Assembly: GCA_024542985.1 (NCBI GenBank)
Contig: JAMXCX010000001.1
Location: 3,137 to 67,136, forward strand
Reading direction: 5' to 3'
Source: Candidatus Omnitrophota bacterium
GTDB taxonomy: Bacteria; Omnitrophota; Gorgyraeia; Duberdicusellales; 4484-171
Length of the DNA stretch: 64,000 nt
Both the position numbers and the translations under genes were made by a program. Positions 1 to 64,000 of the stretch are shown here, one piece after another. Each line of letters begins with the position of its first letter. Within the stretch, counting starts at the first letter, position 1. Below the pieces are notes generated by a model that had not been told where the DNA came from, did no database searches, and saw only the letters and a list, made by a program, of their open reading frames with translations.

Positions 1-703
1 TAGTTAAAGATGGTGGTAAATATTGGCCCAGAGTCAAAAAATCACACTCTGTCTTCCTTAAATCTCTCAAAACCCCGATAACTTCATTATCGTTTTCACC
101 TAAGCCCAACATAAGGCCTGATTTAGTAAAAATTTGCTTATTCATACCTTTGAGCAGCTTTAAAATTCCTAGAGACCTCTGATAACTGGCTCCTTTTCTT
201 ATCTGAAGATATAAAGAAGGAGTAGTTTCTAAATTATGAGAAACTACTTGGGCCCCGCAATAAGCTATTCTTTTTATTAATTCGGCTTTTCCCAAAAAAT
301 CCGGTATCAATAATTCTATAGTTATTTTAGAATTCAGGCTTTTTATCGCTTTGATTGTCCGGCAGAAAATTTCAGCCCCGCAATCGAAGAGATCGTCTCT
401 GGTAGGTGAAGTTATTACTACATAGCTTAAGCCTAACTCTTTAACAGCTCTTTTTACCCTCCCGGGCTCATCAAAGTCAGGCTTAAAAGGCTCGCCTTTC
501 TTTATACCGCAAAAATTACAACCTCGGGTACAAATGTCACCTAAAATAATAAATGTCACCACACCACAAGAAAAACATTCAGAGATATTCGGACATAAAG
601 CTTCTTCGCATACAGTATGCAGACGATAACGCCTTAGAGTGTTCTTTAGATTATGGCAAGCACTAAGTTTTACTCTCTTATTTAACCATGCGGGTTTAAT
701 CAT
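1..703 (-). CDS. lipA: lipoyl synthase, partial (C-terminus runs off window start)
   Basis: Manual reverse-complement translation from ATG at 701-703: MIKPAWLNKRVKLSACHNLKNTLRRYRLHTVCEEALCPNISECFSCGVVTFIILGDICTRGCNFCGI... shows both LipA cysteine clusters (CEEAxCPNxxEC and radical-SAM CTRGCNFC); not in ORF track because truncated. Confidence 0.85.
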   Translation of the reverse strand, partial: MIKPAWLNKRVKLSACHNLKNTLRRYRLHTVCEEALCPNISECFSCGVVTFIILGDICTRGCNFCGIKKGEPFKPDFDEPGRVKRAVKELGLSYVVITSPTRDDLFDCGAEIFCRTIKAIKSLNSKITIELLIPDFLGKAELIKRIAYCGAQVVSHNLETTPSLYLQIRKGASYQRSLGILKLLKGMNKQIFTKSGLMLGLGENDNEVIGVLRDLRKTECDFLTLGQYLPPSLT

Positions 704-753
704 AGAGAAAGTTACTATAAAATATTTTTACTTCGGATAAACTTATTTTAAAC

Positions 754-1083
754 TTAATCATATTCATGGGTGACAAAGGCGTTAAGTTCTCCTGTAGCTG
801 TTAGATTAACCACAACTTGCATATGATCATGCTGAACCCAGCCAGCGTCGTTATCATTTCTTTGGCGTAATCCAAAACCTGTTTGTAGTGAGGCTCCGCC
901 GGGAATTAAATCTCCGGTTCTAGCATTAAGGTCGGCATACTCAAGTCCAGTATAATAAGCTACTTGTTGGGCCCGGCGCATGAAATCTTGGTCTACTAAA
1001 AGGGCAAAATTGGGGCTAAAACTTATAAAGGCAGTAAGAAGAATCGAAACCAACATTATACTTGAAATAATTATAACTATCAT
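754..1083 (-). CDS. small membrane-anchored hypothetical protein, last gene of pilin-like cluster
   Basis: N-terminal hydrophobic helix (IVIIISSIMLVSILLTAFISF); start overlaps stop of upstream gene in ATGA (1080-1083), indicating translational coupling. Confidence 0.45.
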   Translation of the reverse strand: MIVIIISSIMLVSILLTAFISFSPNFALLVDQDFMRRAQQVAYYTGLEYADLNARTGDLIPGGASLQTGFGLRQRNDNDAGWVQHDHMQVVVNLTATGELNAFVTHEYD

Positions 1084-1736
1084 AACCTTATTTCCATATA
1101 TTTAAAAAGAATCCCTTCCATAGTTTCATAAACTTCACCGTTGGGGACTGTTCCGGTAGTATTTACAGCTGCGGTAATAAAATTCGGATCATCACCTTCA
1201 CTATACATAAACTCTGCTTCCACCGGCCTAACATTACCGGTTTCATTAACACCCGGGTCTACTAAAGTCTCATATAAATTATAAACGCCCGGTGCATTAA
1301 AAGTTCCGCCTGTAGACCTTAGCAAAACTAAAGAACCTACTGCAGCATTAGATACACAATTGACTAAATCCGCTACGCAGTATCTATACCATACTTTAGT
1401 TCCTCCGGCAGAAGTCATGGTATGATTCCGGTCATCTATAATGTAAGGGTCATCCTCACCCACAAATGCGAGATTGTCTCTAACCCATTCTCTGTTGGGA
1501 AAAGACCCCCGAAAAGGATCACCTTCCCGAAAAGGTTGATCTATATTTACTGCTCCTAGGCAGCGAAGTTTTATATCCTCTAGGGCATAATTTACCTGAC
1601 TATACATATTGTAACGGTCGGCATTCAGGCGGACACCGTTTAAAAAAAACACAACAAAAGAAGTCGTTGCCAAAAGTATAAATGCAGAAATTACAAGTAC
1701 AATAATAATCTCGATTAAAGTAAATGATTTTTTCAT
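1080..1736 (-). CDS. prepilin-type N-terminal cleavage/methylation domain protein (pseudopilin/minor pilin-like)
   Basis: MKKS-FTLIEIIIVLVISAFILL: class III signal-peptide consensus FTLIE with Glu+5 and hydrophobic helix; Ser rather than Gly at -1. Confidence 0.7.
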   Translation of the reverse strand: MKKSFTLIEIIIVLVISAFILLATTSFVVFFLNGVRLNADRYNMYSQVNYALEDIKLRCLGAVNIDQPFREGDPFRGSFPNREWVRDNLAFVGEDDPYIIDDRNHTMTSAGGTKVWYRYCVADLVNCVSNAAVGSLVLLRSTGGTFNAPGVYNLYETLVDPGVNETGNVRPVEAEFMYSEGDDPNFITAAVNTTGTVPNGEVYETMEGILFKYMEIRL

Positions 1737-1753
1737 CTTAAAAAATACTTTTT

Positions 1754-2665
1754 TTAATTAACTGGCTCTGAAGCCTGTATAATTAAATTAGCTCTCCTGA
1801 CGCGAATATCTCCAAAACCGCCCACAGACCTATTGCTCCATTCAACTCCGATTAGATATGTCTGTCCGGCTCTCATTATATTTGCAACATTAAGCCTTCC
1901 GTTAATTGAAACCTGACTCATAATCGGAGTTTCTGCAATTATAGGATACCAGGTCCAGGTATTTCTGGGAGGACGGCCGCCAGTCACATCTACAATAAAA
2001 ACCCGACTCCGAAGAGCATCTGTAACCACTAAACCAACACCACTAACAATATCAAGAGCAATATTATAGGTTATTATTACATCCTTATCCGTCAAATATC
2101 TGACTTCTTCCGCTAAAGCCCAGGGTTGAGCACCCGGGGGTAGGCTACATCTGATATCATTAACACATTCGTAAATGCCGAAAGGAGCTCGATCTCCCTG
2201 CTGGCTAATTTCAACTGAATCTATATGCAAGGAGGGGTAAGGAACAAAACCTGTAAGCCTTACTTGTTTTCTAACCGGATCACGCATTAATGTATCTTCG
2301 TCATACTCAACATTAACCTCTACTTCCTGATAGGGTATTTGTCTTGTTACGGGAGGCCCGGCACTATCTACGCTCATATTTCTTTGAGTAATTATTACAT
2401 CCCATTCTAGGAGTTTGCCATGGCTAACTGTTCTACTATCAGGATGATTTCCCTGATCAGCGTCTAAGCTACCGTAAGATAATGCTGTCCAGCGATCCAG
2501 CTCTAAGTGGGCTCGATTCATAGCTGCTGCTTTATTTTGGGCCTGCTTTAGCATAACTTTTCCGGTAACAATCACGCCGCTTAAAAAAACTACACCAATG
2601 CCGACTATAACTGAAGCAACAATTACCTCAATTAAGGTAAAGGAATTTTTTTCCTTAATTTGCAT
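1754..2665 (-). CDS. prepilin-type N-terminal cleavage/methylation domain protein (303 aa, minor pilin-like)
   Basis: MQIKEKNS-FTLIEVIVASVIVGIGVVFL; Glu+5; Ser at -1. Confidence 0.7.
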   Translation of the reverse strand: MQIKEKNSFTLIEVIVASVIVGIGVVFLSGVIVTGKVMLKQAQNKAAAMNRAHLELDRWTALSYGSLDADQGNHPDSRTVSHGKLLEWDVIITQRNMSVDSAGPPVTRQIPYQEVEVNVEYDEDTLMRDPVRKQVRLTGFVPYPSLHIDSVEISQQGDRAPFGIYECVNDIRCSLPPGAQPWALAEEVRYLTDKDVIITYNIALDIVSGVGLVVTDALRSRVFIVDVTGGRPPRNTWTWYPIIAETPIMSQVSINGRLNVANIMRAGQTYLIGVEWSNRSVGGFGDIRVRRANLIIQASEPVN

Positions 2666-2684
2666 ATACCCGTTTTTATCTTAT

Positions 2685-3428
2685 CTAATTCTGAACCGGC
2701 ATAACCGTAATAATCAGGTTACGGGCAGTATTGCCGCCTTCATCCAGAGGGCTGATTATAATCAAAGATGTATTATTTAACCACTCGATTCTAAAATCCA
2801 TTCTATTAGGAAATTCGCCCCCGAAATCTTCCGGCCTAAGATAAGCACTGCCGGTTATAGTGGGGTCACTGGGAGTGTAGACTCCTATTCCGCCTTGAAA
2901 AGGAATAGTCATAACCGCTTCGTTGCCTCTTGGCTGGCCATTAACTAATAAACGGGTAAAAACTTTCCCGCCCTTAAATTCTTCATAAGCATAGCCGCTC
3001 CATCTACCGCCTATACCCAAGGCCTGACATACGGTTGCTATAGGCAAAAATTCAGCTTTACCTACCACGCGAATTGTCCAGGTCACAAAAATACCTGTAT
3101 ATTTTTGATACTCTCTGCCTATTCCTCCTTGGCCTCTGAAATTAACGGTTGTCTCTAATATCGGCTCAAACTCAAAAGGAGCACCCAATCTACTTTGTGT
3201 TATGGGTTTTCCGCCAACCATCAAACAAGCCTCTGCACATGCCTTGGCTGAAGAAGGATATCTTGAAAAGGTAAACTCAGGGTAGACTGTTAAGCCATAG
3301 CTCACCTCTCCTTGGCCTATTTCTTGTATTACTACCGGAGCCAGAGAAGGCCTTGTGTCGGCTGCAGCCGGAGAAACAGAAACAGCAGCTAAAAAAATAA
3401 TGCTTAGAATAAAATACATAAATTTCAT
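2685..3428 (-). CDS. secreted protein, paralog A of tandem pair (unknown family)
   Basis: Start reassigned to ATG at 3426-3428 (MKFMYFILSIIFLAAVSVSPAAA = Sec signal peptide) preceded by AGGAGGG Shine-Dalgarno; ~55% identical to 3755-4525 product with an identical 24-aa block MTIPFQGGIGVYTPSDPTITGSAY. Confidence 0.6.
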   Translation of the reverse strand: MKFMYFILSIIFLAAVSVSPAAADTRPSLAPVVIQEIGQGEVSYGLTVYPEFTFSRYPSSAKACAEACLMVGGKPITQSRLGAPFEFEPILETTVNFRGQGGIGREYQKYTGIFVTWTIRVVGKAEFLPIATVCQALGIGGRWSGYAYEEFKGGKVFTRLLVNGQPRGNEAVMTIPFQGGIGVYTPSDPTITGSAYLRPEDFGGEFPNRMDFRIEWLNNTSLIIISPLDEGGNTARNLIITVMPVQN

Positions 3429-3754
3429 TTTTTCCCTCCTTTTTTTAACCTTTAAATTTATTTGTAAAACAACTGTCATAACTGCTCTTACTAAAAAATT
3501 ATCCTCCTCCTTCATCTTTACTATAAACTAAGGATTTTTCCTTAGCCATAGTTATGAACAGGTATAGCAGTGGTAATAGCTTACCAAAGTATGAGCCTTA
3601 TCAGTTTAAACTAAGCTAATACGATTAAAATGCTTAACCTAACTATGTACAATAATATTATATCATTAAAAGGTGCAGTTCCTTAAAAAAACAGAACTAC
3701 CCTCTTGCTGAAACCAAGCTATTAATAGCAAACCTTTTTACTTAAGCCGGCCTA

Positions 3755-4525
3755 TTACTGAACCGGCATAATCGTAATAATCAGGTTCCGGCTAGTATTG
3801 CCGGTAATGCCACCTGGACCGTCCAGGGGACTGGTTATGGTCAAAGATGTATGGTTCAGCCAGGAGACTTCAAAATTCATTGTATTCGGAAACCTACCTC
3901 CCGGAAAATCTTTCGCCCTGATATAAGCGCTTCCGGTAATAGTAGGGTCACTGGGAGTATAGACCCCTATTCCGCCTTGAAAAGGAATAGTCATAATAGC
4001 AAGATTACCTTGTTGCGTACCATTAACAGTAAGCCGAGTTTCAACTTCCCCGCCTATAAATTCCTCATACACATAGCCATGCCAGTTACCAGCACCTAAT
4101 ACCTGGCATACACCCTTACGATCACCTGTCCATAAAGGCATAAACTCAGCACTACCGATTACACGTATGGTCCAAGTAATAAACATAGCTGTATTTTCTC
4201 GATACTCTGTTCCTATACCATTGACGCCAGTAAAATTAACAGTTGTGCTCAGTATCGGCTCGTAACTAAAAGGAGCACCAAAAACTGCTGCCTCAATGGG
4301 TTGACCTTCTACTGCATTACACTTATCTACACAGCGCTGTTCACCGCCAGAGTACCTGGAAAACCTATCAAAGAAAGGATAAACGGTCTTAGAATAAGTT
4401 ACTACTCCTGCTCCCATTTCCTGTATTACTAACGGGGGCAAAGAAGGTCTGGTAGCTGCTGTAGCGGTAAAAGTAAAAGATACCACCAGCAAAAGAACAC
4501 TTAAGCCAATTACAATACTTTTCAT
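3755..4525 (-). CDS. secreted protein, paralog B of tandem pair (unknown family)
   Basis: MKSIVIGLSVLLLVVSFTFTATAAT signal peptide; GGGAGG Shine-Dalgarno upstream; CxxxC+C pattern and conserved C-terminus NLIITIMPVQ shared with paralog A. Confidence 0.65.
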   Translation of the reverse strand: MKSIVIGLSVLLLVVSFTFTATAATRPSLPPLVIQEMGAGVVTYSKTVYPFFDRFSRYSGGEQRCVDKCNAVEGQPIEAAVFGAPFSYEPILSTTVNFTGVNGIGTEYRENTAMFITWTIRVIGSAEFMPLWTGDRKGVCQVLGAGNWHGYVYEEFIGGEVETRLTVNGTQQGNLAIMTIPFQGGIGVYTPSDPTITGSAYIRAKDFPGGRFPNTMNFEVSWLNHTSLTITSPLDGPGGITGNTSRNLIITIMPVQ

Positions 4526-4578
4526 TATCCACCTCCCTTATACGTTTAAACAAATTAATTAATCTCTCTAATCTATAT

Positions 4579-6438
4579 TTACTCCCTCGTCCTGGTCACA
4601 TAAAAATGCATGTTCAGCACTTTCATGGTTAAGGTGACATTCGGAACACTAGGGATAAAATATTCTAACCGCATACGATAAGTTTTTCCCGGAGTTAATT
4701 CTCCGGCATCGATATTGGTGCCGGCAAAAATAGTAAAAGCATTGGTAAAATCCTTTTGATGAAGCATACTGGAATGTTCCTGTATAACTTCTTCTTCACC
4801 GGCAGCGTTAAATCCATAAAGCATAGCCCGTGTGAAAAAATAAGCTTGATTAGCCCCAATAAGCGGTATGTCGGGATTCTCTGAATTAACCTCCCAAAAA
4901 ATCGCAAAGGATTCCCCGCTCTTAGGCACAAATTCATAAAAAAAGTCTCCATCAATTTCGCTATAGCAAGCAGTGCAATCCCATTCAGTCGGCTCACCGG
5001 CAAGGCATGCCTCAGCCATTATTAGCAGCTGGCCGCAAAAGCCTGAATCTAAAGAGTGTGTAGCACATGTTGCATCGTCGCCACTAACAGCATTTTTACC
5101 TAAGCCTATTTCTCCGCAACAATAATGCTCTGGTTCAGGCAATTGAAAATCAGGTAAAGTTCCGATTTCATCATCCCAATCCAATACGCCCTTAAGGTCT
5201 GGATCTGACCTTTCATCGCATGACCTAGGGCTACAGTTCTCTTGGAAACTGAAACCTGTTCCGCTGCATTCCTGGGGAGTTCCATCAGGCCATGTATCAG
5301 GACAACATATATTAGCCTCACAACAACTAACTTCTTTTAAACACCTTTCTAAATCTTGGGTATAAGTTATGCACTCACCAGTATAATCCCTAAAATCGTC
5401 ATCCGGCACATATTGATAGCAAGTTGGGATCGGATCCGGCGGGTCCGGCGGGTCTGGATCCGGGTCCGGGTCTCCGCCACCGACATTATCGCAATCAAAC
5501 CAACCATCAGCAACTTTATCATCAATATCCTTTAGCTTAACGCACTTTTTATCACTGTCTTTAACAAGACAATGCTTATTGGGTTTATTGCAAGGACTAT
5601 CCGTACAGGCAAAACAGGCTGGGTCACCGGCAGGTATCATTAAAAGGCCGGCTAGCTTTTTATCTGTATTTAGAGAACTCTGCTGTTGAGGAGGGATAAA
5701 ATCTGCCGGACAACTATCACCGGTAAGAACATCAGTAGGGTCTTTGTAATAATCATCTGAGGTGCTGGCTACATCCTTAAAAAATCTTTCCCTATAGTAC
5801 CCACTCAATGTAGGACTGCCATCCGGCCTACATCCGCTAAAAACAGGAAAAATATCGGGATCAGTACAATGCCATTCACCTGTTATAGGAGGAAACCTCT
5901 CACACCTTGCATCATCATTATCACTGGTGCCTGGATTAGGGTCAGTATTAGGACAACCTCTTGGTTGAGCCCCGTCAATAGGCCCAAGTGGTGTTTGGGT
6001 AGGAGGTACAGCATTAGTATCACCGTCAAGATAACTGCAGTCATTAAATTCAGTCCAGTCACCAGGCTGCATGTCAGTCTCACTACAAGTAAAAGGCGTA
6101 CGCTCACAACCATACCTGGCATTATGGTCTGCGGTGCATTTATACTTCTTTTCATATCTACTAGCAGGGTCTTCTACCAAGCAACAATCCGGGCATTGCC
6201 CTTGCGTTGTCAAAGTTATACATCTTGAGCACTGAGCACTCATATCAAGAAGATGTTGAACATCACAAGGGACAGTACCTAGGATGACATCGCCAACTGC
6301 AACCCAAGATATCTCATCACTGCTTTCATCACGCGCAATCCGGGCAATACTTGCAGTCCTTCTGGCATAAACAAATTGGGTGATAATTGTAAAAAATAAA
6401 AGTACTAGGATTATCCTAAACCATAGTAATTTCTTCAT
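4579..6438 (-). CDS. large cysteine-rich secreted protein with (DP)n linker; putative pilus-associated adhesin
   Basis: Start placed at MKKLLWFRIILVLLFF (ATG 6436-6438, GGGGGGAAGG Shine-Dalgarno upstream). About 50 Cys in recurring C..C/CC patterns; GGGDPDPDPDPPDPPDPIP linker; Cys-free C-terminal ~150 aa domain. Sits between pilin gene and secreted paralogs. Confidence 0.65.
   Translation of the reverse strand: MKKLLWFRIILVLLFFTIITQFVYARRTASIARIARDESSDEISWVAVGDVILGTVPCDVQHLLDMSAQCSRCITLTTQGQCPDCCLVEDPASRYEKKYKCTADHNARYGCERTPFTCSETDMQPGDWTEFNDCSYLDGDTNAVPPTQTPLGPIDGAQPRGCPNTDPNPGTSDNDDARCERFPPITGEWHCTDPDIFPVFSGCRPDGSPTLSGYYRERFFKDVASTSDDYYKDPTDVLTGDSCPADFIPPQQQSSLNTDKKLAGLLMIPAGDPACFACTDSPCNKPNKHCLVKDSDKKCVKLKDIDDKVADGWFDCDNVGGGDPDPDPDPPDPPDPIPTCYQYVPDDDFRDYTGECITYTQDLERCLKEVSCCEANICCPDTWPDGTPQECSGTGFSFQENCSPRSCDERSDPDLKGVLDWDDEIGTLPDFQLPEPEHYCCGEIGLGKNAVSGDDATCATHSLDSGFCGQLLIMAEACLAGEPTEWDCTACYSEIDGDFFYEFVPKSGESFAIFWEVNSENPDIPLIGANQAYFFTRAMLYGFNAAGEEEVIQEHSSMLHQKDFTNAFTIFAGTNIDAGELTPGKTYRMRLEYFIPSVPNVTLTMKVLNMHFYVTRTRE
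5433..5474 (-). repeat. imperfect in-frame hexanucleotide repeat (GGRTCY x7) encoding the (DP)n linker of the Cys-rich protein
   Basis: ggatccggcgggtccggcgggtctggatccgggtccgggtct on plus strand; encodes DPDPDPDPPDPPDP on minus. Confidence 0.5.
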
Positions 6439-6469
6439 AATAATACCTTCCCCCCTCAATGTTAGCCTT

Positions 6470-6892
6470 TTACCAAAAATCACAAGTTTGGCCTATCCTA
6501 CCTCTAATTTCAGTTACAAACATCTGCTCATTAGCACAAAGACCTTCATCGTGCCGGGTAGCAGTTGCATTAAACCCTCCAGTTACGCTCGCTGTAATAG
6601 TATAATCAAAAAACTTGTCATCAATATTAATGCCTAAGTTCAGCTTAATCGATTGCTTACTGCATGGATCACAGATATAATATACACCCATATTATCCAG
6701 CTTGTGCCTCTTTTGGGCATTATAAATACTAACCAATGTTAAACTGGCGATTTTACCCTTACTCCTTTCAATAGAACCCTGATAAGAAGGCACTGCGAAG
6801 GATAGTACAATACCCATAATTACCAGCACCACCATTATCTCTAATAGAGAAAAGGTTTGCCTTTTTATTGTATTTATGGCTTTTTTTTTCAC
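6470..6892 (-). CDS. type IV pilin-like protein (140 aa)
   Basis: GTG start with GAGGGAGG Shine-Dalgarno. MKKKAINTIKRQT-FSLLEIMVVLVIMGIVLSF: class III signal peptide with Glu+5; two Cys near C-terminus (D-region-like); Thr at -1. Confidence 0.7.
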   Translation of the reverse strand: MKKKAINTIKRQTFSLLEIMVVLVIMGIVLSFAVPSYQGSIERSKGKIASLTLVSIYNAQKRHKLDNMGVYYICDPCSKQSIKLNLGINIDDKFFDYTITASVTGGFNATATRHDEGLCANEQMFVTEIRGRIGQTCDFW

Positions 6893-6904
6893 GCGCCTCC
6901 CTCA

Positions 6905-6945
6905 TTAATTTATACCATATTTATATATATTATTCAATTTCCCGG
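6905..6945 (-). promoter_or_regulatory. sigma70-like promoter for pilin cluster
   Basis: On minus strand TTGAAT - 17 nt - TATAAA upstream of the pilin GTG start; AT-rich surroundings. Confidence 0.35.
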
Positions 6946-6977
6946 TATCCGGATAATTATAGAAAATAAAAGCGTTT

Positions 6978-7802
6978 TCAGTTTTTTCTCCCAGCATTCC
7001 AGCTTTCCAGGCTGTATTTATCCGCGAGCAGGCGGTTAACTTGCTTTCTTTCTGCAAAATCAATACCTTTGGCTTTAATCTTGAGCCCAAAACTAAGCTT
7101 AAAGCTTCTTGCCAGTAAAGAACGTAAATAGCTAAATTTAGTTTTCTCACCCAGAACCTTATCTAAACAAGTAGTTTTTTGCTTTAGATCCTCGGTTTGC
7201 TTTATAGATTCCCGTATCATTTTAAAATTTAACCTTTGAGGTATACTGCCCTGCTGGAAAATAATATTTCTCTTCCTCCTTTGAGCATTACCGCCTATTT
7301 TTTTATCCTTTATCAGCAAATCAAAATGCTGATAACTTAAAAAGCAAAAGTTGCTGTATAGGCCTAAGGTTTTTTGAGTTAATTTTAAGCTCTTATTTTT
7401 AGAATAACTCCCCTTTATTTTATCACCGGCAAAATGAGCCTCTAAGCCCAAACAGGAATAGAAACGCTTAAGCCAAGAACAAATTATTCGGTAAGAATCT
7501 TTAACTGATTTGGGTAGACTTAAGTCTTCTAAAGAACAAACTAAACTGTAGGTAATTTCCTGGTCATGAAGGATAGCTGAACCTCCGGTGCTTCTTCTTA
7601 CAAAGGGAAGGGTATTTTTGCTGGTTAAAACATCCTGGGGTTTTTGGTTATAACCCAGAGAAATAAACGGCTGAGCCCAGCCATATATTCTTAAGGTGGG
7701 GGTGTTGTTCTGATAATAGTTTAAATGCAAGGCCTCATCAAGGGCCATATTATAATAGCCTTCGCCTTTTTTATCTAAAATCAGTCTCCAGACTTTTCCC
7801 AT
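6978..7802 (-). CDS. lipoate-protein ligase family protein (LipM/LplA-like octanoyltransferase, BPL/LPL catalytic domain)
   Basis: YYNMALDEALHLNY...IYGWAQPFISLGYNQ...RRSTGGSAILHDQEITYSL matches LplA/LipM catalytic motifs; 274 aa (LipM-size); last gene of gcv operon. Confidence 0.75.
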   Translation of the reverse strand: MGKVWRLILDKKGEGYYNMALDEALHLNYYQNNTPTLRIYGWAQPFISLGYNQKPQDVLTSKNTLPFVRRSTGGSAILHDQEITYSLVCSLEDLSLPKSVKDSYRIICSWLKRFYSCLGLEAHFAGDKIKGSYSKNKSLKLTQKTLGLYSNFCFLSYQHFDLLIKDKKIGGNAQRRKRNIIFQQGSIPQRLNFKMIRESIKQTEDLKQKTTCLDKVLGEKTKFSYLRSLLARSFKLSFGLKIKAKGIDFAERKQVNRLLADKYSLESWNAGRKN

Positions 7803-9232
7803 TTTAAGTTAGGGAATCTTGCTGCTTTGACCTCATCAATTCTTTTTACTGAAACCGAGTGAGGTGCAGTTTTGACTTTGGCTAAATCCTGGTCTATCTC
7901 CTTATCTATATCTCTCATGGCTTTAATGAAATAATCCAAAGCCTGCTTGCTTTCAGTTTCTGTAGGTTCTATCATTAAAGCTTCAGCAACAATTAAGGGA
8001 AAATACATTGTCGGGGGATGGATACCAAAGTCAATTAACCTCTTGGCAATATCCAGGCTTGAAGCTCCCCGCTCTTTTTGCTTTTGACAGCTGAACACAA
8101 CTTCATGTAGACACCTTTTAGGGTAAGCTACCTCATATTGATTCTTTAACTTTTCCTTTATATAATTAGCATTTAAAGTCGACACCTGGGCTACCCTTAA
8201 CAAGCCTTGTTCTCCTAAGCGCAAGATATAGGCATAAGCTCTTACCAAGACAAGAAAATTGCCGTAAAATCCTTTTAAGCGGCCGATAGAATTTTTCACC
8301 TGGTAATTCAGGTAAAATTTGTCTCCCCTTTTATCTATCAAGGGAAAGGGCAAAAAATCCTCTAAGGTATCTCCTGCTCCTACTGCGCCGGCACCCGGGC
8401 CGCCGCAGCCGTGAGGTGTAGAAAAAGTCTTATGCAGATTTAAGTGGATAACATCAAACCCCATCAAAGAAGGATTAGTAACGCCTAGCAGAGGGTTGAA
8501 ATTAGCTCCGTCATAATAAAGCAAACCACCTTTTTTATGAACAATATCTCTTATCTCTAGAATATTCTCCTCAAATAACCCTAAAGTATTGGGGTTGGTA
8601 AGCATTATTGCTGCTACTTTATCGTCGACAATCTCTTTCAATCTGTTAATATTTACCAAACCGTCCTTAGTGCTTTCAACTGTCAATACTTGATAACCGC
8701 ACATACTGGCTGTAGCCGGATTAGTTCCGTGAGCGGAATCCGGAATAATAACTTTAGTTTTTTGATTGTTGTTTATCCGGTGAAATTTGCGAATCATCAG
8801 GAGCCCGGCTAACTCACCTTGGGCCCCGCTTGAAGGCTGAAAAGTAAACCTCTTCATCCCGGTAATTACACTTAAGGCTTGGGATAAATTATAAATAAGC
8901 TCTAAAGCACCTTGAATACAATCTGCGTTCTGGTAAGGATGGATATCAGTAAATCCGGCTAGAGAAGCTAAATACTCGTTAAGTTTAGGATTATATTTCA
9001 TAGTGCAGGAGCCTAAGGGGTAAAAATTGCTATCAACAGAAAAATTTGAACTGCTTAAACTAGTATAATGCCGAATTACTTCCAACTCCCCCAGGTTAGG
9101 TAAAGGTAGGTTCTCTCTTAGACAACTTTTAGGAATAACTTTATCCAGCTCAGCTAAAGGAGTATCCGGCTGGTTTATGTAATTAGTATTTTTTGAATTG
9201 CTGTTTTTGTCAAATATTTGTAGTTTCTCCAT
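7781..9232 (-). CDS. gcvPB: glycine dehydrogenase (aminomethyl-transferring) subunit 2
   Basis: PLP-dependent P-protein C-terminal half; start moved to MEKLQIF (ATG 9230-9232) to limit overlap with gcvPA; conserved operon position. Confidence 0.9.
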   Translation of the reverse strand: MEKLQIFDKNSNSKNTNYINQPDTPLAELDKVIPKSCLRENLPLPNLGELEVIRHYTSLSSSNFSVDSNFYPLGSCTMKYNPKLNEYLASLAGFTDIHPYQNADCIQGALELIYNLSQALSVITGMKRFTFQPSSGAQGELAGLLMIRKFHRINNNQKTKVIIPDSAHGTNPATASMCGYQVLTVESTKDGLVNINRLKEIVDDKVAAIMLTNPNTLGLFEENILEIRDIVHKKGGLLYYDGANFNPLLGVTNPSLMGFDVIHLNLHKTFSTPHGCGGPGAGAVGAGDTLEDFLPFPLIDKRGDKFYLNYQVKNSIGRLKGFYGNFLVLVRAYAYILRLGEQGLLRVAQVSTLNANYIKEKLKNQYEVAYPKRCLHEVVFSCQKQKERGASSLDIAKRLIDFGIHPPTMYFPLIVAEALMIEPTETESKQALDYFIKAMRDIDKEIDQDLAKVKTAPHSVSVKRIDEVKAARFPNLKWEKSGD

Positions 9233-10571
9233 GCAACACCTCAGCCAAAGTTTCAATAAAATTGTCAATATCTGCTTTAGTCTTCTTTTCAGTGCAACAG
9301 CTTAAAATAGCATTTTTATGTTTAGGAAATATCCTACCTACAAAATAGCCGGCAATAATATTCTTTTCATAAAGTTTCGCTATAACTGCGGCCGCATCCT
9401 GCACTTCCCAGATAAATTCATTAAATATTTGCTTAGAGTAAGGAATCTTTATACCCCTAATTTCTTTTAGGCGCTGGTAAAGATACTGTGTATTCTGAAA
9501 AGAGCTCAAAGCCACATTTTTCATTCCCTGTTGGCCCATCAACGAAAGATACACAGCTGCCCCGATTGCGTTTAAGGAGTGGTTGGAACAAATATTACTG
9601 GTAGCTTTTTCTCTTCTTATGTGCTGCTCCCGGGTTTGTAAAGTAAGGCAATAAGCCGGTTTAGTTTCTTTATCGGTAGTTTTTCCCACAATTCTTCCCG
9701 GAATTTGTCTTGTGTACTTCTTCCTAGCTGCCAAAAACCCCAATGACGGCCCGCCAAAACTTAAACTCCCCCCCAAAGGCTGGCCATCTCCGCAAACAAT
9801 ATCTACTCCTAATTCAGCCGGTTCTTTGAGAATAGCTAATGACATAGGGTTAGTCACCATAATCGTTATGGCGCCGTAACTAGCTACCGTATTAGATACC
9901 CGCTCTACATTTTCAACCAGTCCGAAAAAATTAGGGCTCTGCAAACAGCAACAAACAACATCATCATCTAAGTATCTCTCTAGAACATCTTTTTCTAAAA
10001 TGCCCTTATCCGCAACTTTTACCTGCTGGATAGTAAAATCAAAACCGCTTAAATAAGTATTTAAAGTCTCTTTGTATTCGGGATGCAAATATTCAGCGAC
10101 AAGAACCTTTTTTCTTTTAGTCATTCTTAAGGCCATAAGTACTGCTTCGGCTAAACTGGATGCACCGTCAAACATAGAGGCGTTAGAAACATCCATGCCT
10201 GTTAAAAGACAGATGTAACTTTGATACTCATAGATGGCCTGTAATATTCCTTGCGAACATTCAGCCTGATAGGGAGTGTAGGCAGTAAGAAACTGCGGCT
10301 GAGAGAGCATGTAGGGCAAAGCCGCCGGTATATAATGGTCGTAACAGCCTGCGCCTAAGAAAGAATTATATTTATCAAGAGTAATGTTTTTAGCTGCCAG
10401 TTCCTCTATTCTTTTCTTGACATCAAATTCGCTGCCACCCCTTGCTAAATCTAAAGGTTTTTTTAATCTTAACGAGGAAGGAATTTGAGCATATAACTCC
10501 TCCAGAGAACTCAAACCTACAACTTTAAGCATTTCTTCGATATCTTGGAGAGTATGGGGAATATAAGGCAT
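9210..10571 (-). CDS. gcvPA: glycine dehydrogenase (aminomethyl-transferring) subunit 1
   Basis: 453 aa; P-protein N-terminal half; between gcvH and gcvPB. Confidence 0.9.
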   Translation of the reverse strand: MPYIPHTLQDIEEMLKVVGLSSLEELYAQIPSSLRLKKPLDLARGGSEFDVKKRIEELAAKNITLDKYNSFLGAGCYDHYIPAALPYMLSQPQFLTAYTPYQAECSQGILQAIYEYQSYICLLTGMDVSNASMFDGASSLAEAVLMALRMTKRKKVLVAEYLHPEYKETLNTYLSGFDFTIQQVKVADKGILEKDVLERYLDDDVVCCCLQSPNFFGLVENVERVSNTVASYGAITIMVTNPMSLAILKEPAELGVDIVCGDGQPLGGSLSFGGPSLGFLAARKKYTRQIPGRIVGKTTDKETKPAYCLTLQTREQHIRREKATSNICSNHSLNAIGAAVYLSLMGQQGMKNVALSSFQNTQYLYQRLKEIRGIKIPYSKQIFNEFIWEVQDAAAVIAKLYEKNIIAGYFVGRIFPKHKNAILSCCTEKKTKADIDNFIETLAEVLHGETTNI

Positions 10572-10606
10572 AATATACTGCTTAAAAGTTTATAATCTGT
10601 AAAGCC

Positions 10607-10981
10607 TCAATGGCTTTCCTTGGCTATCAGTTCCCGGTAAGTACTCTCATCCATAAGGCTATTGAGCTCTGAATGATTTGTAATTTTAAGTTTAACCAGC
10701 CAGCCTTTATCATAAGGCGACTCATTTATCCACTGAGGATTATCAACCAAATCGCTGTTGACCTCAACTATTTCTCCGCTCAAAGGCACATATAATTCGC
10801 TAGCTGTTTTTGTAGATTCAATAGTGCCTAGCTGTTCAGATTTCTGCAACTTTGCTCCTGGCTGCGGTAATTCAATAAAAACTATATCTCCCAGCTGCTT
10901 CTGGGCGTAATCGGTTATGCCTATCGTCGCTATAGCCGCATCTTCTTTGACCCACTCGTGGGATTTAGAGAATTTTAGCAT
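10607..10981 (-). CDS. gcvH: glycine cleavage system H protein
   Basis: 124 aa; lipoyl-lysine motif ESTKTASELY. Confidence 0.9.
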   Translation of the reverse strand: MLKFSKSHEWVKEDAAIATIGITDYAQKQLGDIVFIELPQPGAKLQKSEQLGTIESTKTASELYVPLSGEIVEVNSDLVDNPQWINESPYDKGWLVKLKITNHSELNSLMDESTYRELIAKESH

Positions 10982-10985
10982 TTTA

Positions 10986-12107
10986 TCACACCTCTTTTTT
11001 TGACTTTGTGTTTATTTTAACAAAAGGATATTTAGCTATCTTTGCCTTATAAAACTTTTTTCTTATCTGAATTTCAATTGTTTTCCCGGTGGCTGCGTAT
11101 TCGGATAATACGTAGGCCATACCGATAAATTTATTCAAGTTCGGAGAAAATGTTCCGCTGCAAACTTCTCCTATTTTATTTCTTCCCAGATACAACCCAT
11201 AACCCTGACGGGCAAGAGCCTTCTCATCCATTATAAAACCGACTCTTATTTTCTTTAAGCCTTTATTTTTTATTCCTACAATTTCCTCCTTAGCAATAAA
11301 GTCTTTATTTGATTTTACTGCCCAACCTAAAGAAGCTTCATAGGGATTAGTCTCCTCATTAATCTCATGCCCATATAAAGGGTATCCGGCTTCTATTCTT
11401 AAAATGTCTCTTGAGCCTAGACCGCAGGAAATAAGGCCAAAGCCTTCCCCTTCCTGGATAAGCCTATCCCAAAAATACGGGGCATCTTTTGACTCAATAT
11501 ATATTTCAAACCCATCTTCACCGGTATAGCCGCTGCGGGATATAAGAACCTGCCGATGGTCAATTTCTTTTTTAGTAAAAAACATATAATCTAAGCTGGC
11601 AATCTTTTCGCCAAAAACCCTGGCTATTACTCTAGATGAGCTCGGCCCTTGAATAGAAATAAGGGCTGTTTCTTCACTTTTATCGATGAGCTCAACGCCC
11701 TGTTCCTTATTGTCTCTTAGCCAAGAAACCACTTTATCTTTATTGGAAGAATTTACAACACATAATAAGCTCTCATCGCAATAATAACACATAAAATCAT
11801 CAATAATACCCCCGGAGGTATTCAAAAAAAGATTATACTGCATCTGGCCCGGAGCTATCAAGGAAATATCGTTAGGAGTGAGTTTTTGCAGGAATTTGAA
11901 AGCTCCCTTCCCTTTTATTTCTATTTCACCCATGTGAGAGGCATCAAACAAACCGCAATTTAGGCGCACCTGTTTTGCCTCTTTGAGCATACTGCCATAA
12001 TCTAGAGGCAAGGCCCATCCTGCAAAATCAATTATCCGGCCTTTATTTTGAAGGTGTTTTTGGTAAAGCGGAGTTTTTCTTGATTCCATATTCCTATTTT
12101 TAGTCAA
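10986..12107 (-). CDS. gcvT: glycine cleavage system aminomethyltransferase T
   Basis: 373 aa; first gene of gcvT-H-PA-PB operon. Confidence 0.9.
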   Translation of the reverse strand: MTKNRNMESRKTPLYQKHLQNKGRIIDFAGWALPLDYGSMLKEAKQVRLNCGLFDASHMGEIEIKGKGAFKFLQKLTPNDISLIAPGQMQYNLFLNTSGGIIDDFMCYYCDESLLCVVNSSNKDKVVSWLRDNKEQGVELIDKSEETALISIQGPSSSRVIARVFGEKIASLDYMFFTKKEIDHRQVLISRSGYTGEDGFEIYIESKDAPYFWDRLIQEGEGFGLISCGLGSRDILRIEAGYPLYGHEINEETNPYEASLGWAVKSNKDFIAKEEIVGIKNKGLKKIRVGFIMDEKALARQGYGLYLGRNKIGEVCSGTFSPNLNKFIGMAYVLSEYAATGKTIEIQIRKKFYKAKIAKYPFVKINTKSKKEV

Positions 12108-12294
12108 ATCATAATCTCAACTCCTGCAAAAATTTAGGATATATTTTACCATACAATATTATAAATGTAAGAATAAATTTCCTAAAATGCCGGGCCACGC
12201 TAAAGCGTAACTAATACTCCTACCCGCCCAGCGCCTTCTCGAGCTTTCTGATATCGGGGTAAACCCTATTAAGGTATAAATTAATTATATTATA

Positions 12295-12960
12295 TTATCC
12301 TATATTTAAAATGAAAGAAAGGGTTCTAGAAGGAGTCTTTGTTCGACGGTAAGAGAAAAAAGGCTGCCTTGAACAAAAACTGCAAATATTTACATCAAAA
12401 ATGTTCTTTTGTCTTATCCCCTTTTTAATCAAAGCGGTTTTAGCAAAACCAACCGCATCAAAATAGATCTTAGCGTCCCGCAGCTTTAAAAAAGGCTTAA
12501 AAGCCTTATGCTCTAAAAATTCTCTCCCTACCTCAAAACAGCATTGACGCAAACCTACACCCAGAACGATTTTGAATGAACCCAGCTGGTAAGGAATTTT
12601 ACCCAATATACCTTTTTGGGCTGAACGCCAGCCCAGATGTAAAATACCTATTATACCTTTATCAGCTTGAGAGAAAAAAATTGGCAAACAATCTGCAGTT
12701 TTAACTACTAAAACATTATTTTTGGTCTTTGTAAAAAGGGCATCTCCGCTATATACCCCCGGTCTATCTAGGCAATGGATTTTTGCCGAATGCAGTTGGC
12801 TCATGTAGCTAACCGCCGGCTTAAACTTCAAAAAGGAAAGGACGTTGTGGACGTCTTGAGGAAGGATACCTTCTAAATTCGACTTACTAAACCCGCAGAC
12901 TACAGAAGAAAAAAATAAATCTTCTATCAGAAAATAACTTTTTTGTTCAACCAGTCTCAC
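12295..12960 (-). CDS. pgeF: YfiH/PgeF family purine nucleoside phosphorylase / peptidoglycan editing factor (DUF152)
   Basis: KTADCLPIFF...GILHLGWRS motifs typical of YfiH. Confidence 0.7.
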   Translation of the reverse strand: MRLVEQKSYFLIEDLFFSSVVCGFSKSNLEGILPQDVHNVLSFLKFKPAVSYMSQLHSAKIHCLDRPGVYSGDALFTKTKNNVLVVKTADCLPIFFSQADKGIIGILHLGWRSAQKGILGKIPYQLGSFKIVLGVGLRQCCFEVGREFLEHKAFKPFLKLRDAKIYFDAVGFAKTALIKKGIRQKNIFDVNICSFCSRQPFFSYRRTKTPSRTLSFILNIG

Positions 12961-13180
12961 TTATCCGGACTATCTTATCTCTCTGTTTTGCACCCTTAAT
13001 AATAGTTATATTGCCTTTTTTCGTATTATAATACCTAGCTAAAATCTCAATTAACTTCCTGTTGGCTCTGCCGTCAATCGCCGGCTCACTAAAGTATACT
13101 TTCAAACCATCTTCAAAGGATTCGACTTTTTCTTTTTTAGCCCGAGGCACTGCTCTCACTCTTACTGTCATCATTTTCAA
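12947..13180 (-). CDS. DUF167 (YggU) family protein
   Basis: 77 aa; VRAVPRAKKEKV...IDGRANRKLIEILARYY...IIKGAKQRDKIVRI pattern. Confidence 0.65.
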   Translation of the reverse strand: MKMMTVRVRAVPRAKKEKVESFEDGLKVYFSEPAIDGRANRKLIEILARYYNTKKGNITIIKGAKQRDKIVRISETG

Positions 13181-14075
13181 TAGAGCTTAGCTTAAAAGCT
13201 ATTTTTTCTGCTCTCTTTGTTACTTCTTCATATTTGGAGTAAGCGCTTCTTATGTGCGAACCTAAAATATTATGCTCCCGTATAAACACCAACATATCTT
13301 TCTCGAGCCTTTTCAAATTATCATAAATCTGCTTTGCTCTTTTTCCTATCTTTAAAGCCTGGAATCCCACAAAAATTGTCCGTAAATATGCGTATAAGGT
13401 ATTCGGCCCGACAATAAACACTTTTTTCTGATGAGCAAACTCCAGCAGCACAGTCTCGGTGATTATAAAATAATAAACCGCCTCTGAAGGCACATACATA
13501 AGAGAAAAGTCAACTGTCCCTTCGTCAGGATAAATATAACTAGAAGTTTCTGTGATGCGTTTTTTTATGCTGTCAATAAAAATACGGCGCTTGGCATCTT
13601 TTTGGTCTTGGGAAGCGTCAAGGTAATTCTTAAAAACCTCGTTTGAAAATTTAGCATCCACGGGCACAAGGCCTGAAGGAAGCTTAATCACAAAATCTAT
13701 CCTTTTACCGTCTTTGAACGTGTATTGAGAAATTATTGCCTCTTTAGGTAAAATATCTCTCAGCAAGTTTTCTAGAATACTTTCTCCTACTATCCCTCTT
13801 GCTTTGGTCGGCTTTAAAATATCATGAAATGATTTAGTCAGTTCTAGAATTTGGCGGCTTTCTTTATCCAGGCCGCCAATTTTCTCATAGAGTTTAGCCA
13901 GGCTATCGGAAACGCCTTGTGAAGAATCAAAAATTCTTTTGGTGAACTCCTGCTGCAGAGAATCCAGCTTATTATGAAGAATGATATCGTCTTTGCCTCT
14001 ATTAGACCTGAAAATAAGAATGTTGAGGATAATCAAAATAATCGCTAAGATTGCAAAAAGAAGATATGTTGTCAT
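13137..14075 (-). CDS. rmuC: DNA recombination protein RmuC
   Basis: N-terminal TM helix, coiled-coil, and RmuC core (DFVIKLPSGLVPVDAKF...GPNTLYAYLRTI). Confidence 0.7.
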   Translation of the reverse strand: MTTYLLFAILAIILIILNILIFRSNRGKDDIILHNKLDSLQQEFTKRIFDSSQGVSDSLAKLYEKIGGLDKESRQILELTKSFHDILKPTKARGIVGESILENLLRDILPKEAIISQYTFKDGKRIDFVIKLPSGLVPVDAKFSNEVFKNYLDASQDQKDAKRRIFIDSIKKRITETSSYIYPDEGTVDFSLMYVPSEAVYYFIITETVLLEFAHQKKVFIVGPNTLYAYLRTIFVGFQALKIGKRAKQIYDNLKRLEKDMLVFIREHNILGSHIRSAYSKYEEVTKRAEKIAFKLSSIENDDSKSESSASG

Positions 14076-14095
14076 GAAAGTAAAATTACTTTTTT

Positions 14096-14668
14096 TTAAA
14101 GATAAGTTTTTGTCTTCTTGTAAATATCTTGAGGTTCGGGCATTCTGCCTTCACCATAAATGCCGCAGGCAAGTTCGCCTTTTTGAGGTTTGAGAATAAT
14201 ATACTTTGGGGATATATTTGCGCCTATGGCGGATAATTTCTTCACATTTTCCTGAATAATAGGATTCTTCCACATGTTTTCGTTCATGGCCGGGGCAAGG
14301 ATAACCTTGGTATCCTTAGGTAAAGCACAAACCACAGTGGTAAGAAGGTTATCACATAGGCCTTGGGCTAATTTAGAGAGAGTATTAGCGGAAAGAGGCG
14401 CAATCAGGCAAAAATCAGCCCACTGAGAAAGTGCAATGTGCTGAGTATTCTCCTCTTCCAAAATCTGGAACATATCAATATAAACGGGGTTCTTCGAAAG
14501 ATTCTGGAATACAAGGGGAGTGACAAACTTCGCAGCTGCCTCAGTCATCATTACCTTAACTGAAAAACCGCCTTTAATAAAAAGACGCACCAACTCACAG
14601 GTTTTGTAAGACGCAATGCCTCCGCATATGCCAATTAAAACATTCTTACTCGCTCTTTTTTTGCCCAT
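14096..14668 (-). CDS. coaC: phosphopantothenoylcysteine decarboxylase (stand-alone flavoprotein CoaC)
   Basis: IGICGGIASYK...PAMNENMW...GEGRMPEP flavoprotein motifs. Confidence 0.8.
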   Translation of the reverse strand: MGKKRASKNVLIGICGGIASYKTCELVRLFIKGGFSVKVMMTEAAAKFVTPLVFQNLSKNPVYIDMFQILEEENTQHIALSQWADFCLIAPLSANTLSKLAQGLCDNLLTTVVCALPKDTKVILAPAMNENMWKNPIIQENVKKLSAIGANISPKYIILKPQKGELACGIYGEGRMPEPQDIYKKTKTYL

Positions 14669-14681
14669 GATAAGCCTTATT

Positions 14682-15341
14682 CTAATCTAAGAGGCCGTAA
14701 TTGTAAACTTTAATTTTATTATTTTGAGAAAGGTTAACTATTTTGTGGATAGTAGTAAAAAGGGCCTGTTTGGACCTAATGAGTTTTACCTTTTTGTCTT
14801 TATCAATTAAAAAAGCTCGGTAGGCTTTGCTTAAATCATCTAAAGCATTGGCCACCACATAATCAGATTTATTACTTTTAAGACTAGCATAGGCTGCTTC
14901 AATTAACCCTTCACGTTTAGTTTCAAGCTTAAATTGAATAAGTAAAGATTTTTTTGCCAAAGACCTTATAGATTTTATTATCTTCGGGACAGGGACCAAT
15001 TTTAAAGTAATTTGTTTTTTCCCGGAAGCAATCTTTCCGCTTTTAGAATTCTTAAGTTTATAGTCGCTTACAGCGGCAGTATGGATTATTACATCAAAAT
15101 ATTCCTGCTTTAGAAGTTTATTAATTGCCTTCTTGAATTCATCAAAATATTGATAAGTGATAACCTGCCTATCTCTTATCTCATCCAGGCAGTGAGAATT
15201 CACTAAAAGTTTAACTTTATGCCCATTTTTTTTAAACTCTTTGGCTAAATAAAGTCCGGTCTTACCGGTAAAACGGTTAGTAAGAATTCTCACAGCATCG
15301 ATTTTTACCCAAGTCGCTCCGGCAGTAATTAAAATTTTCAT
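14682..15341 (-). CDS. coaB: phosphopantothenate--cysteine ligase (stand-alone CoaB)
   Basis: ILITAGATWVKIDAVRILTNRFTGKTG = CoaB N-terminal signature; adjacent to coaC. Confidence 0.8.
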   Translation of the reverse strand: MKILITAGATWVKIDAVRILTNRFTGKTGLYLAKEFKKNGHKVKLLVNSHCLDEIRDRQVITYQYFDEFKKAINKLLKQEYFDVIIHTAAVSDYKLKNSKSGKIASGKKQITLKLVPVPKIIKSIRSLAKKSLLIQFKLETKREGLIEAAYASLKSNKSDYVVANALDDLSKAYRAFLIDKDKKVKLIRSKQALFTTIHKIVNLSQNNKIKVYNYGLLD

Positions 15342-15342
15342 T

Positions 15343-16137
15343 TTAGATTTTTTTAATAATAAGTTTTGTTTTTTTGCCCGGCGATATTTTAAAATAGTTT
15401 TTAGCGCTTTCTCCCTTTAGTGAAACTTCTAAATAGCCAAAACTGCCCTCAATGAAAAATGGTTCATTTGGCCTATTTTTGACGTAAGATCCGCTTAGGG
15501 TTTTAATTTTCTTCCCGGCTAAAGTAGCCCTAAATTTTTTACCCTTTAGAAACTTTTGCAGAAAACTTTTTTCTATGTTAGTAACCAGATTGCCGAATTT
15601 ATCTATATAAATAACTTCTCCCTCCAGAAACCTTCTCTTTTCTTTAGGCAAAACAAAATCAAGCTTTTTTATTCTTTCAATGGCCTTACCTAAATGAGAA
15701 AAATAAACGCCTCCGCAAAGATGAGCGGCTACCGGAGCAAAGATATCCCGGCCCTGGAACGTAGATGATATATTTTTTAAGAAAAAACGTTTGTCATTTA
15801 ATTCTATCATTTTCTTAATTCCGTCAGCTTCGGCAGCCGGCCATAAAACGCCGTTGTCGGGGCCGAGGAAATAATAGTTCTTTGTTTTTATGGCAATCGC
15901 TGCTCGCGATGAGCCAACCCCGGGGTCAACTACCACCAAAAAGACCATACCCTTGGGAAAGTAAGAAAAACTTGTCCGCAAAACAAAAGCTGCCTCGTTT
16001 ATCTTATGCGATTTTATCCTATGAGTGATATCTATCAATTTTACTCTCGGATTAATTGTTAAGATAACTCCTTTAACTACTCCGACATAATTATCATTTA
16101 GGCCGAAATCAGTAAGTAAAGCAACTGTATTCTTCAT
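15343..16137 (-). CDS. S-adenosyl-L-methionine hydroxide adenosyltransferase family protein (DUF62)
   Basis: LLTDFGLNDNYVGVVKGVIL...IDITHRI...VVVDPGVGSSR matches DUF62/SalL-like N-terminal domain. Confidence 0.7.
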   Translation of the reverse strand: MKNTVALLTDFGLNDNYVGVVKGVILTINPRVKLIDITHRIKSHKINEAAFVLRTSFSYFPKGMVFLVVVDPGVGSSRAAIAIKTKNYYFLGPDNGVLWPAAEADGIKKMIELNDKRFFLKNISSTFQGRDIFAPVAAHLCGGVYFSHLGKAIERIKKLDFVLPKEKRRFLEGEVIYIDKFGNLVTNIEKSFLQKFLKGKKFRATLAGKKIKTLSGSYVKNRPNEPFFIEGSFGYLEVSLKGESAKNYFKISPGKKTKLIIKKI

Positions 16138-17168
16138 CCTAATAGCCCGCCTGTTTCCTTTACATAAATCTCTGTATTTTTAATAATTTTATTCATCATA
16201 TCAACAACCTTAGCCGGATGTCTTCCTATGGCAGTTTCTGCGGATAAAAGTAGATGCGTTGCTCCGTCTAAAATCGCATTAGCCACATCACTGACTTCGG
16301 CCCTGGTAGGTGAAGGGCGCTCAATCATACTATCAAGCATCTGGGTAGCCACAACAACCGGTTTTTGTTTTATACGGCACATTTTAACAATTTCTTTTTG
16401 AATTACCGGAACCTTATAAATAGGTACACAAATCCCTAAGTCACCCCGGGCAACAATGATGCCATCACAAGAATCAATAATCTCCTCAAGATTTTTAAGA
16501 GCATCTCTGCTTTCAATTTTAGCGATTATCTTACATCCGGGATGTCTGGGTTTAATTAATTCTTTAAGCAGCCGTAAATCCTCGGCGCTGTTAACAAAAG
16601 ACTGGGCGATATAATCTAATTTTTCACCTATGCCAATATTTAAATCTTTTTTATCCTTTTCAGTCAAAGCCTCAAATTCTAACTTTGCTTGGGGTATATT
16701 TATGCCTTTGTGGCTTTGTAATAAACCCGGGGTAATAATCTTTAGTTTTATATGCTTTTTGCCAACTGATTTTACCTCTAAGACTATCCTCCCGTCATCA
16801 ACGTAAATCAAAAATCCCGGTTTTATTCTTTTTAGTGAGCCGAGATAATCAAAAGAGACTTCCCGCTCGCTGCCGACTATATCCTGCTGGGTAAAATAAA
16901 TATAACGGCTTTTTTTTAACTGCAAGGGTTCATTTAACCTGCCGACCCTTATGCGATACCCTTCTAAATCCTGCATTATCTTTATCGAGCGCCTCATCTT
17001 CGCATTAAGAGCCCGAATAAGTGAGATTTTTTCTAAATGTTCTTTAGAGGTGCCGTGAGAAAAATTAAGACGGACACAATCGAGCCCGCTAGTTATCATT
17101 TTGCGCAGGATAGCCTCATTGCTGCTTGAAGGGCCTAAGGTAGCGATAATTTTTGTTACGGGTATCAT
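16134..17168 (-). CDS. pyk: pyruvate kinase, short form lacking C-terminal domain
   Basis: KIIATLGP...NFSHG...KIIAKIES...VARGDLG...ATQMLDSMI PK signatures; protein ends right after the A-domain (344 aa). Confidence 0.8.
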   Translation of the reverse strand: MIPVTKIIATLGPSSSNEAILRKMITSGLDCVRLNFSHGTSKEHLEKISLIRALNAKMRRSIKIMQDLEGYRIRVGRLNEPLQLKKSRYIYFTQQDIVGSEREVSFDYLGSLKRIKPGFLIYVDDGRIVLEVKSVGKKHIKLKIITPGLLQSHKGINIPQAKLEFEALTEKDKKDLNIGIGEKLDYIAQSFVNSAEDLRLLKELIKPRHPGCKIIAKIESRDALKNLEEIIDSCDGIIVARGDLGICVPIYKVPVIQKEIVKMCRIKQKPVVVATQMLDSMIERPSPTRAEVSDVANAILDGATHLLLSAETAIGRHPAKVVDMMNKIIKNTEIYVKETGGLLG

Positions 17169-19012
17169 ATCTCTCTTTTTCGGGTCGAAGATAAAACCAG
17201 CATCCTTAATGATTCTTTATCCTTCATATCCATCCAGTGTTTATAGAAATTATGCTCGCGCACTATCTGGGCAATTGCCATTAAAACCCGCAAGTGAAAA
17301 TTTCTTACATCTTGAGAGCCAACCAGCACAAATGCAATATGTACCGGCTCTTCGTTAAGCGAAAAGGGTATACCGGGCCGTGACCTTGCTAAAATCATCT
17401 CAAACTTATTGGCTCCCGGCACAACGATATGCGGAATAGCCAGGCCTTTTTCAATAACCGTGTGTGATTCTTGCTCTCGTTTTAACAACAGATTTTTTAT
17501 TTGGGCCGCATCTATGTTAATTCGCTCAGATAAAACTTCACTAACCTGAGTAAAAAACTCATCCCTGCTCATTGGCTCCTCTATGTCCAACACCGGACAA
17601 TTCTCAATCAAATGGTCAAACCTGTCCTTTACTATATTATCCCGTTTATGAAGAATATCTTTTAATTCTTTCTCTAAAGAAGTATCAACAAACTCTTTAG
17701 CCGTAATTCTCTCTACTAAATGCATAAGGGCCGATTGTCTTTTTATCTTACGGGCTGAGAATAAAAACCAAACAAAGCTGACCATTGCAAAACAGCTACT
17801 TATAATAAGCGAGACCTTACCCATTTTAAAGATTAAAAAACTATAACTGATTAAGGCGAAAATCTGCAGCCAGGGATAAAAAGGCGTGCGAAATGTAGGC
17901 CGGTAATTTATTATCTTGCTTTCGCGCATTATAATAACCGAAAGGTTAACAAACATAAAAAGGATAATCATAAGGGTCGAAGCAATCTTTACTAAATCTT
18001 TAAGGTCTAAAAAAAGAATCAAAAGAAACATAAACAATCCTGTGACAATTACAGATAAAAAAGGAGTATTAAACTTCTTTGATAAAGAAGAAAACTTAGA
18101 AGGGAGTAAGCCATCTTTGGCCATAGCAAAAGGTATCCGCGAAGACGCGAATATACCGGCATTGGCAGTGCTAATAAAAGCGATAGCGGCCGCTAATGAT
18201 AACACTACAGCAAAGCTAACCCCTCCTAGCTTGAAAGCGCCGTGAGTCAAAGGTGTAAAGGTTGATACAAGTTCATGAGACGGTAAAATTCCAACTGTAA
18301 CTGCTATGCATAAACAATACAATACTTGCACGACAAAAAAAGCCAAAAACATACCCGTGGGAATAGTCTTGGAAGGATGCTTTGTATCTTCAGCAATAGA
18401 TGCCACTTTAGTGAGCCCCCCGTAGGAAATGAATACCAGGCCAACTACGGAAAGAAATGCTCCTTTACCTTGAGGCAAGAAAGGCTTAAAATTCTGCCAG
18501 GAAATATTCCTTACACCTAGAAAAACGTAGGTTGCGCATACCAAGAGTAGAAAAACAACCATCAGGTTCTGGATACGAGCGCTTAATTTAACGCTAAAAA
18601 TATTTATGATTACGAAAAGGACACAAAAAGAAGCAGCAACAAGTTTTACCTGAAAATAATCAAAAGAAGGCGAAAAATACTCTAAAAATAACCCTATACC
18701 CACCAAAGCAAAAGCACTTTTTAAAGCCAGCGAAAACCAGCTAGCCAAACCGCTAAATATCCCCAAAAACGGCCCAAAACTTCTCTCAATAAAAAAATAG
18801 GTCCCTCCGGCCTTAGGCATGGCAGTAATTAACTCTGATTTGCTTAAAATTGAAGGAATCATCAACAATCCGGCAAGAAAATAAGCTACAACTATAGAAG
18901 GCCCAGTTTGCCTATAAGCAATAGCCGGAAGTATGAATAACCCCGATGAAATCATAGTCCCGGTTGCCATACAGAAAATATCCCATAAACCAAGCTTTTC
19001 TTGAACTTTCAT
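17165..19012 (-). CDS. APC-family amino acid/polyamine permease fused to C-terminal PTS EIIA type-2 (EIIA-Ntr-like) domain
   Basis: ~440 aa with multiple TM helices (APC fold), then cytoplasmic domain ...KREQESHTVIEKGLAIPHIVVPG...PVHIAFVLVGSQD...HLRVLMAIAQIV matching PtsN/EIIA-2 with active-site His. Confidence 0.75.
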   Translation of the reverse strand: MKVQEKLGLWDIFCMATGTMISSGLFILPAIAYRQTGPSIVVAYFLAGLLMIPSILSKSELITAMPKAGGTYFFIERSFGPFLGIFSGLASWFSLALKSAFALVGIGLFLEYFSPSFDYFQVKLVAASFCVLFVIINIFSVKLSARIQNLMVVFLLLVCATYVFLGVRNISWQNFKPFLPQGKGAFLSVVGLVFISYGGLTKVASIAEDTKHPSKTIPTGMFLAFFVVQVLYCLCIAVTVGILPSHELVSTFTPLTHGAFKLGGVSFAVVLSLAAAIAFISTANAGIFASSRIPFAMAKDGLLPSKFSSLSKKFNTPFLSVIVTGLFMFLLILFLDLKDLVKIASTLMIILFMFVNLSVIIMRESKIINYRPTFRTPFYPWLQIFALISYSFLIFKMGKVSLIISSCFAMVSFVWFLFSARKIKRQSALMHLVERITAKEFVDTSLEKELKDILHKRDNIVKDRFDHLIENCPVLDIEEPMSRDEFFTQVSEVLSERINIDAAQIKNLLLKREQESHTVIEKGLAIPHIVVPGANKFEMILARSRPGIPFSLNEEPVHIAFVLVGSQDVRNFHLRVLMAIAQIVREHNFYKHWMDMKDKESLRMLVLSSTRKREI

Positions 19013-19063
19013 AATGTAAAAATCATACCATAATTTAAAAAAAGCTCAAAGTATAAAAGAATT

Positions 19064-19323
19064 ACCTGCCTGCTGTGTAGTTCTTCACAGTTTCAGTAAC
19101 AAGAAAGCAAAGATATGCAATAACAATTTTTGAGGAGGCTCTGAGGCCTTAAAAGCAAGGTATCCAGACCGAAGGGATGGATTTTTAAGGCCGAAGCGCC
19201 AGGCAAAAGTCCTGCCTGCTGCCGGCAGGCAGGACTTTTGGGTCCCAGAAAATTGTTAATGTATATCCATGGTCTTTTATCAAATGTTACCGAAATTCTG
19301 AAGTTGTACACGGTAGGCAGGCC
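19064..19323. promoter_or_regulatory. symmetric array of GC-rich CCTGCCTRC motifs (outer imperfect inverted repeats plus central palindrome CCTGCCTGCTGCCGGCAGGCAGG) directly upstream of the permease promoter
   Basis: 19066 fwd, 19211 fwd, 19224 rev, 19313 rev copies; a TTGAGC-16-TATGAT promoter lies between the left arm and the permease ATG. Confidence 0.4.
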
Positions 19324-19348
19324 TGGCTGTTGACAGCTTATACTGGCC

Positions 19349-22171
19349 TTACCGGCAAAGCCCTTGGAAAGGGCAATATCGACAACGCCTATCATGCCGG
19401 TCAGCCTCAAAAGGACAATTTAAATCAAATAATTCAGTAAATATTGCCGAAAGGGCCTCTAAGCATACTTGCATGATATCGTCTTTTTTGGAAAGATCGG
19501 ATTCTGAAAAAAGTGCTTTTCTCTGCAGTTTACGGATATTATATAATTCAGCGTTTGCGCAAATGCGAGGATAATCTTTTAAAACAAGATGATAATAAAT
19601 AGGTAATTGAAAAGACTTAATATTATTTTTTATCGCATCCCGGCTCATTGCCATATTTTTTAGGGCCGCGAAGCTCTTAGGTGCATAATTTGAGCCTCCG
19701 GTTTTATAATCGATGATTAAAATGCTGCCGTCGGAAAGTTCATCAATCCTGTCTACGGTATATCGAAAGTCAATTACATCCTCATTAAACTTTATCTGGC
19801 CCCTACGTCTTTCTTCAAGGCAGATAATTTTAGCCACTTCACGCTGGGCTTCCATTTCTAAAAACTTCTCAAGCCGGGCCCTGATTATTCCTTTCAGCAA
19901 AAATGAATCTGATTTCATACGCCTTACAATCTCTTTATCAAACTTATTATCCATCAATTTAAAAAAGCGCTTCTTAAAATTAGAATCTATCACGGGTTTC
20001 TGACCCTTAAATATTCCGAATGCCTCTTCTAACAGCTCATGGATAAAAGTCCCTATACCGGCAGCATCCGGACCCTCGAGCAAATCCTGGCTTTCCTTGA
20101 GGCCCAAAACATACTGAAAATAAAACTGCTGCGGACAAGCTAGATAAGTATTGATGCGGCTGGCAGAGTAAATCGATTCTTTTAAAAATCGTAATATTTC
20201 AGGAGTCTTTTTAACCTGCGATACTCCCACCTTAACATTTACTGAAAAATATGCTTTATAAGGCTTGATTACCTCTAACCTGTTTTGCTGTTTTTGTTTC
20301 TGCCACAGCAACCCTTCGATAAATCTACTCTTTTCTTTTTTTTGATTCTCTTCATAGATAAGATGCGTATTTTTTGCGCTAGATATAAGCCGCATAAACT
20401 GATACCTTTGTATTTCTTCTTCTTTCTCTAATCTGTTTAAGCCCAGACTCAACATAACCTCTCTGGGTATTAAGGGTTCATAAATTTTAAGTTTAGGAAA
20501 AACTGATTCGTTAGCATCCATTATAATCACATTATCAAAATTCAAAGAGCGCGTCTCCAGCAACCCCAATATTTGAGTTCCTTTTAAAGGAGACCCTTGA
20601 AAAGAAATAATCTCGCTTTGTAATTTCTGTTCGAAAACCTCCCAAATTTCAACACCGCTAAAGATTTCCTCACCGAATGAACAACTCCTAAACTCTTCTC
20701 CTATAAGGCGTAGTTTATCAATAACCTTAAAGTTAAAAGGAAAATTCAATATTAGGCTTTTGTCGATTAAAACATCAAGTAAAATCCCTAGTCTTTCGGC
20801 AAATATCTTAAAAGTATCTATATTCTCCCATATCTCAAAAAGCACCTCATGCAGCTTAAGCAGCACTTCTTTGCATTCATCAAGGCTGATTTCTATTTCC
20901 ATATTATTAAGAATTTCTGCGGAACGCAGATAAATCTTTTCTTCCTGCTCTATTTCCTTTAACCCTAAAAATAAACTTCCGCCCACTGAACTCTCTTCAC
21001 TGCCTTGCAGCAATTCTTCTATTTTATGCACAATTATACGCGTAATTCGCTGGTCCCTGAATAATTTCAAATTCTTAATTAAAGGCTGCCTTAAAACACT
21101 TAAATAGTCTTTTGTGTAATATTTATTGCCCTTTTTGCTCTTCTGAACTCTTCCTAAAGCACCAAATAAAGCATAAAATGAGCTTCTTTTTAATGGGTAG
21201 CCCATTGAAACATTAAATTCTTCTAATTCGCAAGAAACTTCTGTAAGCAAAGGAATAATAGTTTCCGGCCTGGGCACGACTATTACAGTACTATTTTTTC
21301 TGTTAATTTTTTTATTAATAATTCCCCTGACTAAACACACTTGGGAATGGATATCAAATCCCTGGTATAGACACAACCCCTCAACTGCCGGAGGTTCTTC
21401 TTTCGGCTTTATGGCCATTTTTAGTTGTAGGGAATTTTTCTTTAGTACCGACCAATGCTCTTGTGAACCCTGCCAGATACAAACCCCCTTATTCTTTTCT
21501 AAAATACCATTGATTATTTTTTGTTCTGTTGTATGTAAATAAAAAAAGTTACAAAATACTATCTTCTCAAACTCAAGCCAATCAGTATCCTTAACGGCTT
21601 TAGATGCCAACAGGTATTTTAGGCCTCGGGAATGAAAGCCTTTTTTACTCAAAGAATCATGGTAGGCTTTCCGCAAAGTTACTATATGCTCTAAGAGCGT
21701 ATTAATACTCTCCGGTATGTCGTACCCTATAGCAGCACTTTTTTCTATATTATGCAGAGATTCATCTTTTATATCCTCCAAATCCAGCTGTTCAATAAAA
21801 GAAATTAATTCTTTCGCCCAGGGAATAAATTCACTAAAAGAAATACTTTTCTTTAGTAAGTTTGGAAGATATTTTTTTGCCAAATTATAAATAAGAAAAT
21901 AAGAATCTAAACCGCCTATATTGGGTAAGTGTTCATCCCCGGCAATGACGTAATCGATAAATTCATCTATGGAAAAAATTTTGGGCGGAATAAAACTTTT
22001 CTTGATCCTTCTTGAGAGTTCTTTTCTTAGAAATAATGCCGGACGCCTGCCGCCGAAGATGCAAGCAACCCGGCTCAAATCATTATCCGGCTTTAGGTAA
22101 TTATCACATAGATAATCTGTGAGATTCCTAATAAAATTTTCTCCAAAATTATAAGTTATAACACGTTCCAT
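19349..22171 (-). CDS. addB: AddB/RexB-type helicase-nuclease subunit (PD-(D/E)XK nuclease with C-terminal Fe-S cysteines)
   Basis: 940 aa; C-terminal nuclease domain with IIDYKTG and CRYCPFQGLC cluster; immediately downstream of addA-like gene. Confidence 0.75.
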   Translation of the reverse strand: MERVITYNFGENFIRNLTDYLCDNYLKPDNDLSRVACIFGGRRPALFLRKELSRRIKKSFIPPKIFSIDEFIDYVIAGDEHLPNIGGLDSYFLIYNLAKKYLPNLLKKSISFSEFIPWAKELISFIEQLDLEDIKDESLHNIEKSAAIGYDIPESINTLLEHIVTLRKAYHDSLSKKGFHSRGLKYLLASKAVKDTDWLEFEKIVFCNFFYLHTTEQKIINGILEKNKGVCIWQGSQEHWSVLKKNSLQLKMAIKPKEEPPAVEGLCLYQGFDIHSQVCLVRGIINKKINRKNSTVIVVPRPETIIPLLTEVSCELEEFNVSMGYPLKRSSFYALFGALGRVQKSKKGNKYYTKDYLSVLRQPLIKNLKLFRDQRITRIIVHKIEELLQGSEESSVGGSLFLGLKEIEQEEKIYLRSAEILNNMEIEISLDECKEVLLKLHEVLFEIWENIDTFKIFAERLGILLDVLIDKSLILNFPFNFKVIDKLRLIGEEFRSCSFGEEIFSGVEIWEVFEQKLQSEIISFQGSPLKGTQILGLLETRSLNFDNVIIMDANESVFPKLKIYEPLIPREVMLSLGLNRLEKEEEIQRYQFMRLISSAKNTHLIYEENQKKEKSRFIEGLLWQKQKQQNRLEVIKPYKAYFSVNVKVGVSQVKKTPEILRFLKESIYSASRINTYLACPQQFYFQYVLGLKESQDLLEGPDAAGIGTFIHELLEEAFGIFKGQKPVIDSNFKKRFFKLMDNKFDKEIVRRMKSDSFLLKGIIRARLEKFLEMEAQREVAKIICLEERRRGQIKFNEDVIDFRYTVDRIDELSDGSILIIDYKTGGSNYAPKSFAALKNMAMSRDAIKNNIKSFQLPIYYHLVLKDYPRICANAELYNIRKLQRKALFSESDLSKKDDIMQVCLEALSAIFTELFDLNCPFEADRHDRRCRYCPFQGLCR

Positions 22172-22204
22172 GTCTCACCGGTCGTAAACCGTAAATTATA
22201 AGTT

Positions 22205-25200
22205 CTAAGTAGCGGTTACTTCCGCTTTTTTTAATTCATCAAGATAAACCAAAATGCCTCTTACCTTATGCCTAGGATATATATCACTGATAATCCGGAT
22301 ATATTCGTTAACCTGCTTTTTGTGTTGTTGTTCGTCAATTCTAGATAATTTATAATCAACTATCCAGACTTCATCATCTTTGACTATCAGGCGGTCGATT
22401 CTCTTCAAATCACCAAAGCTGTTGGCTACCTCTTTCTCACAAAATACATCTCCCTCACTGATATAAAAAATATCTCTTAAATTTTCGGCAGAAATAACTT
22501 GTTTTACTTTTTCGCATATTCCAACAGATGAAATTTCAAAAAAAGGATACTTGAGTTTGGCAAATTTAATTGCCTTGATAATTAAAGAGTCTAAATCCTG
22601 TTTCTGACAATTACCTACCCGGGAAAAAACTGCATGCAAAAAATTTCCTTCTAGTATTTTTTCTCGGTTCTCTACTTCTTTCGCATCGCCGAATTCATCT
22701 TTAAGTGCCTCTATCCAATCCTTATACACAGAGCAGGGAATACCGATAAAAAGTTGATCTTTATCTCTTTTATAATGTTTATATTTTTTTTGTAGGCCTT
22801 GGATTTTTATATCCTCCGGTATAAGAAATCTAACCTTATTCGTTGAGTTAGAACTTTTCTTAGGAATAAATGCATATAATTCATATTGGGCTCTTGTTAA
22901 GGCGACATAAATATTATTTAACTCATCAATACAAGCTTTCTTGTAATCCTGTGAATAAATTTTTTGCAGAAGAGGCGAAAAAGAACGGTAGACTTTAGTA
23001 ATACGCATTAAACCTAACTCTGGGCCTTCCTCATTCACAACATGGGAATTCGTGCCTTTGCCGGCGGTTTCAGGAACAATATCCATGCGTAAAAAGGGAA
23101 TAATTACTACTGCAAACTCTAACCCTTTCGCCTTATGGATAGTAAGCACTTTTACTGAATCACTGTGTGCGGCATTAACATATAAATCATCCGGGGAAGG
23201 ATCCTTTAAATATAATAGAAAATCTCCTAAGCCAGTGTATTCATCTTCATTTGTTTTTACCAACTCTAGAAATTTCATAAAAAACCCTTGCGAATCTTTA
23301 AATTTACGCATTAAGTCAAATCTCTGGTATATGCTCACTAAAAGCTCGTAAGGCGAGATAAATCCTACAGCCTTTAAAAACTTATCTATACATTCTTCCC
23401 ATTGTTGGGGAAATTCCTGGCTAAACGATTTATAAACCGCTTTTTTACTGCGAAATTTTCTTTCTTTATGTAAAGTAAATAAAAAATCTCTGATATCATC
23501 TTTGGGAATACCACTGACTGCTGAAAATATGTCGCCTAAAATAAAAGCCGAAAAACTCAAATCATCTATCGGGGAATGCAAAAATTTCAAAAAATATATA
23601 AGTTCTTTTGTCAAATTATTTTCAACTACGTTCAAGGTCTTCTCAGACTCAACAGACATTCCCGCCCCGAGAAGCCAAGAGGTAACTAGCTCAACTTCAC
23701 TGTTATCTCTAGTAAGGATAGCGATATCTTTCTCTCGAAACCTCCGGCTTAATTTTTTTATTAGCTCAAGTATTTTTTCCTGCATTATGGCATCACGTTC
23801 CTGTTGATTCTTTTCATTAATTCTCTCTATCTGCACGTACCCGAAATCATTTTCTACCTTATGCTGCTGAAACGAATCTTTGAAAATAGAAACTATATCT
23901 TCTGCTGACTGGGTATCAGCCAATTCTTTTACGATTTCGGAAGCAATTAACATCTCTTTTAGGTTTTCTTTCGAAAAAATCCTGTTATTAAAGTTAACTA
24001 TTTCTTTCTGGCTGCGCCAATTTTTTGCTAAATTAGTACCTCTAACACCAAACTGGGAGAATTCTTTCTTGACATCATCAAACAATCCAGCCTGTCCTCC
24101 TCTAAACCGGTATATTGCCTGTTTTTTATCTCCGACATAGAAAAACGTGCCTCCGGTTGATAAACCTTCTTTTACCATTTCATAGAGATTATGCCACTGC
24201 AGGAGGCTTGTGTCCTGAAACTCATCAATTAGATAATGCCTGAAACGAGTAGCCAGCCTATAGTAGGCTTCAGCAATAGTTATGCCATTTTCAGCGAAAA
24301 GAAGACGGGCTTTTGCGTTGAGTTCCTCTAGAAATAAAATATCCTCCTTTCGGGAAACTGCTTGAAAGAATTGAGCCAGCCGGTTAAAAAGTTTAATATA
24401 AGGGTTATAGGCAACCGTTGCCTCTAATTCTATAAGTCCTTTTAGCTGCTCGAAAATATTTTTCCACTTCTTGCTAAAAGAATTACCGGCTAAACTTTCC
24501 TTATTCATTCTTGCAAAAGGACTCATAAGCGCGGTAGGCAAAGATGATGTATCAAAAATATCTTTGTTTTTATCAAGAAATCTTATTATAGATTTTTTTG
24601 CCTTAGCATTAAGGCCTTCGGGAAAATCAAGCGAAAGATTATTAATTTGTTTATAGATATGTTTTTTCTTTTTTATCACATCTAAGCTCAAACCTTCAAA
24701 AGCCGCAAACCTCTTTCCATATTTATTACTCAGCCTGAAAAGAGAACGCATCAATTGCAAGATATCATCCCGGGGAAACCAACCTTCTCTGTTTTCAACA
24801 AATAGATAATGCTCCAGGAAATCTTCCAAAAATTCAAATACTTCCGCTTGTGTATGCGCCTGCTCAATAACTAAATCGAGACAGTAAGAAAGGTAATTTT
24901 CATAATTTCTTTTGATTTTAAAACTTGCCGAGCGATTGATATGTATAGCGCAGCCCAACAGAAGAGAATTGATAAAGCTATCTATTGTCTGGACCTGAAA
25001 AAAATTGTAGTTTGTAATAATCGCATCCATAAGCTCCAGGGCTTTACTTTGAGCCTTTTGCTTATCTAGACCTAAAAAATCAAAAATATCCTTCTCCTCA
25101 TCAGGCTCAGAAAATGAATCTAAAGCTATTCTTTTTAAAAACTCTAAAATTCTCTCCTTCATCTCCAGGGTGGCTCTATTGGTAAAGGTAATAGCCAAAA

Positions 25201-25381
25201 TATCCCTTAAAGGGTTTTGAATCTTTTTAAAATCTGAATTTATAAGCAAATATAGGTATCTTTTGGCAAGAGCCCGGGTTTTTCCCGATCCGGCCGAGGC
25301 TTCTACAACAATAACCTTAGGAGAATTGGAAGAGTTTAGGTCGGTTTCAACATTCATCAAATACTTGCGATCCGGAAACAA
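22205..25381 (-). CDS. addA: AddA-type ATP-dependent helicase/nuclease (UvrD-like helicase plus C-terminal PD-(D/E)XK)
   Basis: Walker A VVEASAGSGKTRAL; UvrD-like helicase motifs; C-terminal nuclease motif ...IVDYKLS. Confidence 0.8.
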   Translation of the reverse strand: MFPDRKYLMNVETDLNSSNSPKVIVVEASAGSGKTRALAKRYLYLLINSDFKKIQNPLRDILAITFTNRATLEMKERILEFLKRIALDSFSEPDEEKDIFDFLGLDKQKAQSKALELMDAIITNYNFFQVQTIDSFINSLLLGCAIHINRSASFKIKRNYENYLSYCLDLVIEQAHTQAEVFEFLEDFLEHYLFVENREGWFPRDDILQLMRSLFRLSNKYGKRFAAFEGLSLDVIKKKKHIYKQINNLSLDFPEGLNAKAKKSIIRFLDKNKDIFDTSSLPTALMSPFARMNKESLAGNSFSKKWKNIFEQLKGLIELEATVAYNPYIKLFNRLAQFFQAVSRKEDILFLEELNAKARLLFAENGITIAEAYYRLATRFRHYLIDEFQDTSLLQWHNLYEMVKEGLSTGGTFFYVGDKKQAIYRFRGGQAGLFDDVKKEFSQFGVRGTNLAKNWRSQKEIVNFNNRIFSKENLKEMLIASEIVKELADTQSAEDIVSIFKDSFQQHKVENDFGYVQIERINEKNQQERDAIMQEKILELIKKLSRRFREKDIAILTRDNSEVELVTSWLLGAGMSVESEKTLNVVENNLTKELIYFLKFLHSPIDDLSFSAFILGDIFSAVSGIPKDDIRDFLFTLHKERKFRSKKAVYKSFSQEFPQQWEECIDKFLKAVGFISPYELLVSIYQRFDLMRKFKDSQGFFMKFLELVKTNEDEYTGLGDFLLYLKDPSPDDLYVNAAHSDSVKVLTIHKAKGLEFAVVIIPFLRMDIVPETAGKGTNSHVVNEEGPELGLMRITKVYRSFSPLLQKIYSQDYKKACIDELNNIYVALTRAQYELYAFIPKKSSNSTNKVRFLIPEDIKIQGLQKKYKHYKRDKDQLFIGIPCSVYKDWIEALKDEFGDAKEVENREKILEGNFLHAVFSRVGNCQKQDLDSLIIKAIKFAKLKYPFFEISSVGICEKVKQVISAENLRDIFYISEGDVFCEKEVANSFGDLKRIDRLIVKDDEVWIVDYKLSRIDEQQHKKQVNEYIRIISDIYPRHKVRGILVYLDELKKAEVTAT

Positions 25382-25547
25382 TTAAAGCAGATTAACTCTA
25401 AATTTAGTGAAGATGATCTTTACTTCTAAAGTATGCCCGGTGAAAGGGTCAGGATTTGTTCAGGGTCAATGCTAGAGCGGCGTTTCAAACTTAAATCCAA
25501 ATGGCGGTGTTTTGGGCCGCAAAAGTATAAAGGCTAACAAAAAGAAT

Positions 25548-25901
25548 CTATTTTAAGAATTTTTCTTTTAACTTTTTGTAATAGTAGGTACAAAATTTAT
25601 CTTGTTTAGCTTGTTCTATATCCCTTATTTCTCCGCCGCAAAAATAGCCATTTTCAGGATCGATAAATTCTGACCACACTACTAATACCTTCAATTCAAC
25701 AGAATCTAATTCCTCAGGAATAAAGTAATCAATAAGAAGGACTTGCCCTTTCTTCCACTCGAGCTCAGAAGAAAAGCATATACCCATAAGCGTAAGGTCC
25801 TTACTTTTGCCTTTGTGCATCTTACCTGCTTCTTCTATGGACCTTATCTCCAGGAAATCTCCCGCGTTTAGCCTTATTAATTGCCTTCTATTATTTTCCA
25901 T
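25548..25901 (-). CDS. PilZ domain-containing protein (putative c-di-GMP receptor)
   Basis: RRQLIR (RxxxR) and DLTLMGICF (DxSxxG-like) motifs. Confidence 0.6.
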   Translation of the reverse strand: MENNRRQLIRLNAGDFLEIRSIEEAGKMHKGKSKDLTLMGICFSSELEWKKGQVLLIDYFIPEELDSVELKVLVVWSEFIDPENGYFCGGEIRDIEQAKQDKFCTYYYKKLKEKFLK

Positions 25902-25927
25902 AGCCTTTGATTATAACAAAAAATAGC

Positions 25928-26617
25928 CTAATTATCTATTCTTTTTTTATTTGGCCGGTATAAAACATTCTCTGCTTTTTTAAAAACGCTCTGCTTGAAA
26001 GTATGCTCCAAATCAATGCCGCAAGAGTGAGCTAAGGCACAAATATCAAATATTAGATTTGCAAAAAACGTTTGCTTATCGTGCTTCTCTTTAAGCAGTC
26101 TAAAATTGTTTTCTATAACAGAAGATAGCTCTGGCTGCGTATTTTTCTTCAATCGCTTCCCGTTAATATTAGCGCATTCCTTAAAAAAAATTCCTGCTAG
26201 TAGCAGAGCCGGCGCACTAATCGGCAGCCTATCCTTTATCGATTTTCTTTTTTTCTTTTTTGCTTTTTCTTGTATCCAAAACTTAAGAATACTTTTTTTG
26301 GTTCGCAATTTCTTTGATGAAAAAACATGGGGATGCCGAGAAATTAATTTACTACTGACAGCATCTAGAACCTTCTCTATGCTAACTCGCTTTTTCCTTT
26401 TAAGCATCTCAGTTATAACAACAAGAATGAGAAAAATATCCCCTAATTCTTCTTTTATAGTCTCAACATTGGCGTCATCAATACCATCTATCAACTCATA
26501 AACCTCCTCTAGGAGATATTTCTTCATATTGTCTATATTCTGCGCCCTATCCCAAGGACAGCCTTGGGGTGAACGCAGTATTCTTACTGTATCCAATAAT
26601 TTATCGAACTCTTTCAT
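25928..26617 (-). CDS. mazG: nucleoside triphosphate pyrophosphohydrolase MazG
   Basis: LRSPQGCPWDRAQNIDNMKKYLLEEVYEL classic MazG N-terminus. Confidence 0.8.
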   Translation of the reverse strand: MKEFDKLLDTVRILRSPQGCPWDRAQNIDNMKKYLLEEVYELIDGIDDANVETIKEELGDIFLILVVITEMLKRKKRVSIEKVLDAVSSKLISRHPHVFSSKKLRTKKSILKFWIQEKAKKKKRKSIKDRLPISAPALLLAGIFFKECANINGKRLKKNTQPELSSVIENNFRLLKEKHDKQTFFANLIFDICALAHSCGIDLEHTFKQSVFKKAENVLYRPNKKRIDN

Positions 26618-26660
26618 TCTACAAGTAAGACCTTAAAGCTCCTCATTCCAATAATGGGGA

Positions 26661-26683
26661 TACCTACCTGCCGGTAGGTAAGG
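26661..26683. repeat. GC-rich palindromic motif TACCTACCTGCCGGTAGGTAAGG (variant of CTGCCGGCAG family) ~45-65 nt upstream of mazG
   Basis: Read directly. Confidence 0.45.
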
Positions 26684-26750
26684 AGCTATTTTCTTGACAT
26701 TTCGCCCGCTCTGAGGCAAGCTTCTCCCTTATCATCGGACAGATGGGATA

Positions 26751-27350
26751 TCAAGCCTGGAGAGTTGTCAAGCTATCAAAATATATGATATCCTTTAAGG
26801 ACCGTTTAGGAACATGCAGCCTGTTTTTTTTATCCAGCCAATATTTTATGTTTTTTGCATCTTGCTCTAATTTAGGCTCCTCAGCCGCAAACCCCCCGGC
26901 AATTACAGAATCGATTTCATAATTCTTAGGTATATTTAAAAAATTACCTAAAGACTTTCTATCCAAAGAAGCAATCCAGCATGCCCCTACTCCCTGCTCT
27001 AAAAATGTCAATATCATATTCTCAGCAGCTGCTCCCACATCCCTAAGGTCGAAATTTTGAGATTTCTCTTTATTCATAAGTATAAATACATAAAAAGTCG
27101 GCCTCATGCCAGCCGGAGGAGTCCTTCTAGGGTATAAATAACCGGCCCAACGGGTATAAGTAAAAATCTTCTCTCTTAAGAGTTTATCTTTTACTACTAG
27201 ATATTCTAAAAACTGCAAGTTTGCTGCACAAGGAGCAAGACGCGCAGCATTTACTCCTTTTTTAATTACAGCCGAAGGAACTTTCCTTTGTTTAAATAAG
27301 CGTATTGATCTGCGCTTTATAATCAAATTGTATAATTTTTGCTGCATCAC
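26751..27350 (-). CDS. nitroreductase family protein
   Basis: IKRRSIRLFKQRKV N-terminal nitroreductase signature. Confidence 0.7.
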   Translation of the reverse strand: MMQQKLYNLIIKRRSIRLFKQRKVPSAVIKKGVNAARLAPCAANLQFLEYLVVKDKLLREKIFTYTRWAGYLYPRRTPPAGMRPTFYVFILMNKEKSQNFDLRDVGAAAENMILTFLEQGVGACWIASLDRKSLGNFLNIPKNYEIDSVIAGGFAAEEPKLEQDAKNIKYWLDKKNRLHVPKRSLKDIIYFDSLTTLQA

Positions 27351-27376
27351 TTCTTCTTACGATAATTTGAATTGCT

Positions 27377-28513
27377 CTAATATCTAAGATATCCTTCAAT
27401 AAGAATATCCTCCCCTATTTTTTTTATTTCAATTTTATCCAGATAAGGCGAAATACCCGGCGAGGTGAAACCTTTTGCTCCCACTGAGGTAAGCGCACTC
27501 TTCCCGCCGATAATTTTAGGCGAAATAAAAAAATAAGCTTTATCGATTAGTTTTCTTTTAAAAAAACGCCCCAGAGTGTCAGAACCACCTTCAATAAACA
27601 CCGACATTATTCCCAGTTTATAGAGTATTTTCAAAATATTTCTTAACGGTAACTCACCTTTGGTTTCTTTTAAAAAAATCAATTTCACAGCTTTGGGAAT
27701 ATTATCCAGTTTATTTCTGTTTTTATAAGAAGAAAAAATTATCAATTTATGAGGGTTTGTTTTAAAAAGATAATGGCTTGGCGGTAAATTTAATTGTGAT
27801 GAGATTACTATCTTGTATGGTATTTTCCTCAAACCGTTAAGGTGAGGATTGTCTTTTATGAAAGTATTAGCCCCTACTAATACACTGTCATATTTATCTC
27901 TCAAAGAGAGTACCAGCTTTCTGGATTTAGCTGTCGTAATCCACTTTGACAATCCTTTTACGGTGGCAATTTTTCCATCTAGGCTTTGGGCAACTTTAAC
28001 AACTACAAAAGGCATTTTATATTTCATATTTTTAAAAAATACTTCATTTAGCTTCCGGGCTTCATCACGCAGTAAACCCACATCTACTTTAATGCCTGCC
28101 TTTTTTAGTTTGCGAACTGATTTTCCTTTTACTGTCGGATTGGGGTCGAGAGTAGATATAACTACCCTTTTAATTTTATTCTTAATTATCTGATCAACAC
28201 AGGGAGGGGTTCTTCCAAAATGCGAGCAGGGCTCTAAATTCACATAGAGAGTTGAACCGCAAAGATGTTTTTGTTTAGTTTTATGAATAGCTTCTATTTC
28301 TGCATGAGCTAATCCGCATCTTTTATGGTAACCTCCGGCTATAATTTTATTATCTTTAACAATAAGTGCGCCTACTAAAGGATTCGGTGAAGTAAAAGCC
28401 TGGCCCTTTTTAGCAAGTAGAAATGTTTTCTGTATAAACTGGCTATCTAAAACGGCAGGGAGCTTCATTAATTTCCGACTCTCACAAGATAATCTTTCAT
28501 CTCCTGTACCCAA
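27377..28513 (-). CDS. ribD: bifunctional riboflavin biosynthesis deaminase/reductase RibD
   Basis: HAEIEAI...LYVNLEPCSHFGRTPPC deaminase zinc motif plus C-terminal reductase domain. Confidence 0.85.
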   Translation of the reverse strand: MGTGDERLSCESRKLMKLPAVLDSQFIQKTFLLAKKGQAFTSPNPLVGALIVKDNKIIAGGYHKRCGLAHAEIEAIHKTKQKHLCGSTLYVNLEPCSHFGRTPPCVDQIIKNKIKRVVISTLDPNPTVKGKSVRKLKKAGIKVDVGLLRDEARKLNEVFFKNMKYKMPFVVVKVAQSLDGKIATVKGLSKWITTAKSRKLVLSLRDKYDSVLVGANTFIKDNPHLNGLRKIPYKIVISSQLNLPPSHYLFKTNPHKLIIFSSYKNRNKLDNIPKAVKLIFLKETKGELPLRNILKILYKLGIMSVFIEGGSDTLGRFFKRKLIDKAYFFISPKIIGGKSALTSVGAKGFTSPGISPYLDKIEIKKIGEDILIEGYLRY

Positions 28514-29313
28514 TCATAAGGAATAGTTATCCCGCCTACCTCTATGAACTCTTTATAGCTGCCATGGGCATCGGAACCGCCACTCCTTAAAAGCCCTGAC
28601 TCAATAGCCATATTGGTGTAAAGTGACCTTTTAGCTTGAGACATATTGTGATAAGTTAGCTCCAGGCCATCAATGCCCAGCGATATAAACTCCCCTATCC
28701 AGGACTGATCGGGAATCATATGAGGATGAGCCAATATAGCGACGCCTCGATACTTCTTAATAAGACCTATGGCTTCCTGGGCTGAATATTTAGTACGAAC
28801 CTTATAGGCCGGCTTTCCCGGGGAAATATACTTTTTAAAAGCCTCCCGCAAAGAATTAACTTTCCCCTTTTGCAGAAGGTATAAGGCTAGGTGCAATCTT
28901 GTAGGTATGGCTTCTTTTATTATACAAAATAACTCTTTTTCATCAACCTCAACGCCTAAACAATTTAGCTTCCTCGTCATCCACAGAAGCCTTTCTTTTC
29001 TTAATTCTCTTACCTGCTTGAGTTCGGTACGGAGACTTTGATCGTCAATATCAATAAAATATCCCAGAATGTGCACCTCACAATCCTTATACTGGGCGCT
29101 TAGCTCAATACCTTCAATTAGTTCAATATCATAAATCTTACTATAAAGGCGTGCTTTAGCTACTCCTTCGATGGTATCATGATCAGTAATAGCAATACAT
29201 CTTAAATTTTTCTGGCGGGCTTGCCTAAAAATACTTTCTAAAGAAGCGTCACTATCAGAAAAATCAGAATGAATATGCAAGTCGCAAACACCCTGGGTAT
29301 CTTGGTTCATCAA
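28468..29313 (-). CDS. PHP domain phosphoesterase
   Basis: CDLHIHSDFSDSDASLE...AITDHDTIEG PHP N-terminal His motif. Confidence 0.7.
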   Translation of the reverse strand: MMNQDTQGVCDLHIHSDFSDSDASLESIFRQARQKNLRCIAITDHDTIEGVAKARLYSKIYDIELIEGIELSAQYKDCEVHILGYFIDIDDQSLRTELKQVRELRKERLLWMTRKLNCLGVEVDEKELFCIIKEAIPTRLHLALYLLQKGKVNSLREAFKKYISPGKPAYKVRTKYSAQEAIGLIKKYRGVAILAHPHMIPDQSWIGEFISLGIDGLELTYHNMSQAKRSLYTNMAIESGLLRSGGSDAHGSYKEFIEVGGITIPYDWVQEMKDYLVRVGN

Positions 29314-29723
29314 TCCTTTTTACACTCCATTTTATATATCTTATCCAGTATGCCATTAACAAAACGCGGTGAATCTATATCTCCAAAGCACTTTGCCAGT
29401 TCAATAGCCTCGTTAATAGATACCTTAGGAGGAATGTCATCTAAAAAAATCAGCTCAAAACAGGCCATGCGCAAAATATTACGGTCGATAACAGCCATTC
29501 TTTCGATTCCCCAATTTTTTGCGTGTTTTCTTATCGAAGAATCAATCAACTCTTTATTGGTTAAGACTCCTTCTATCAAAAAGGATGAAAAATCAATTAT
29601 TTCTTTTTGGCTTGGCGTCCTCTCGAAATGATTTTGGATGGTTTGACGGAAATCAGATTTAGTGAGCTCTATCTGATAAAGAAGACATAAAGCAACTTCT
29701 CTTGCTTTTGATCTCAGCCTCAT
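29310..29723 (-). CDS. nusB: transcription antitermination factor NusB
   Basis: RSKAREVALCLLYQIEL...; position inside rib cluster as in many bacteria. Confidence 0.8.
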   Translation of the reverse strand: MRLRSKAREVALCLLYQIELTKSDFRQTIQNHFERTPSQKEIIDFSSFLIEGVLTNKELIDSSIRKHAKNWGIERMAVIDRNILRMACFELIFLDDIPPKVSINEAIELAKCFGDIDSPRFVNGILDKIYKMECKKD

Positions 29724-29840
29724 ATTGTCATAGATTAAGGCAACTACAAACTCACTTTAGTGATGAGTTCATCTCTTAAAAAACATTATTTCAAATATCA
29801 CGCACAAGATAAAATACCGCCTAAAAATCAATATTCTTTG

Positions 29841-30299
29841 CTAAATTTGTGAATAAACGCTGGCCATCTCTAAAGCGAAAAGGGCTGCGTCTCTTCCTTT
29901 ATTGCCTTGTTTTGTACCTGACCTTTCAACTGCTTGGTCAACACTGTCAGCAGTAATAACCCCAAAAATAACCGGGATCTTTTTATCCTGCGAGATACGC
30001 GCAATCCCTTTCGAAACCTCTGAAGCAATATATTCAAAATGAGGCGTATCGCCTCTTATAATCGCACCCAAGGCAATAATAGCATTTAATTTCCCTGTAT
30101 CCAGTTTACTTAAAACCTGGGGTATTTCAAAAGAACCGGGAGTCCAAATGACAAGAATATTTTCACTTAAAACTCCTGATTTATCCAAAGTATCCAAACA
30201 CCCTTGCAGTAATTGGGTGCTGATAAATTCGTTAAACCTAGAAACGACAACGGCTATTTTTTTATCTTTACCGCTAAAATTCCCTCTTATTTCTTTCAT
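29841..30299 (-). CDS. ribH: 6,7-dimethyl-8-ribityllumazine synthase
   Basis: KIAVVVSRFNEFIS...GAIIRGDTPHFEY. Confidence 0.9.
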   Translation of the reverse strand: MKEIRGNFSGKDKKIAVVVSRFNEFISTQLLQGCLDTLDKSGVLSENILVIWTPGSFEIPQVLSKLDTGKLNAIIALGAIIRGDTPHFEYIASEVSKGIARISQDKKIPVIFGVITADSVDQAVERSGTKQGNKGRDAALFALEMASVYSQI

Positions 30300-30330
30300 A
30301 TGGCTCCTCCTTCAAGATTAAGGAATTACT

Positions 30331-31518
30331 CTATAATATGTGATCCATTTTCGCTTTTTTGGTCTGTAAATAATACTCGTTGTCAGAAGATGCCTCTATT
30401 TTTATAGGCACCCTCTCAACAATTTCCAAGCCATAGCCTTCCAAACCAATAATTTTTTTGGGGTTATTAGTAAGAAGTTTCAATTTCTTAACTCCTAAAT
30501 CTACAAGTATTTGGGCCCCTATTCCGTAATCGCGCAAGTCAGCTGCAAAGCCCAACATTTCATTAGCCTGAACTGTATCAACGCCTTTTTCCTGCAAACC
30601 ATAGGCTTTAATTTTATTCTTAAGCCCTATGCCCCTGCCTTCCTGACGCATATATAAAAGCACTCCGCCGAACTTAGCAATTATTTCCAAAGACTTCTTC
30701 AGCTGCTTGCCGCAATCACAGCGGCATGATAAAAAGGTATCACCGGTAAGACACTCTGAATGCACTCTTACAAAAACTGCCCTTTCTTTTAAGTCGCCTT
30801 TTACTAAAGCGATATGCTCACTGCCATCAATAATAAATTCATAAAGATAAAAATCAAATTCTCCATATTCAGTAGGAAGCACTATTTTTTCACTTCGAGC
30901 TATGAGCCTTTCTTTCTTTCTACGGTACTCAATCAAAGAAGCTATAGTACAAATTTTCAAATTATATTTTTTGGAAAAATCTATCAAGTCCGGCAAGCGG
31001 GCCATCAAGCCGTCTTTTTTTATAATTTCACAGATAATCCCTCCTGGATAAAGACCGGCTAGCCTTGCTAAATCAACGACTGCCTCAGTATGGCCTGCCC
31101 TCACCAAAACTCCTCCCTCTTTTGCTTCTAAGGGAAAAACGTGTCCGGGCTTGATTAAATCTTTAGGCTTAGCTTTGGGGTTTATCAGAATCTCAACAGT
31201 CCTAGCCCGGTCAAAAGCAGATATCCCCGTAGTAATTCCGCTTGCTGCATCAACAGATACTCTCCAGGCAGTCTTAAAGGGATCTTTTGTACCCCGATAA
31301 TGCATCGGCTCAAGCTGCAACTCTTCTATGCGCTTTCTGGGTAAAGGAACACATACCAATCCTTTCCCTTCAGTAATCATAAAATTTATCACCTGAGGAG
31401 TCGCAAATTGGGCGGCAACTACCAAATCGCCTTCGTTTTCTCTCCCTTCATCATCAACAACAATGAGAGGTTTTCCTTTTTTTATCTCCTCAAGAATTTC
31501 TTCAATTCGACTAAACAT
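30331..31518 (-). CDS. ribBA: bifunctional 3,4-dihydroxy-2-butanone-4-phosphate synthase / GTP cyclohydrolase II
   Basis: [12 protein letters not shown] (DHBP synthase) and CxxxxxxxCDC zinc motif of GTP cyclohydrolase II ([15 protein letters not shown]). Confidence 0.9.
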
Positions 31519-31840
31519 ATTTGCTTTAATAAATAGACGATTTATGAGACGAAAGTATCACCTAAATCGTAGGCCAAAGGCCGTTTGCAAATTGACCCCA
31601 AGCCTTATCTTGTCCAGGATGACCGGCTAAAAGGTATGGGATAAATTCAACTGCAGACCCGCCAAAACGGGACTAAATTTCATTTCAAATAACTTAACGC
31701 ATATACCAATAATTGTCAAGATTTTTAAAAATTACCCTTTTTGTTGGCTTATTTAGATAAACTAAAAAAACAGCTATAAAATTATACTGATTTAACCTGA
31801 AGGGTGACTAAGGATCAATCTTGGATGAAAAGTAGCAGCT

Positions 31841-32245
31841 TTATCGTTTAGTCCACTGGAACCTACGGCGGGCACCTTTACGGCCATATTTCTTTCTTTC
31901 TTTGGCGCGAGGGTCACGGGTAAGTAAATCTTCTCTTCTAAACACAACTCTCAAATTAGGATTCCATTCAACCAGACATCTAGAAATTCCTAAGCTTATT
32001 GCTCCAGCCTGGCCGTTTGTTCCTCCACCACTTACATTGGCAAAAACATCTATTTTACCTTCTAATTCACTTGCTAAAAGAGGCTTTCTAATTTGCGTCT
32101 GACTATCAATAGTAGAGAAATAACTCTTGCAATCTTTGCCGTTAACAACGAATTTGCCTTTTCCTTCGGCAACGACTCGAATCCTGGCAACCGCTTTTTT
32201 CCTTCGGCCGGTAGCAGCAAATATCTTTTTTATTTTTTCTGCCAT
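31841..32245 (-). CDS. rpsI: 30S ribosomal protein S9
   Basis: 134 aa; ATGRRKKAVARI...; downstream of rplM. Confidence 0.9.
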   Translation of the reverse strand: MAEKIKKIFAATGRRKKAVARIRVVAEGKGKFVVNGKDCKSYFSTIDSQTQIRKPLLASELEGKIDVFANVSGGGTNGQAGAISLGISRCLVEWNPNLRVVFRREDLLTRDPRAKERKKYGRKGARRRFQWTKR

Positions 32246-32247
32246 AA

Positions 32248-32673
32248 CTAAATACTCATTGCCTCCGGCTTCTGGGCCTGATGCTTATGTCCGCCTTCAG
32301 GGTATATTTTTAAAGACTTAAACATTGCTCTTCCCAAATTGCTTTTAGGGAGCATACCTTTAACCGCTGCGGCAAGAATAGAGATAGGATTTTTACCCAT
32401 CAATAGCTTAAGGCTTATTTCTTTACGCCCGCTAGGATAACCAGTATATTTGTCATAAATTTTGCTATCGTATTTATTTGCCGTAAGCTTAACATATTTT
32501 GCATTGGTAACTATAACCCTATCTCCACACAAAAAATTAGGGGTGTAGGTTGCCTTATTTTTCCCTTGCAAAATCCTTGCTATGCGGGTAGCTAATCTGC
32601 CTAAAACCTTATCTTTGGCATCAACCAGAACCCATTTTCTCTCTACTTGGTTAAAAAACTTTGTCGTTTTCAT
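32248..32673 (-). CDS. rplM: 50S ribosomal protein L13
   Basis: WVLVDAKDKVLGRLATRIARIL. Confidence 0.9.
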   Translation of the reverse strand: MKTTKFFNQVERKWVLVDAKDKVLGRLATRIARILQGKNKATYTPNFLCGDRVIVTNAKYVKLTANKYDSKIYDKYTGYPSGRKEISLKLLMGKNPISILAAAVKGMLPKSNLGRAMFKSLKIYPEGGHKHQAQKPEAMSI

Positions 32674-32758
32674 TTTAAAAATATACTGATTTTGTTATAT
32701 TTTTGCTCCTCTGCCGATAAGAGTTAGCTCCTATGTAAGGGCTTTTTATATCATATTT

Positions 32759-33487
32759 TCAAATATTGTCAATGTTTAAATATTCTTTTGCCTCTGAAAG
32801 CTTTATCCTGCCTTCATACAAGGCTTTGCCTACAATAACTCCCCAAATAAAAGGGAAATTTTTCTCTACCAGCTTGAGGTCATCTAAAGAAGCTACGCCT
32901 CCGGCAAGAATAATATTCATTCCCTCAAATAGCTTTAATTTTTTAGTTTCTTTACAGTCTAAACCTTCCAGTGTTCCGTCCCGGGATATATCAGTATAAA
33001 TTATCCACTTAATCATTTTAAGCTGCAGGTAAGCAATAAAATCAAGGCCGCTAAAATCAGTTTTCTTCTTCCAACCTTCTACTGCCATCAAGGAGTCAAT
33101 CACATCTACGCCTACTGCGATTTTCTCACTGTCTATTTCCTTTGTTAGCCTATTTAAAAAATCCTCATCTAACCCTTTAGTGCCGATTATTACTCTTTGA
33201 GCACCTAAATCTACTAATTCTTTTGCCTTTTCTAGACTCCTTATGCCTCCTCCTATCTCTATTTTGACTTTTAGCTCTCTAAGAAAAGTCTTTATAATTT
33301 CGAAATTATCTCCCTGGCCCAAAGCAGCAGAAAGATCAACTACGTGAAGCAATTTTGCCCCTTCGTCTTCCCATTTTTTTGCCATTTCCAAGGGATTATT
33401 GCTATAGACTTTAGATTGGGCAGGATCCCCTTTAATCAAACGAACAACATTACCCTGGTATAAATCAATAGCCGGAATTATTAACAT
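32759..33487 (-). CDS. hisA: ProFAR isomerase HisA
   Basis: MLIIPAIDLYQGNVVRL. Confidence 0.85.
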   Translation of the reverse strand: MLIIPAIDLYQGNVVRLIKGDPAQSKVYSNNPLEMAKKWEDEGAKLLHVVDLSAALGQGDNFEIIKTFLRELKVKIEIGGGIRSLEKAKELVDLGAQRVIIGTKGLDEDFLNRLTKEIDSEKIAVGVDVIDSLMAVEGWKKKTDFSGLDFIAYLQLKMIKWIIYTDISRDGTLEGLDCKETKKLKLFEGMNIILAGGVASLDDLKLVEKNFPFIWGVIVGKALYEGRIKLSEAKEYLNIDNI

Positions 33488-34104
33488 AGCTCCAAAAAAT
33501 TATTAAAAAGCTTTAAACCTGACTTTTGGCTTTTTTCAGCGTGAAATTGAACTGCCCAAATATTATCTTTATGAATACTTGATGCAAATTCAACACCGTA
33601 ACCAGTGGTACTCAAAACTACTCGGCTGTCTTTTGGTACACAATAGTAAGAATGCACAAAATAGAAAAAACTCCTATCCGCAAGGCCCTTAAACAATAGA
33701 TTTCTCTTGTTCCGTAACCCGCAATCCCTAATCCGCACTTGGTTCCATCCCATATGAGGAATAATCAAATCCTTTGCTTTGAACTTTTTTATCTCGCCTT
33801 TAATAACATCCAGGCCCTTTACGCCCTTAGCTTCCTGGCTTTGGGAAAATAAAACCTGCATCCCCACACAAATGCCTAAAAAAGGGACCCCTTCTTTTAT
33901 CTTACCCTTCAAAACTGCAAAAAGACTTCTTTTTTTAAGCTCATAAATTGCTTGGCCGAAATGCCCGACACCGGGAAAAATAATTTTTTTTGCCTTTTTC
34001 AAAGTAGCCTTTGAATCAGTAACCACTACTCTTTTTCCCAAAACAAGAGCAGCATTCTGCACACTTTTTAAATTACCCATACCATAGTCAACAACAGCTA
34101 TCAT
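33481..34104 (-). CDS. hisH: imidazole glycerol phosphate synthase glutamine amidotransferase subunit HisH
   Basis: MIAVVDYGMGNLKSV...GICVGMQ. Confidence 0.85.
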   Translation of the reverse strand: MIAVVDYGMGNLKSVQNAALVLGKRVVVTDSKATLKKAKKIIFPGVGHFGQAIYELKKRSLFAVLKGKIKEGVPFLGICVGMQVLFSQSQEAKGVKGLDVIKGEIKKFKAKDLIIPHMGWNQVRIRDCGLRNKRNLLFKGLADRSFFYFVHSYYCVPKDSRVVLSTTGYGVEFASSIHKDNIWAVQFHAEKSQKSGLKLFNNFLELC

Positions 34105-34141
34105 ATTTTTAGACCCTAGACCATAGGCCCTTGTCTATAGT

Positions 34142-34759
34142 CTAATCAATTATTCCTTTAGTTGAAGGAACCCCTTTGCGGCGAGGATCAATTTGAGTGG
34201 CTTGATCAAGAGCCTTACCCATTGCCTTAAAAAGTGCTTCCAGTATGTGATGCAGATCTCCTTCTGCAGATTTTATGATATAAACCAGGCTTATTCCGGC
34301 ATGTTGGGTAAAGGCTTCTAGAAATTCTTCAGCCTGCTTAAAAGTAAAATTTGTATCATCAAAAGTGCCATTTTCTAATATATTAGAAACAGCTTGATAA
34401 TTCTCAACGATTGGCGCTCTACTCAAAGAAGGCCTGCCGCTTATATCAATATTTACTTCAACTACTACTTTATCCATAGTAAGAGAAAATGTCCCATAAC
34501 GGTTAATGCCGGACTTATCACCTAAAGCTTGTTTTAAGGCCTTGCCGAGAGCTATACCTATATCTTCGATTATATGATGAGCCAAATCCCCGGAAGCTTG
34601 TAATTCTAAGTCAAAAAGCCCATGAAAAGAAAATAAAGTGAGTAAGTGATTTAAAGGCTCAAACCCGGTCTTTATTTTAGAATTACCCCGGCCGTCAATA
34701 TTAAATTCTCCTTTTATGTCCACTTCATTTGTTTTTCGTACTATCTCAGCTTTCCTCAT
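34142..34759 (-). CDS. hisB: imidazoleglycerol-phosphate dehydratase
   Basis: HHIIEDIGIALG metal-binding motifs. Confidence 0.85.
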   Translation of the reverse strand: MRKAEIVRKTNEVDIKGEFNIDGRGNSKIKTGFEPLNHLLTLFSFHGLFDLELQASGDLAHHIIEDIGIALGKALKQALGDKSGINRYGTFSLTMDKVVVEVNIDISGRPSLSRAPIVENYQAVSNILENGTFDDTNFTFKQAEEFLEAFTQHAGISLVYIIKSAEGDLHHILEALFKAMGKALDQATQIDPRRKGVPSTKGIID

Positions 34760-34812
34760 GATTTCTCCTAGGATTTAATTTCCTACCCCACTAAGGTGGT
34801 TTGTTTGCCTAA

Positions 34813-36033
34813 TTATCCTGCTAACCTCTTTTTTACGCTTTCGATGTGCTTGGTCATGCCTTCTAAGCTAGCTATTTTTTCTAACACTTGGGCCTCCTCC
34901 TGCAATGCTCTTTTGGTATAACTTATCACATGGACTTCTTTAAGAAAATCCTTTACTGAAAGGCAGGAAAAAAAACGCGCGCTCCCTCCGGTAGGAAGAA
35001 CGTGGCTAGGCCCGGCAGTATAATCACCTAAAGCAACAGGAGTATTTTCGCCTAAAAATATCGCCCCGGCATTCCTTATCTTACTCAAAAGAGCAGCCGG
35101 TTCTTTAGTTAAAATCTCAAGGTGCTCAGGAGCAATCCTGTTTACTACCCGGCAACCCTCGTCTAAATTTCTAACCCGAAGAACTAGACCGGTAACCTTT
35201 TTCTCGCGTAACTCTCTTATGATTTTCCTGGAAGTAGTAACTAAAATCCCTGAGCCATTATGGTGTTCTATCTGTGATTCTAAATCAGATATAATGTAAT
35301 CTAAGTTTGCATCTTTAGAGGCTAAAATAACAATTTCTGAAGGCCCGGCAAGCATATCAATATCAACTTCACCAAAAAGCTGCCGCTTGGCCTCAGTAAC
35401 AAACTCGTTGCCGGGGCCGACAATTTTATCTACCCTCTTGATTGTTTTAGTCCCGTAAGCTAAAGCAGCTATTGCTTGAGAGCCGCCCACCCGGTATATC
35501 TCTTTTATTTTCAACAAAGATGCTATGGCCAGAATAAAAGGGTTTATATCCTTATTTCCACAAGGGGGCGAAGCTAAAACAACTTCTTTTACTCCAGCGA
35601 CTAAAATCGGAATAACCGCCATATAGACTGAAGAAACCAAAGGAGCTGTCCCGGCAGGAACATAAACTCCTACTCTTTCTAAAGGAACGTAGCGAATAGC
35701 AAGAGTTTTCCCGTTGGCTTCCTTTATCCTTGTTGCCTTAGGAATCTGCTGTCTATAGAATTTAGTTACATTATCTATGGCTATCTTAAATGCAGAGATA
35801 ATAGATGAATCCAGTTCGTTAAAGGCTGCGCTTATTTCTGTTTCGCTTATCCGCAGTTCTTTTAAAGATATTTTTACTTTATCAAACTTTTTTGTGTATT
35901 CGACCAAAGCATTATCCCCGTTTTCGCTGACGTTTTTTATGATTTTTGAAACTTTGTCGTGAATCTTATTTTTACGCAGCCGCTTTTTTTGCAGTATCTT
36001 CTCCAAACTGTCTAAATTTCTTACTACTCTCAT
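34813..36033 (-). CDS. hisD: histidinol dehydrogenase
   Basis: 406 aa; conserved HisD core. Confidence 0.9.
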   Translation of the reverse strand: MRVVRNLDSLEKILQKKRLRKNKIHDKVSKIIKNVSENGDNALVEYTKKFDKVKISLKELRISETEISAAFNELDSSIISAFKIAIDNVTKFYRQQIPKATRIKEANGKTLAIRYVPLERVGVYVPAGTAPLVSSVYMAVIPILVAGVKEVVLASPPCGNKDINPFILAIASLLKIKEIYRVGGSQAIAALAYGTKTIKRVDKIVGPGNEFVTEAKRQLFGEVDIDMLAGPSEIVILASKDANLDYIISDLESQIEHHNGSGILVTTSRKIIRELREKKVTGLVLRVRNLDEGCRVVNRIAPEHLEILTKEPAALLSKIRNAGAIFLGENTPVALGDYTAGPSHVLPTGGSARFFSCLSVKDFLKEVHVISYTKRALQEEAQVLEKIASLEGMTKHIESVKKRLAG

Positions 36034-38681
36034 CAGCTTGTAAATTTACGAAAGGCTTCTTTTACCTTATCTAAAAAATCATCACCCATATTTAACACGA
36101 CTCCGCGAACTATTTTATCTGTTCCTCCGCCAGTCAAAGATAACTCTTTTTTAAACCCGGAAATAAATTTTTTACAACTTAATCCCTTTTTAAAAAGATC
36201 ATCTGTAGCTGAACAAATAAAAATGTCTTTACCTTCAGCGCTCCTTACGATAAAAATAAATACCGAACCTATCCCTTGTTTTAGCCTATCTGACAATAAG
36301 GGCATTATACGGGATTGTTCTTTACTTGAAAATGAATCATTATTAAAATTAAATAAAAAATTAACCCCATTTATACTTTCTTTACCGATAATATCCCCTT
36401 TTTGAGATATTATTTGTTCCTTTTGCCGGGTAACTTCCTGATTAATTTGCTTCTGGCTGAGCTTTTCATCTTCCTTTGAACTCTTGCTCTCTTGCTCTTT
36501 CGCGCTCTTGAGAGCCTGCCTTAAGTTTTCTGCTTCCTTACCCACTACAGCTCTAATACGCCTGATGCCGCTGCTTATAGAAGTTTCCGATTCAATTTCA
36601 AAATCTCCTATTTGGGAAGTATTATCAACATGAGTTCCGCCGCATAATTCTTTACTGTAATCAGAAATAGAGACTACTCTTACTTTATCCTGGTATTTAT
36701 CCTTAAAAAAAGCAAGTGCGCCTTGTTTTTTTGCTTCTTCCAAGCTAAGCTCTTTCTTCTCAACCTTTTGCGAATTTGAGATGAATCTCATGACTAAATT
36801 TCCTACTTTTTCCAATTCCTCTTTAGTCAACCGATTAAAATGTGTAAAATCGAATCTGAATTTATCTTCATCGACCAAAGAACCTTGTTGAACCACGTGC
36901 TCTCCTAAAACTTTCCTTAAAGCGGCCTGCAGGAGATGAGTGGCACTATGGGCCCTGGCCAGAGCTTGCCTTCTTTCTTTATCGACTGAAGCAGCTGCCT
37001 TACCCGGATGTATCTCTCCCTTGATAACTTTTCCTTTATGAAGAATAGAAACACCTGCCATTTTATAGACTATTTCTACGCTAAATTCTCCACTTTTTGT
37101 CTTTATGCGTCCCTTATCTGATAACTGGCCGCCGCCCTCCGGGTAAAAGGGTGTTTTATTTTCCCCAAAATTAATCAGTCCTTCCTCACCTTCTTTTAAA
37201 ACAGCTGCTTCCTTTGTGTAATCAGTTTTCTCATTCTTAACAGAAAAAATTTGAACTATTTCTGTTTCTAATTCTAAATCTTCCTGACCGGCAAAAATAC
37301 CTACACCTTTAACAATAGTAACATTGTCTTTAAAAATATTTCCATCAAACATACTTGCCTTACGGGAGCGCTCCTGCTGTTCTTTAAGCAGTTTTTTAGC
37401 TCCTACAAAATCTATAACCTGCTCATCTATACCATAATTACTAGCGGTGGCTGCAATTGCATCAAAAGAAAACCCCCAAGTATCATGAAGATTAAATAAT
37501 GTTTGTGCGTCTATTTTATCTTGTGATCCTTTTTTTACTTTTTCGGACTCAGCTAAAAACTTTTGGGCTCCCTGTTTTAATATAGGAATAAAACTTTTCT
37601 CCTCAGCCTTAATTACTTTGCTAATAATGTCTTTTTTCTTTAAGATATCATCATAGGCCTTAGCAGGATAAGCATCTTGCATAAGCTGCCCATAGATATT
37701 AACAAGTTCATATAAGAACGGCTTATCATTTCCTAAAAGATATGCGTTGCATAGCGCTTTCCTGATAATTTTACGTATCACATATCCTCGACCCTCATTA
37801 GAAGGGTATATACCGTCAGAAATCGCAAAAGTTGCCGCCCGGGAATGGTCAACGATTAAATATATTAAGCTTTTATTTTTTTTGTCCAGCTGATTAACTT
37901 TTAGTATTTTCTGAACTAGCTCAACTGCCGGCTGTAAAATATCAATTTCAAAATTGGATTCTTTACCCTGTAAGACTGCAGCCATTCTCTCTAGGCCCAT
38001 TCCGGTATCAATATTTTTCTGCGGCAGGGGCTCTAATTTATTTTTCCCTACCCGGTTAAACTGGGTAAAAACTAAATTCCAAATCTCAACAAACCGGCCA
38101 CAGCTGCAATCGGGATTACAACTTTTTTTACCGCAACCAATAGTCTTCCCTCTATCAACAAAAATCTCTGAACACGGCCCGCAAACTCCGTTGGGTCCCT
38201 GGGAAGGAGCATTTGCCGGCCAATAATTACTTTCCTCCCCCAGTTTTACTATTTTTTTCTCCGGCACCCCAATACAATTTTTCCAAACAGAATAAGCTTG
38301 TTTGTCATCTTTATAAACAGAGACCCATAAATTTTCTTTTGAAATATTCACCTCTTTAGTTACAAATTCCCAGGCAAATTCAATTGCTTCTTTTTTAAAG
38401 TAATCACCAAAGGAAAAATTACCCAGCATCTCAAAGAAAGTATGGTGGTAATCTGTCTTGCCAACTCTCTCTAAGTCTCCGGTGCGCAAGCACTTCTGGC
38501 AAGATACAGCTCTCTTTATATCCTTTTTTTCTCCTAAAAAATAGGGCTTAAACTGGTTCATTCCGGCAGAGGTAAAAAGAAGAGATTTATCAGCAGGCAC
38601 TAAGGTATCTGAAGAAAAAAGAGTATGACTTTTCTTCTTAAAAAACTCTAAAAATCTTTTTCTTAATTCGTTAGTTTTCAA
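36033..38681 (-). CDS. alaS: alanine--tRNA ligase
   Basis: 882 aa; class II aaRS catalytic, editing (HxxxH...CGGTH) and C-terminal DHHA1 domains. Confidence 0.95.
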   Translation of the reverse strand: MKTNELRKRFLEFFKKKSHTLFSSDTLVPADKSLLFTSAGMNQFKPYFLGEKKDIKRAVSCQKCLRTGDLERVGKTDYHHTFFEMLGNFSFGDYFKKEAIEFAWEFVTKEVNISKENLWVSVYKDDKQAYSVWKNCIGVPEKKIVKLGEESNYWPANAPSQGPNGVCGPCSEIFVDRGKTIGCGKKSCNPDCSCGRFVEIWNLVFTQFNRVGKNKLEPLPQKNIDTGMGLERMAAVLQGKESNFEIDILQPAVELVQKILKVNQLDKKNKSLIYLIVDHSRAATFAISDGIYPSNEGRGYVIRKIIRKALCNAYLLGNDKPFLYELVNIYGQLMQDAYPAKAYDDILKKKDIISKVIKAEEKSFIPILKQGAQKFLAESEKVKKGSQDKIDAQTLFNLHDTWGFSFDAIAATASNYGIDEQVIDFVGAKKLLKEQQERSRKASMFDGNIFKDNVTIVKGVGIFAGQEDLELETEIVQIFSVKNEKTDYTKEAAVLKEGEEGLINFGENKTPFYPEGGGQLSDKGRIKTKSGEFSVEIVYKMAGVSILHKGKVIKGEIHPGKAAASVDKERRQALARAHSATHLLQAALRKVLGEHVVQQGSLVDEDKFRFDFTHFNRLTKEELEKVGNLVMRFISNSQKVEKKELSLEEAKKQGALAFFKDKYQDKVRVVSISDYSKELCGGTHVDNTSQIGDFEIESETSISSGIRRIRAVVGKEAENLRQALKSAKEQESKSSKEDEKLSQKQINQEVTRQKEQIISQKGDIIGKESINGVNFLFNFNNDSFSSKEQSRIMPLLSDRLKQGIGSVFIFIVRSAEGKDIFICSATDDLFKKGLSCKKFISGFKKELSLTGGGTDKIVRGVVLNMGDDFLDKVKEAFRKFTS

Positions 38682-39144
38682 AGCTCCCCAACCCTAAATT
38701 CTGCATCTCCCTAAAGATATCTTCATAATCAAACCCTTTTGCCGTTAAGACCCTAATTATGCGCTGGTATATTAACTTTTTGGATAAAGAAGGCTTAATT
38801 TTTCTATAATAAGCACTTCTTTTTTGGGCAATTTCTCTGATTCTATCAGAATATACTTGTCCCTGTAATGCTTGCTCGCGGAAGCGAAAGGATATGCCTA
38901 ATTTTTTAAGATTGAAATCAATTCTTCTCGGCCCCCACCCTTTCTGTAATGAATAGGAAACAAAAGAATCGACAAACTTTTTATCATTTATATAATTATT
39001 ATCTTCCAGATAATTTAGTACTTCTTTGGCTAGGGAGAAACTATAACCTTTTTTCTTCAGGCGAAAGATTAGCTCATTTTTACTTCTTTCTCTATACTTT
39101 AGAAGCAAAAAGGAATACTTGAGAGCTTTATTAAAATCTTTCAC
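38671..39144 (-). CDS. recX: regulatory protein RecX
   Basis: 157 aa; helical repeats; conserved position between recA and alaS. Confidence 0.75.
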   Translation of the reverse strand: MKDFNKALKYSFLLLKYRERSKNELIFRLKKKGYSFSLAKEVLNYLEDNNYINDKKFVDSFVSYSLQKGWGPRRIDFNLKKLGISFRFREQALQGQVYSDRIREIAQKRSAYYRKIKPSLSKKLIYQRIIRVLTAKGFDYEDIFREMQNLGLGSFEN

Positions 39145-40562
39145 CGCTTGGAATCGCTCTTAACCACAAAAAATCCTCTATTCGTTTTAAAAAGACAGTT
39201 CCCTTTTATCTTAGATATAGCAAATTTAAAATCTTCCTTTTTGCGTATTTTAGTTTTTTCTATCTTCAAAATAACATCACCTATCCGAATCCCGCTTTTA
39301 TCGGCTAAAGAGCCGTCTTCAATGTCAATGATTACTACTCCTTTTTCTGCCTTTATTCGAAATTTTCTCTTGTAAACAGCTGATATATTATCCACAGTCA
39401 TGCCTCGAAAATATGTCTCTATATTTTGTGCTTTGGCTCGAGATTCTTGAGCACCAGTGGGCAACTTGCCTATTCTTACCCGTATAGTCATTGCTTCTCC
39501 TGAGCGGACTATCCTAAAAGGAATAATACTGCCAACTTCAGAATAAGAAACCATTGTCACTATATCTTTTGTTGTCTTTACCGGCTGATCGCCAAAAGAT
39601 AAAATTAAATCTCCTTCTTTAAGACCGCTTTTTTCTGCCGGAGAATCTTTATAAACCTTTAATACTATCACGCCTTTTCTTTCTTTAATCCCGAAATAAT
39701 TACGTAAATCATCGTTTAAATCCTGAATATTTACTCCTAACCAACCATAGAGAACTTTCTCTCCCTTTATCAACTTACTTAAAATTAGCTTCGCTCTGTT
39801 AATTGGTATAGCAAAACCTATTCCTTGATAACCGCCGGAAGTAGTAATAATGGCGGTATTAATACCGATAACCTTTCCTTCTAGATTCACTAACGGGCCT
39901 CCGCTGTTCCCGGGATTAATAGCAGCATCAGTCTGGATGAGGTCATCGTAGCCAACCTCTCTTCTTCCTAAAGCCGGCAAATAACGGTGCAAAGCGCTTA
40001 CTACCCCTACAGTAACAGTAGGTTCAGGACTACCGATGGCAAAACCAAAGGGATTTCCTACCGCTATAACCCATTGGCCTATCTTTAAGTTGTTTGAATT
40101 GCCGAGCTTTGCCGCTGGTAACCTTTTAGCGTCTATCTTTATTACGGCTAAATCTCTTCTTTTATCCGTTCCTTTAATTTCGGCATTAAATTCTCTTCCG
40201 TCAGAAAGCTTAACTTTTACTTGGCTTGCTCCGGATATAACATGCTCGTTAGTAAGAATATAACCGTCCTTATCAATTATTATTCCGCTGCCTAAACCTA
40301 CTCTTTCATATTCACGTTCCGGAAGAGATCCAAAAAACTCTTCAAAAAATCTCTGAAAATAACTGTCTTGAAAATCATTGAACGGAGAATTAAAATAAGA
40401 TCTCCTGCCAAGCTTTTCTTTAACTACACTGCTAATCGAAACCACTGATTCTCCGATCTTAGATGCAACATCTATTGTGGATTTTTCGATAGTCTGGAGA
40501 TTTTGAGAATAAAGCGGGAAAGGGATAAAAATGCAGATTAATAATATTATGTATTTTCTCAT
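39141..40562 (-). CDS. degP: Do/DegP-family periplasmic serine endoprotease with two PDZ domains
   Basis: Start at MRKYIILLICIF (ATG 40560-40562, AAGAGGAG Shine-Dalgarno); catalytic motifs NEHV...DLAVIKI...GNSGGPL. Confidence 0.85.
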   Translation of the reverse strand: MRKYIILLICIFIPFPLYSQNLQTIEKSTIDVASKIGESVVSISSVVKEKLGRRSYFNSPFNDFQDSYFQRFFEEFFGSLPEREYERVGLGSGIIIDKDGYILTNEHVISGASQVKVKLSDGREFNAEIKGTDKRRDLAVIKIDAKRLPAAKLGNSNNLKIGQWVIAVGNPFGFAIGSPEPTVTVGVVSALHRYLPALGRREVGYDDLIQTDAAINPGNSGGPLVNLEGKVIGINTAIITTSGGYQGIGFAIPINRAKLILSKLIKGEKVLYGWLGVNIQDLNDDLRNYFGIKERKGVIVLKVYKDSPAEKSGLKEGDLILSFGDQPVKTTKDIVTMVSYSEVGSIIPFRIVRSGEAMTIRVRIGKLPTGAQESRAKAQNIETYFRGMTVDNISAVYKRKFRIKAEKGVVIIDIEDGSLADKSGIRIGDVILKIEKTKIRKKEDFKFAISKIKGNCLFKTNRGFFVVKSDSKR

Positions 40563-40644
40563 TACTGCTCCTCTTTTATAATTCACAACTCATAGCCCTA
40601 AAGCCGTCAGATTACCGAGCGTAAAATTTTCTATAGACTGGCCG

Positions 40645-41664
40645 TTAGTTCTGTTTTGCTGCAGAAACCGTCTTTTCTAATTCTTCCTCAACCTCTTTCT
40701 TTAAGGACTCGCTTTCGTTGAATAAGCCTCTTAATTGCTCCTTGCCTTGAGCTAAGTTTTTATCTTTGTAAGAAAACCAGCTCCCAGATTTTTTTATTAC
40801 CCCTTCCTCTATTGCGGCATCGATTAAAGCGCCTACTTTTGACACGCCTTCATTATACATTATTTCAAAAATAGCTTCCTTAAACGGCGGGGCAACCTTA
40901 TTCTTTACTATTTTTGCTCTTACCTTTATACCCACTGCTCCTTGGGAAGTTGTAATGGTAGCTATCCTTCTTAAATCTATCCTCATCGAGGAATAGAATT
41001 TCAAAGCTCTGCCTCCCGGAGTGACCTCCGGAGAGCCAAACATCACGCCTATTTTTTGCCGCAATTGGTTAATAAACACCACGCATACCTTGGACTTACC
41101 TATCGCTGCTGTCAACTTCCGTAAAGCTTGGCTCATCAAACGCGCCTGCAAGGCAATCTGATGATCTCCCATTTGGCCCTCTATCTCCGCACGAGGCACT
41201 AAAGCAGCAACAGAATCAACTACAATTATATCAACTGCATTGGATCTAACCAAAGCCTCTACAATCTCTAAGGCTTGCTCTCCTGTATCCGGCTGAGAAA
41301 TCAAAAGATCTTCTAATTTTACCCCAATTAACTTGGCATAACTAGGATCGAAAGCGTGCTCAGCATCTATAAAAGCTGCGACTCCGTCAGGAGCTTCTTG
41401 AGCTTGAGCGATAATACTCAAAGTGAGGGTTGTTTTACCTGAAGATTCAGGTCCGTAAACCTCAACTACTCTGCCCCGAGGAAGACCCCCGATGCCCAAG
41501 GCTTTATCTAATGAAAATATACCTGTAGGTAAACACTCTACGTCAAATCTTACACTTTCACCCATTCTCATTATTGCGCCTTTACCGAATTGCTTTTCTA
41601 TCTGGGCAAGAGCCAAATCCAAAGCTTTTTGTTTGTTTGTTGACACATTCTTCTCTTTTGCCAT
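40645..41664 (-). CDS. recA: recombinase RecA
   Basis: [10 protein letters not shown] Walker A and full RecA core. Confidence 0.95.
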
Positions 41665-41885
41665 AAATCCTCCCTTTTTTCTAGCCCCTAGTCCCCAGCC
41701 GATAAGCCCCTAGACTATGTGCGGTTTTAAAGTTATATTTGCACCCACTACCGCTGATAAATACCAAACTTTAATATTCTTAACTGTTAATTAAAATTAA
41801 CCCATCTTTAAAATTATACAAATTATACCTTTGATAATATTTTCTGTCAAACAGCTTAAATCCTTAAAAAATCTGGGCTTATATA

Positions 41886-42494
41886 TTAAAAACGGTTTTC
41901 ACGTCTATTCAGCAGCCTCTTTATATTTTTCTTATGCCTTAGCAAAATAAATATAAAGAGAAGAAAAGAAAGAATTTTAACCTCTTTAGATAAAGAAAAG
42001 ATAAAGGAAAAAACAAGAAATGCTGCTGCTGCAAATATAGAGGCCAAAGACACAAATCTAGATACGAGAAAAACAATAACCCAAATACAAAGGGAAAAAA
42101 CTAAAACAATCCATAATTTAGGAAAAATCAAACTCAAACCAGTCATTGCTCCCAAGCTAGTTGCAACTCCTTTGCCGCCTTTAAACCTTAAAAATATAGT
42201 CCAATTATGCCCGCAAACAGTAAACACAGTCACTAAAACTGCTGCAATATGAATATGGCTGGTTCCCCCCACATACGATTTAACCAAAAAAAGAGGCAAA
42301 AACCCCTTTAAAAAATCAAGAATAAAGACAAAAATGCCCCATTTTCTGCCTACTACACGGAAAACATTGGTTGCTCCGATATTACCAGAACCGAATTTCC
42401 TAATATCTATCCCTTTGACAAAGTAAGCAACCAGGAAACCAGAAGGTATACTTCCTATAAGATAACTAAGTACTATAAGGCTAATTATTCCCAT
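41886..42494 (-). CDS. plsY: glycerol-3-phosphate acyltransferase PlsY
   Basis: GSGNIGATN...GGKGVAT motifs. Confidence 0.85.
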   Translation of the reverse strand: MGIISLIVLSYLIGSIPSGFLVAYFVKGIDIRKFGSGNIGATNVFRVVGRKWGIFVFILDFLKGFLPLFLVKSYVGGTSHIHIAAVLVTVFTVCGHNWTIFLRFKGGKGVATSLGAMTGLSLIFPKLWIVLVFSLCIWVIVFLVSRFVSLASIFAAAAFLVFSFIFSLSKEVKILSFLLFIFILLRHKKNIKRLLNRRENRF

Positions 42495-43035
42495 TATTTA
42501 TAGCTTTTATTCCTCTTATAAAATAGTCTATTCCGGAAATCAAGGTAAAAGTTACTGCTATTTTCCAAACCCATGAGAAAAACGGCACATTAAACAAAAG
42601 ACTCAAAATTGTAAACATTTGGAAAAAAGTGGTTAATTTACCCGCTAAAGTCGGAGCTAGGGATGTCTCTACTTTAAGAAAATTAAGTATTGTCAATCCT
42701 GAAATAATAATTATATCCCTACTTACAACTACAAGAACAATACCCAGAGGCATTTGGTACTTTAAAGGCAAAACCTCTCTTAAGAGATAAAGCGAAATAA
42801 AAGCTGAAAACAAAAGGAGTTTATCGGCTAAAGGGTCAATAATCTGCCCGATATTTGATTTTTCTTTCCTTATCCTTGCTGCCAAACCGTCAAAAAAATC
42901 GCTAAGTACTGCTAGGATAAATACCCCTGCCGCCCATAGGATTAAATTATGATATGTCCGCGAATAGATCAACAAAGAAACAAATACCGGAATAAGAATA
43001 ATCCTTATACTAGATAGTTTATCAGCTAAATTCAT
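42481..43035 (-). CDS. pgsA: CDP-alcohol phosphatidyltransferase (PgsA-like)
   Basis: DFFDGLAARIRKEKSNIGQIIDPLADKLL = D(x)2DG(x)2AR...G(x)3D(x)3D motif. Confidence 0.75.
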   Translation of the reverse strand: MNLADKLSSIRIILIPVFVSLLIYSRTYHNLILWAAGVFILAVLSDFFDGLAARIRKEKSNIGQIIDPLADKLLLFSAFISLYLLREVLPLKYQMPLGIVLVVVSRDIIIISGLTILNFLKVETSLAPTLAGKLTTFFQMFTILSLLFNVPFFSWVWKIAVTFTLISGIDYFIRGIKAINNGNN

Positions 43036-43056
43036 CTTTTAGCAAAAGTTGTCCTT

Positions 43057-43347
43057 TTAAGGCTTTAAAGCTGTTCCGTCGTAAGGACAATATTCAACTG
43101 AAGAAGAAAACTTTCTACCGCAAACAGAACAAAATAGTTTTCGTTTTTCAAGCTTTGCAACCGCACTAGATGCAGTAGGGGCTACTCTTTTTGATTTATT
43201 CTTTATGCTGCCCGAAGCTGCCCTAGGGCTGGAACGCACCGGAAACATATCTTCAATCGCACTGGCAGTTGTGGCTTCTCTTTGAATTATTGTGCACCCA
43301 GCCAAAAAATACAAATACCCGGCTATAAATACTGCTAAACACCTCAT
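43057..43347 (-). CDS. small lipoprotein with C-terminal zinc-ribbon-like CxxC...CxxDG
   Basis: Lipobox FLAG-C; CSVCGRKF...YCPYDG. Confidence 0.4.
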   Translation of the reverse strand: MRCLAVFIAGYLYFLAGCTIIQREATTASAIEDMFPVRSSPRAASGSIKNKSKRVAPTASSAVAKLEKRKLFCSVCGRKFSSSVEYCPYDGTALKP

Positions 43348-43389
43348 GACTGCCCTCCTTAATGAAACTTACGTTTTTTCATAGCTCAA

Positions 43390-43974
43390 CTACTCTATAG
43401 TAGTTATTCTCTTTGGCGGCCACCAAATAAATATAGCCTTTCCAACAATATCAGATTCTTCAACAAAACCCCAAAATCGGCCGTCCAATGAGGAAATGCT
43501 ATTATCTCCGAGAAAAAAATACTTACCCTTCGGGATGACTATTTCTTGGGCATCTTTAGCCCACTTTCCCTGGTTATAATAATAATTTCTTGCTATCCTA
43601 GGGTCAACTAAAATTTTACCGTTTACATAAACATTGCCGTCTTTCAAAACGACGGTATCTGAGCCTTGAGCAATCAACCTTTTTATATAAGCTTTCTTTC
43701 TATCATGAGGAGGTATGAAAACAATAACCTCTCCCGCTTTAGGCTTTGTAAACCCTTTTATGCGAAATTTAGTAAAGGGTATCTTTGGGCCAAAGGTGAG
43801 TTTGCTTACAAAAATCTTATCTCCCGGCATAAGGGTAGGAACCATGGAAGTTGTAGGAATTTTATAAATCTGGAAGAAAAATGTCCGTAAGAATATTGCT
43901 AAAACAGCAGCAATAATTATTGATTCAACCCATTCTCTTAATTGACTTTTTTTATTGGTTATATTCTTATCCAT
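43390..43974 (-). CDS. lepB: signal peptidase I
   Basis: IPTTSMVPTLMPGDKIFV...GDNSISSLDGR S26 motifs. Confidence 0.8.
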   Translation of the reverse strand: MDKNITNKKSQLREWVESIIIAAVLAIFLRTFFFQIYKIPTTSMVPTLMPGDKIFVSKLTFGPKIPFTKFRIKGFTKPKAGEVIVFIPPHDRKKAYIKRLIAQGSDTVVLKDGNVYVNGKILVDPRIARNYYYNQGKWAKDAQEIVIPKGKYFFLGDNSISSLDGRFWGFVEESDIVGKAIFIWWPPKRITTIE

Positions 43975-43999
43975 AGTTATCTCCGGCTGAATCTAGCTC

Positions 44000-45796
44000 T
44001 TACATCTTCAGGACTTCTAAAAACGCACTCTGGGGGACACTTATATTGCCTAATTGTTTCATTCTCTTTTTACCCTCTTTTTGTTTTTCCCAAAGTTTTC
44101 TCTTACGAGTAATATCTCCACCATAGCATTTAGCAGTAACATTTTTTTTCAAAGCTGACACCCTGGCAGAGGCAATAATTTTTGCTCCTATTGCAGCTTG
44201 AATATTTACTTCGTACATCTGACGCGGAATTAATTCTTTAAACCTATCGACTACTGCCCGAGCTTTACTTTCTGCTTTCATTCGATGCACAAGAAGAGAA
44301 AAAGCTTCTGTTTTTTTCTTATTAAAAAGAATATCAATCTTTACGATATCGGTTTTCCGGTATTCTATAAACTCATAGTCAAAAGAAGCATAACCCTTAG
44401 TCAAAGACTTTATCTTATCATAAAAATCAACAATTATTTCTGCTAGAGGAAGGTTAAAGATAATACTCAACCTATCTTTGCCTAAATAATCCATTTTTAC
44501 GAATTCTCCCCGCCGGGATTTTGCCAAATTGCATAAAGATTCCATACCGTCAATTGGTGAAATTATAGTGGCTTTAACAAAAGGTTCCCTAATCTGCTCT
44601 ATACAAGAAGGGTCTGGGAGCTGATGAGGGCTTGCGATATTTTCTACTTCTTGGCTCCCTTTTCTTTCTAATTTATACATAACGTTAGGAGAAGTAGGAA
44701 TAAGATCTAGACCGTATTCCCGCTGTAGCCTCTCTTGAACTATTTCCATATGAAGAAGGCCAAGAAAACCGCAATGGAAACCATGCCCTAAAGCGCCTAA
44801 AGTGTCGGGTTCGTAAGTAAAAGAAGGATCTGACAATTTCAGTTTCTCTATAGCTTCTCTTAAAGCCGGATAGTCTTTCGGGGCTGAAGGAAATACCCCG
44901 CAAAAAACCATAGGCGACATCTTGGTATACCTCTCAAAGGGCCTCTTCGTAGGATTAGTTGATGAAGTAACCGTGTCACCTACGTCAATTTCTTGAGGGT
45001 TTTTTATGTTGCAACATATATAGCCAACCTCGCCGCAAAAAAGCGATTCTTTTTTCTGCGCTTGAGGCAAAAACACTCCTACTTCTTCCACCCTATAACT
45101 TTTATTTTGATGCATAAGAAGAATAGTATCGCCTAGAGATATTTTACCGTCAAATACCCTTAAAAAAAGGACAACTCCCCTATAAGAATCATAACTAGAA
45201 TCAAATAAAACTGCCCTTAACGGCTTATCAATATCACCCAGGGGCGCAGGAGTTTCTTCAATAACCCTTTGTAATAATTCCTGTGTTCCTTTACCATCCT
45301 TGGCAGAAATAAGATAAATTTCTTCTTCTTTAAAACCAAAAGCATCAAAAAGCTCATTCTTGCTTCTGGGGATATCTGCTCCAGGCAAATCTATTTTATT
45401 AAGCACCGGTATAATCTTTAAATTAGCTTCTAAGGCCAAATTAAAATTAGCTACTGTTTGAGCTTCAACCCCTTGAGAAGCATCAACCAGAAGAATAGCG
45501 CATTCACAAGCTTTTAAGGATTTAGCTACCTCATAAGCAAAATCAACATGTCCTGGGGTATCAATGAGATTTAAGATATAGTCCTGATTATTATACTTAA
45601 AATTCAGACGCACTGCTTTTGCTTTTATGGTAATTCCTCTTTCTTTTTCCAAATCCATATCATCAAGCATTTGCTCAGCTATTTTGTTTTTATTTACAGC
45701 CCCGGTCATTTCTAAAAACCGGTCGGCTAAGGTAGACTTGCCATGGTCAATGTGGGCGATAATACAAAAATTTCTTATTTGTTTCTGGTGGTCCAT
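44000..45796 (-). CDS. lepA: translation elongation factor 4 (LepA)
   Basis: IRNFCIIAHIDHGKSTLADR GTPase motifs; 598 aa. Confidence 0.95.
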   Translation of the reverse strand: MDHQKQIRNFCIIAHIDHGKSTLADRFLEMTGAVNKNKIAEQMLDDMDLEKERGITIKAKAVRLNFKYNNQDYILNLIDTPGHVDFAYEVAKSLKACECAILLVDASQGVEAQTVANFNLALEANLKIIPVLNKIDLPGADIPRSKNELFDAFGFKEEEIYLISAKDGKGTQELLQRVIEETPAPLGDIDKPLRAVLFDSSYDSYRGVVLFLRVFDGKISLGDTILLMHQNKSYRVEEVGVFLPQAQKKESLFCGEVGYICCNIKNPQEIDVGDTVTSSTNPTKRPFERYTKMSPMVFCGVFPSAPKDYPALREAIEKLKLSDPSFTYEPDTLGALGHGFHCGFLGLLHMEIVQERLQREYGLDLIPTSPNVMYKLERKGSQEVENIASPHQLPDPSCIEQIREPFVKATIISPIDGMESLCNLAKSRRGEFVKMDYLGKDRLSIIFNLPLAEIIVDFYDKIKSLTKGYASFDYEFIEYRKTDIVKIDILFNKKKTEAFSLLVHRMKAESKARAVVDRFKELIPRQMYEVNIQAAIGAKIIASARVSALKKNVTAKCYGGDITRKRKLWEKQKEGKKRMKQLGNISVPQSAFLEVLKM

Positions 45797-45841
45797 ATCA
45801 TTTTAAATAGCTTATTAAAGAATAATCGCTCCTTTTGCTTC

Positions 45842-46510
45842 CTATTTCGTAGAGGAGTGATCTGTTGACTTAGATTCAATATGCCTAGCCAATAGCTCAA
45901 CTGTACCTTCGATAGTTAAAGTGCTAGTGTCAATGCGCACGGCATCTTCACTAATAGTCAAAGGGCCAACCGTTCTATTTTTATCTGCATAATCACGTTT
46001 TTCTAAATCTGTTCTGACTTCTTCAGGGTCAACATCAAGACCTTTTTCTTTTAGTTCTTTAAAACGCCTTTGGGCTCTTATTTTTGGGTCAGCATCAAGA
46101 TAAAATTTGTATTTACTTTCAGGAAAAACAACAGTAGTTATATCTCGCCCTTCTACTACAAAATTTCCTTCCGAGGCTATTTTTCTTTGCAACTCGACCA
46201 TTACTTTGCGGACCTGCGGGAAAGATACTACCGTAGAGATATTTTTATCTATGAGAGGATCTCTTATTTTCTTGCTTATATCTATACCTTTTAGGTATAT
46301 TTCGTTAGCGTTTATTCTTATATCTAAATTTTTTGCTAAATTTAGCAGCGAATTCTCATCGGATAAGCTCAAACCGCCTTCTATGGCCGCGTAAGTTAGA
46401 GAACGGTAAGTGGCTCCTGTATCAAGATAAAAAAACCCTATTTTTTTCGCTAGAAGCTTAGCGGTTGATGTTTTGCCAGAACCAGCAGGACCATCTATGG
46501 CTATAATCAT
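45842..46510 (-). CDS. cmk: cytidylate kinase
   Basis: IIAIDGPAGSGKTSTAKLLA. Confidence 0.9.
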   Translation of the reverse strand: MIIAIDGPAGSGKTSTAKLLAKKIGFFYLDTGATYRSLTYAAIEGGLSLSDENSLLNLAKNLDIRINANEIYLKGIDISKKIRDPLIDKNISTVVSFPQVRKVMVELQRKIASEGNFVVEGRDITTVVFPESKYKFYLDADPKIRAQRRFKELKEKGLDVDPEEVRTDLEKRDYADKNRTVGPLTISEDAVRIDTSTLTIEGTVELLARHIESKSTDHSSTK

Positions 46511-47343
46511 ATAATTCGTCTTTGTTTAGCATTTACTTTGTCAATTAAACCGGTAATTTTATTTTTATTACCCTTTTTTAACAAATTCTCATAAGTTTTT
46601 AAAGTTCTAATAAACTTATTTAAATCTTTTAGAATATTCTTCTTGTTTGATAAAAATATATCTGTCCATACAGCAGCTGGGGAATTTGAAATTCTAGTTA
46701 AATCCTTAAAGCTGCCTGAGGAAAACTTTAAATAATTTTGCGGAATAAATTGAGTGAGAGAAAACGAAATAATATGAGGTAAATGAGAGACACAAGAGAG
46801 AACTTTATCATGCCAATCAGATTTAATAAATAACACCTTAGAACCTAAACTCTTCCATAACCCTCTTACTGTTCTAGCTGCCCTTTGATTAGAAAAACAC
46901 GCAATCAGACAAAGGGCTCCTTTGTAAAGATCCTTATTGCTAAATTCTGCTCCGCTTTTTTCGCTGCCGCATAGAGGGTGACAACCGACAAAATTAGCAG
47001 TCTTCGGCAACAATCTATGGGCCTGGGTTTCTATTTCTTTCTTACTACTGCCTAGATCAAAAATTATTGCTCCTGGTTTTAAAAAAGGAGATATTATCTT
47101 GAAATATTCGATGATAGCTTTTATCGGCAGGGCCAAAACAACTATATCTGCATCTTTAATGAGAATTTGGCAATCCCGGGTCACTTTATCGAGAATTTTC
47201 AGCTTCTTTAGCTTATCGTAAGTTTTTTTACTTCTTGAATACCCCCAAATAGAAATATTAGAAAATTTCTCCCGTAAAGCCAAGGCCAAAGAACCTCCCA
47301 TAAATCCTACGCCAATTATTGCTATTTTTTTAATATTATTCAT
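46507..47343 (-). CDS. tyrA: prephenate dehydrogenase
   Basis: IAIIGVGFMGGSLALAL NAD-binding motif; aromatic amino-acid gene context. Confidence 0.75.
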   Translation of the reverse strand: MNNIKKIAIIGVGFMGGSLALALREKFSNISIWGYSRSKKTYDKLKKLKILDKVTRDCQILIKDADIVVLALPIKAIIEYFKIISPFLKPGAIIFDLGSSKKEIETQAHRLLPKTANFVGCHPLCGSEKSGAEFSNKDLYKGALCLIACFSNQRAARTVRGLWKSLGSKVLFIKSDWHDKVLSCVSHLPHIISFSLTQFIPQNYLKFSSGSFKDLTRISNSPAAVWTDIFLSNKKNILKDLNKFIRTLKTYENLLKKGNKNKITGLIDKVNAKQRRII

Positions 47344-47428
47344 CTTTATTTTTTTAAGATTATAGGCACTTACCGTTTACGACTTATAACTTACCTAATA
47401 GGTCCCCTTATCGGATAGGACTTAAATT

Positions 47429-48445
47429 TTATATTTCCCTGCCTACGGCTTCTGCTACCTTTTTTAGCTCTTTCATAAGACTGACAAAATTATCAGGCCT
47501 GAGCTGTTGGGTGCCATCACTCAACGCTTCTTGAGGATTGCTATGGACTTCTATCATAAGGCCATCAGCACCACAGGCAACAGCAGCCTTACTCAAAGGA
47601 CTAACCAAACCCCATTTACCTGTCGCATGAGAAGGGTCAACCACAACCGGAAGATGCGACAACATTTTTATTGCCGGAACTGCACTTAAATCTAAAGTGT
47701 TGCGCGTGAAATCTTCAAATGTCCTTATGCCTCTTTCGCACAATATAACATTAAAATTGCCCTCTGATAAAATGTATTCTGCGCTCATCAGCAATTCTTT
47801 TATAGTCGCACTTAAGCCTCTTTTTAAAAGAATAGGCTTCTTTGTCTGGCCGACTTCTTTTAAAAGATTAAAATTCTGCATATTTCTGGCACCGATTTGC
47901 AGAATATCCGAATATCTAGCAACTAATTCAACATCCCTTGTGTCCATAACTTCGGTAGCTGTAGGTACATTTAATTCGCAAGAAATATCTTTTAGTATTT
48001 TCAAGCCGTCTTCTCCCAAACCCTGGAAACTATAAGGTGATGTGCGCGGTTTAAACGCTCCTCCCCGTATAATAAGAGCTCCGGACCCTTTTACATCTTT
48101 GGCTATCTTGCTTAATTGGTCTTTGGTTTCAATAGAACACGGCCCGGCAATTACCACAACTCTCTTTGAGCCGATTTCAACACTGTTGCTTATTTTAATA
48201 ACACTTGATTCTTTCTTAAATTCACGGGATACAAGCTTATACGGGGCCAACACCGGCATTACTTTATCGACACCGGGGAAAACATCTAAAGGATATAGGC
48301 GTATAACATCTTCAGGGCCAATAACGCCGACGATGGTTCTTTCCTCGCCTTTAGAAATCATTGCTTTTAAACCTAAATTTTCTACTCGCTTAATAAGATT
48401 GTTAACTTGCTTTTCTGTTGCGCCTTTCTTAAAAACAATAATCAT
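47429..48445 (-). CDS. 3-deoxy-7-phosphoheptulonate (DAHP) synthase, type I-beta with N-terminal regulatory domain
   Basis: VIAGPCSIE...KPRTSPYSFQG...DPSHATG KDO8PS-like DAHPS motifs. Confidence 0.85.
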   Translation of the reverse strand: MIIVFKKGATEKQVNNLIKRVENLGLKAMISKGEERTIVGVIGPEDVIRLYPLDVFPGVDKVMPVLAPYKLVSREFKKESSVIKISNSVEIGSKRVVVIAGPCSIETKDQLSKIAKDVKGSGALIIRGGAFKPRTSPYSFQGLGEDGLKILKDISCELNVPTATEVMDTRDVELVARYSDILQIGARNMQNFNLLKEVGQTKKPILLKRGLSATIKELLMSAEYILSEGNFNVILCERGIRTFEDFTRNTLDLSAVPAIKMLSHLPVVVDPSHATGKWGLVSPLSKAAVACGADGLMIEVHSNPQEALSDGTQQLRPDNFVSLMKELKKVAEAVGREI

Positions 48446-48464
48446 CGGATAAGCCTCCTATTTT

Positions 48465-49550
48465 CTATTTTTGAGAGAAGCATTGCCTTAAACAACTTAT
48501 AAACTTTTTATTTTCTTTATGTTTCCCTACAGTAACTCTAAAAAAATTATCCAATCCCCAACTTTTTAAAGTCCGCACAACGATACCTTTACTTAACAAG
48601 TAATTATAGAGTCCTGTTGTATCTTTTCCATAATCAATAAGAATAAAATTAGTTGCACTTTGCCTAAAGCATAATCCGCATTTTTTTAACTCTTTATAAA
48701 GATATAACTTTTCTCTTTTTATATATGAAACTACCTTTTTTAAAAAATACTTATCCTTTAAGGCAGCTATGGCTGCTACTTGCGCAAATCTGTTTACATT
48801 AAAAGGTTCCCTAACTTTATTTAAAATTTCGGCGAGCTCTCTTGAGGCTACTCCGTAGCCGATACGCAATCCGGCCAAACCATAGGCTTTCGAAAATGTA
48901 CGCGTTAGCATTACGTTCTTTCTTCCCTTTAGAAATTGCAGTGTCCTGGGAAAATCTTTAGGTGCAAATTCAAAATACGCTTCGTCAAAATACACCAAGA
49001 CTCTATCGGGAATTTTTTTAAGAAAAGATTCTACATCTCTATGCGGTAAATATGTCCCTGTAGGATTATCAGGATTAGCGATAAAAATAATTTTTGTTTT
49101 TTTAGTAACCTTCTTGGCAATTTCATCTAAACAATAACCCAAATTTTTTAGGGGAACTTTTATCACTTTTGCATTGTTTATTCTGGCCTGGATTTCATAA
49201 ATCAAAAACGTAGGATAAGAAACTATTACCTCATCACCTTTCTCTATTAAAGCCCTCAAAGTCAAAACAATCAATTCGTCCGAACCATTGCCAAAAATAA
49301 TCTGGTTCTTAGCTACTTTTAATTTTTTAGCTATGCGTTCTCTTAAATAAAAACATCCTCCTTCAGGATAACGATTAATATTTTTTAAGTCATCTAGAAT
49401 AGCTTTATCTATATAGAAGGGAGAAAATGGAATCTCGTTTGAAGCAAGTTTATAAACTTGGGCTAAACCTAATTCTCTTTTTACTTCCTCTATAGGCTTG
49501 CCGGGCTTATAGCCCTTTATTTTTTCTAATTCTTGCCTATATATTTTCAT
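48465..49550 (-). CDS. hisC: histidinol-phosphate / aromatic aminotransferase
   Basis: LASNEIPFSP (LASNENP-like) and PLP-lysine region SKAYGLAGLRIGY. Confidence 0.8.
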   Translation of the reverse strand: MKIYRQELEKIKGYKPGKPIEEVKRELGLAQVYKLASNEIPFSPFYIDKAILDDLKNINRYPEGGCFYLRERIAKKLKVAKNQIIFGNGSDELIVLTLRALIEKGDEVIVSYPTFLIYEIQARINNAKVIKVPLKNLGYCLDEIAKKVTKKTKIIFIANPDNPTGTYLPHRDVESFLKKIPDRVLVYFDEAYFEFAPKDFPRTLQFLKGRKNVMLTRTFSKAYGLAGLRIGYGVASRELAEILNKVREPFNVNRFAQVAAIAALKDKYFLKKVVSYIKREKLYLYKELKKCGLCFRQSATNFILIDYGKDTTGLYNYLLSKGIVVRTLKSWGLDNFFRVTVGKHKENKKFISCLRQCFSQK

Positions 49551-49638
49551 AAACCAATCTTTTGTTTAGAGCTAGCCTCTTTTTTCTGTGATTGTATTTT
49601 ATAAATACTCTTAAATGCAAATAAATTGGTATGTGTTA

Positions 49639-50697
49639 TCAGCTTTCTTTGGGGTAAGAGCCAAGAATTTTGATGAAAATACAATTTCTCTTTAATTTCG
49701 CCAAAGCCTTTTTAACAAAGGGAAAGCTTCTGTGCCCTTCGATATCTACAAAGAAGTAATACTCCCAAGGCTTTTTCTTAGAAGGCCTGGATTCAATCTT
49801 AGTAAGATTAATGCTACAGCTCTTAAACGAATAAAGAACATCATAAAGGGCTCCTACTTTGTCTTTTATAGAGAATAAAATAGAAGTCTTATCCTTGCCT
49901 GAGGCAAAACTGTCATTTTTAGCTATAACCAGAAACCTTGTGTAATTATTAGGAGAATCTTCTATCGAAGAAGCTATAATCTTTAAATCGTAAATATTGG
50001 CAAGAACCTTATTACCTATACAGGCACCGTAGGCATCTTTTTTGGCCTTGAGGGCAGCTTTGGCAGTTGAAAAAACAGGAACTAGCTCTGCGCCTTTTAA
50101 AGAACGCGATATCCACTTTCTGCACTGTGCAAATACTTGGGGATTGGAATAAACTCTTTTTATCCTTTTTAAAGACTTTCCGCAAAGGGCCTGGGAAATA
50201 TTCAGGGTTATTTCAGCACATATGCTTAGTGTAGATACGAAAAACATATCTAAGGTATAGTTAACAACACCTTCTGTGGAATTTTCTATTGGAACAACTC
50301 CGTAATCCACTTCGCCCTTCTCTACTTTGTCAAAAACATCACTGATACTTTCTGTAGGCAAATATTTTGATTTTTTACCAAACTTTTTCATTGACGCTAA
50401 ATGAGTAAATGTACCTTGCGGCCCCAAATAGGCTATTTCTAAGACAGAATGTTGCGATCTGCAGGCTGATAGTATTTCGCGAAAAACATTTTCTACGTCT
50501 GTAGAACTGAAAATTCCTTCATTGATTTTTTTAAGATGGTTTAGCATGGCAGCTTCTCTCTCGGGAGAAAAGGTTTTGATATTTTTCTTTTTTTTCAGCT
50601 TACCAACCTTTATGACTTCCGATGCTCTCTGGTTAAGAAGACCTAGAATCTTTTCGTCTATTGTATCAATCTTATCTCTTAACTTTTTTAGTTGCAT
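49639..50697 (-). CDS. pheA: bifunctional chorismate mutase / prephenate dehydratase
   Basis: N-terminal CM helix LRDKIDTIDEKILGLLNQRA; PDT domain; C-terminal ACT domain. Confidence 0.85.
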   Translation of the reverse strand: MQLKKLRDKIDTIDEKILGLLNQRASEVIKVGKLKKKKNIKTFSPEREAAMLNHLKKINEGIFSSTDVENVFREILSACRSQHSVLEIAYLGPQGTFTHLASMKKFGKKSKYLPTESISDVFDKVEKGEVDYGVVPIENSTEGVVNYTLDMFFVSTLSICAEITLNISQALCGKSLKRIKRVYSNPQVFAQCRKWISRSLKGAELVPVFSTAKAALKAKKDAYGACIGNKVLANIYDLKIIASSIEDSPNNYTRFLVIAKNDSFASGKDKTSILFSIKDKVGALYDVLYSFKSCSINLTKIESRPSKKKPWEYYFFVDIEGHRSFPFVKKALAKLKRNCIFIKILGSYPKES

Positions 50698-50792
50698 ATT
50701 TTTTATCCCCCGCCTTGCTATAAAACCTTATAAATTTTATCCTTAAACCTATTATGCTCCTTAATAGCCTGTTAAAAACATATTAATTTGAC

Positions 50793-51527
50793 TTAATTTT
50801 TGAATTCTTTTTCGGCTTCTTTTAAAGAATCGAAATGCCCGATATCAATCCATTCTCCCTCTAAAGTATATCCGAAAACTTCTTTGGTTTGAACCAACCA
50901 CCTTATATACGTTCCGGAGGCATCAACATTATTGCTTTGGCTCAAGAACGAATTTAACAAATCTAAAGATTTTTTAGGAAAAAAATAAACACACGACGCT
51001 GCCAATGTTGAAGGTGGATCTTTTGGCTTTTCTTCAAACCTTACTATTTTGCCATTTCCGTCTAGAAGCACCACGCCAAAACGCCTAGCCGCTTCTTTAT
51101 ACTTAACATCATAAAGGCCTATAGAAGAATGCGGTTCTTTGCTCCTGGCAAACTTGATAAATTTCACTAAATTGTCTCTAAATAAATTATCTCCCCCTAA
51201 AACTAAACAATCAGTTTCAGCCCCTCTTATAGCTAATTCCATATCCTTAACAGCACCTAGCCTATCATCGGGTGTATTTGAGCCATCGTTAATGATTTCT
51301 GCATTAACATTGTATTTATTTTTCCATTCTAAAAAGCTTTCATAAAATTTGTTGTTAACTACAACTCTTACCTCATCTACTGCAAAATTATTTTTTAATA
51401 TTGCAATTTTATCAAGCAAAAAATTGATTATAGGCTTATTATTTATCGGAACTAGAGGTTTGGCTATTTTCTGAGTTAAGGGGTAAAGCCTAGTCCCGTA
51501 ACCAGCTGCGAGAATGACTATAAGCAT
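50793..51527 (-). CDS. sugar-phosphate nucleotidyltransferase (NTP_transferase family)
   Basis: ILAAGYGTRLYPLTQKIAKPLVPI signature. Confidence 0.6.
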   Translation of the reverse strand: MLIVILAAGYGTRLYPLTQKIAKPLVPINNKPIINFLLDKIAILKNNFAVDEVRVVVNNKFYESFLEWKNKYNVNAEIINDGSNTPDDRLGAVKDMELAIRGAETDCLVLGGDNLFRDNLVKFIKFARSKEPHSSIGLYDVKYKEAARRFGVVLLDGNGKIVRFEEKPKDPPSTLAASCVYFFPKKSLDLLNSFLSQSNNVDASGTYIRWLVQTKEVFGYTLEGEWIDIGHFDSLKEAEKEFKN

Positions 51528-51528
51528 A

Positions 51529-53289
51529 TTAAACCATTAAAATGTTGCGGTAAGATTCACTTGTTAAAATCCTCTTTAATTCACTATGCAAATACTTCTC
51601 CACTTCTTTGGGCGTATGAAGTTTCAAAGTGTTCTCAACAATGCCTTTAGCATTCTCAAAGTTAATGCTATTTATTAATTCTTTTATCTTAGGTATCTGA
51701 GGAGCAGACATGCTAAATTTGTCAAGCCCCATACCTAAAAGCAAAAAGGCAAAAAGCGGATCTCCTGACATTTCACCGCACATACCTACCGGAATATTAT
51801 TATTATGAGCAGCATCAATAATGCCTTTTATCAGTTTTAAAACCCCGGGGTGGCCCGGTTCGTAAAGATAGGCTACCTTTTCATTGCCTCTATCTACAGC
51901 CAACGAATATTGGATTAAATCATTTGTGCCGATGCTAAAGAAATCACACTCTTTTGCTAAAATATCAGCAGTTAAAGCAGCTGAAGGGACTTCAATCATT
52001 GCACCTACAGCGATATCCTCATCAAATATTTTACGTTCACTCTTTAACTCTTTCTTGCACTCTTTTAGAAGGGCTTTTGCCTGTCTTAACTCTTCGATTC
52101 CTGAAATCATCGGAAACATTACCTTCACGTTCTTTTTCACAGAGGCTCTTAAAATTGCTCGCAATTGAACCTTAAAGAGGTCTGGATGCGCCAGGCAAAA
52201 CCTAATCGCTCTCCAGCCCAAAAAAGGACTCATTTCTTTAGGAACTTCGGGACGTGAAAGAAATTTGTCACCTCCGATATCAATAGTCCTAAATACCACC
52301 GAATGAGGACTAATATCCTTAGCTACGCTAAGATAAGCCGCATATTGTTCATCCTCTGAAGGAGAATCTCTCCTTCCCAAGAAAATATATTCTGTTCTGT
52401 AAAGACCAATACCCTCTGCTCCGTATTCCTTAACTAAAGAAAGTTCTTCAGGAAGCTCCATATTGGCAGAAATTGTGGCTTCTTTTCCGTCTTTAGTGCG
52501 GGCTTTAAGTGCCCGGGGTATATGGATTGCCTTTACTTCTTTAGCATATGCAGTTGATTTTTTATGGTATTCTCTTAATGTCTTATCTGTAGGACGACAA
52601 ATAACATAGCCTGAAGAACCATCAACTATAACTTTATCCCCGGATTTTACATTTTCTGTAGCTATTTCCACTCCTACAACAGCCGGAATTCTTAAAGCCC
52701 GGGCGATAATTGCAGTATGCGAAGTCCTACCTCCTATATTAGTTACAAAGCCTAAGATATTTTCTTTAGGCAAAGACGCAGTTTGAGAAGGAGAAAGATC
52801 ATGAGCAACAATAACTACCTTTTCTTTCAAATCACTTAAAGTAGCAGCTTTTTCTTTAAGCATCTTCCTTAAAACTCTTTTGGAAACATCCTCAATGTCT
52901 ATTACTCTTTCCCTTAAGTATTCATCATTAAGTTTTAACAAAGTATCGACATACTTTTTTACGCTCTGCGAAAAAGCATATTCAACATTTACGTGCTTGT
53001 TCTTAATCTGCATAATAACATCCTCAATCAAAACTCTATCTTCTAAAACGAGAAAATGTGCCTCAAATATTCTGCCGTGGTCAAAACCGATTTCTTTAGA
53101 AATTTTTTTCTGCAAATTAGATATCTCTCGACGGGTATCAATCAAAGATTCCTCCAGATGATAAATCTCCCGGGAAATTTCGTCGTGACTAATTTTTCGC
53201 TTGGGTACAGTAAGCTCGTCCTTTCTTAGTAATAAAACCTTACCTATCCCAACTCCCCCAGAAACGCCAATACCTTTTAACTTAATCAT
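51529..53289 (-). CDS. ptsI: phosphoenolpyruvate-protein phosphotransferase (PTS Enzyme I)
   Basis: 586 aa; GGRTSHTAIIARAL phospho-His region; PEP-utilising C-terminal domain; no N-terminal GAF. Confidence 0.85.
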   Translation of the reverse strand: MIKLKGIGVSGGVGIGKVLLLRKDELTVPKRKISHDEISREIYHLEESLIDTRREISNLQKKISKEIGFDHGRIFEAHFLVLEDRVLIEDVIMQIKNKHVNVEYAFSQSVKKYVDTLLKLNDEYLRERVIDIEDVSKRVLRKMLKEKAATLSDLKEKVVIVAHDLSPSQTASLPKENILGFVTNIGGRTSHTAIIARALRIPAVVGVEIATENVKSGDKVIVDGSSGYVICRPTDKTLREYHKKSTAYAKEVKAIHIPRALKARTKDGKEATISANMELPEELSLVKEYGAEGIGLYRTEYIFLGRRDSPSEDEQYAAYLSVAKDISPHSVVFRTIDIGGDKFLSRPEVPKEMSPFLGWRAIRFCLAHPDLFKVQLRAILRASVKKNVKVMFPMISGIEELRQAKALLKECKKELKSERKIFDEDIAVGAMIEVPSAALTADILAKECDFFSIGTNDLIQYSLAVDRGNEKVAYLYEPGHPGVLKLIKGIIDAAHNNNIPVGMCGEMSGDPLFAFLLLGMGLDKFSMSAPQIPKIKELINSINFENAKGIVENTLKLHTPKEVEKYLHSELKRILTSESYRNILMV

Positions 53290-53548
53290 CTCCTCTCTCC
53301 AAAAATTCTTTTAGATCATTCATGGCACTAGAGGCATCGTTACCTTCTATGATCAGCCTTATTTTCATACCATTATTTATCCCTAAGCTCAATATGGCAA
53401 TGATTGACTTACCATCGACAGCTTCACCATCTTTTTCCATCTTGACTGACGAATCAAATTTATTAGCCATTTGGACAAAGACAGACGCTGGACGCGCATG
53501 TAAACCATGAATTTTATTCACAATTATTTGTTTTTCGAATCTCTCCAT
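53282..53548 (-). CDS. ptsH: phosphocarrier protein HPr/NPr
   Basis: 88 aa; NKIHGLHARPAS (His15 region) and KSIIAILSLG (Ser46 region). Confidence 0.85.
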   Translation of the reverse strand: MERFEKQIIVNKIHGLHARPASVFVQMANKFDSSVKMEKDGEAVDGKSIIAILSLGINNGMKIRLIIEGNDASSAMNDLKEFLERGDD

Positions 53549-54786
53549 TTTTTCTTACCTTGAGTATAAATTTTCATAATCTCTTTAGCTGATTTTTTTG
53601 AATCATGCCTCAAGTAATTACGCTTACTAACAACATCTGCTTCAAAAACATCTATGTCCATCCTTTTAATCCTTTCTCTATCAAAAACTACAGGAAATGA
53701 TTTCTCCTCTGCGTATTTAATCAACAACTGGTACCTCAAACGCCCCGAATTAACTAAGCAACAGTTGACAATATCTTTTCTGGCATGAAAAAGTATCATT
53801 CTAAGGTGATCAGAAGCTGTAAAACCATCTGTTTCGCCTTGTTGTGTCATGACATTACAAAGATACAATTTTTTTACATTCCGCTTAGCGATTTCATCTG
53901 CAATATCGCCTATTAAGATATTCGGAATTATGCTAGTAAATAAACTCCCTGGCCCAAAAAGAATTATTTCTGCTTCCCTTATAGCCTCAATAACCTCCGG
54001 ATTTGGCTTGGCTTCTTGGGGAATTAAACATACCCTTCTTATAGTCTTTTCCTCATCAGGAATTTTATCCTCACCTACTTTAGCAGTCCCATCACTATAC
54101 TCTGCCCTAAGACGCAAACTATCTAAACTCGAAGGTAATACCTTACCCCTTATGGCTAAAACTATGCTGGATTCTTTTATTGCATCTTTAAAGCTCCCCG
54201 ACACTTGGGTCATGGCGGTAATAAAAAGATTGCCAAAACTATGGCCTTTAATTCCATCGCCTTCTTCGAAACGATACTGGAACAAATCACGCATTAGTTG
54301 CGGAACTTCGGCCAAAGAAACAAGACAATTCCTTATGTCCCCAGGCGGTAAAATACCAAACTCCTCTCTTAAGCGGCCTGATGAACCGCCTTCGTCGGCA
54401 ACTGCAACCACTGCAGTTATGTTAGAAGTATACTCTTTCAAGCCTTCTAATATAGTAGCTAGGCCTGTCCCGCCTCCTATGGCGACAACCTTCGGGCCTT
54501 TAGAGAGAAATCTCTTTTCATAAATTACGTCTATGAGCTCTTTATTTTTCTCAGACCAAATAACTTCAAAAAAACTTTTGATGAGAGACTTTAAACCGGC
54601 TATAAGACCTATAAAAGAAAATGTAAATAAAAACGCATCAAATACTTTTAAAAGAACATCTTTATCTTTAGAGAATCTTACTGATGAATAAATTACGAAA
54701 AACAAGCTTAAAGACAATAAAATGAACCATCTTTTTATCTTCAATCCCGGATAAAACCATTTTATAACTTTTATAAACTTCTTCAT
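53524..54786 (-). CDS. YvcK/UPF0052 (CofD-like, gluconeogenesis factor) family protein with ~100-aa N-terminal membrane anchor
   Basis: KVVAIGGGTGLATIL...VADEGGSSGRLR core; N-terminal extension with two hydrophobic helices. Confidence 0.75.
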   Translation of the reverse strand: MKKFIKVIKWFYPGLKIKRWFILLSLSLFFVIYSSVRFSKDKDVLLKVFDAFLFTFSFIGLIAGLKSLIKSFFEVIWSEKNKELIDVIYEKRFLSKGPKVVAIGGGTGLATILEGLKEYTSNITAVVAVADEGGSSGRLREEFGILPPGDIRNCLVSLAEVPQLMRDLFQYRFEEGDGIKGHSFGNLFITAMTQVSGSFKDAIKESSIVLAIRGKVLPSSLDSLRLRAEYSDGTAKVGEDKIPDEEKTIRRVCLIPQEAKPNPEVIEAIREAEIILFGPGSLFTSIIPNILIGDIADEIAKRNVKKLYLCNVMTQQGETDGFTASDHLRMILFHARKDIVNCCLVNSGRLRYQLLIKYAEEKSFPVVFDRERIKRMDIDVFEADVVSKRNYLRHDSKKSAKEIMKIYTQGKKKWRDSKNK

Positions 54787-54847
54787 GTCAACATTATTCT
54801 GAAATATAGCGCTAAAATCAAATTGCCTTGATTCAGCAATTACGCTA

Positions 54848-54867
54848 GCAACTGCCGGCAGGCAAGC
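54848..54867. repeat. GC-rich palindromic motif GCAACTGCCGGCAGGCAAGC (CTGCCGGCAG family) upstream of yvcK-like gene
   Basis: Read directly, ~65 nt upstream of the 54786 start. Confidence 0.45.
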
Positions 54868-54870
54868 TTA

Positions 54871-55341
54871 TTATCTTACTACCCGCTGCTGGTTATCCAA
54901 CAACATAAGCACATCTTTTTCATCTTTAACACTTTTAAGCCTCTGGACAAGGTATTTATCACGCAGAATTCTAGCCAAAAACGCCAACATCTTAAGATGC
55001 AAGCCTGCCTCTTTTTGATTGGAAAGAAGAAGAGCGATAACGTTAACCGGTTCTTGGTCTAAAGAGTCAAAATCAACTCCTTCTTTGGAAATAGCTATGC
55101 AGATTATAATACTTTTTACTGAGGTAAGCCTAGCATGAGGAAAAGCGATATGATTACCAATAGCGGTTGAACCCATCTCCTCTCTTTGGCAGATAAGCTT
55201 GAGAATTTCTTTTTTTTCACGGCTTTCTACTTTTCCTTTCTGGACAAGATGATCAAGAATAACAGATACAGTATTCTTTTTGCTTCTTTTTTTTAACCCT
55301 AAAATAATGCCATCTTTATCTAAATAATCCAAAATATTCAT
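54871..55341 (-). CDS. ptsN: PTS EIIA type-2 (EIIA-Ntr, PtsN-like)
   Basis: REEMGSTAIGNHIAFPHARL...PVNVIALLL...HLKMLAFLARIL. Confidence 0.75.
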   Translation of the reverse strand: MNILDYLDKDGIILGLKKRSKKNTVSVILDHLVQKGKVESREKKEILKLICQREEMGSTAIGNHIAFPHARLTSVKSIIICIAISKEGVDFDSLDQEPVNVIALLLSNQKEAGLHLKMLAFLARILRDKYLVQRLKSVKDEKDVLMLLDNQQRVVR

Positions 55342-55380
55342 ATAGTCAAAAAAATATTTAAGCAGAAAAATGATAACTAC

Positions 55381-55398
55381 TCTTCGCGTACGCGAAGA
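55381..55398. promoter_or_regulatory. perfect 18-bp palindrome TCTTCGCGTACGCGAAGA ~45 nt upstream of ptsN start (candidate operator)
   Basis: Read directly; GC-rich palindrome in AT-rich promoter region. Confidence 0.4.
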
Positions 55399-55418
55399 TA
55401 TATTTTAGTCAACCTTCA

Positions 55419-55443
55419 CCTTGCCTGCCTGCCGGCAGGCCTG
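55419..55443. repeat. GC-rich palindrome CCTTGCCTGCCTGCCGGCAGGCCTG (CTGCCGGCAG family)
   Basis: Between tRNA-Gly 3' end and ptsN start; followed by CTGTTTGCTAAAAAACAG hairpin. Confidence 0.5.
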
Positions 55444-55505
55444 TTTGCTAAAAAACAGTAATTATTTTGTTCACTGTAAACCTTGCAGCCAAAAGAGCAT
55501 TTATC

Positions 55506-55579
55506 AGCGGAGGAAGGGAATTGAACCCTCAACCTTCACGTTGGCAACGTGACGCTCTAGCCGATTGAGCTACCCCCGC
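55506..55579 (-). tRNA. tRNA-Gly(GCC)
   Basis: Minus-strand GCGGGGGTAGCTCAATCGGCTAGAGC... cloverleaf; anticodon loop TTGCCAA; T-arm GAGGGTTCAATTCCCTT. Confidence 0.8.
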
Positions 55580-55659
55580 AGTTACAGCTATAAGCTATAA
55601 GCTTTAAGTTGTAAGTATAAAGAGCAAGCACTTTCTAGCGCTGTAGCGAAATCGGGAAA

Positions 55660-55745
55660 CCGATTGTTCAATGAGACTTGAACTTTTGCAAGTAGTAAGG
55701 CTCAGCAAAAGTTCTTAGTCGAATTAATCCCGACGAGCGCAGCGA
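55660..55745 (-). repeat. inverted copy of ~85-nt intergenic repeat family (see 58871-59040)
   Basis: Reverse complement aligns to the unit1/unit2 junction of the rpsB-upstream tandem repeat (…gtcgggattaattcgactaagaacttttg… and …caaaagttcaagtctcattgaac…). Confidence 0.55.
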
Positions 55746-55752
55746 TGTCGGG

Positions 55753-55815
55753 GAGCTACCCCCGCAATTATAGCTTTAAGCTACAAGCGGTAAGCTGTAA
55801 GCTTTAAGTTGTAAA
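55753..55815 (-). other. duplicated 5' end (14 nt) of tRNA-Gly plus upstream leader (direct repeat of 55567-55625, period ~187 bp)
   Basis: gagctacccccgca + ...agct(t/a)taagct...gctttaagttgtaa(a)g repeated; copies flank the inverted repeat element. Confidence 0.5.
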
Positions 55816-55909
55816 GAACAAATACAGAAAATTAGTACTTATTTTTTCAATGATATAATATTTATTGCGAATCAATTCTACTATCGATTATTAACAATCA
55901 GCGACTATG

Positions 55910-55991
55910 TGCGGACGGGGAGAGTTGAACTCCCACCTCTTACGAGACTAGATCCTAAGTCTAGCGCGTCTGCCAATTCCGCCACGTCCGC
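55910..55991 (-). tRNA. tRNA-Leu(TAG)
   Basis: GCGGACGTGGCGGAATTGGCAGACGC...; anticodon loop CTTAGGA; long variable arm; discriminator A. Confidence 0.8.
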
Positions 55992-56041
55992 TAATATACA
56001 GACGCTGGCTTTAATATCTTATCTTTGCACTGAAATAATCG

Positions 56042-56115
56042 TGAGCCGCCCCAGGATCGAACTGGGGACAGCCGCCTTAAAAGGGCGGTGCTCTACCAAA
56101 CTGAGCTAGCGGCCC
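56042..56115 (-). tRNA. tRNA-Lys(TTT)
   Basis: GGGCCGCTAGCTCAGTTTGGTAGAGC...; anticodon loop CTTTTAA; T-arm CCCCAGTTCGATCCTGGGG. Confidence 0.8.
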
Positions 56116-56149
56116 GCAGTGCGTTATCCTTTGATTACAAAATAAAAGA

Positions 56150-56710
56150 TCAAAACTCTTTAAGCTCTCTCTCTTTGTCTTCCAAAATCTTATCTATACT
56201 TTTTATGCAGCTATCAGTTAGTTTCTGCAATACATCTTCTGACTTAAATCTATCGTCTTCAGTAATCTTTTTGCTCTTCTCTAAGCTTTTTATTTCTTCC
56301 TTCCCATCTCTTCTCACTGTTCTAATAGATACTTTGCCTTCCTCAACTATTCTTTTAACTATTTTTATCAATTCTTGCCTACGCTCCTGCGATAAAGGCG
56401 GCACTATTAACCTTATGATTTTTCCATCGTTAACCGGAGTAATTCCTAGATCCGATTGCAAAATAGCCTTCTCGATTTCCTTAGAAGAAGAAGGATCATA
56501 AGGGCTTATCACAATCATTCTTGCTTCAGGTATTCCTATGGTTGCAATTTCTTTAAGCAATGTCAGTGTCTCGTAGTAATTTACCTTAATCCCTTCGACC
56601 ATTTTAGTATTGGCTCTACCTGAACGTAACTCGGCTAGTTCTCGCTTAGTAGCCTCTATCGCTTTCTTCATATCCCTTTCTATTTCTTTTAAAATTTCTT
56701 TTGTCAGCAT
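56150..56710 (-). CDS. frr: ribosome recycling factor
   Basis: Start taken at MLTKEILKEIERDMKKAIE... (internal Met of track ORF); conserved rpsB-tsf-pyrH-frr order. Confidence 0.85.
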   Translation of the reverse strand: MLTKEILKEIERDMKKAIEATKRELAELRSGRANTKMVEGIKVNYYETLTLLKEIATIGIPEARMIVISPYDPSSSKEIEKAILQSDLGITPVNDGKIIRLIVPPLSQERRQELIKIVKRIVEEGKVSIRTVRRDGKEEIKSLEKSKKITEDDRFKSEDVLQKLTDSCIKSIDKILEDKERELKEF

Positions 56711-56724
56711 AATAGGAGACTTTT

Positions 56725-57453
56725 TTACCTGATAATAGTTCCAATTTTCTGGCCACAAACTACTTTTTTTAGATTACCTTTCTGCATAAAATTAAATACA
56801 ATTATCGGCAGTTTATTTTCCATACACAAGCTAATAGCTGTAGTATCCATTATCCGCAAGCCTTTATTAATCACCTGCATATAGTTTAATTCTTTAAACA
56901 TCTTTGCCTTCCTGTTTCTAAGAGGGTCGCACGAATAGACTCCATCTACTTTTGTGCCTTTGAACAATGCATCGACCCCTATCTCTACACTTCTTAAAGC
57001 TGCCGCCGTATCAGTAGTAAAATAAGGATTGCCGGTTCCGGCAACAAATATCACTACTCTTTTTTTCTCCAGATGCCGCACAGCTCTTAGGCGAATATAA
57101 GGCTCAGCTATCCTTTCCATCTCAATTGCAGTCATAACCCGGCTGGGAATACCCTGATTTTCTAAAGCATTTTGCAAAGCAAGACCATTTAAAACAGTGG
57201 CTAACATTCCCATGTAATCGGCAACTGTCCTTTGCATCTGGAGTTCGCTAGATTTAGAAACCCCTCTAAATATATTACCGCCTCCAACTACCAGAGATAT
57301 TTCTACTCCTAAATTCACTATCTCTTTAATTTGTTTAGCCAAATGCGCACAGACGGAAGTATCAATACCGTGAGAATATCTGCCGGAGAAAGCTTCTCCG
57401 CTTAGTTTAAGAAGAATTCTCTTATACTTAGCACTTGTCTTTTTGGTCTTCAT
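56725..57453 (-). CDS. pyrH: UMP kinase
   Basis: KRILLKLSGEAF... Confidence 0.9.
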   Translation of the reverse strand: MKTKKTSAKYKRILLKLSGEAFSGRYSHGIDTSVCAHLAKQIKEIVNLGVEISLVVGGGNIFRGVSKSSELQMQRTVADYMGMLATVLNGLALQNALENQGIPSRVMTAIEMERIAEPYIRLRAVRHLEKKRVVIFVAGTGNPYFTTDTAAALRSVEIGVDALFKGTKVDGVYSCDPLRNRKAKMFKELNYMQVINKGLRIMDTTAISLCMENKLPIIVFNFMQKGNLKKVVCGQKIGTIIR

Positions 57454-57991
57454 CTTTTTCTCCTAATGAAAAACGTATAAACCTTTTGATTACAACGTTT
57501 TCGCCAGTTTGAGACACAATATCTCTTAAGTATTCTCCAACGGAAATTTTATTATTTTTTATAAAAGGCTGTTCCAAAAGACAATGCTGCTTTACATACT
57601 CATTTGGATTTTTGACATCTTTTAAAAAATCAGAAGGAATGTTCTCTTTCTTTATATACTCAGGGTTACTCGCTGCTACCTGCATAGCCATATCCTTAAC
57701 AAATTTCTTAAATATTTCTGTGCGTCCGACAAAATCAGTTTCGCAATTTACCTCAATTAGCACTCCTAGATTACCCCTAAAATGTACATAAGAATCTATC
57801 AAGCCCTCATGAGCTGCTCTTGCGCTCTTTTTCTCAAGCATTCTTATTCCTCTCTTTTTCAATATTTTTAGAGCCTCGTTGAAATCACCCTCAGATTCAC
57901 TTAAAGCTTTTTTACAATCATTAACACCTAGAGATGTCAACTCTCTCAACTTCTTAATGTCAGTCAAGCCCACCTTATTCCTCCTTTTCAT
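57428..57991 (-). CDS. tsf: translation elongation factor Ts (short form)
   Basis: IKKLRELTSLGVNDCKKAL UBA-like N-terminus; 187 aa. Confidence 0.85.
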   Translation of the reverse strand: MKRRNKVGLTDIKKLRELTSLGVNDCKKALSESEGDFNEALKILKKRGIRMLEKKSARAAHEGLIDSYVHFRGNLGVLIEVNCETDFVGRTEIFKKFVKDMAMQVAASNPEYIKKENIPSDFLKDVKNPNEYVKQHCLLEQPFIKNNKISVGEYLRDIVSQTGENVVIKRFIRFSLGEKDEDQKDKC

Positions 57992-58021
57992 GGTAACTTT
58001 TCAAAACTTCTATTCTTTAGC

Positions 58022-58813
58022 CTAGGCATCTACTACTTTATCGCCTTTTGGGTGTAGATTTTCTGCTGCTTTTGGTTCAGAATCTGCTGCATCAGCTACC
58101 AACGTCTTATCTTTTACGGTATCTTTAGTCTTTTTCAGACCTTCTTCAATGGCCTCAATAAGACACGAAGTTATATATTTTACTGATTTTATGGAATCAT
58201 CATTACCTGGTATTGGGTAATCAATAATCTCAGGGTCAGCGTCAGTATCAATTAAAGCTACTATAGGTATGTCTAGCTTACGCACTTCTCTTACGCAGGA
58301 AGTTTCCTTTTTAGGATCAACAACATAAACACAATCAGGTAAAGTCTCTAATGAAGTCACTCCGCTGTAGCTCTTTTCCATTCTTTCTAATTGACGGTTT
58401 AATTTCACCACCTCTTTCTTTATCATTTTATCAAATCCACCCGTATCTCTTTTCTTTACAAGCTCTATATATTTATTTACCCTGCTTCTTACGGTAGCAA
58501 AATTGGTAAGTAACCCCCCGACCCATCTCTCGGTTACATAAGGCATATCACAAGAAGAAGCCATCTCCTTAATCAACCCCCTAAGCTGTTTTTTAGTAGC
58601 AACAAAAAGAATCTTTCCTCCTGTTTGAGCTTGCTGCTTTAAGAAATCTTTCGCTTCCTGGATTTTTTGGGCCGTTTTCTCCAAATCGATTATATATACA
58701 TTCTTTTTTTTGCCAAAAATAAACCCTTTCATTTTGGGATTCCAGTGTTTACTCAAGTGGCCAAAATGAACGCCACTTTCTAATAATCCTTTAATTATTT
58801 CCGGTAAAGCCAT
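58022..58813 (-). CDS. rpsB: 30S ribosomal protein S2
   Basis: Start at MALPEIIKGLLESGVHFGH (ATG 58811-58813) preceded by AAGGAGG Shine-Dalgarno. Confidence 0.9.
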   Translation of the reverse strand: MALPEIIKGLLESGVHFGHLSKHWNPKMKGFIFGKKKNVYIIDLEKTAQKIQEAKDFLKQQAQTGGKILFVATKKQLRGLIKEMASSCDMPYVTERWVGGLLTNFATVRSRVNKYIELVKKRDTGGFDKMIKKEVVKLNRQLERMEKSYSGVTSLETLPDCVYVVDPKKETSCVREVRKLDIPIVALIDTDADPEIIDYPIPGNDDSIKSVKYITSCLIEAIEEGLKKTKDTVKDKTLVADAADSEPKAAENLHPKGDKVVDA

Positions 58814-58870
58814 AGTACTTTTCCTCCTTACAATGCTGATACTCAGCACAAGTTTCAACTACACAGTTTT

Positions 58871-59040
58871 TCTTCGCTGTTGGCTCGAAAAACTATAAGT
58901 CTCATTGAGCCCTGCGACGCTACTCGCGTCCCAGGATTAATTCAACTAAACACTTTTGGGCGCTTCGCTTCAAAAGTGTAAGTTTCATTGAACCCTTGGG
59001 GTTAAAACCCTAAGGGTTTCCTGCGTCGGGATAAGACTAA
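58871..59040. repeat. two diverged tandem copies of an ~85-nt intergenic repeat (unit1 58871-58960, unit2 58961-59040)
   Basis: Shared blocks: cttcgct...aaaa(c/g)t(a/g)taagt(c/t)tcattga(g/a)ccc ... gcgtc(cca/g)gga(t)taa...actaaa; also present inverted at 55660-55745 and in modified form at 61091-61225. Confidence 0.55.
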
Positions 59041-59167
59041 AAATACAGTAAAATCACTAGTATTTAGACAACTGCTTAATCTCCAATTAGACAGAAAGTA
59101 TATCATATTTTCTAATATTTTCAACAATATATTATCTATAGATTTCTCGATATAAAATCAGGAGTAT

Positions 59168-60985
59168 CTATTCAGAAAATTGTAAATCGTAGAACTTTTT
59201 ATATAAACTATTTGCTTTTAATAATTGCTGATGTGTTCCTACCTCAGCAATTCTACCTTTATCCAAAACGGCTATTCTATCGGCCTTTTGGATAGTGGAA
59301 AGCCGGTGGGCAATAACAAAAGAAGTTTTTCCTTCCATTAAGGCATAAAGAGCATCCTTTATTAATTGCTCGGATACAGAATCAAGATGGCTAGTTGCCT
59401 CATCTAAAATCAAAATAGGCGCGTCTTTTAAAATCGCCCGGGCAATAGCAATTCTTTGTTTCTGGCCTCCGGACAATCTAAAGCCTCTGTCACCTACAAT
59501 TGTATTGAAATTTTCCGGCAATTTCATAATAAACTCATAGGCATGAGCTTTTTTGGCTGCTTCGATAATTTCAGAAGATGAAGCTCCCTCTTTCCCGTAA
59601 GCGATATTATCTTTTATGGTCGTATTAAAAAGAACAGTCTCTTGAGAAACAATTGAGATTAGGGAACGCAGGTCTTTTAATTTAACTTCTTTTATATCTA
59701 AACTATCTATACAAATTGTTCCCTTCTGCGGGTCATAAAATCTCAGCAATAATCCCACCAGGGTAGTTTTACCTGCCCCAGAATGCCCAACCAAAGCCAG
59801 CACTTCTCCCTTTTTTACCTCTAAATTAATATCTTCCAATATATAGCCATCTTCCTGGTTATACTCAAAACTAATTCCCTTAAAGGCAATTTGAGCACGC
59901 AGTTGCTTTAATCCTTTAGCTTCCCCTGCGTCTTTTATTGTAGGCTTTTGTTCTAGAATTTCATAAATCCGTGCAGATGCTGCTAGAGCTTTTTGGTTAA
60001 TGGCATGGACATTGGCTAATTTCTTTAAAGGACGTATCATAGACAAAAGAAAAATAAGAAATGTAGCAAAAACACCAAAAGAAAGCTTACCCGCAAGTAA
60101 CTCCGAGGATATTATGCACATGACTGCTATACCTCCTGCAATACCAAAAAATTCAGTCAAAGGTGATAATAGAAGGATTCTCTTAGTGCTTTTCAAAGTG
60201 AATTTATAATAATCCTGATTGATATTTTTAAATCTCTCCATTTCATAACTCTCACGGCAAAAAGCCTTTACAACATGTGCACCCTGGATGGTCTCTTGCA
60301 TTTGGGAATTTAAATCCGCTATTTTCTTTTGCACCTCTACGCTGAATTTTTTAACTCGCTTGCCTATCCTTGCAACCGGAATCATTATCGGCGGAAAAAT
60401 AAAAAAAATAACCAAGGGTAATTTCCAAGATATCTGAAAACCAATCCAAAGAGCCATAAAAACAAAAAATACCAATTTCATTGACTCAAAAATAAAATCC
60501 CTAAGGGCGTAAGAAATTGCATTGGTAATTATAGCAACATCATTGGTAACGCGGGACATTAATTCTCCCACCCTTTGTTTACCGTAAAAATCCAGGGATA
60601 AATCCTGTAATTTAGCATATAATTTATTTCTTACATCCTTTACTACACCTTCACCGACAACATTCATGAGGTAACCCTGCAAGAAGATGAATAGCCCTTT
60701 AACCAGAAACAAAATCGGCAGAAATACAACCATGTACTTAAAAAACACTGCCGGTTCTATTGAATTTAATTTCTCAACAATATCAGCTAAAAATTGAGGT
60801 AATTGACCGGGAATAACTATCGGTTTGTTGGTAAACACTCTATCGGTTAGAGGCCCCATCATGCCTAAGCTTATCCCCTCAAAGATAGTAGATGCCCCCA
60901 TGCAAAGAGCTGCCACAGCCAGGGTTTTGATATAAGACCTTGCAAACTTAAGCAATTTAAAGTATTCTTTCAGGTGTTTTTTCAT
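59168..60985 (-). CDS. msbA: ABC transporter permease/ATPase, MsbA-like lipid exporter
   Basis: Six-TM N-terminal domain plus Walker A GHSGAGKTTL, signature LSGGQKQRIAIARAIL; start chosen at ATG MKKHLKE (track ORF begins at TTG 12 nt upstream). Confidence 0.8.
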   Translation of the reverse strand: MKKHLKEYFKLLKFARSYIKTLAVAALCMGASTIFEGISLGMMGPLTDRVFTNKPIVIPGQLPQFLADIVEKLNSIEPAVFFKYMVVFLPILFLVKGLFIFLQGYLMNVVGEGVVKDVRNKLYAKLQDLSLDFYGKQRVGELMSRVTNDVAIITNAISYALRDFIFESMKLVFFVFMALWIGFQISWKLPLVIFFIFPPIMIPVARIGKRVKKFSVEVQKKIADLNSQMQETIQGAHVVKAFCRESYEMERFKNINQDYYKFTLKSTKRILLLSPLTEFFGIAGGIAVMCIISSELLAGKLSFGVFATFLIFLLSMIRPLKKLANVHAINQKALAASARIYEILEQKPTIKDAGEAKGLKQLRAQIAFKGISFEYNQEDGYILEDINLEVKKGEVLALVGHSGAGKTTLVGLLLRFYDPQKGTICIDSLDIKEVKLKDLRSLISIVSQETVLFNTTIKDNIAYGKEGASSSEIIEAAKKAHAYEFIMKLPENFNTIVGDRGFRLSGGQKQRIAIARAILKDAPILILDEATSHLDSVSEQLIKDALYALMEGKTSFVIAHRLSTIQKADRIAVLDKGRIAEVGTHQQLLKANSLYKKFYDLQFSE

Positions 60986-61015
60986 GGTTAAAATCAAGGA
61001 ATTTTACCACACCGA

Positions 61016-61044
61016 TTGACTTTTCACAAGAGATTTGATACAAT
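61016..61044 (+). promoter_or_regulatory. sigma70-like promoter TTGACT - 17 nt - TACAAT driving the plus-strand leader/Gfo-lpxB operon
   Basis: Read directly; only near-consensus -35/-10 pair in this divergent intergenic region. Confidence 0.45.
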
Positions 61045-61098
61045 CAGCAAACAGAAAACAACGGACAGATCGCTAATTTCTGACATCTGACTCTTGAA

Positions 61099-61183
61099 AT
61101 GGAGCCCCACCCGGGCTAAAGCCCGGGGTTCCCTTAGGGGCGCAATCCCTGCCTACCGGCAGGCAGGCCCGACCCGCCTCCAT
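61099..61183 (+). ncRNA. structured GC-rich 5' leader element closed by AUGGAG/CUCCAU helix (candidate riboswitch-like or attenuator RNA)
   Basis: Contains hairpin CCCGGGC-UAAA-GCCCGGG, CCCUUAGGGG and the palindrome CCUGCCUACCGGCAGGCAGG; related to the 85-nt repeat family. Confidence 0.35.
61147..61170. repeat. GC-rich palindromic motif CCCTGCCTACCGGCAGGCAGGCCC (CTGCCGGCAG family) in msbA / Gfo-lpxB divergent region
   Basis: Read directly; lies inside the structured plus-strand leader. Confidence 0.45.
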
Positions 61184-61184
61184 T

Positions 61185-61211
61185 CTCGGTCTAAAGGCCG
61201 AGGTTTTGTGG
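61185..61211 (+). terminator. intrinsic-terminator-like hairpin CUCGGUC-UAAA-GGCCGAG followed by GUUUUGUGG, 17 nt before start codon at 61228
   Basis: 7-bp GC-rich stem (one G-U) with tetraloop and U-rich tail on the plus strand only. Confidence 0.4.
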
Positions 61212-61227
61212 CGTCGGGATAAACGAT

Positions 61228-62130
61228 ATGAAAGCAGGAATAATAGGTATAGGAAAATTAGGAAGCATACACTTACGTATCTATAAGGAGCTCAAGGAAA
61301 TAAGTAAAATATACCTTGTAGATATAGATAAAAAAAAATTAGCTGCCCACAATTATTTGGCTACCTTTAATGATTACAAGCAATTAAAGGACAAGGTTAA
61401 TCTTGTAAGCATTGCTACCCCTACACCTAGCCATTTTAAAATTGCTAAGTTCTTCCTTGAGAATAAAATTCCCGTGCTGGTAGAAAAACCTCTTACCCAG
61501 AATGCAAAAGAAGCAGAAAAACTAGTAGAGATATCCCGAAAACACAAAACCCTCCTTTTTGTCGGGCATGTTGAAAGATACAATAATGCCTATCTGGCAA
61601 TAAAAAAAATTATTACTACTCCTCTATTTATAGAATGTCATCGCCTAAGCCTATATCCTCATAGATCATTAGATACCAGTGTTGTACTTGATTTAATGAT
61701 TCATGACTTAGATATAATTCTTGATCTTCTAAAAGATAAAGTAAAAAAAGTAGAGGCAAAAGGAGTAAAGGTGCTTTCACCTTCTCAAGACATAGCTAAT
61801 GCCCGCATAACTTTTTCAAAAGGCTGCGTTGCCAATATAACATCCTCGCGGATATCAACAAAGAAAGAAAGAAAAATCCGAATATTTATGCCGAATCTCT
61901 ATATTTCTCTGGATTACGCCCAGCAAACAGTAGAAATTTATAGAAAAATAAAGAAAAAGATAATAAAAAAAATTCTCACCATAAACAAAGAAGAACCTCT
62001 AAAAAAAGAAATAGCCGCTTTTGTGAATTTGGTCAAGACAAAGAGCTTTTCTTTGGAATATGCTGATAAAGCGAAGGATGCTTTAAAGCTTGCGCTAAAA
62101 ATACAAAAAATCATTGAAAACAGCGGCTAA
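61228..62130 (+). CDS. Gfo/Idh/MocA family NAD-binding oxidoreductase (possible GnnA-like UDP-GlcNAc 3-dehydrogenase)
   Basis: MKAGIIGIGKLGSIHLRIY Rossmann N-terminus...EKPL motif; immediately upstream of lpxB. Confidence 0.7.
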   Translation: MKAGIIGIGKLGSIHLRIYKELKEISKIYLVDIDKKKLAAHNYLATFNDYKQLKDKVNLVSIATPTPSHFKIAKFFLENKIPVLVEKPLTQNAKEAEKLVEISRKHKTLLFVGHVERYNNAYLAIKKIITTPLFIECHRLSLYPHRSLDTSVVLDLMIHDLDIILDLLKDKVKKVEAKGVKVLSPSQDIANARITFSKGCVANITSSRISTKKERKIRIFMPNLYISLDYAQQTVEIYRKIKKKIIKKILTINKEEPLKKEIAAFVNLVKTKSFSLEYADKAKDALKLALKIQKIIENSG

Positions 62131-62183
62131 GAAGCTTAAAACTTCTACCCTTCCAAGAAAATAGAACAAAAACTTTAAACGAG

Positions 62184-63284
62184 ATGAAAAAGATAATTAT
62201 TGTAGCCGGAGAACCTTCAGGCGATTTATACGGAAGCCTATTAGCAGAAAAATTAAAAACTAAATTCCCCTCTTTAGATATTTTCTCTTTTGGCGGACCA
62301 AAACTAGCCAAACACTCTAAACAGTTAATTAATCTTCTTAATTACTCGGTTTCAGGAATAATAGAAGTACTCTCACACTTAAGGAGAATACTCAAAGTTT
62401 TTAAAGGAGTCCTACAATATATCCACGATATAAAACCCGACTTAATAATACTTATTGATTTTCCTGACTTCAATTTACGGCTGGCAAAAACGCTCAACAA
62501 AAAATTTCCTATTTTTTACTATGTAAGCCCTCAAGTCTGGGCCTGGAGAAAAAAAAGAATAAGTTTAATTAAACAACTCGTAGAAAAAATAATTGTGATT
62601 TTTAAGTTTGAAGAAAAATTCTATCAAAATGAAGGCATAAATGCTCTTTACTTCGGACATCCTTTGTTGGATGTAATTAAAAAACAGGGTATTAATACAA
62701 AAAAAATAATATCTTTACTACCCGGTTCACGGAAAAACGAAATACAAAAACACTTACTTTTAATGCAGCAAACAAAAACAATTTTACAGAAAGAGTTACC
62801 TGGCTATTCTTTTCGGATATTAAAACCACAAAATATAGAAAAAACTTTTTATGAAGAATTTCCTCTGGACACAGATATAGAAATAACAGACTATTCTTAC
62901 CAAGCAATTGAAGAATCAAAATTTATTATCGCCTCTTCAGGAACAGCAACCGTAGAAATTGCCATATTAGAAATTCCTTATATAATCATATACAAAGTTA
63001 ATCCTATAAGCTGGTATATCCTAAAAAGGTTAGTAAAAACAGACTACATTGGTATGGTTAATATTCTGCAGTCGAGGAAAGTAGTCACTGAATTGCTGCA
63101 AACTCAAGCAACACCTGACAATATCGCTAAGGCCTCTCTAAGGTACCTAAAAAATCCTCAAGAGTATTCGCAATTAAAATCCGCTTTAGGCAAAACCAAA
63201 GAAATACTTTCTCCTTACGGAGCAACAGAAAAATTCACTGATTTTATAGCTCAATATTTAGAACTTAAAAATTCCCAAAAGTGA
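62184..63284 (+). CDS. lpxB: lipid-A-disaccharide synthase
   Basis: KIIIVAGEPSGDLYGSLLAEKLK N-terminal LpxB signature; 366 aa. Confidence 0.85.
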   Translation: MKKIIIVAGEPSGDLYGSLLAEKLKTKFPSLDIFSFGGPKLAKHSKQLINLLNYSVSGIIEVLSHLRRILKVFKGVLQYIHDIKPDLIILIDFPDFNLRLAKTLNKKFPIFYYVSPQVWAWRKKRISLIKQLVEKIIVIFKFEEKFYQNEGINALYFGHPLLDVIKKQGINTKKIISLLPGSRKNEIQKHLLLMQQTKTILQKELPGYSFRILKPQNIEKTFYEEFPLDTDIEITDYSYQAIEESKFIIASSGTATVEIAILEIPYIIIYKVNPISWYILKRLVKTDYIGMVNILQSRKVVTELLQTQATPDNIAKASLRYLKNPQEYSQLKSALGKTKEILSPYGATEKFTDFIAQYLELKNSQK

Positions 63285-63304
63285 TCCTGGCCGAAAGTTA
63301 TCCT

Positions 63305-64000
63305 TTAACTCTTGGGCTTTTTATATTTTATAAAATTATATATATTTAAAATTGCCGCTGGGGTGATACCGCTTATTTTAAGAGCCTCATCCAAAGAAGA
63401 AGGCTTAAACCTCTCCAATTTTTCTCTTACCTCTTTCGATAACGAATCAATATGACTGTAATCCATCCTAGGCATTTTGATCCTTTCGAGATTTTTTAAC
63501 TCTTTGCGCCATATTGATTCCCGGCGTAAAAATCCTTCATATTTTGCAATTATTTCTATTTCCCTTCTGATACTTAAATCTTTTATTTTTTCTCCTAATT
63601 GTCTTTCGACTGCCTTAAAAGACACTTTGGGGTTTTTAAACATATCAAAGAGAGAAATTCTCTTATTAGCAAACACTACTTTTTTATTCTTTAGCTTCTC
63701 AATGCTTTCGGCAATTTTTTCCTTTTTATCCAAGCTAAGCTTATAATCACTCTTTGTCAGTAAACCTAAATTATACCCGTAAGCAGCCAGCCTGATATCG
63801 GCGTTGCTTTCCCGCAACGAAAGACGAAATTCACTTCGCGAGGTAAACATACGATATGGCTCATCTACCCCTTTAGTAGTTAAATCATCTGCCAAAACTC
63901 CTATATAGGCCATATCTCTTTTTAAAATAAACGGCTTCTCATCTTTTATACTCAAAGCGGCATTTATCCCCGCAATTAATCCTTGAGCGGCAGCTTCCTC
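63305..64000 (-). CDS. mnmG: tRNA uridine 5-carboxymethylaminomethyl modification enzyme MnmG, C-terminal part (gene continues beyond window end)
   Basis: ...SIKDEKPFILKRDMAYIGVLADDLTTKGVDEPYRMFTSRSEFRL...ISGITPAAI; reverse complement of 63956-64000 continues in frame as EEAAAQGLIAGINA. Confidence 0.85.
   Translation of the reverse strand, partial: EEAAAQGLIAGINAALSIKDEKPFILKRDMAYIGVLADDLTTKGVDEPYRMFTSRSEFRLSLRESNADIRLAAYGYNLGLLTKSDYKLSLDKKEKIAESIEKLKNKKVVFANKRISLFDMFKNPKVSFKAVERQLGEKIKDLSIRREIEIIAKYEGFLRRESIWRKELKNLERIKMPRMDYSHIDSLSKEVREKLERFKPSSLDEALKISGITPAAILNIYNFIKYKKPKS

Follow-up and report, generated by a model that had tools for sequence, protein, structure and literature searches.

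A two-hairpin DNA element of about 85 bases, apparently undescribed, that interrupts partial tRNA-gene copies in Omnitrophota and other metagenomes

Introduction

Repetitive extragenic palindromes (REP/BIME) are mobilised by RAYT Y1 transposases, whose gene lies in the same genome between copies of the repeat. Elements of the IS200/IS605 type insert 3' of a fixed tetra- or pentanucleotide, which is also their left cleavage site, and carry similar left and right hairpins that are bound by one TnpA. The core of an attC site is an imperfect palindrome, with an R'' box (RYYYAAC) at its 5' end and an R' box (GTTRRRY) at its 3' end, and attC arrays adjoin an intI integrase gene and attI. In REPs, an imperfect palindrome of 20-40 bp is conserved in sequence together with a GTAG or CGTC tag at one foot (PMC3733652).

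Here we describe a two-hairpin DNA element of about 85 bases that is present in dozens of metagenomes and apparently has not been described before. The starting point was a Candidatus Omnitrophota genome, from which one stretch of 64 kb was analysed (the window; all coordinates are numbered along its whole length).

Results

The unit runs in the order hairpin H1, linker L1 (GGATTAATTCRACTAA), hairpin H2 and linker L2 ((A)AGTYTCATTGAA). The two linkers, of ~14 nt each and with the consensus ATTAATTCRACTAA and AGTYTCATTGAAC, are near-invariant across genomes, whereas the stem sequences of H1 and H2 are free to vary and differ from copy to copy with compensating changes. L1, L2 and H2 together form one long irregular hairpin. 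H1 (CCCG/CGGG type) and H2 (often a T-run with an A-run) are dissimilar, and H1 is placed at the extreme end of the element. The unit termini, TCCCG... and ...CATTGAA, are not mutual inverted repeats.

The window contains two complete units, and a covariance model search of the 64 kb revealed no further complete copy. The copies and their parts are as follows.

55667-55753, minus strand: complete unit (covariance model 76 bits, the sequence being part of the seed alignment; DNA fold z -4.0 / -4.6)
55728-55753, minus strand: H1 of this unit, CCCCGAC..GTCGGGA
55715-55728, minus strand: L1 of this unit, ATTAATTCGACTAA
55680-55714, minus strand: H2 of this unit
55667-55679, minus strand: L2 of this unit, AAGTCTCATTGAA
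58853-58910, plus strand: partial unit, head-to-tail with the complete plus-strand unit (nhmmer E 0.005); L1 remnant TTTCAACTACA, H2 at 58864-58894, L2 TAAGTCTCATTGAGC
58911-58992, plus strand: complete unit, antisense to rpsB (covariance model 78 bits, the sequence again part of the seed alignment; DNA fold z -5.1 / -7.3)
58911-58936, plus strand: H1 of this unit
58936-58949, plus strand: L1 of this unit, ATTAATTCAACTAA
58950-58979, plus strand: H2 of this unit
58980-58992, plus strand: L2 of this unit, AAGTTTCATTGAA
58993-59063, plus strand: degenerate third unit, folding no better than shuffles; a different hairpin CCCTTGGGG..CCCTAAGGG, then CCTGCGTCGGG-ATAAGACTAAAA and a weak hairpin, L2 not recognisable
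61168-61224, plus strand: doubtful remnant (71% over 35 nt in self-comparison)

A preliminary description of this DNA had counted at least four copies of an ~85-nt repeat. Its shared blocks are real, while its boundaries and count have to be replaced by two full units, two partial ones and one doubtful remnant. The tandem array upstream of rpsB exists, but the complete unit at 58911-58992 straddles the two repeats into which it had been divided. Likewise, the inverted copy beside tRNA-Gly is a whole unit, beyond the mere alignment to the junction of those two repeats that had been noted. Among the blocks, gcgtcgggat(t)aa corresponds to the 3' arm of H1 with the start of L1, and gtctcattga to L2; the cccttaggg hairpin is no feature of the family. 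The proposed fourth, modified copy (61091-61225) is a remnant at best: it shares just an H1-like stem followed by AT-AA and was missed by nhmmer and by the covariance model with filters off. This region has a 12-nt identity with 59023-59034. The remnant within it consists of the stem CCCGAC...GTCGGG, a large loop insertion and then ATAAAC, and stops 3 nt short of the start codon of a GFO/IDH-family gene.

Predicted promoters place the array of 2-3 units in the rpsB leader and the remnant in the leader of the lpxB-containing operon. Pairwise similarity among the window copies is weak (blastn E 0.06-1, within the window), and their stems have diverged yet are still paired. These different stems suggest that the family is old, and not recently active, in this genome.

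In order to find relatives outside the window, we used a pattern of 25 positions taken from the two linkers of the window copies, in which neither H1 nor H2 was required. The pattern matched 58 metagenome contigs, and all 58 matches carried H1 and a self-complementary H2, with differing, compensating stems. This is decisive support that the similarity exceeds chance. The covariance model, run on 100 sources, then gave 77 matches, 69 of them distinct. In the alignment, 89% of the cells are paired and both sides have changed in 21 of 24 pairs. The covariation score of 0.447 compares with 0.126 for shuffled and at most 0.145 for slid controls. A purine in L1 covaries with a pyrimidine in L2 (G-C 49, A-T 16, other 4), and a T·G linker pair is conserved on one strand only (63/69), a strand-specific feature. 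The scenario of a single local duplication shared with the tRNA flanks, which would have refuted the family, is excluded.

Carriers include named Omnitrophota MAGs and a contig with DUF3822, a domain typical of Bacteroidota, and the loci span 30 to 57% in GC content. In the related samples Ga0114920 and Ga0209991, thirteen near-identical copies are dispersed over separate contigs. Head-to-tail arrays of 2-3 units with a period of 85 occur in L125, L082 and L114, many copies lie at contig ends, and local tandem duplications of many sizes surround the copies. Besides tRNA-gene sequence, the sites are other intergenic spacers and 5' leaders, most copies flanking ordinary housekeeping genes or tRNAs. 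The view that the family is undescribed and occurs in both orientations was borne out: in Rfam 15 tRNAs alone reached the gathering score, with nothing relevant to E = 5, and literature searches by sequence and keywords found no description of the element. The linker pattern had no match in viral contigs. By exact protein look-up, rpsB had no entry and pyrH matched this genome alone.

In the window, the following features surround the minus-strand unit.

55506-55579, minus strand: intact tRNA-Gly(GCC) gene, its 5' part duplicated upstream
55627-55642, minus strand: terminator-like hairpin after the unit, AGCGCTAGAAAGTGCT then a T-rich tail (consensus match only)
55650-55666, minus strand: third hairpin H3, CAATCGG-TTTC-CCGATT, the displaced D-loop sequence and its complement
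55754-55765, minus strand: copy of tRNA-Gly nt 1-12, GCGGGGGTAGCT, directly 5' of the unit
55753-55808, minus strand: upstream copy of a 56-nt direct repeat (82% identity with its partner)

The unit is followed at 55660-55666 by CAATCGG, which is tRNA-Gly nt 13-19. With nt 1-12 before it and nt 13-19 after it, the unit splits a partial copy of tRNA-Gly after nt 12. The 56-nt repeat, whose partner lies at 55567-55622 beside the intact gene, comprises the tRNA-Gly 5' end and 43 nt from upstream of it, with a heptamer array; period-7 arrays were found at 55586-55620 and 55772-55814. The same architecture, a unit inside a partial tRNA-Gly copy, occurs in L011 and L009, where H3 is also kept; in other loci H3 covaries. 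A tRNA-like cloverleaf at the tRNA-Gly copy (closing stem GCGG/TCGC) was considered and rejected, as elsewhere the 5' and 3' flanks are unpaired and the 5' part always belongs to the neighbouring tRNA.

When the flanks are joined, contiguous tRNA sequence is rebuilt in at least eight tRNA contexts (Thr, Gly, Met, Leu, Ala, Ser, Gly(TCC) and Lys; 0-3 mismatches in 22). The insertion is precise and without target-site duplication; the flanks had been singled out for such a check, and the joined sequences leave at most 1 nt of ambiguity. What is interrupted is in every case a partial copy of the tRNA gene next to it, often including the promoter (TATAAT in L118), and the gene itself is intact. 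There is a strong preference for tRNA-gene sequence, namely the D loop and the anticodon loop, and this targeting largely accounts for the earlier impression that copies sit beside highly expressed genes. Insertion is mostly just 5' of CA(A/G), that is, 3' of YTG on the other strand. On the reverse strand, YTG flanks 5 of the 7 tRNA targets that were reconstructed, and among 48 sites it flanks about 60-70%; with right-flank CA in 60-70% of sites only and an unconserved left flank, no strict target rule emerges. GTAG was confined to sites flanked by a tRNA 5' end, and the two junctions have no common core sequence. At tRNA-Gly, L008 has an empty orthologous site where L009 carries the element, and occupancy of this site is patchy among close relatives (3 of about 35 Omnitrophota).

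No transposase, integrase or recurrent protein was found near the copies in about 0.4 Mb of flanks and the window. Among 839 ORFs from the 58 loci, syntenic orthologues alone recur, and Pfam scans of ORFs beside arrays, ORFs beside dispersed copies and small ORFs of the window returned no transposase or integrase. The small ORFs of the window and the locus flanks contained neither a RAYT nor a TnpA, and no intI-type integrase lay beside the arrays in the flanks examined. Candidates for an autonomous element with linker motifs 1-3 kb apart (L121, L118, L125) turned out to be chance matches in ordinary genes, and the gene enclosed by inverted copies in L088 is an aminotransferase and not a RAYT.

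Discussion

Precise insertions without duplication, the empty and filled tRNA-Gly site, the near-identical dispersed copies and the occurrence in both orientations favour one of the two possibilities raised at the outset. The family is, on balance, probably a small non-autonomous mobile DNA element of the interspersed-palindrome kind (REP/BIME-, PATE- or attC-like), and not an RNA gene. Such an element would be moved in trans by an enzyme handling folded single-stranded DNA, like an HUH/Y1 transposase or an integron integrase. If this enzyme reads the conserved linkers and the shape of the hairpins, selection for mobility would keep the stems paired. Insertion into a functional tRNA gene would presumably be lethal, and survivors would be seen only in transient or partial duplicates.

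Several observations speak against this reading. With H1 at the very end and unlike H2, the ends are a misfit to those of IS200/IS605 elements. The diverged yet perfectly paired stems could mean structural selection on each copy, i.e., a host function. No transposase or integrase was found near the copies in the flanks or in the window, the right-flank CA is only partly conserved, the T·G pair is strand-specific, and the reading does not account for how partial tRNA copies come about.

More tentatively, and as a possibility that we would not call probable, the family may represent a new class of hairpin-defined mobile DNA. Its enzyme would act on single-stranded DNA and home to the D or anticodon loop of tRNAs on either strand, and the element would live in, or induce, partial promoter-bearing tRNA duplicates. 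The host would then make chimeric transcripts of a tRNA 5' fragment and the element, and the class would have spread across phyla including Omnitrophota and Bacteroidota.

The other possibility raised at the outset, a structured non-coding RNA, is not favoured and we regard it as unlikely. The hairpins and the conserved single-stranded linkers would then work as RNA, either in a small RNA made from the duplicated tRNA promoters or as a cis-regulatory part of leaders such as that of rpsB. This reading fits poorly despite the very strong covariation and the invariant unpaired and linker nucleotides: in a transcribed strand, G·U is the one mismatch that should be tolerated, and in the variable stems G·T is as rare as A·C (16/15 in H2, 21/24 in H1), with no strand asymmetry. 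The conserved T·G pair on one strand would suit an RNA; Rfam has no match. Promoters on partial tRNA copies, including the duplicated upstream region in the window, and the terminator-like hairpin or T-run after several copies are consistent with expression, but orientation relative to adjacent tRNAs is mixed (7 same, 9 opposite), and both orientations also occur inside tRNA/rRNA operons. Similarly, the rpsB and lpx copies fall within predicted 5' leaders, but the window copies are sense to the tRNA operon and antisense to rpsB. The pyrH-frr spacer shows both orientations: L033 and L010 have the element in sense, where L2 runs into the frr ribosome-binding site, and L012 has it in antisense. 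It is the missing mismatch asymmetry, together with either orientation inside transcription units, that disfavours an RNA.

By analogy with attC, the unit might be a site for a site-specific recombinase or a cassette boundary, with units or unit-flanked cassettes being inserted and excised; we consider this slightly less probable still. The unit resembles a folded attC in that internal loops interrupt a conserved stem base and the apical stem/loop varies, and the other-strand junction reads ...TG^TTCAAT, but both attC boxes are absent: an AAC-containing box is found at the 3' end only (ATTGAAC), GTTCAAT misses the consensus, and the junctions share no core. Tandem 85-nt arrays resemble ORF-less cassettes, and toxin-antitoxin-like pairs lie between direct copies in L121 (9083, 10006) and L131 (146, 2668); most copies, however, lie beside ordinary housekeeping genes or tRNAs, and no integrase gene was found near any copy in the flanks examined. 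Least probable is an immobile element that the host maintains for its structure, as a terminator, an mRNA stabiliser or a protein-binding site, and that is passed on only by local duplication and vertical descent, with a function in tRNA operons behind the tRNA link: the diverged but paired stems in this genome, the nearby tandem duplications and the orthologous occupancy (three Omnitrophota at tRNA-Gly, three at pyrH-frr) would agree with it, but not the same linkers in very different genomes (Omnitrophota, Bacteroidota-like), the precise interruption of eight different tRNA sequences, the patchy occupancy of the tRNA-Gly site or the 13 near-identical dispersed copies in one sample pair.

Recurrent annotation artefacts, namely pseudo-tRNA 5' fragments and duplicated tRNA promoters, are explained by these elements, whose positions also match assembly breaks in metagenome-assembled genomes from uncultivated groups; the covariance model provides a means of tracking them. 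In this genome, the predicted leaders of rpsB and the lpxB-containing operon gain strong hairpins from them.

The elements share with REP/BIME that they are short intergenic palindromes in both orientations, between genes and inside operons, which form regular arrays with conserved linkers and are thought to be handled as single-stranded hairpins. They differ in that the hairpins vary, the linkers are conserved and the tag is absent, and also in the 85-nt unit with two unlike hairpins, the insertion in tRNA-gene copies, the RAYT not seen, and one sequence family crossing phyla. As in PATEs, which are derived from IS200/IS605, there are no terminal inverted repeats and no target duplication, subterminal hairpins are present at both ends (13 nt from the junction to H2), and insertion occurs beside a short motif, 3' of YTG on the other strand. 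Unlike in PATEs, conservation of this motif reaches just 60-70%, the second hairpin is at the very end, the hairpins are dissimilar and no TnpA was found. Like attC, the unit has a structure recognised over sequence, a paired base that is conserved and contains unpaired bases, a top that varies, and a size within about 60-140 nt; it sometimes flanks toxin-antitoxin cassettes and inserts without duplication. In contrast to attC, the R''/R' boxes are absent, the linkers are near-invariant, H1 is extra, no integrase or attI was seen, and most copies are off cassette boundaries.

Rickettsia palindromic elements, Correia, ERIC and BOX are likewise structured, of ~100 nt, long-lived and modular, and land in genes including RNA genes, but they are lineage-specific and have terminal inverted repeats and/or target duplications. 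Neither of these was found here, which also sets the unit apart from MITEs of the terminal-inverted-repeat type. A CRISPR array, which has constant repeats with unique, unstructured spacers between them, a leader and cas genes, was rejected: the 'spacers' are covarying hairpins, there are 2-3 units only, and the flanks contain no cas genes. Resemblances of the linkers to IHF sites, dif/Xer and the T-loop, judged by eye, were dropped as unconvincing. Small palindromic repeats abound, but the recognition logic here is distinct, with conserved linkers, free hairpins, a family that crosses phyla and recurrent exact insertions in truncated copies of neighbouring tRNA genes, and this combination points to an enzyme and a mechanism of recognition and insertion outside the REP/RAYT, IS200/IS605 and integron rules.

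Unit structure and copies in the window

The preliminary description had proposed an intergenic repeat of about 85 nt in at least four copies and in both orientations. The sequence blocks it listed as shared are indeed present in the window; its unit register was wrong, the true unit being hairpin H1, linker L1, hairpin H2 and linker L2, in that order. H1 is mostly (T)CCCG...CGGG(A), while L1 and L2 read GGATTAATTCRACTAA and (A)AGTYTCATTGAA, respectively. The units and their genomic setting are as follows.

Units and neighbouring genes (window positions)
Minus strand: PTS EIIA gene
55506-55579, minus strand: tRNA-Gly
55667-55753, minus strand: complete unit
Minus strand: tRNA-Leu and tRNA-Lys
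Minus strand: frr, pyrH and tsf
58022-58816, minus strand: rpsB
58853-58910: partial unit, ahead of the 58911-58992 unit
58911-58992, plus strand: complete unit
58993-59063: degenerate unit, after the 58911-58992 unit
Minus strand: MsbA-like ABC transporter
From 61228, plus strand: GFO/IDH-family gene
Plus strand: lpxB

A fourth copy had been claimed at 61091-61225, where the only common features are an H1-like stem (CCCGAC...GTCGGG) and AT-AA. As this stretch was detected neither by nhmmer nor by the covariance model with filters off, we treat it as a possible remnant of a unit. Pairwise similarity among the window copies is weak (E 0.06-1), and the case for a family depends on evidence outside the window. 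The three H2 stems of the window have CTTTTG/CAAAAG in common and differ in their outer pairs by compensating changes, so the local copies are old. Folded as DNA, the window units score well on either strand (z-scores -4 to -7).

Given a minus-strand promoter predicted at 59124-59097, the 58853-59063 array would belong to the rpsB leader, with the unit in antisense orientation; a plus-strand promoter predicted at 61016-61044 would likewise make the 61091-61225 remnant part of the GFO/lpxB operon leader. Both promoters, as well as a terminator-like hairpin after the tRNA-Gly-associated copy, are consensus matches only.

A family of structured units in metagenomes

A search pattern combining the linkers (ATTAATTCRACTAA, then a 20-50 gap, then AGTYTCATTGA) matched 58 contigs, which come from some 40 metagenome data sets; by our own arithmetic (the scan reports no expectation), such a 25-position pattern should occur by chance less than once per 10^12 bases. 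Throughout the matches, a hairpin lies directly 5' of L1 and the inter-linker segment is self-complementary, although the pattern demanded neither. The stem sequences vary widely from locus to locus. The covariance model of the element, R1, gave 77 matches (69 distinct) in 100 sources, including further named Omnitrophota MAGs (L010, L012 and L033). Its scores for the window copies are not independent evidence because those copies, or identical sequences, are in the seed alignment. Among the loci, GC content varies between 30 and 57%. The window itself derives from a Candidatus Omnitrophota genome; loci of named MAGs recovered by rpsB show 60-81% identity, and one ENA metagenome scaffold matches the window exactly across the stretch read. 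We found no description of the element in the searchable literature.

In the R1 alignment, pairing occurs in 89% of cells and both sides change in 21 of 24 pairs. The covariation score of 0.447 compares with 0.126 after shuffling and no more than 0.145 when partners are slid, and covariation also links the R of L1 to the Y of L2 (G-C 49, A-T 16, other 4). L1-H2-L2 is thus a single long irregular hairpin, in which a 2x2 TC/TC loop is invariant and a T·G pair is conserved. All these figures are biased towards structure because the alignment was fitted to the model.

Insertion in partial tRNA copies

Of the distinct sites, about half have a tRNA gene within 450 nt. In the window and in two outside loci (L011 and L009), GCGGGGGTAGCT (nt 1-12 of tRNA-Gly) stands before the unit and CAATCGG (nt 13-19) after it, with an intact tRNA-Gly 130-190 nt downstream. 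When the two flanks of a unit are joined, the tRNA sequence becomes continuous, with 0-3 mismatches in 22, and target duplication is absent at these joined-flank sites.

Reconstructed tRNA targets
tRNA-Thr, tRNA-Gly and tRNA-Met: junction at nt 12^13, element sense
tRNA-Leu and tRNA-Ala: junction at nt 18^19, element antisense
tRNA-Ser(GCT): junction in the anticodon loop, element antisense
tRNA-Gly(TCC): junction in the D loop, element antisense
tRNA-Lys: junction at about nt 63, element sense

What the unit interrupts is, in every reconstructed case, a partial copy of the adjacent tRNA gene. These copies often include the upstream region of the gene (in the window, 56 nt with 82% identity; in L009, 64 nt), and that of locus L118 has a TATAAT box. 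Only 7-13 nt of tRNA sequence are left after the unit, and at several loci these residual nucleotides pair with a downstream complement to form a third hairpin. CA(A/G) directly follows the unit in most reconstructed targets and at about 60-70% of 48 sites; comparison of the left flanks of the same sites revealed no conservation. Locus L008, closely related to L009, shares its tRNA-Gly upstream region but has neither the unit nor the duplicate, and thus represents an empty site. The tRNA-Gly insertion was present in only 3 of about 35 Omnitrophota loci, and by rpsB identity its carriers are not the closest relatives of the window.

Two further loci carry partial tRNA sequences. Downstream of the element in L110 (7230-7285, minus strand) lies a tRNA-Phe-like 5' half comprising acceptor, D arm and anticodon stem, with a terminator-like hairpin where the T arm would be; ARAGORN calls no tRNA there, so that no intact gene is seen beside the partial copy. 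Positions 495-560 of L087 hold a second partial copy of the 5' part of tRNA-Met (GGCGGCGTAGCT) and, after it, AATGAGC-hairpin-GCGAATTAC, which looks like a diverged reverse-oriented unit without H1, at the same tRNA position as in the complete upstream unit.

Action as DNA or RNA

Three results argue that the element acts as DNA and not as RNA. Firstly, mismatches in the variable stems are few and fall evenly on G·T and A·C (16/15 in H2 and 21/24 in H1), which favours DNA because an RNA made from one strand should tolerate G·U but not A·C. Secondly, orientation is free: relative to adjacent tRNAs it is the same in 7 cases and opposite in 9, with antisense elements between tRNA-Ile and tRNA-Ala and between tRNA-Leu and tRNA-Ser. 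The pyrH-frr spacer holds the element in sense in L033 and L010 and in antisense in L012, and the window copies are sense to the tRNA operon and antisense to rpsB. Thirdly, an Rfam search returned no match for the element. In light of these results, we regard a structured RNA as unlikely.

The units in the pyrH-frr spacer of these three Omnitrophota are diverged (L033 8067-8150, L010 8212-8310, L012 8124-8222). In L033 and L010, the 3' linker extends into the ribosome-binding site of frr; the L012 unit is reverse-oriented and overlaps the stop codon of pyrH.

Copy number and neighbouring repeats

Thirteen near-identical copies were found on separate contigs of two related metagenome samples, Ga0114920 and Ga0209991, each with (CAGYACC)n flanking it in phase; many of these copies are at contig ends. 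On the Ga0114920 contigs, the heptamer repeat stands on both sides of every copy. One of the contigs with these thirteen copies also encodes rsmD and DUF3822, the latter being, to our knowledge, Bacteroidota-specific. Head-to-tail arrays with a period of 85 occur in L125, L082 and L114, and copies are surrounded by tandem duplications of 7, 14, 34 and 85 nt. In L106 (8065-8120) and L109 (399-455), one copy each ends in four tandem repeats of the 14-nt 3' linker (CAAGTTTCATTGAA), which suggests slippage or repeated end processing there.

In many Omnitrophota loci, period-7 tandem repeats adjoin the tRNA genes, the heptamer differing from genome to genome; such repeats are also neighbours of the element in many metagenome loci. 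Examples are window 55586-55620 and 55772-55814, L013 8150-9450, L023 2583-3584, and the tRNA cluster of L042, where one heptamer array returns every 256 nt (8713, 8969, 9225).

A GC-rich palindrome, CCTGCCTGCCGGCAGGCAGG, recurs in the AT-rich genome of the window (19199-19250, 54852-54861, 55420-55440, 61148-61167) and in unrelated contigs (L005 6828, L082 7925, L125 8365, L089 1796); CTGCCGGCAG with at most one mismatch occurs 6 times in the window versus 0.57 expected. The palindrome adjoins GCGCAATCC at 61139-61147 and in L125. The copy at 19199-19250, long and perfectly palindromic, has an A-run and a T-run and looks like a bidirectional terminator. On the minus strand, 6470-6892 encodes a 140-aa pilin-like ORF with an N-terminal methylation motif, whose match to the ComP DNA-uptake-sequence receptor domain is sub-threshold (25.5 bits; cut-off 27.3).

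No transposase, integrase or other recurrent protein was found in the flanks of the loci, nor a transposase or integrase among the small ORFs of the window, and the linker pattern had no match in viral contigs. Candidate 'autonomous' arrangements of the element were rejected as chance matches.

Interpretation and comparison with known systems

On balance, we lean towards a non-autonomous hairpin element that is handled as single-stranded DNA. It would be processed as a folded hairpin in this form and would insert next to a short motif, without duplication and with a preference for tRNA-gene sequence. The data establish a structured family with precise interruptions, both orientations, an empty site and multiple copies. 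We infer the single-strand mechanism and the enzyme class, and likewise that insertions survive only in redundant partial tRNA copies.

Direct copies enclose small toxin-antitoxin-like gene pairs in L121 (9083-10092) and L131 (146-2762), putatively assigned by eye as ParE/RelE-like plus antitoxin, HigB/HigA-like, and RHH plus PIN. This arrangement speaks for an attC-like recombination site, a reading that we nevertheless find improbable, as the element lacks defining features of integron attC. That the unit is an immobile structural element of the host appears slightly less likely again.

The non-autonomous hairpin element also differs in defining features from REP sequences, from TIR-type MITEs and from IS200/IS605 PATEs. 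We therefore place it among elements of the interspersed-palindrome kind, as a member of none of these classes.

Follow-up and report, generated by a model that had tools for sequence, protein, structure and literature searches.

A GC-rich hairpin mosaic in the leader of a Gfo/Idh/MocA-lpxB operon of an uncultured Omnitrophota bacterium

What is a long, GC-rich and strongly folded stretch of DNA doing between the promoter and the first gene of an operon whose relatives mostly have no leader? The question is raised by the window, the 64,000-nt stretch of DNA from an uncultured Omnitrophota bacterium that we analyzed (mean GC 37.5%, or 0.375), in which a spacer of ~183 nt separates a promoter from the start codon of a Gfo/Idh/MocA-lpxB operon. 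A preliminary description took the arrangement for a transcription-attenuation riboswitch or leader or, alternatively, for an sRNA of ~160 nt ending at a terminator, and regarded the lipid A operon behind it as an attractive point of control. To our knowledge, the Omnitrophota are a phylum without a genetic system.

The operon and its promoters

The msbA-like ABC transporter gene (59168-60997, − strand) and the Gfo/Idh/MocA oxidoreductase gene (61228-62130, + strand) diverge from a spacer of 230 nt. The oxidoreductase gene, with its ATG at 61228, is the first of the operon and lpxB (62184-63284, + strand) is the second. Both gene assignments made earlier were confirmed, and an Omnitrophota MAG has a protein with 100% identity to Gfo/Idh/MocA of the window. 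The leader block is not an assembly artefact: the strain has been assembled a second time (L086), and the two versions agree at every position over 5 kb, the block included. The lack of a Shine-Dalgarno sequence upstream of the Gfo/Idh/MocA gene says little, because such sequences are used by few genes in this genome (11 of 65).

The near-consensus promoter of the preliminary description is present on the + strand at 61016-61044. It consists of TTGACT (61016-21) and TACAAT (61039-44) with a 17-nt spacer, scores 10/12 and has an extended −10, the TG being at 61036-37. Transcription of the operon probably starts near 61050. On the − strand, and overlapping this promoter, is the divergent promoter of the msbA-like gene, TTGTGA-17-TAAAAT with TG (61001-61029). 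In 36 loci the −10 of this promoter, which reads ATTnTAcCACAT on the + strand and TGTGGTAnAAT on the − strand, shows conservation of 90% or more, although it falls in a part that was left free in the search pattern ATTGACTTTNNNCAAGNNATTTGATANNAT. The block ATTnTAcCACATcaATTGACTTTnCaCAAGgnATTTGATAnnAT, whose left part is the reverse complement of the extended −10 TGTGGTAnAAT, is conserved in 36 distinct loci, and we conclude from this that the operon promoter is real and old.

A promoter scan of the region recognized no second promoter for the operon, and none between the last hairpin of the block (H4, described below) and the AUG. Given that the conserved promoter is the only recognizable one and that none follows H4, the GC-rich block must be co-transcribed with the operon, probably as a 5′ UTR of ~177 nt.

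Leaders of the orthologous loci

Orthologous msbA<>Gfo/Idh/MocA-lpxB loci were gathered via protein and exact-protein look-ups and a metagenome scan with the pattern ATTGACTTTNNNCAAGNNATTTGATANNAT. A profile search of contigs with a protein alignment returned mostly distant homologues among the matches listed, and at least three useful loci. The preliminary description had named the absence of conserved structure at such orthologues as an outcome that would refute its reading, and this is the outcome obtained. In 22 of the 36 loci the start codon is 6-10 nt past the −10 box (e.g., GTTAAAT-ATG), the spacing of a leaderless mRNA; the rest have leaders that are unrelated. The distance from the −10 to the start codon in the latter is 15-16 nt (n = 2), 33-45 nt (n = 2) or 74-188 nt (~10 distinct loci).

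The ~10 long leaders (74-188 nt) are mutually unrelated in sequence, and most are hairpins with arms made of tandem ~7-nt repeats, the exception being the unstructured 74-nt leader of L001. The arms are CAGANNN / NNNTCTG in four loci (L085, L090, L091 and L107), AGTTCAT / ATGAGCT in L081 and, with a different core, AGACCNA / TGGTCTT in L083; the leaders of L107 and L111 have nested layers. The palindromic leaders of the relatives fold with z-scores of −4 to −8, and a sense-strand test based on G-U pairs gave no consistent preference, so these hairpins fit palindromes at the level of DNA.

The GC-rich block is absent from all 36 distinct orthologous loci compared and was seen only in the window strain and the identical L086. 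It is thus lacking in each of the closest relatives by amino-acid identity (L085, 82%; L083, 80%; L081, 79%; L084, 77%): L084 is leaderless, L085 has the CAGA hairpin only, and the alignment of the GC-richer core of the L083 leader with the block did not exceed shuffles. The GC content of the leader is 0.57 in the window versus 0.11-0.44 in the longer leaders (15-188 nt) of the relatives, and two 8-nt leaderless spacers in relatives reach 0.62-0.75. A recently evolved regulator would also be compatible with such a lack of conservation, which is one point to be set against the reading that we prefer below.

In all the relatives with long leaders the hairpin sets in within 0-8 nt of the −10 box and leaves 4-9 nt between its end and the AUG. 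This regularity, and the leaderless state of most relatives, would suit a leader that is processed: an RNase III-like cut near the base of the 3′ helix would leave a very short 5′ end and restore near-leaderless translation. The slot could then tolerate any hairpin, and the mechanism would cover the heptamer-repeat hairpins of the relatives as well. There is a precedent in Haemophilus influenzae, in which RNase III cleavage of a heptamer-repeat hairpin in the 5′ UTR of hmw1A raises expression (PMC12721329). The argument for the Omnitrophota is drawn from sequence throughout, however, and the GC-rich block, being a chain of short hairpins and not a long duplex, would be a poorer substrate for RNase III. 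We consider processing of this kind rather unlikely.

A broader possibility, which we find doubtful but worth stating, is that in this Omnitrophota clade the few bases separating transcription start and start codon of an ancestrally leaderless operon are a hot spot where quasi-palindromic DNA is repeatedly inserted, expanded or replaced, in the form of heptamer-repeat hairpins or of GC-rich hairpin mosaics. The hairpins would be tolerated, or would serve as fast-evolving tuners of expression in a manner resembling phase variation, the reason being either removal of the RNA by processing or an effect of the number of repeats on expression, and the GC-rich block of the window would be one extreme allele. 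If this were true, an ultra-small bacterial lineage that is uncultured would have a phase-variation-like system acting on the biosynthesis of its envelope.

Composition and folding of the GC-rich block

The spacer after the promoter holds, at 61097-61222 (+ strand), a block of stacked hairpins with a GC content of 64-74% (64% for the block as a whole). Its peak of 0.74, over 80 nt, is the highest in the 64 kb and tops that of the three tRNA genes. The + strand of the block folds with −64.5 kcal/mol (z = −3.37), and none of 200 dinucleotide shuffles was as stable, so its structure exceeds chance; the long, GC-rich and structured leader of the preliminary description is in this sense real. The − strand folds with −58.0 kcal/mol (z = −1.34), and the + strand is thus better by 6.5 kcal/mol and also by z-score. 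The better fold of the + strand, together with a U-tract hairpin ahead of an operon with a lipid A gene, would also fit a functional RNA and counts to that extent against the reading as a mosaic.

Between the promoter and the block is a degenerate quasi-palindrome of CAG heptamers (61045-61096, + strand; CAGCAAA CAGAAAA CAACGGA CAGATCG / ..TTTCTG ACATCTG AC). It folds weakly (−6.4 kcal/mol, z = −1.1) and gave no signal in TRF. By its sequence it looks like the remnant of a CAGA/TCTG repeat hairpin known in relatives, and the closest relative, L085, has a complete CAGA hairpin at the equivalent position. The GC-rich block itself is not a tandem repeat.

All the sequence elements listed in the preliminary description are found where it placed them, and on the + strand the block includes three hairpins and a mini-palindrome. 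H1 (61110-61127) is CCCGGGC-UAAA-GCCCGGG, followed by GGUU. H2 (61131-61140) is the mini-palindrome CCCUUAGGGG, the GGGGC of which pairs in the minimum free energy (MFE) structure with GCCCC at 61104-08 and so encloses H1. H3 (61148-61167; CCUGCCUACCGGCAGGCAGG) is CCUGCCU-ACCGGC-AGGCAGG. The terminator-like site, H4 (61184-61211), is UCUCGGUC-UAAA-GGCCGAGG with the tail UUUUGUGG; it has 8 bp, two of them G-U, and a folding energy of −11.2 kcal/mol, and its core CUCGGUC-UAAA-GGCCGAG (61185-202) is followed by GUUUUGUGG. Both the hairpin and the tail proposed as a terminator therefore exist, but the region has one terminator-like site where shuffled sequences have 1.1, and H4 alone is not above chance.

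The preliminary description had an AUGGAG/CUCCAU helix closing the domain. The two strands are there, AAUGGAG at 61098-61104 (+ strand) with a 7-nt inverted match, CUCCAUU, at 61178-61184, but the helix is absent from the MFE and centroid structures of the whole block. It is crossed by a stronger helix, CCCGACCCGC (61168-77) / GUGG-CGUCGGG (61207-18), which encloses H4. The 3′ module formed in this way (61168-61218, + strand) folds with −28.9 kcal/mol (z = −3.78), accounts for 53% of the ensemble and is predicted to end 9 nt before the AUG.

Crossing helices of this kind (AAUGGAG/CUCCAUU and CCCGACCCGC/GUGGCGUCGGG) give alternative folds, as would be expected of a strain-specific conditional attenuator or riboswitch, in which the upstream hairpins would sense a ligand, a protein or an sRNA and set termination at H4 and its UUUU. 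Also in keeping with such a device are the strong promoter, the structured GC-rich RNA, the U-tract hairpin located 17 nt ahead of the AUG and the better fold of the + strand. These are features of a generic layout, however. Neither of the alternative helices competes with the H4 stem, and a terminator/antiterminator switch is not evident; the single terminator-like site equals the shuffle expectation; and the modules of the block recur at unrelated intergenic sites. As we find neither a homologue in the data, and hence no covariation, nor a match to an Rfam family (see below), we regard a conditional attenuator as unlikely.

A stably structured stretch of ~160 nt is framed by the promoter and the terminator-like hairpin, which is what an independent sRNA, transcribed from this promoter and terminated at H4, would look like. 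Against it stands the promoter itself: it is the conserved promoter of the operon and its only recognizable one, and in 22 relatives it abuts the start codon and drives a leaderless mRNA. With no promoter between H4 and the AUG, an efficient stop at H4 would silence the whole Gfo/Idh/MocA-lpxB operon, and no homologue of the block was found elsewhere in 346 kb searched with the model described below. This alternative of the preliminary description is thus very unlikely. For the same reason, namely that full termination would silence the operon, any termination at H4 must be partial.

Searches for known families and homologues

A search of the whole window with Rfam 15 at gathering thresholds returned three tRNAs and nothing else, and so no family for the leader, for which such a check had been suggested. 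E-value scans of three intergenic regions with Rfam gave only tRNAs. In a permissive E-value scan of 60900-61350 the best match was HgcC (RF00062), on the − strand, with 18.6 bits (E = 0.04). The block resembles HgcC in its high GC content and structure within a genome rich in AT, but the match falls well short of the gathering score of 50 and the strand is wrong for the only promoter, and the block is not a member of that family.

No homologue turned up when 346 kb of related Omnitrophota contigs were searched with R1, a covariance model of the block. The other matches of the model were to the opposite strand of its own interval, to the palindrome described below (in a tRNA spacer of L098 and at 26663 in the window), to the module upstream of rpsB and, weakly, to L114 (10 bits). 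The block shares with the attenuation riboswitches and leaders of Rfam the order of promoter, structured 5′ UTR, hairpin with U-tract and first gene. It differs in having no family match, conservation, covariation or visible competing antiterminator, and in that the orthologous operons are leaderless. Membership in riboswitch or conserved attenuation leader families, as the preliminary description would have it, therefore fails on both family match and conservation.

BLASTn-short comparison of the leader with the window and the loci recovered only the palindrome and one 12-mer. BLAST against plasmids and phages and a scan of viral contigs with H1 gave only a 30-nt match to a Natrinema plasmid, which reads as chance. 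An open reading frame of 42 codons on the + strand (61094-61222) stays open through the GC-rich stretch and has its stop 5 nt before the AUG, beside the start codon of the operon, as a leader peptide or small protein might. However, it starts with TTG and has no Shine-Dalgarno sequence, its comparison with 1.84 billion representative proteins yielded nothing but matches to the consensus of TPR repeats that are attributable to chance, and stop codons are expected to be absent from GC-rich DNA in an AT-rich genome. We consider a coding function highly improbable.

Four other kinds of element were considered and rejected. A tRNA-like cloverleaf was negative with both ARAGORN and Rfam, the skew has no inflection of the kind that would mark a replication origin, and the defining ends of an integron attC site are absent. 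For a MITE, the ends of the block (TTGAAATGGAG... and ...GGGATAAACGAT) have no terminal inverted repeats and no target-site or direct duplication; the sole inverted 7-mer of the block, AATGGAG/CTCCATT, is internal.

Modules of the block and their dispersal

The block is a mosaic, and three of its parts are repeated within it or elsewhere (module sequences CCTGCCTRCCGGCAGGCAGG, CGGNCTAAAGNCCGRGGTT and GYGTCGGGATAA). H1 and H4, each with its GGUU, are direct repeats (CGGGCTAAAGCCCGGGGTT and CGGTCTAAAGGCCGAGGTT) that are identical at 16 of 19 positions. Their alignment score is 23 versus a null of 11.7 ± 2.0, and was reached by none of 500 shuffles. One difference between the two stems, C-G to U-A, is compensatory, and another, G-C to U-G, leads to a wobble pair. 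No copy of this unit was found outside the block in the ~75 kb of the genome that were searched.

H3 is a copy of a dispersed family of intergenic palindromes. Three copies of its core, CCTRCCGGYAGG, are present in the window, each of them between genes, where none is expected by chance. The relatives of the H3 palindrome, all intergenic, are at 26663-83, at 55420-40 and, as a fourth and variant form, at 19211-33. The palindrome is also present in a related genome, in a tRNA spacer (L098:400-420).

The third part, at 61188-61222 (+ strand), is shared with the msbA-rpsB spacer upstream of rpsB (59000-59034) and consists of a hairpin with a UAAA loop followed by GUUUyyUG(G)CGUCGGGAUAA. The two segments (repeat D18) have an exact 12-mer in common, and their alignment scores 25 versus a null of 15.7 ± 2.0 with a maximum of 22. 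Further module copies were absent from the added sequence (8 kb from L086 and 3 kb from L125). The dispersal described here was seen within a sample of 72-75 kb of the genome, a scope that also bears on how far the block may be read as a mosaic of dispersed repeats.

In combination, we consider it probable that the GC-rich leader is a strain-specific, REP/BIME-like mosaic of short GC hairpins that sits in a hypervariable slot, bounded by the start of transcription and the start codon, and has constitutive effects. Ancestrally, as still in most relatives, the conserved promoter would produce the mRNA of the operon without a leader. Insertion or expansion of palindromic DNA would have filled exactly this slot in some lineages. 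In the window strain the inserted parts would be the H1/H4 unit, present twice, one copy of the dispersed palindrome (H3) and the 3′ module in common with the spacer upstream of rpsB. Such an insertion would give a structured leader to an mRNA that otherwise has none, and the last hairpin and its short U-tract may terminate part of the transcripts. The helix at the 3′ end of the leader, close to the AUG as predicted, may add to these effects. The effect of the leader is most likely a constitutive damping, or a change in the stability or translation of the mRNA, and would not be responsive to a signal; sensing of a ligand is probably absent.

The locus is also a caution, as a textbook layout of promoter, leader and terminator before an attractive operon is here a strain-specific patchwork of repeat-type hairpins, and pursuing this leader as a lipid A riboswitch would call for RNA data first. 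The more interesting lead is the slot itself, which reaches from the start of transcription to the AUG and is hypervariable in an operon that otherwise has no leader. Most members of the clade combine a conserved pair of back-to-back promoters with a leaderless mRNA for Gfo/Idh/MocA and lpxB, and about a quarter of the lineages have unrelated long palindromic leaders in exactly this position. Should expression be tuned or phase-varied by these leaders, in the manner of the hmw hairpin, they would offer a new handle on envelope regulation and repeat dynamics in the Omnitrophota.

Comparison with known repeat systems

The nearest counterparts of the GC-rich block, as to kind, are REP/BIME/REPIN elements, and the hypervariable leaders around it are closest to hairpins of simple sequence repeats in 5′ UTRs. 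For the latter, the hmw1A hairpin is the nearest model. Like it, the leaders of L081, L083, L085, L090, L091 and L107 have tandem 7-nt repeats in the predicted 5′ UTR, a long hairpin between promoter and start codon and hypervariable length, and the degenerate CAG-heptamer part of the window leader may be a remnant of such a hairpin. They differ in that both arms of the Omnitrophota hairpins are repeat arrays. RNase III processing and phase variation, moreover, belong to the hmw1A side of the comparison, whereas the Omnitrophota leaders are known as sequences.

Heptanucleotide repeats (STRR) with small dispersed repeats nested in them have reportedly been described in cyanobacteria by Mazel et al. 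in 1990 and Elhai et al. in 2008. These systems would resemble the Omnitrophota leaders in having intergenic 7-nt arrays with small palindromic units in or beside them, sometimes nested, but they are from another phylum and have other sequences. The small dispersed repeats (SDRs) have been cited as a class related to REPINs (PMC3116915).

The same work describes REPINs and notes that REP clusters can form by insertion beside or into existing copies (PMC3116915). The block shares with REP, BIME and REPIN elements the short GC-rich imperfect palindromes in extragenic, transcribed DNA and the occurrence in mosaics with other motifs; several copies per genome, a further trait of such elements, were seen for part of the modules in the ~75 kb searched. 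H1, H3 and H4, with stems of 7-8 bp in the msbA/gfo spacer, are palindromes of this type. The block differs in that one module has only 3-4 copies in 64 kb, and in being sited in a 5′ UTR where REP elements are more usually 3′ or intercistronic; the doublet organization of REPINs is not demonstrated for it. Within ~75 kb, copy numbers are uneven: three of the H3 core in 64 kb plus the variant at 19211-33, two, weakly, of the 3′ module, and none of H1/H4 outside the block. That variant is inside a second GC-rich, multi-hairpin intergenic block at 19126-19285, which is the sole region of the window to fold as stably as 61097-61222.

Leaderless Spacing and Leader Hairpins at the Gfo/Idh/MocA-lpxB Operon

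Most of the clade has a leaderless Gfo/Idh/MocA-lpxB operon: in the 22 orthologous loci compared with the window promoter (61016-61044), among them L084, L092, L097, L110, and L124, the -10 box is followed by the ATG after 6-10 nt. In the window's genome, a strong Shine-Dalgarno motif precedes only 11 of 65 genes. Its mnmG gene also has leaderless-type spacing (TGGTAAAAT-N7-ATG), read in L086, a second assembly of the same strain, at the equivalent of window positions ~65120-65140.

Long 5′-leader hairpins occur just 3′ of the promoter match in the related loci L081, L083, L085, L090, L091, L098, L104, L107, and L111. Both arms of these hairpins consist of tandem repeats of ~7 nt, sometimes of 10-11 nt, and the sequence is distinct for each lineage; those of L107 and L111 have nested layers. 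A long hairpin with repeat arms is also present at L094:3486-3569. Related loci totalling 346 kb contain five hairpins with CAGA/TCTG clusters, compared with none in 20 shuffles. Four of them lie in the leader slot between the operon promoter and the Gfo/Idh/MocA start codon, and the fifth is upstream of a different gene (L094).

The same 30-nt promoter pattern was detected upstream of a NusA-like ORF on unrelated contigs (L099:12239-12400 and L102:5134-5300), where it is followed by a short leader that carries a hairpin and a T-run (GGGCCGGCTTTTTT). This match is probably a coincidence.

Repeats Near rpsB and the tRNA Genes

A repeat unit comprising TCAATGARACTT, an AT-rich hairpin, TAGTYGAATTRATCC and a GC hairpin is present in two copies upstream of rpsB (58860-59035, - strand), between the msbA stop and the rpsB start, and in one copy next to tRNA-Gly (55716-55730). 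Its 15-nt motif recurs, in either orientation, in two related genomes (L081:915-929 and L123:441-455). The unit, which had no Rfam match, could be a dispersed element or a portion of the rpsB leader.

The first 13 nt of tRNA-Gly(GCC) (GAGCTACCCCCGC, + strand) are present again 186 nt away (55567-55814). Each 13-nt copy is followed by an array of AGCTNTA heptamers (55586-55620 and 55772-55814), and together the copies and arrays bracket a structured insert of ~130 nt with TCAATGAGACTT...TAGTCGAATTAATCCCGACG. Additional copies of the palindrome CCTRCCTGCCGGYAGG lie downstream of the tRNA cluster (55420-55440), between co-directional genes (26663-26683) and, in a related genome, within a tRNA spacer (L098:400-420).

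Other GC-Rich Structured Sites

The most stable 110-nt fold of the window (-54 kcal/mol) is at 19126-19285, an intergenic, GC-rich multi-hairpin block downstream of a 940-aa gene. Within it, AAAAGTCCTGCCTGC-TGCC-GGCAGGCAGGACTTTT looks like a bidirectional terminator. At 5431-5472, a tandem repeat, (CGGGTCCGG)n / (CGGGTC)n, which appears to sit inside coding DNA on the - strand, forms a 67% GC island.
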